The notes: generated from the sequence alone by a model not told the origin. 15,395 bases of DNA from Candidatus Heimdallarchaeota archaeon (GCA_030614005.1 JAUWKS010000071.1:1-15395), one strand, 5' to 3'. Counted from the first letter of the stretch, positions 1-15,395 are shown. A program made the numbers and translations.

Positions 1-1
1 T

Positions 2-1630
2 CCAAAAAGCAACACAACTATCTCTGCTTTGAGAGGTTGTGATTTACTTGTAAGAAAAGGTGAATTAATATCAATTATTGGACCTAGTGGTTCAGGAAAA
101 ACAACTCTAGTAAAAATTTTAGCTGGATTAGATTTTCCTTCAAGTGGAACAGTAAAAATAAAAGGTAAATCTTTACCATATCTGAGTGCTAGAAATATTA
201 GAAATTATAGAATGGAGAATATCAGCCTATTAGACCAATTCCCCGAACGAACCCTTTTCTTGAACATTAGTGTGAAAGATAATCTTGAATTTGCTTATAA
301 TTTACTAAAGAAAGAGGACAATTCTGAAGCTACCCTTGAACCATCTATAGTACTTGAGAACCTCGGAATTTCTCATCTGAAAAACCGTATAGTGAAAACA
401 TTATCTGGAGGAGAAATGACTCGAGTGGCCTTAGCATGTGCTGTTTCAAAAAACACTCCAATAATATTGTGTGATGAACCTACTGGTCAATTAGATAGTG
501 AGAATACTGAACGTGTTCGAGAATTATTAAATAGAGTAACAAGAGATTTTAAAACTACTATCTTAGTTGTTACTCATGATGTTCGATTTATCGAAGGTGT
601 AGATCGAACATTTGAAATTCTTGATGGTCGAGTCTCCTCTATTTTAAGTGCTGAAGATCAAATGAATTCCTCTTTGAAATTGGAATTTCCATTACAATTT
701 AAGAGTTATATTGATTCTACGATGACTGCAAGAATTCCTGAAGTGATTTATAGAACACTAAAGTTAGAAGCCAGTGTGAGCTACTCTGTGGATAAAAAAG
801 GAAAAGTTGAATTAAAAAATCCAGAAAATATTTCTCCTGACAAAATGGAATTGGAAAAATTAATACGAAAAGAGAAAGTTTTGAAGATTGAAGAATTAAC
901 AGAAAAATATAGAGAAGGAAAAAATGCAATAATTAAGCTAGAGAAGGTATCTAAAATTTATTCTACACCTGGTGAAGAAATTAATGCATTATCAAGTTTA
1001 AATCTAAACATTTTTTCTGGGGATATTATTTTTGTCCTTGGACCCAGTGGTTCTGGAAAAACAACCTTAATGAAATTATTGGCAGGTCTTGAACAAATTT
1101 CAGAAGGGCAAATTACAATTAATGGAACATTATTTAGCTTGCTTTCAGAACATGAGAGAGCTATTTTTAGAAGAACCTTTATGGGGATAATTGCTCAACA
1201 AGGAAACCTAAATCCCTTTCTAACTATTTATGAGAATTTAGGAATAAAAGAAATTTATTCTAGAAATAAAAAGAGTAATCAAAATCAAATAGAAAAAGAA
1301 AAAATAAACTTGCTTCAAAAGTTCCAGATTGAACATAGAAAAGATGCTTACCCATTAGAAATTTCTGGAGGTGAACTTCAACGGGCATCTCTAGCTTTGG
1401 CATTAAAAGGGTCGCCAAAATTTCTCCTATTAGATGAACCTACTGCGAATCTGGATTCTAAATTAGCTCAAACAACTATTGATTTAGTTTTAACCACTGC
1501 ACAAGAAATGAATTTAACTACAATTATTTCCACGCATGATGTTAGTTTATTACATGCTGGATCAAGAGTAATTCGATTGCTTGACGGTGAAATTATTCAG
1601 AATGGTATCTGTGTAAAAATGGATAGTTGA
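2..1630 (+). CDS. Tandem (two-NBD) LolD/MacB-type ABC ATPase with an AbrB/SpoVT-like linker; 5' end lies outside the window
   Basis: Two Walker A motifs (GPSGSGKTT x2), signatures LSGGE/ISGGE, Walker B ILCDEPT/LLLDEPT, H-loops VTHD/STHD. The frame is open from base 2 (PKSNTTISALRG...), so the TTG at 29 is probably not the true start. Confidence 0.9.
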   Translation, partial: PKSNTTISALRGCDLLVRKGELISIIGPSGSGKTTLVKILAGLDFPSSGTVKIKGKSLPYLSARNIRNYRMENISLLDQFPERTLFLNISVKDNLEFAYNLLKKEDNSEATLEPSIVLENLGISHLKNRIVKTLSGGEMTRVALACAVSKNTPIILCDEPTGQLDSENTERVRELLNRVTRDFKTTILVVTHDVRFIEGVDRTFEILDGRVSSILSAEDQMNSSLKLEFPLQFKSYIDSTMTARIPEVIYRTLKLEASVSYSVDKKGKVELKNPENISPDKMELEKLIRKEKVLKIEELTEKYREGKNAIIKLEKVSKIYSTPGEEINALSSLNLNIFSGDIIFVLGPSGSGKTTLMKLLAGLEQISEGQITINGTLFSLLSEHERAIFRRTFMGIIAQQGNLNPFLTIYENLGIKEIYSRNKKSNQNQIEKEKINLLQKFQIEHRKDAYPLEISGGELQRASLALALKGSPKFLLLDEPTANLDSKLAQTTIDLVLTTAQEMNLTTIISTHDVSLLHAGSRVIRLLDGEIIQNGICVKMDS

Positions 1631-1742
1631 ATATCTTACTTAAATTGAACATTCTTGAAGAAATTCTTCTTGGTTTATCCTTTGAAAGCTAATTGTTAGA
1701 AAATTAAACTTTTTTAATCAAATTACGCCTCAGCAATCTTGT

Positions 1743-1868
1743 GAACCTAAATCCATTGACTTCTGTTATCGTATTGGTCTTGATTATGTTTCTTGCTCTC
1801 CTTTACGAGTTCCTGTTACCCGATTAGCTGCTGCTCATGCTGTTATCAACAACGGTGCACGAAAGTAA
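1743..1868 (+). pseudogene. ppdK: Orphan 3'-terminal fragment of pyruvate,phosphate dikinase, copy 1 (41 codons + TAA)
   Basis: Translates to [41 protein letters not shown], matching the conserved PPDK C-terminus ([33 protein letters not shown]). Upstream in-frame sequence (QITPQQSC) is not PPDK, and no start or 5' part is present. Confidence 0.92.
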
Positions 1869-1884
1869 GCTCATCACAACAGAT

Positions 1885-1923
1885 ATCTCTCTCTTTTTTT
1901 GAGAGATTTTTCTCTTTTTTTTT
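1885..1923 (+). terminator. Hairpin + T-tract after ppdK fragment 1
   Basis: atctctc(1885-1891)/gagagat(1901-1907) stem followed by tttt-ctc-T9. Confidence 0.6.
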
Positions 1924-2011
1924 CAAATACTTATTATTATTCTTATTAGAACTTACAATGATGACAAGCACACCTTTTTCAGTTTTTTTAAAATTCATTG
2001 GATAATTATTT

Positions 2012-2036
2012 ATTGAATAGCTTGCTAATATTCAAT
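2012..2036 (-). terminator. Hairpin directly 3' of vapC
   Basis: attgaata(2012-2019)/tattcaat(2029-2036) inverted repeat abutting the stop codon; no clear U-tract. Confidence 0.35.
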
Positions 2037-2489
2037 TTAAAATGACAACTCATCAATAGAGCTACTTAGCTCAATATTTTCTTTCTTACAAGGACTTGTG
2101 AAATCATCATCAAATGATAATAGATGAGTTATACCATTTAATATGCATGTTGCTAAGATTAGTGCGTCATTTGGTAATAGTCCATTCTGAATTACTATAT
2201 CTAGTGCTATTTTATTTGTTTCTTCTGTTATATCTAAAACAATAAATGCTTCAAAAAAAAGGAATAATTCTTCTAGCTCTTTTTTTCTTTTTGTTATTTC
2301 CTTTGGTTTTGCTTTTAATTGATAACTTTTTAATCCAGATTTTGCTTTCAAATATACGTATAAAACTTCACTTAGAACGACACTATTTGTATATAGATTA
2401 TGTTTTGCTCTTAGTGGAGCTAAGTCTAATGTTCCATTAAGATGCTTCAAAATGATATTTGAATCAATAAAGACTTTTATGTCTCCCAT
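2037..2489 (-). CDS. vapC: PIN-domain VapC-family toxin
   Basis: VFIDSNII, LSEV, LLPNDALILATC, LLSFDDDF: complete acidic PIN motif set. Overlaps the upstream small gene by 13 nt. Confidence 0.9.
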   Translation of the reverse strand: MGDIKVFIDSNIILKHLNGTLDLAPLRAKHNLYTNSVVLSEVLYVYLKAKSGLKSYQLKAKPKEITKRKKELEELFLFFEAFIVLDITEETNKIALDIVIQNGLLPNDALILATCILNGITHLLSFDDDFTSPCKKENIELSSSIDELSF

Positions 2490-2665
2490 TCTTCTTCCAC
2501 TTCTCGTAATAATTTGGTTATATCCTTTTCCTTCAGTGATCCATGGAGTCTGTTCATACTATATTCAATCATAATTTCCCTTTCCAATTTCTTCTTTATT
2601 TTTGTAATATCTACTTTATCAAGTATTTCTTTGGAAAGATTTAATTTGATAGTTATTTCACTCAT
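2477..2665 (-). CDS. Small antitoxin-like protein (VapB role), 62 aa
   Basis: MSEITIKLNLSKEILDKVDI...EVEEEWET; directly upstream of and overlapping vapC. The GTG called at 2674 is more likely the GTGAT SD, with the start at ATG 2665. Confidence 0.75.
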   Translation of the reverse strand: MSEITIKLNLSKEILDKVDITKIKKKLEREIMIEYSMNRLHGSLKEKDITKLLREVEEEWET

Positions 2666-2869
2666 TGTTATCACATGTACTATTACTAGATAGAATAATT
2701 AAACATAATGTTAATAACACCATTTTAAAGTCATTTTCGACTCTGATTGTTTTATTTGTTTGTGATTTTTTGTTTCAATTCAACCAACAGTTAAGATCAT
2801 TAGAGTTTCTTTTGAAGATGTAAGTAAAAAATATTCCGTATGTATTAATGATAATTAGATTTGTTTGTC

Positions 2870-2972
2870 AAGTCCATTGACTTTTGTTATCGCTTTGGTT
2901 TGAATTACGTTAGCTGCTCTCCCTTGAGTTCCTGTTGCTCATGCAGTAATCAACAACGGTGCTCGTAAATAA
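2870..2972 (+). pseudogene. ppdK: Orphan 3'-terminal fragment of pyruvate,phosphate dikinase, copy 2 (degenerate)
   Basis: [19 protein letters not shown]-[2-nt deletion]-VPV-[15-nt deletion][11 protein letters not shown]; aligns with 1749-1868 (103 nt vs 120 nt). Confidence 0.9.
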
Positions 2973-2979
2973 TATTTCT

Positions 2980-3006
2980 AAAGACTCTTTTGCGAGTCTT
3001 TTTTTT
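2980..3006 (+). terminator. Hairpin + T-tract after ppdK fragment 2
   Basis: aaagactc-ttttgc-gagtcttt 8-bp stem followed by a T run; sequence unrelated to the terminator after copy 1. Confidence 0.65.
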
Positions 3007-3152
3007 CTTCTTTTTTTCTTTTCAGTTAATTCTATTCTTCTTACTATCGTTTTTTATTTTTCATTTTAAGCATTTTATTCAAAAAGTATCAAATAAATTA
3101 TTATATATGTTTAACTATATTTTTATATAATTGTTATTTTGAGGCGAACTAC

Positions 3153-4388
3153 TTGATTAATAAAAATCTAAAATTCAAAAGTTTCTTGATCCTTCTTTTG
3201 GTGATAGGGTTCTCTACGAGTTTTCTATCTGTTATTGCGGGGAGAACAACTGGGTTACCTGCAGTACAAGAAACTAGTAGAAACAGTGGTTTAACAGTAC
3301 TTTCTCTTGATCAGAATGATGTAACTGTTACAGCGTGTGCTAATGATATGGTGGCAACACTTAATCATTATGTTGATGTTGATAAGGACGTAATAACTTC
3401 CTTAGATGATCTTGATAATTCTTTGACCTCTAACCAAGATGACTTTATTATTTTGATGGGTCACAGCGTTCAAGAAGGTATTAGCATAGACAACCAACTA
3501 GTTGGTTGGGATGAAATTTCTATTATCACTGAAGAAAACTCTGATAAAACTTTCATTATTCCCACTTGCTTTAGTTCAAGTTTCAGTGAATATACAACCT
3601 TGGATAATGTCCTATCCCCTTTTGTAGGTGAAGTTGATTTTAGAATTAGTGTTGACTTTACTATGCTTTCAGTTGGTTATCTTTTAGATGATCATGCTCT
3701 TCTGGATGAAGGTATTGCTAAGTTTTGGGAGGACATAAACTATTTCATACAACCTCAATTATCCTTAGTCTATGTGTATAAACCTATCAATGAGCCTGGT
3801 GGGGCGATAACTTCTAATGTCAATCTTTTTGATATGGAATGTGCTCTCAATTCTTTCATTGTTGGAGCTTCTGCTGGTGCTGCTTTTGGTGCTATAGCTA
3901 TGAAATATCTTTTTAAAAGAACACCTGCTGCTGGAATAGCCTTCTTATCCTCTGTTTGCTCATTTGTCGCAAATTGGGTTCTATATACGGCCTTTATTAG
4001 ATCTTTGGGATGGGAATCCAATTTTCTTTCCATGAAAGATTTAGGTACAACTGGATGGTTCGATGTAGATTATGATGACTTTCCACTTTGTCGTTTTATC
4101 TATTTATTTAGATATCACACATATTCCACTTATGAATTAACAACTGATATCTATGTGAGATGGGATGGTTGCCATGTTCAATCTACGTATACTGTTAGAT
4201 TAGAACTTTTCTTTGTACAATCAATGACTTTAGTAACTGATATCTTGGATCCATCTTTGTTATGGAATATGCAGTTAGTATATTGGAGCCTTCTAAATCA
4301 CGAAGTAGTCGTTCACTACACTCCTCCCCCTCCTCCTTCTCCACCTATTGGTGGCGGTGGTAGTGGACCTAAGGATGTTATAGATTAG
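3153..4388 (+). CDS. Secreted protein with putative caspase-like (clan CD / CHAT-type) His-Cys domain, hydrophobic Gly/Ala hairpin and Pro/Gly tail
   Basis: TTG start after GAGGCGA SD; N-terminal basic+hydrophobic signal; FIILMGHS ... FIIPTCFS strand-His/strand-Cys pattern; FIVGASAGAAFGAIA and AAGIAFLSSVCSFVANWVL helices; ends YTPPPPPSPPIGGGGSGPKDVID. The ORF is clearly real; the function is inferred. Confidence 0.55.
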   Translation: MINKNLKFKSFLILLLVIGFSTSFLSVIAGRTTGLPAVQETSRNSGLTVLSLDQNDVTVTACANDMVATLNHYVDVDKDVITSLDDLDNSLTSNQDDFIILMGHSVQEGISIDNQLVGWDEISIITEENSDKTFIIPTCFSSSFSEYTTLDNVLSPFVGEVDFRISVDFTMLSVGYLLDDHALLDEGIAKFWEDINYFIQPQLSLVYVYKPINEPGGAITSNVNLFDMECALNSFIVGASAGAAFGAIAMKYLFKRTPAAGIAFLSSVCSFVANWVLYTAFIRSLGWESNFLSMKDLGTTGWFDVDYDDFPLCRFIYLFRYHTYSTYELTTDIYVRWDGCHVQSTYTVRLELFFVQSMTLVTDILDPSLLWNMQLVYWSLLNHEVVVHYTPPPPPSPPIGGGGSGPKDVID

Positions 4389-4410
4389 AGAGATTTTCTC
4401 TCTTTTTTTT
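4387..4410. terminator. Hairpin + T-tract between convergent genes
   Basis: agagaga-ttt-tctctct stem then a T run; related to 1901-1924 and 6034-6058. Confidence 0.6.
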
Positions 4411-4417
4411 CTTTTAT

Positions 4418-4921
4418 TTACATTTGAGCGATTTCTTTTGCTTTTATAATTGCTTCCAAATAGATTTCTTCTTTTAGCCTAAATCCTTCTTCTAAGAGTT
4501 TTGCCAATAGGTCGATAAATTCTTCAAGTGTGATTTCTTTTATAGCCAACGCTTTTAGTAATACATAAATTGTTCCTTTTGGTGTTAATCCCAAAATTTT
4601 TGCTGCTGTTCGAGCTGCAATCTCATCAATAATTACTTCTTTGATTTTCCTTTCTTTTGCTATTGCTATTACTGCTTCTTCCCCTGCGTGTAATTTCATT
4701 GGAAGTGAAAGATTCTTTGCTTTTTCTACTTTCAGCCATCCTTCTTTTATCGCTTGTTCTATAATAAAAGCATCTGGTTCTCCTAGTTCCTTTCCTTTAT
4801 CAACCACTTCTTTTTTTACTTCCTCTGGAATAATTACTGAACCGTAAATTTCCTTTAATAAAAGTAGTTTTCCAATTTTTGCTAGATAGATCAAAGGTGT
4901 TGCGTTTGTTACGACGCTCAT
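4418..4921 (-). CDS. DUF3368-type PIN-domain toxin
   Basis: VVTNATPLIYLAKIG, VIIPEEVKKEV, LHAGEEAVIAIA, VIIDEIAAR...LGLTPKGTIYVL; ATGA overlap with the upstream antitoxin. Confidence 0.88.
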   Translation of the reverse strand: MSVVTNATPLIYLAKIGKLLLLKEIYGSVIIPEEVKKEVVDKGKELGEPDAFIIEQAIKEGWLKVEKAKNLSLPMKLHAGEEAVIAIAKERKIKEVIIDEIAARTAAKILGLTPKGTIYVLLKALAIKEITLEEFIDLLAKLLEEGFRLKEEIYLEAIIKAKEIAQM

Positions 4922-5217
4922 ATTAATCCCTTCAGGTCTTCCTGCAGTTCTTCAATTGTGTAGGGCACTCTAATGCCCTTCTTCTTCACTTCAGCAATCA
5001 TTTCCCATAATGATAATTCACATCTCTCAGCTGCTTGCCAAAGAGTTATTTTCCCCTCTTCATACTTTCTAAGAAATTTTTCTATTTGCCATTCTGCAGT
5101 TGAACTAATGAGAAATCTCCTAATCACTGTTGATCTGTCCATTCCTTCTTCTCTAGCAATTCGATCAATCAGTTTAGCAAGTTTGTCTTCCACTCTTGTT
5201 GTTAAAGTAATAGGCAT
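4918..5217 (-). CDS. UPF0175-family antitoxin with N-terminal ribbon-helix-helix
   Basis: ITLTTRVEDKLAKLIDRIAREEGMDRSTVIRRFL (RHH), then YEEGKITLWQAAERCELSLWEM...KKGI (UPF0175 pattern). Confidence 0.88.
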   Translation of the reverse strand: MPITLTTRVEDKLAKLIDRIAREEGMDRSTVIRRFLISSTAEWQIEKFLRKYEEGKITLWQAAERCELSLWEMIAEVKKKGIRVPYTIEELQEDLKGLI

Positions 5218-5227
5218 AAATAATCAC

Positions 5228-5254
5228 TGTATTAAATTTATTCATTTTAATACA
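5228..5254. promoter_or_regulatory. Candidate autoregulatory operator of the UPF0175/DUF3368 operon
   Basis: Perfect 9-bp inverted repeat tgtattaaa-N9-tttaataca, 10 nt upstream of the antitoxin ATG. Confidence 0.5.
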
Positions 5255-5282
5255 TAAATTTTTCTTATTTTTTCAATTTAGA

Positions 5283-5461
5283 TTATATTTCATTAAGATG
5301 CATCAAAATGATATTTGAATCAATAAAGACTGTTATGTCTCCCATTCTTCTTTCACTTCTCGTAATAATTTGGTTATATCCTTTTCCTTCAGTGATTCAT
5401 GGAGTCTGTTCATACTATATTCAATCATAATTTCCATTTCCAATTTCTTCTTTATTTTTGT
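5283..5461 (-). pseudogene. Truncated second copy of the vapB/vapC junction
   Basis: 5291-5461 matches 2435-2605 without gaps (5 mismatches in 171 nt by manual count). Encodes the antitoxin C-terminal half without its start, and a 20-aa toxin stub MGDITVFIDSNIILMHLNEI*. Confidence 0.9.
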
Positions 5462-5575
5462 TTTTATACTTTCTTTCCATATTTTCTTTCATCGTTTACT
5501 AAAAATAGAATGGTAGTTGTTAGAAATTTTCTATTTACAGAAACTAATATTAATCCTGTGAATTCATGAAGAGAG

Positions 5576-5983
5576 GTGAATCTCCTGAATTTACAAGCAT
5601 TTACTTTAATTGTATCAATTTTCTGGTTATTATATGAAAGAATAGCGGAGATGCTATTTAATTGGCTAGAATCAGCTTTTCGAAATAGAAAGTCAGCTCA
5701 ATTTGATAAACGGTTTAAAATCTTTAAGAGAATTTTTTCTTTTGTTTTTGCTTTTTCAATAGGGTTGGTCGCAGCTTTTGTTGGTGATGTGTCCATTTTC
5801 ACAGCTTTAAATGACTCTGGAGCTTTAATGGTCTCCCCAGCTTTGATACTAGTAGACAAGATATTGCTTACCCCTCTAATCTTCTGCACAGGTACAGATA
5901 TGCTTCATCTTGTTTTGTCTTTTATTCAAAGATCAAAAGAAAATATGCGAAATCAACAAAGAGATAATTCTGTTAAAGCCTAA
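5576..5983 (+). CDS. Small membrane protein, phage holin-like (start codon uncertain)
   Basis: Three hydrophobic segments. SIGLVAAFVGDVSIFTAL...ILLTPLIFCTGTDMLHLVL resembles the 'lGi..A...idif..l...ilTGl.i..Gs..lHdl' pattern of phage holin-like proteins; charged C-tail. Confidence 0.45.
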   Translation: MNLLNLQAFTLIVSIFWLLYERIAEMLFNWLESAFRNRKSAQFDKRFKIFKRIFSFVFAFSIGLVAAFVGDVSIFTALNDSGALMVSPALILVDKILLTPLIFCTGTDMLHLVLSFIQRSKENMRNQQRDNSVKA

Positions 5984-6023
5984 AGTAAGCAAATTTCTAT
6001 GGTGCATTCGGTGGAAACTTAAT

Positions 6024-6058
6024 TCTTTTTTTTGAGGGATTTTTTCCTCTTTTTTTTC
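6024..6058. terminator. Hairpin + T-tract between convergent genes
   Basis: tcttttttttgagggattttttcctcttttttttc; near copy of 1892-1924 and 4388-4411. Confidence 0.55.
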
Positions 6059-6064
6059 TTTTAT

Positions 6065-6568
6065 TTACATTTGAGTGATTTCTTTAGCTTTTTTTATTGC
6101 TTCCAGATAAATTCCTTTTCTTAGATAAAATCTACTCCACGAAAGCTTTTTTAAAAGTCCCTTAAATTCATTTAGAGTGATTTCATTTATTTCTAATGCT
6201 TTCAGTAGTACATAAATCGTTCCTTTTGGAGTTAAACCTAAATCCTTTGCTGCTATTCGAGCAGCTTTCCCATCTATTATTACATCGTTAATTCTCTTCT
6301 CTTTTGCTATTGCTATTACCGCTATGTCCCATGGTTGTAAATTCATTATAAATGGAGTATTCATTGCTCTAATCACCATTAACCACCCTTCTTCAATAGC
6401 TTGTTCAATGAATAATATATCATGTAATCTATACGACTTTCTTCTATTTACAACCTCTTTTCTTACTACCTCTGGAATAATAACTAAATCAAAAATTTGT
6501 TTCAATAAATGAAATTTACCTAATTTTTCTAAATAGATTAAAGGTACTGTGCTTATCACTGCGGTCAT
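6065..6568 (-). CDS. Second DUF3368-type PIN protein, diverged
   Basis: From ATG 6568 (the GTGAT at 6577 is the SD) it is 167 aa, ungapped against 4418-4921, about 60% identical by manual count. The downstream non-coding sequence is also shared. Confidence 0.85.
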   Translation of the reverse strand: MTAVISTVPLIYLEKLGKFHLLKQIFDLVIIPEVVRKEVVNRRKSYRLHDILFIEQAIEEGWLMVIRAMNTPFIMNLQPWDIAVIAIAKEKRINDVIIDGKAARIAAKDLGLTPKGTIYVLLKALEINEITLNEFKGLLKKLSWSRFYLRKGIYLEAIKKAKEITQM

Positions 6569-6573
6569 ACTTA

Positions 6574-6629
6574 TCACTTCAAATCTTTTTGAAATTCTTA
6601 GGTTGTAAGGTTCACCCTAGCCCCTTTTT
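6574..6629 (-). pseudogene. Remnant of UPF0175 antitoxin C-terminus
   Basis: Frameshifted pieces KKG..., PYNL, EFQKDLK* correspond to KKKGIRVPYTIEELQEDLK of 4918-5217, at the same position relative to the toxin. Confidence 0.6.
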
Positions 6630-6733
6630 ATGCTATTTATTTGCAGCTTATTTTTCTTTTTGTATTTTCATTCCTTTTTTCTGTCGTTTTCCTAGAAAGG
6701 AAATTATATAATTAGGTAATATAATTACTGTTT

Positions 6734-15395: not shown

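Follow-up and report, generated by a model that had tools for sequence, protein, structure and literature searches.

Stacked ppdK 3′ ends in a hypervariable island of a Heimdall-group Asgard genus

The window analyzed here is a 15,395-nucleotide stretch of DNA that makes up the whole of contig C118 in a 126-contig, 90% complete genome assembly. Its source is a Heimdall-group Asgard archaeon, in keeping with the Asgard host that a first-pass annotation, made from the sequence alone, had thought probable. The window carries two fragments of the 3′ end of ppdK, the gene for pyruvate, phosphate dikinase (PPDK), 1.1 kb apart and both on the plus strand (Table 1). Fragment 1 holds 41 intact codons of the PPDK C terminus (positions 1743 to 1865) followed by a TAA at 1866 to 1868. 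Its peptide is 78 to 85% identical to the PPDK of a congener (E = 3.4e-16), and weak DNA homology extends upstream to about position 1731. It has no start codon that would give an ORF, and the open frame is only 60 amino acids (aa) long. Fragment 2 (2870 to 2972) is a decayed PPDK copy (E = 1.3e-6) that reads as 19 residues (2870 to 2926) and 11 residues (2937 to 2969) before its TAA (2970 to 2972), the frame being broken by 2-nt and 15-nt deletions relative to fragment 1. As the annotation had described, both fragments end in NNGARK-stop, both are absent from the ORF list of the window, and each has its own hairpin and T-run behind it (1888 to 1906 and 2980 to 3001). The window likewise contains no 5′ part of ppdK, the upstream sequence (2 to 1630) being an ABC ATPase gene.

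Table 1. Features along the window, with positions counted from its first nucleotide
Feature	Position	Strand	Basis or remark
Duplicated ABC ATPase gene, 3′ part	2..1630	+	Pfam ABC_tran 3e-59, two domains; 565 aa once joined to C88
Fragment 1, PPDK codons ~856/860-900 + TAA	1731..1868	+	Probably distal part of a 108-codon displaced copy
Hairpin + T-run after fragment 1, terminator-like	1881..1923	+	Stem 1888-1906
PIN-domain toxin, VapC-like, 150 aa	2037..2489	-	Pfam PIN 4.6e-19
Putative antitoxin, 65 aa	2477..2674	-	ORF list; no Pfam match; 3′ end overlaps PIN gene start by 13 nt
Fragment 2, decayed short copy, codons ~861-900	2870..2972	+	2-nt + 15-nt deletions
Hairpin, T-run, CTTTTCAG tail	2980..3022	+	Orthologous to sequence behind flank-proximal ppdK copy of G010
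Further cassettes without ppdK copy	3023..6650	.	Pfam, ORF and sequence comparison; absent from G010 at the same place
411-aa protein gene, no assigned family	3153-4388	+	Within 3023..6650
DUF3368 PIN-like + UPF0175/RHH pair	4418-5217	-	Within 3023..6650
Partial duplicate of VapBC cassette, 96% identical	5285-5461		Within 3023..6650
135-aa ORF	5576-5983	+	Within 3023..6650
Lone DUF3368 gene	6065-6577	-	Within 3023..6650
Conserved chromosomal flank	6651..15395	.	Syntenic with G010:C19 directly downstream of last ppdK copy, 83-88% aa identity
367-aa gene	6734-7837		Flank
LVIVD/TSP3 surface protein	9371-12211		Flank
179-aa gene	13660-14199		Flank

The two genes between the fragments are predicted to form a VapBC-type toxin-antitoxin pair, a PIN toxin with a small overlapping putative antitoxin gene. 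Copies of the PIN gene on the metagenome loci L157 and L154 (89% and 76% identical, respectively) also lie between ppdK copies, with the 65-aa gene conserved alongside. The L157 orthologue of fragment 2 is an intact copy. Since the hairpin and tail behind fragment 2 are orthologous to the sequence that follows the last ppdK copy in the related genome G010, window positions 3023 to 6650 represent extra DNA relative to G010. At locus L151, the 135-aa and DUF3368 genes come directly after an intact ppdK. Between positions 1600 and 6800 we observed eight hairpin/T-run sites (2.2 expected from shuffles), including two (4387 to 4403 and 6034 to 6049) that have no ppdK copy; such sites likewise lie behind other aligned ppdK ends of relatives. 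A third decayed copy was considered at 4340 to 4400, 5980 to 6030, and 6580 to 6650 and was rejected, as only hairpin/T-run parts recur there with no convincing coding remnant. Rfam and ARAGORN searches of the window gave no match.

The first 127 nt of the window are identical to the last 127 nt of contig C88, and this exact overlap indicates that the two contigs abut. C88 carries, in order, the end of a gene of the 1,212-aa type described below, a helicase-MZB gene, a metallophosphoesterase gene, a beta-propeller gene, a piece of ppdK, an rve-type transposase remnant, two FtsX genes, and the start of the ABC ATPase gene, which continues into the window as the last gene of an FtsX-FtsX-ABC transporter operon. 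The ppdK piece (C88:5444-5641) covers codons 792 to 853 with an in-frame TAG, and the remnant between it and the FtsX genes is the C-terminal part of the transposase (rve_3). Together, the C88 piece and fragment 1 are colinear with an uninterrupted 108-codon copy on L157 (79%), where the long copy is followed by the 89%-identical VapBC cassette and then by the intact short copy. Because of this colinearity, we read fragment 1 as probably the distal part of a single 108-codon displaced copy, split by a later insertion of 6.2 kb. The first-pass annotation had taken fragment 1 for an independently displaced ppdK end, which the same colinearity makes improbable. The insertion is probably the IS remnant plus the ABC-transporter operon, having split the long copy at codon ~853. 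The motifs GCATC and GCAATC may mark its two edges, a weak reading made by eye.

We searched the 41-aa peptide against 41 related genomes. Most genomes with a match had one full-length ppdK, while seven genomes of this genus (this one counted) gave two to six matches and one genome of another family gave three. An intact ppdK had been expected to the left of the array in the same orientation; this is what we found in G010, but this genome's own 90% complete assembly yielded no intact ppdK (no PF02896 match above the cutoff). The G010 contig C19 (120 kb) runs from the intact ppdK through a 17-kb module, a 108-codon copy, two secreted-protein genes, and a frameshifted second 108-codon copy to a 359-aa gene, the orthologue of window positions 6734 to 7837 (83% aa). 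Further fragments in the same orientation, also anticipated, form arrays in G010:C19, G009:C31, G005:C106, G005:C110, G004:C181, and G040:C188, and among metagenome sequences in L153/L157, L154, and L156, with three to four copies on L153/L157 and L154; one 78-kb metagenome contig holds a four-copy array. On G009:C31 there are three copies, two of which enclose a DUF3368/UPF0175 pair. G005:C110 and G004:C181 each show a toxin-antitoxin pair, a short copy, and then the conserved flank, and the ends of the module lie between copies on G005:C106 and C104. An assembly artifact, which the annotation had called unlikely, is rejected because the same layout recurs in several independent metagenome-assembled genomes and metagenome contigs. 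In addition, more than half of the sampled 31-mers from window positions 1400 to 3400 are present in five public runs from marine sediment and cold seeps (X1 to X5, two studies).

Near-empty sites were found as well (G008, G006, and L149), although only between species. They consist of ppdK, one HEAT-repeat gene (two ORFs in G008), and then the flank. In the occupied loci of this genome (G000), G005, G009, and L157, different toxin-antitoxin families share the slot between the long and the short copy, and these families are unrelated to each other (PIN/65-aa, ParD-like/PIN, and DUF3368/UPF0175); in G004, the contig covers only the part of the slot comprising the toxin-antitoxin pair, the short copy, and the flank. 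The copies nearer the flank are the more decayed ones. Within a genome, copies are 86 to 94% (G005) or 93% (G009) identical, higher than between genomes, and the G010 copies flanking the module are only 70% identical. The ABC-transporter modules are paralogous duplicates. Both G010:C19 and the four-copy contig bear out the claim that insertions recur at the ppdK 3′ end and leave displaced ends stacked downstream. Judged from these sequence comparisons, a hotspot with displaced ppdK 3′ ends, located in one genus, is well supported.

We compared the boundaries of the copies. Among the long copies, two in G010, two in G005, and the one on G000:C88 begin at codons 792 to 795, and in G009 the start is at codon 800. 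Of the short copies, two begin at codon 849 and five (one of them on L154) at codons 859 to 864, with further starts at codons 871 and 876. The starts thus cluster at codon ~792 for the 108-codon copies and at codons ~849 to 863 for the 40- to 52-codon copies, and the same start is preceded by different cargo in different species. This clustering is the main argument for site preference. As the short-copy starts spread over codons 849 to 876, the term "site-specific" should be understood softly.

A replaced 3′ end, as foreseen in the first-pass annotation, is visible when G004, in which the module adjoins ppdK, is compared with its close relative G008, in which the site is near empty. The two ppdK genes share 91.7% nucleotide identity over codons 1 to 791, with an abrupt fall at nucleotide 2312 (codon 771) to 72 to 77% in the remainder of the gene. 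An intact target gene with a 3′ end of different origin is seen in relatives only. The terminator hairpin of the flank-proximal short copy in G004 and G005 is of the type found behind the intact gene of G008 and G006, which is consistent with the old 3′ end having been displaced downstream. The breakpoint between G004 and G008 lies 21 codons upstream of the long-copy start (codon ~792) and hence outside the duplicated segment, a position that a simple attP × attB crossover within the repeat does not predict. Homologous exchange or co-conversion fits it better than a crossover inside an att site, and the breakpoint suggests that strains exchanged the island as a whole by ordinary homologous recombination.

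The first-pass annotation had also predicted a tyrosine or serine integrase near the intact gene, and neither was detected. The tyrosine integrase profile PF00589, run on 82 genomes of the class, gave no match near a ppdK end and none of the IntI type next to the arrays; the scope included the fully contiguous G010 island and the fetched parts of the 78-kb metagenome contig and of a 135-kb one. The nearest match overall, in G010, lies 30 kb upstream of ppdK. In five genomes, the islands gave no match to the serine recombinase profile PF00239. Pfam scans covering about 70 ORFs of the islands revealed no recombinase of either type, and none was linked to the small cassettes. The proposal that ppdK is the attB of a family of integrative elements therefore stands in part: recurrent insertion and stacked ends hold, but the integrase does not, the reading of fragment 1 as a separate end probably does not, and the cassettes at 3023 to 6650 are without copies.

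The large cargo unit is the 17-kb module. It encodes a small conserved protein of 79 to 98 aa (no Pfam match), one or two LAGLIDADG-HTH proteins, a TPR protein, a DEAD helicase with an MZB domain, a metallophosphoesterase, and two large proteins of 825 to 893 aa and 1,212 aa. The gene for the 825- to 893-aa protein is convergent to and directly beside the ppdK end in five loci of four genomes; at L150, a 183-aa ORF separates the two. The protein is genus restricted and has no Pfam match, and its copies share 26 to 32% identity. In a structural model (pLDDT 74) it has two restriction-endonuclease-like PD-(D/E)xK domains, and a D...ExK motif is conserved. Structure matches of the model include the nuclease domains of Can2/Card1, AF1548, the R2 endonuclease domain, and restriction enzymes. 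A homologue search with the 893-aa protein returned two matches (100% and 80% identical), and a protein atlas search gave weak leads to NERD and Mrr nucleases, with scores all <0.9. The interval from this gene to the ppdK stop contains a 33-nt block, CTATATAAATAGATTCGAAAGAGACCTCCCTAT, that is identical or has one mismatch in five of the five loci. The block occurs nowhere else in 11 genomes of the genus, and no Rfam family was found around it.

The gene for the 1,212-aa protein is located on C88 and in relatives, outside the window. For the C-terminal 420 to 423 aa of the protein, each of the top 23 structure matches is a casposase (6opm) or Cas1 chain, with a best E value of 3.9e-4 and from a moderate model (pLDDT 60.5; TM of about 0.4 to 0.5). 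Pfam gave no Cas1 match in this region at E values up to 10, and a PDB sequence search with profiles of the 1,212-aa and 893-aa families returned nothing meaningful. The protein has conserved E, H, and D residues, the spacing of which we take to be Cas1-like. Its paralogues elsewhere in this genome are 22 to 26% identical, and its predicted fold is in line with the Asgard aCas1 loci described in the literature. PADLOC reported only generic helicase and HTH matches. At the module ends in G010 and G005, terminal inverted repeats were not above chance; no short target duplication was found at the ends, and neither TnpB nor PolB was recognized among the scanned ORFs. The module could be mobile itself, it could be a defense system that has settled at the hotspot, or it could drive the insertions there.

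We consider it probable, if well short of certain, that repeated insertion at the ppdK 3′ end left these fragments behind and formed a hypervariable island in one Heimdall-group genus, through a site-preferring process. Each insertion would leave ppdK with a complete 3′ end and terminator while pushing the older copy downstream, and repetition of this step would therefore produce a same-orientation pile-up between cargo modules, with decay increasing toward the flank. The order at this locus would then be an aCas1/helicase/phosphoesterase module, a beta-propeller gene, the split long copy (fragment 1 being its distal part), VapBC, the short copy (fragment 2), the cassettes, and the flank. Insertion may be of the Campbell type or the cassette type, driven by some enzyme acting in trans or by host recombination on short ppdK homology. 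At the gene level, the best suspects would be two products of the 17-kb module, the Cas1-fold protein and the double PD-(D/E)xK nuclease. Several observations weigh against repeated site-preferring insertion: local duplication or gene conversion could make the copies within a genome alike with no need for an element-borne 3′ end, the small cassettes have no recombinase associated with them, the codon-771 breakpoint falls outside the duplicated segment, the Cas1-fold model is moderate and its module is without terminal inverted repeats, and the assembly of this genome contains no intact ppdK.

It is unlikely, in our estimate, that no dedicated system is involved and that the islands arose at a permissive locus immediately behind a conserved gene by segmental duplication, unequal crossing-over, gene conversion, and IS activity, with exchange of islands between strains by homologous recombination. 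What keeps this explanation alive is that copies within one genome are most alike and that the G004/G008 breakpoint sits in ordinary homologous sequence. The IS remnant (rve_3) exactly at the split of the long copy, the paralogous nature of the ABC-transporter modules, and the ppdK-free cassettes at 3023 to 6650 speak for it as well. It does not account easily for start points that recur ahead of unrelated cargo in different species, for unrelated toxin-antitoxin families occupying one slot, or for a 33-nt block that stays invariant while the neighboring proteins share so little identity.

We regard as quite unlikely the classical alternative, in which the integrative elements encode a tyrosine or serine integrase and have an attP bearing a ppdK 3′ end, so that what is seen now would be integrase-less remnants or the integrase genes would lie in assembly gaps. 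Direct repeats of the gene 3′ end, a restored gene, and tandem accretion are the textbook footprint of such elements; clustered copy starts are expected if attP identity begins at the crossover site, and the islands are often broken at contig ends, so that genes could be hidden. Standing against this are the absence of PF00589 matches near ppdK ends in 82 genomes and of PF00239 matches from the islands of five, together with a breakpoint upstream of the repeat.

More speculative, and in our judgment improbable, is the idea that the copies of the ppdK tail function as recombination sites for a cassette platform that lacks an integrase. Units ranging from 1-kb toxin-antitoxin pairs to 17 kb would be inserted at two fixed points by machinery acting in trans, namely, the Cas1-fold protein with the helicase and phosphoesterase and the double PD-(D/E)xK nuclease beside the 33-nt block. 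Finally, it is highly improbable that a Cas1-family integrase makes the repeats on the spot by staggered attack at both borders of the ppdK tail, with gap filling then duplicating the tail, on the pattern of CRISPR spacer acquisition: the Cas1-fold protein and its conserved E..H..D residues, the polarity of the arrays (most decayed copies farthest from the gene), the very diverse cargo including small cassettes without their own recombinase, and the similarity of copies within genomes would agree with it, but it would need a stagger of 120 to 390 bp, for which we know of no precedent, the copies flanking the G010 module are only 70% identical, the aCas1 module lies inside the array rather than beside it, and terminal inverted repeats were not found.

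Close parallels to repeated insertion at ppdK are known from bacteria. The element e14 and phage 21 integrate into the 3′ end of icd in E. coli, and ICESt1/ICESt3, with accretion of CIMEs, use the 3′ end of fda in Streptococcus thermophilus. As in these systems, the 3′ end of a housekeeping gene is targeted, the gene is kept intact, the far end of the insert carries a displaced 3′ copy, and tandem stacking leaves integrase-less units between repeats. The icd and fda systems need an element-encoded tyrosine integrase beside the att site, whereas none was found at ppdK, and the ppdK island differs further in having two copy-length classes and cassettes as small as 1 kb. In tycheposon islands, arrays of partial target-gene copies mark past insertions, with cargo left behind. 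The ppdK islands are similarly variable, with arrays of partial target-gene copies and leftover cargo; tycheposons, however, target tRNA genes and carry tyrosine recombinases, while here the target is an archaeal protein gene with no such recombinase nearby. Tycheposon-type islands of Prochlorococcus are the subject of a preprint (bioRxiv 10.1101/2020.12.28.424599).

The ppdK islands also resemble integron arrays, in that small cassettes, often toxin-antitoxin pairs, are each followed by a repeated recombination-site-like element and are stacked beside a fixed anchor. Unlike in integrons, there is no IntI, the repeat is a coding-gene tail plus a terminator hairpin rather than attC, and each cassette has an orientation, and presumably a promoter, of its own. 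For some casposons, the insertion site is the 3′ end of a protein gene (aEF-2), and Asgard aCas1 loci were reportedly treated by Makarova et al. in the CRISPR J in 2020. The 1,212-aa protein of the ppdK-linked module is like aCas1 loci and casposons in its predicted Cas1/casposase-like fold. In contrast to casposons and aCas1 transposons, no TnpB or PolB was recognized and neither terminal inverted repeats nor a short target duplication was seen, and the repeats at ppdK are 120- to 330-bp gene tails, unlike those of casposons. From the repeats that often flank aCas1-TnpB loci, Altae-Tran et al. (2023, PMC10691335) proposed that aCas1 acts as a transposase.

Insertion at protein-gene 3′ ends with displaced copies and tandem accretion is thus already known in bacteria. 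What is new here is ppdK as the target, the Heimdall-group Asgard host, the two copy-length classes, and the exchange of toxin-antitoxin pairs at one slot. Also new are the lack of an integrase near the ppdK ends searched and the linkage of the islands to both an aCas1 module and a 33-nt block that is invariant. To our knowledge, little is known about gene gain and loss in Asgard archaea. The described Asgard elements use tRNA genes or short AT-rich motifs as insertion sites (PMC8813620 and PMC11529989). In neither of these papers on mobile elements of Asgard archaea is ppdK named as a target, and a full-text literature search returned nothing relevant on ppdK as an integration site.

The ppdK locus is a clearly bounded site within a housekeeping gene at which insertion recurs, and different species supply many natural before and after states. 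Its physical link to the aCas1 module makes both the role of aCas1 and the movement of integrase-less cassettes testable on defined DNA. If the cassette-platform reading were true, it would give the aCas1 system its first target site and its first biological role; if the mechanism is ordinary recombination, the locus would still be a useful marker of strain-level variation in uncultured organisms.

The first 127 nt of the window (1-127) are identical to positions 11974-12100 of C88 (G000:C88, locus L067), and this exact overlap joins the upstream contig to the window start. The break point between the two contigs lies inside a duplicated ABC ATPase gene, the halves of which have a 49-nt stretch in common that is 80% identical (78-126 versus 1038-1086). 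On C88, a transposase of the rve_3 (DDE) type survives only as its C-terminal part (L067 5573-5875), and the start of this remnant coincides exactly with the point at which the long displaced copy of ppdK (pyruvate,phosphate dikinase) breaks off. The ppdK piece on C88 (L067:5444-5641) carries an in-frame TAG, and there is also one in the otherwise full-length ppdK of the related genome G034 (G034:C154:39366-39485); these codons may reflect either decay or recoding.

Downstream of the decayed second ppdK fragment, two DUF3368 PIN-like genes (window 4418-4921 and 6065-6577) are 60% identical at the amino acid level. Both have a common 92-nt 3′ flank (4394-4485 versus 6041-6132; 85% identical), which opens with a hairpin and T-run resembling those behind the ppdK copies. 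The gene at 6065-6577 has lost its UPF0175 partner. At 5285-5461, adjoining the DUF3368/UPF0175 pair, is a partial duplicate of the VapBC cassette; it is 96% identical and comprises the start of the PIN gene together with two thirds of the gene for the antitoxin.

In a close relative (L151, Ga0255448_1635; 1357-2195), an intact ppdK is directly followed by homologues of window 5576-5983 and 6065-6577 (87% and 81% amino acid identity, respectively); this strain lacks all the DNA located between ppdK and 5576 in G000. At another locus (L152, Ga0307375_10194688; 386-1029), short leftover pieces of the nuclease-fold gene, joined to the tail of the phosphoesterase gene, lie behind a ppdK end; here, the 17-kb module is almost wholly deleted from inside.

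A 33-nt block, CTATATAAATAGATTCGAAAGAGACCTCCCTAT, recurs with zero or one mismatch at five loci, ∼105 to 150 nt downstream of a ppdK stop codon, and occurs only adjoining the gene for the 825- to 893-aa nuclease-fold protein. It includes a TATA-like palindrome and matched no Rfam family.

Locations of the 33-nt block and of the LVIVD-repeat surface protein
Feature	Location	Strand	Content
33-nt block	L037:8246-8278 (G010)		
33-nt block	L044:3275-3307		
33-nt block	L009:916-948		
33-nt block	L042:5184-5216		
33-nt block	L045:5075-5107		
946-aa surface protein	window 9371-12211	-	14 LVIVD repeats, TSP3 repeats, PA14-like Ca-binding domain

The counterpart of the surface protein in G010 is far shorter, and paralogous LVIVD proteins of 673 to 682 aa are encoded in the ABC-transporter modules and also, in G005, in the DNA separating two copies of ppdK. 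One compared genome (G009; L071 and L072, DATKZI01...) is publicly labelled "Candidatus Bathyarchaeia archaeon" and groups within the same genus as genomes labelled Heimdallarchaeota; the Bathyarchaeia name is probably a labelling error.
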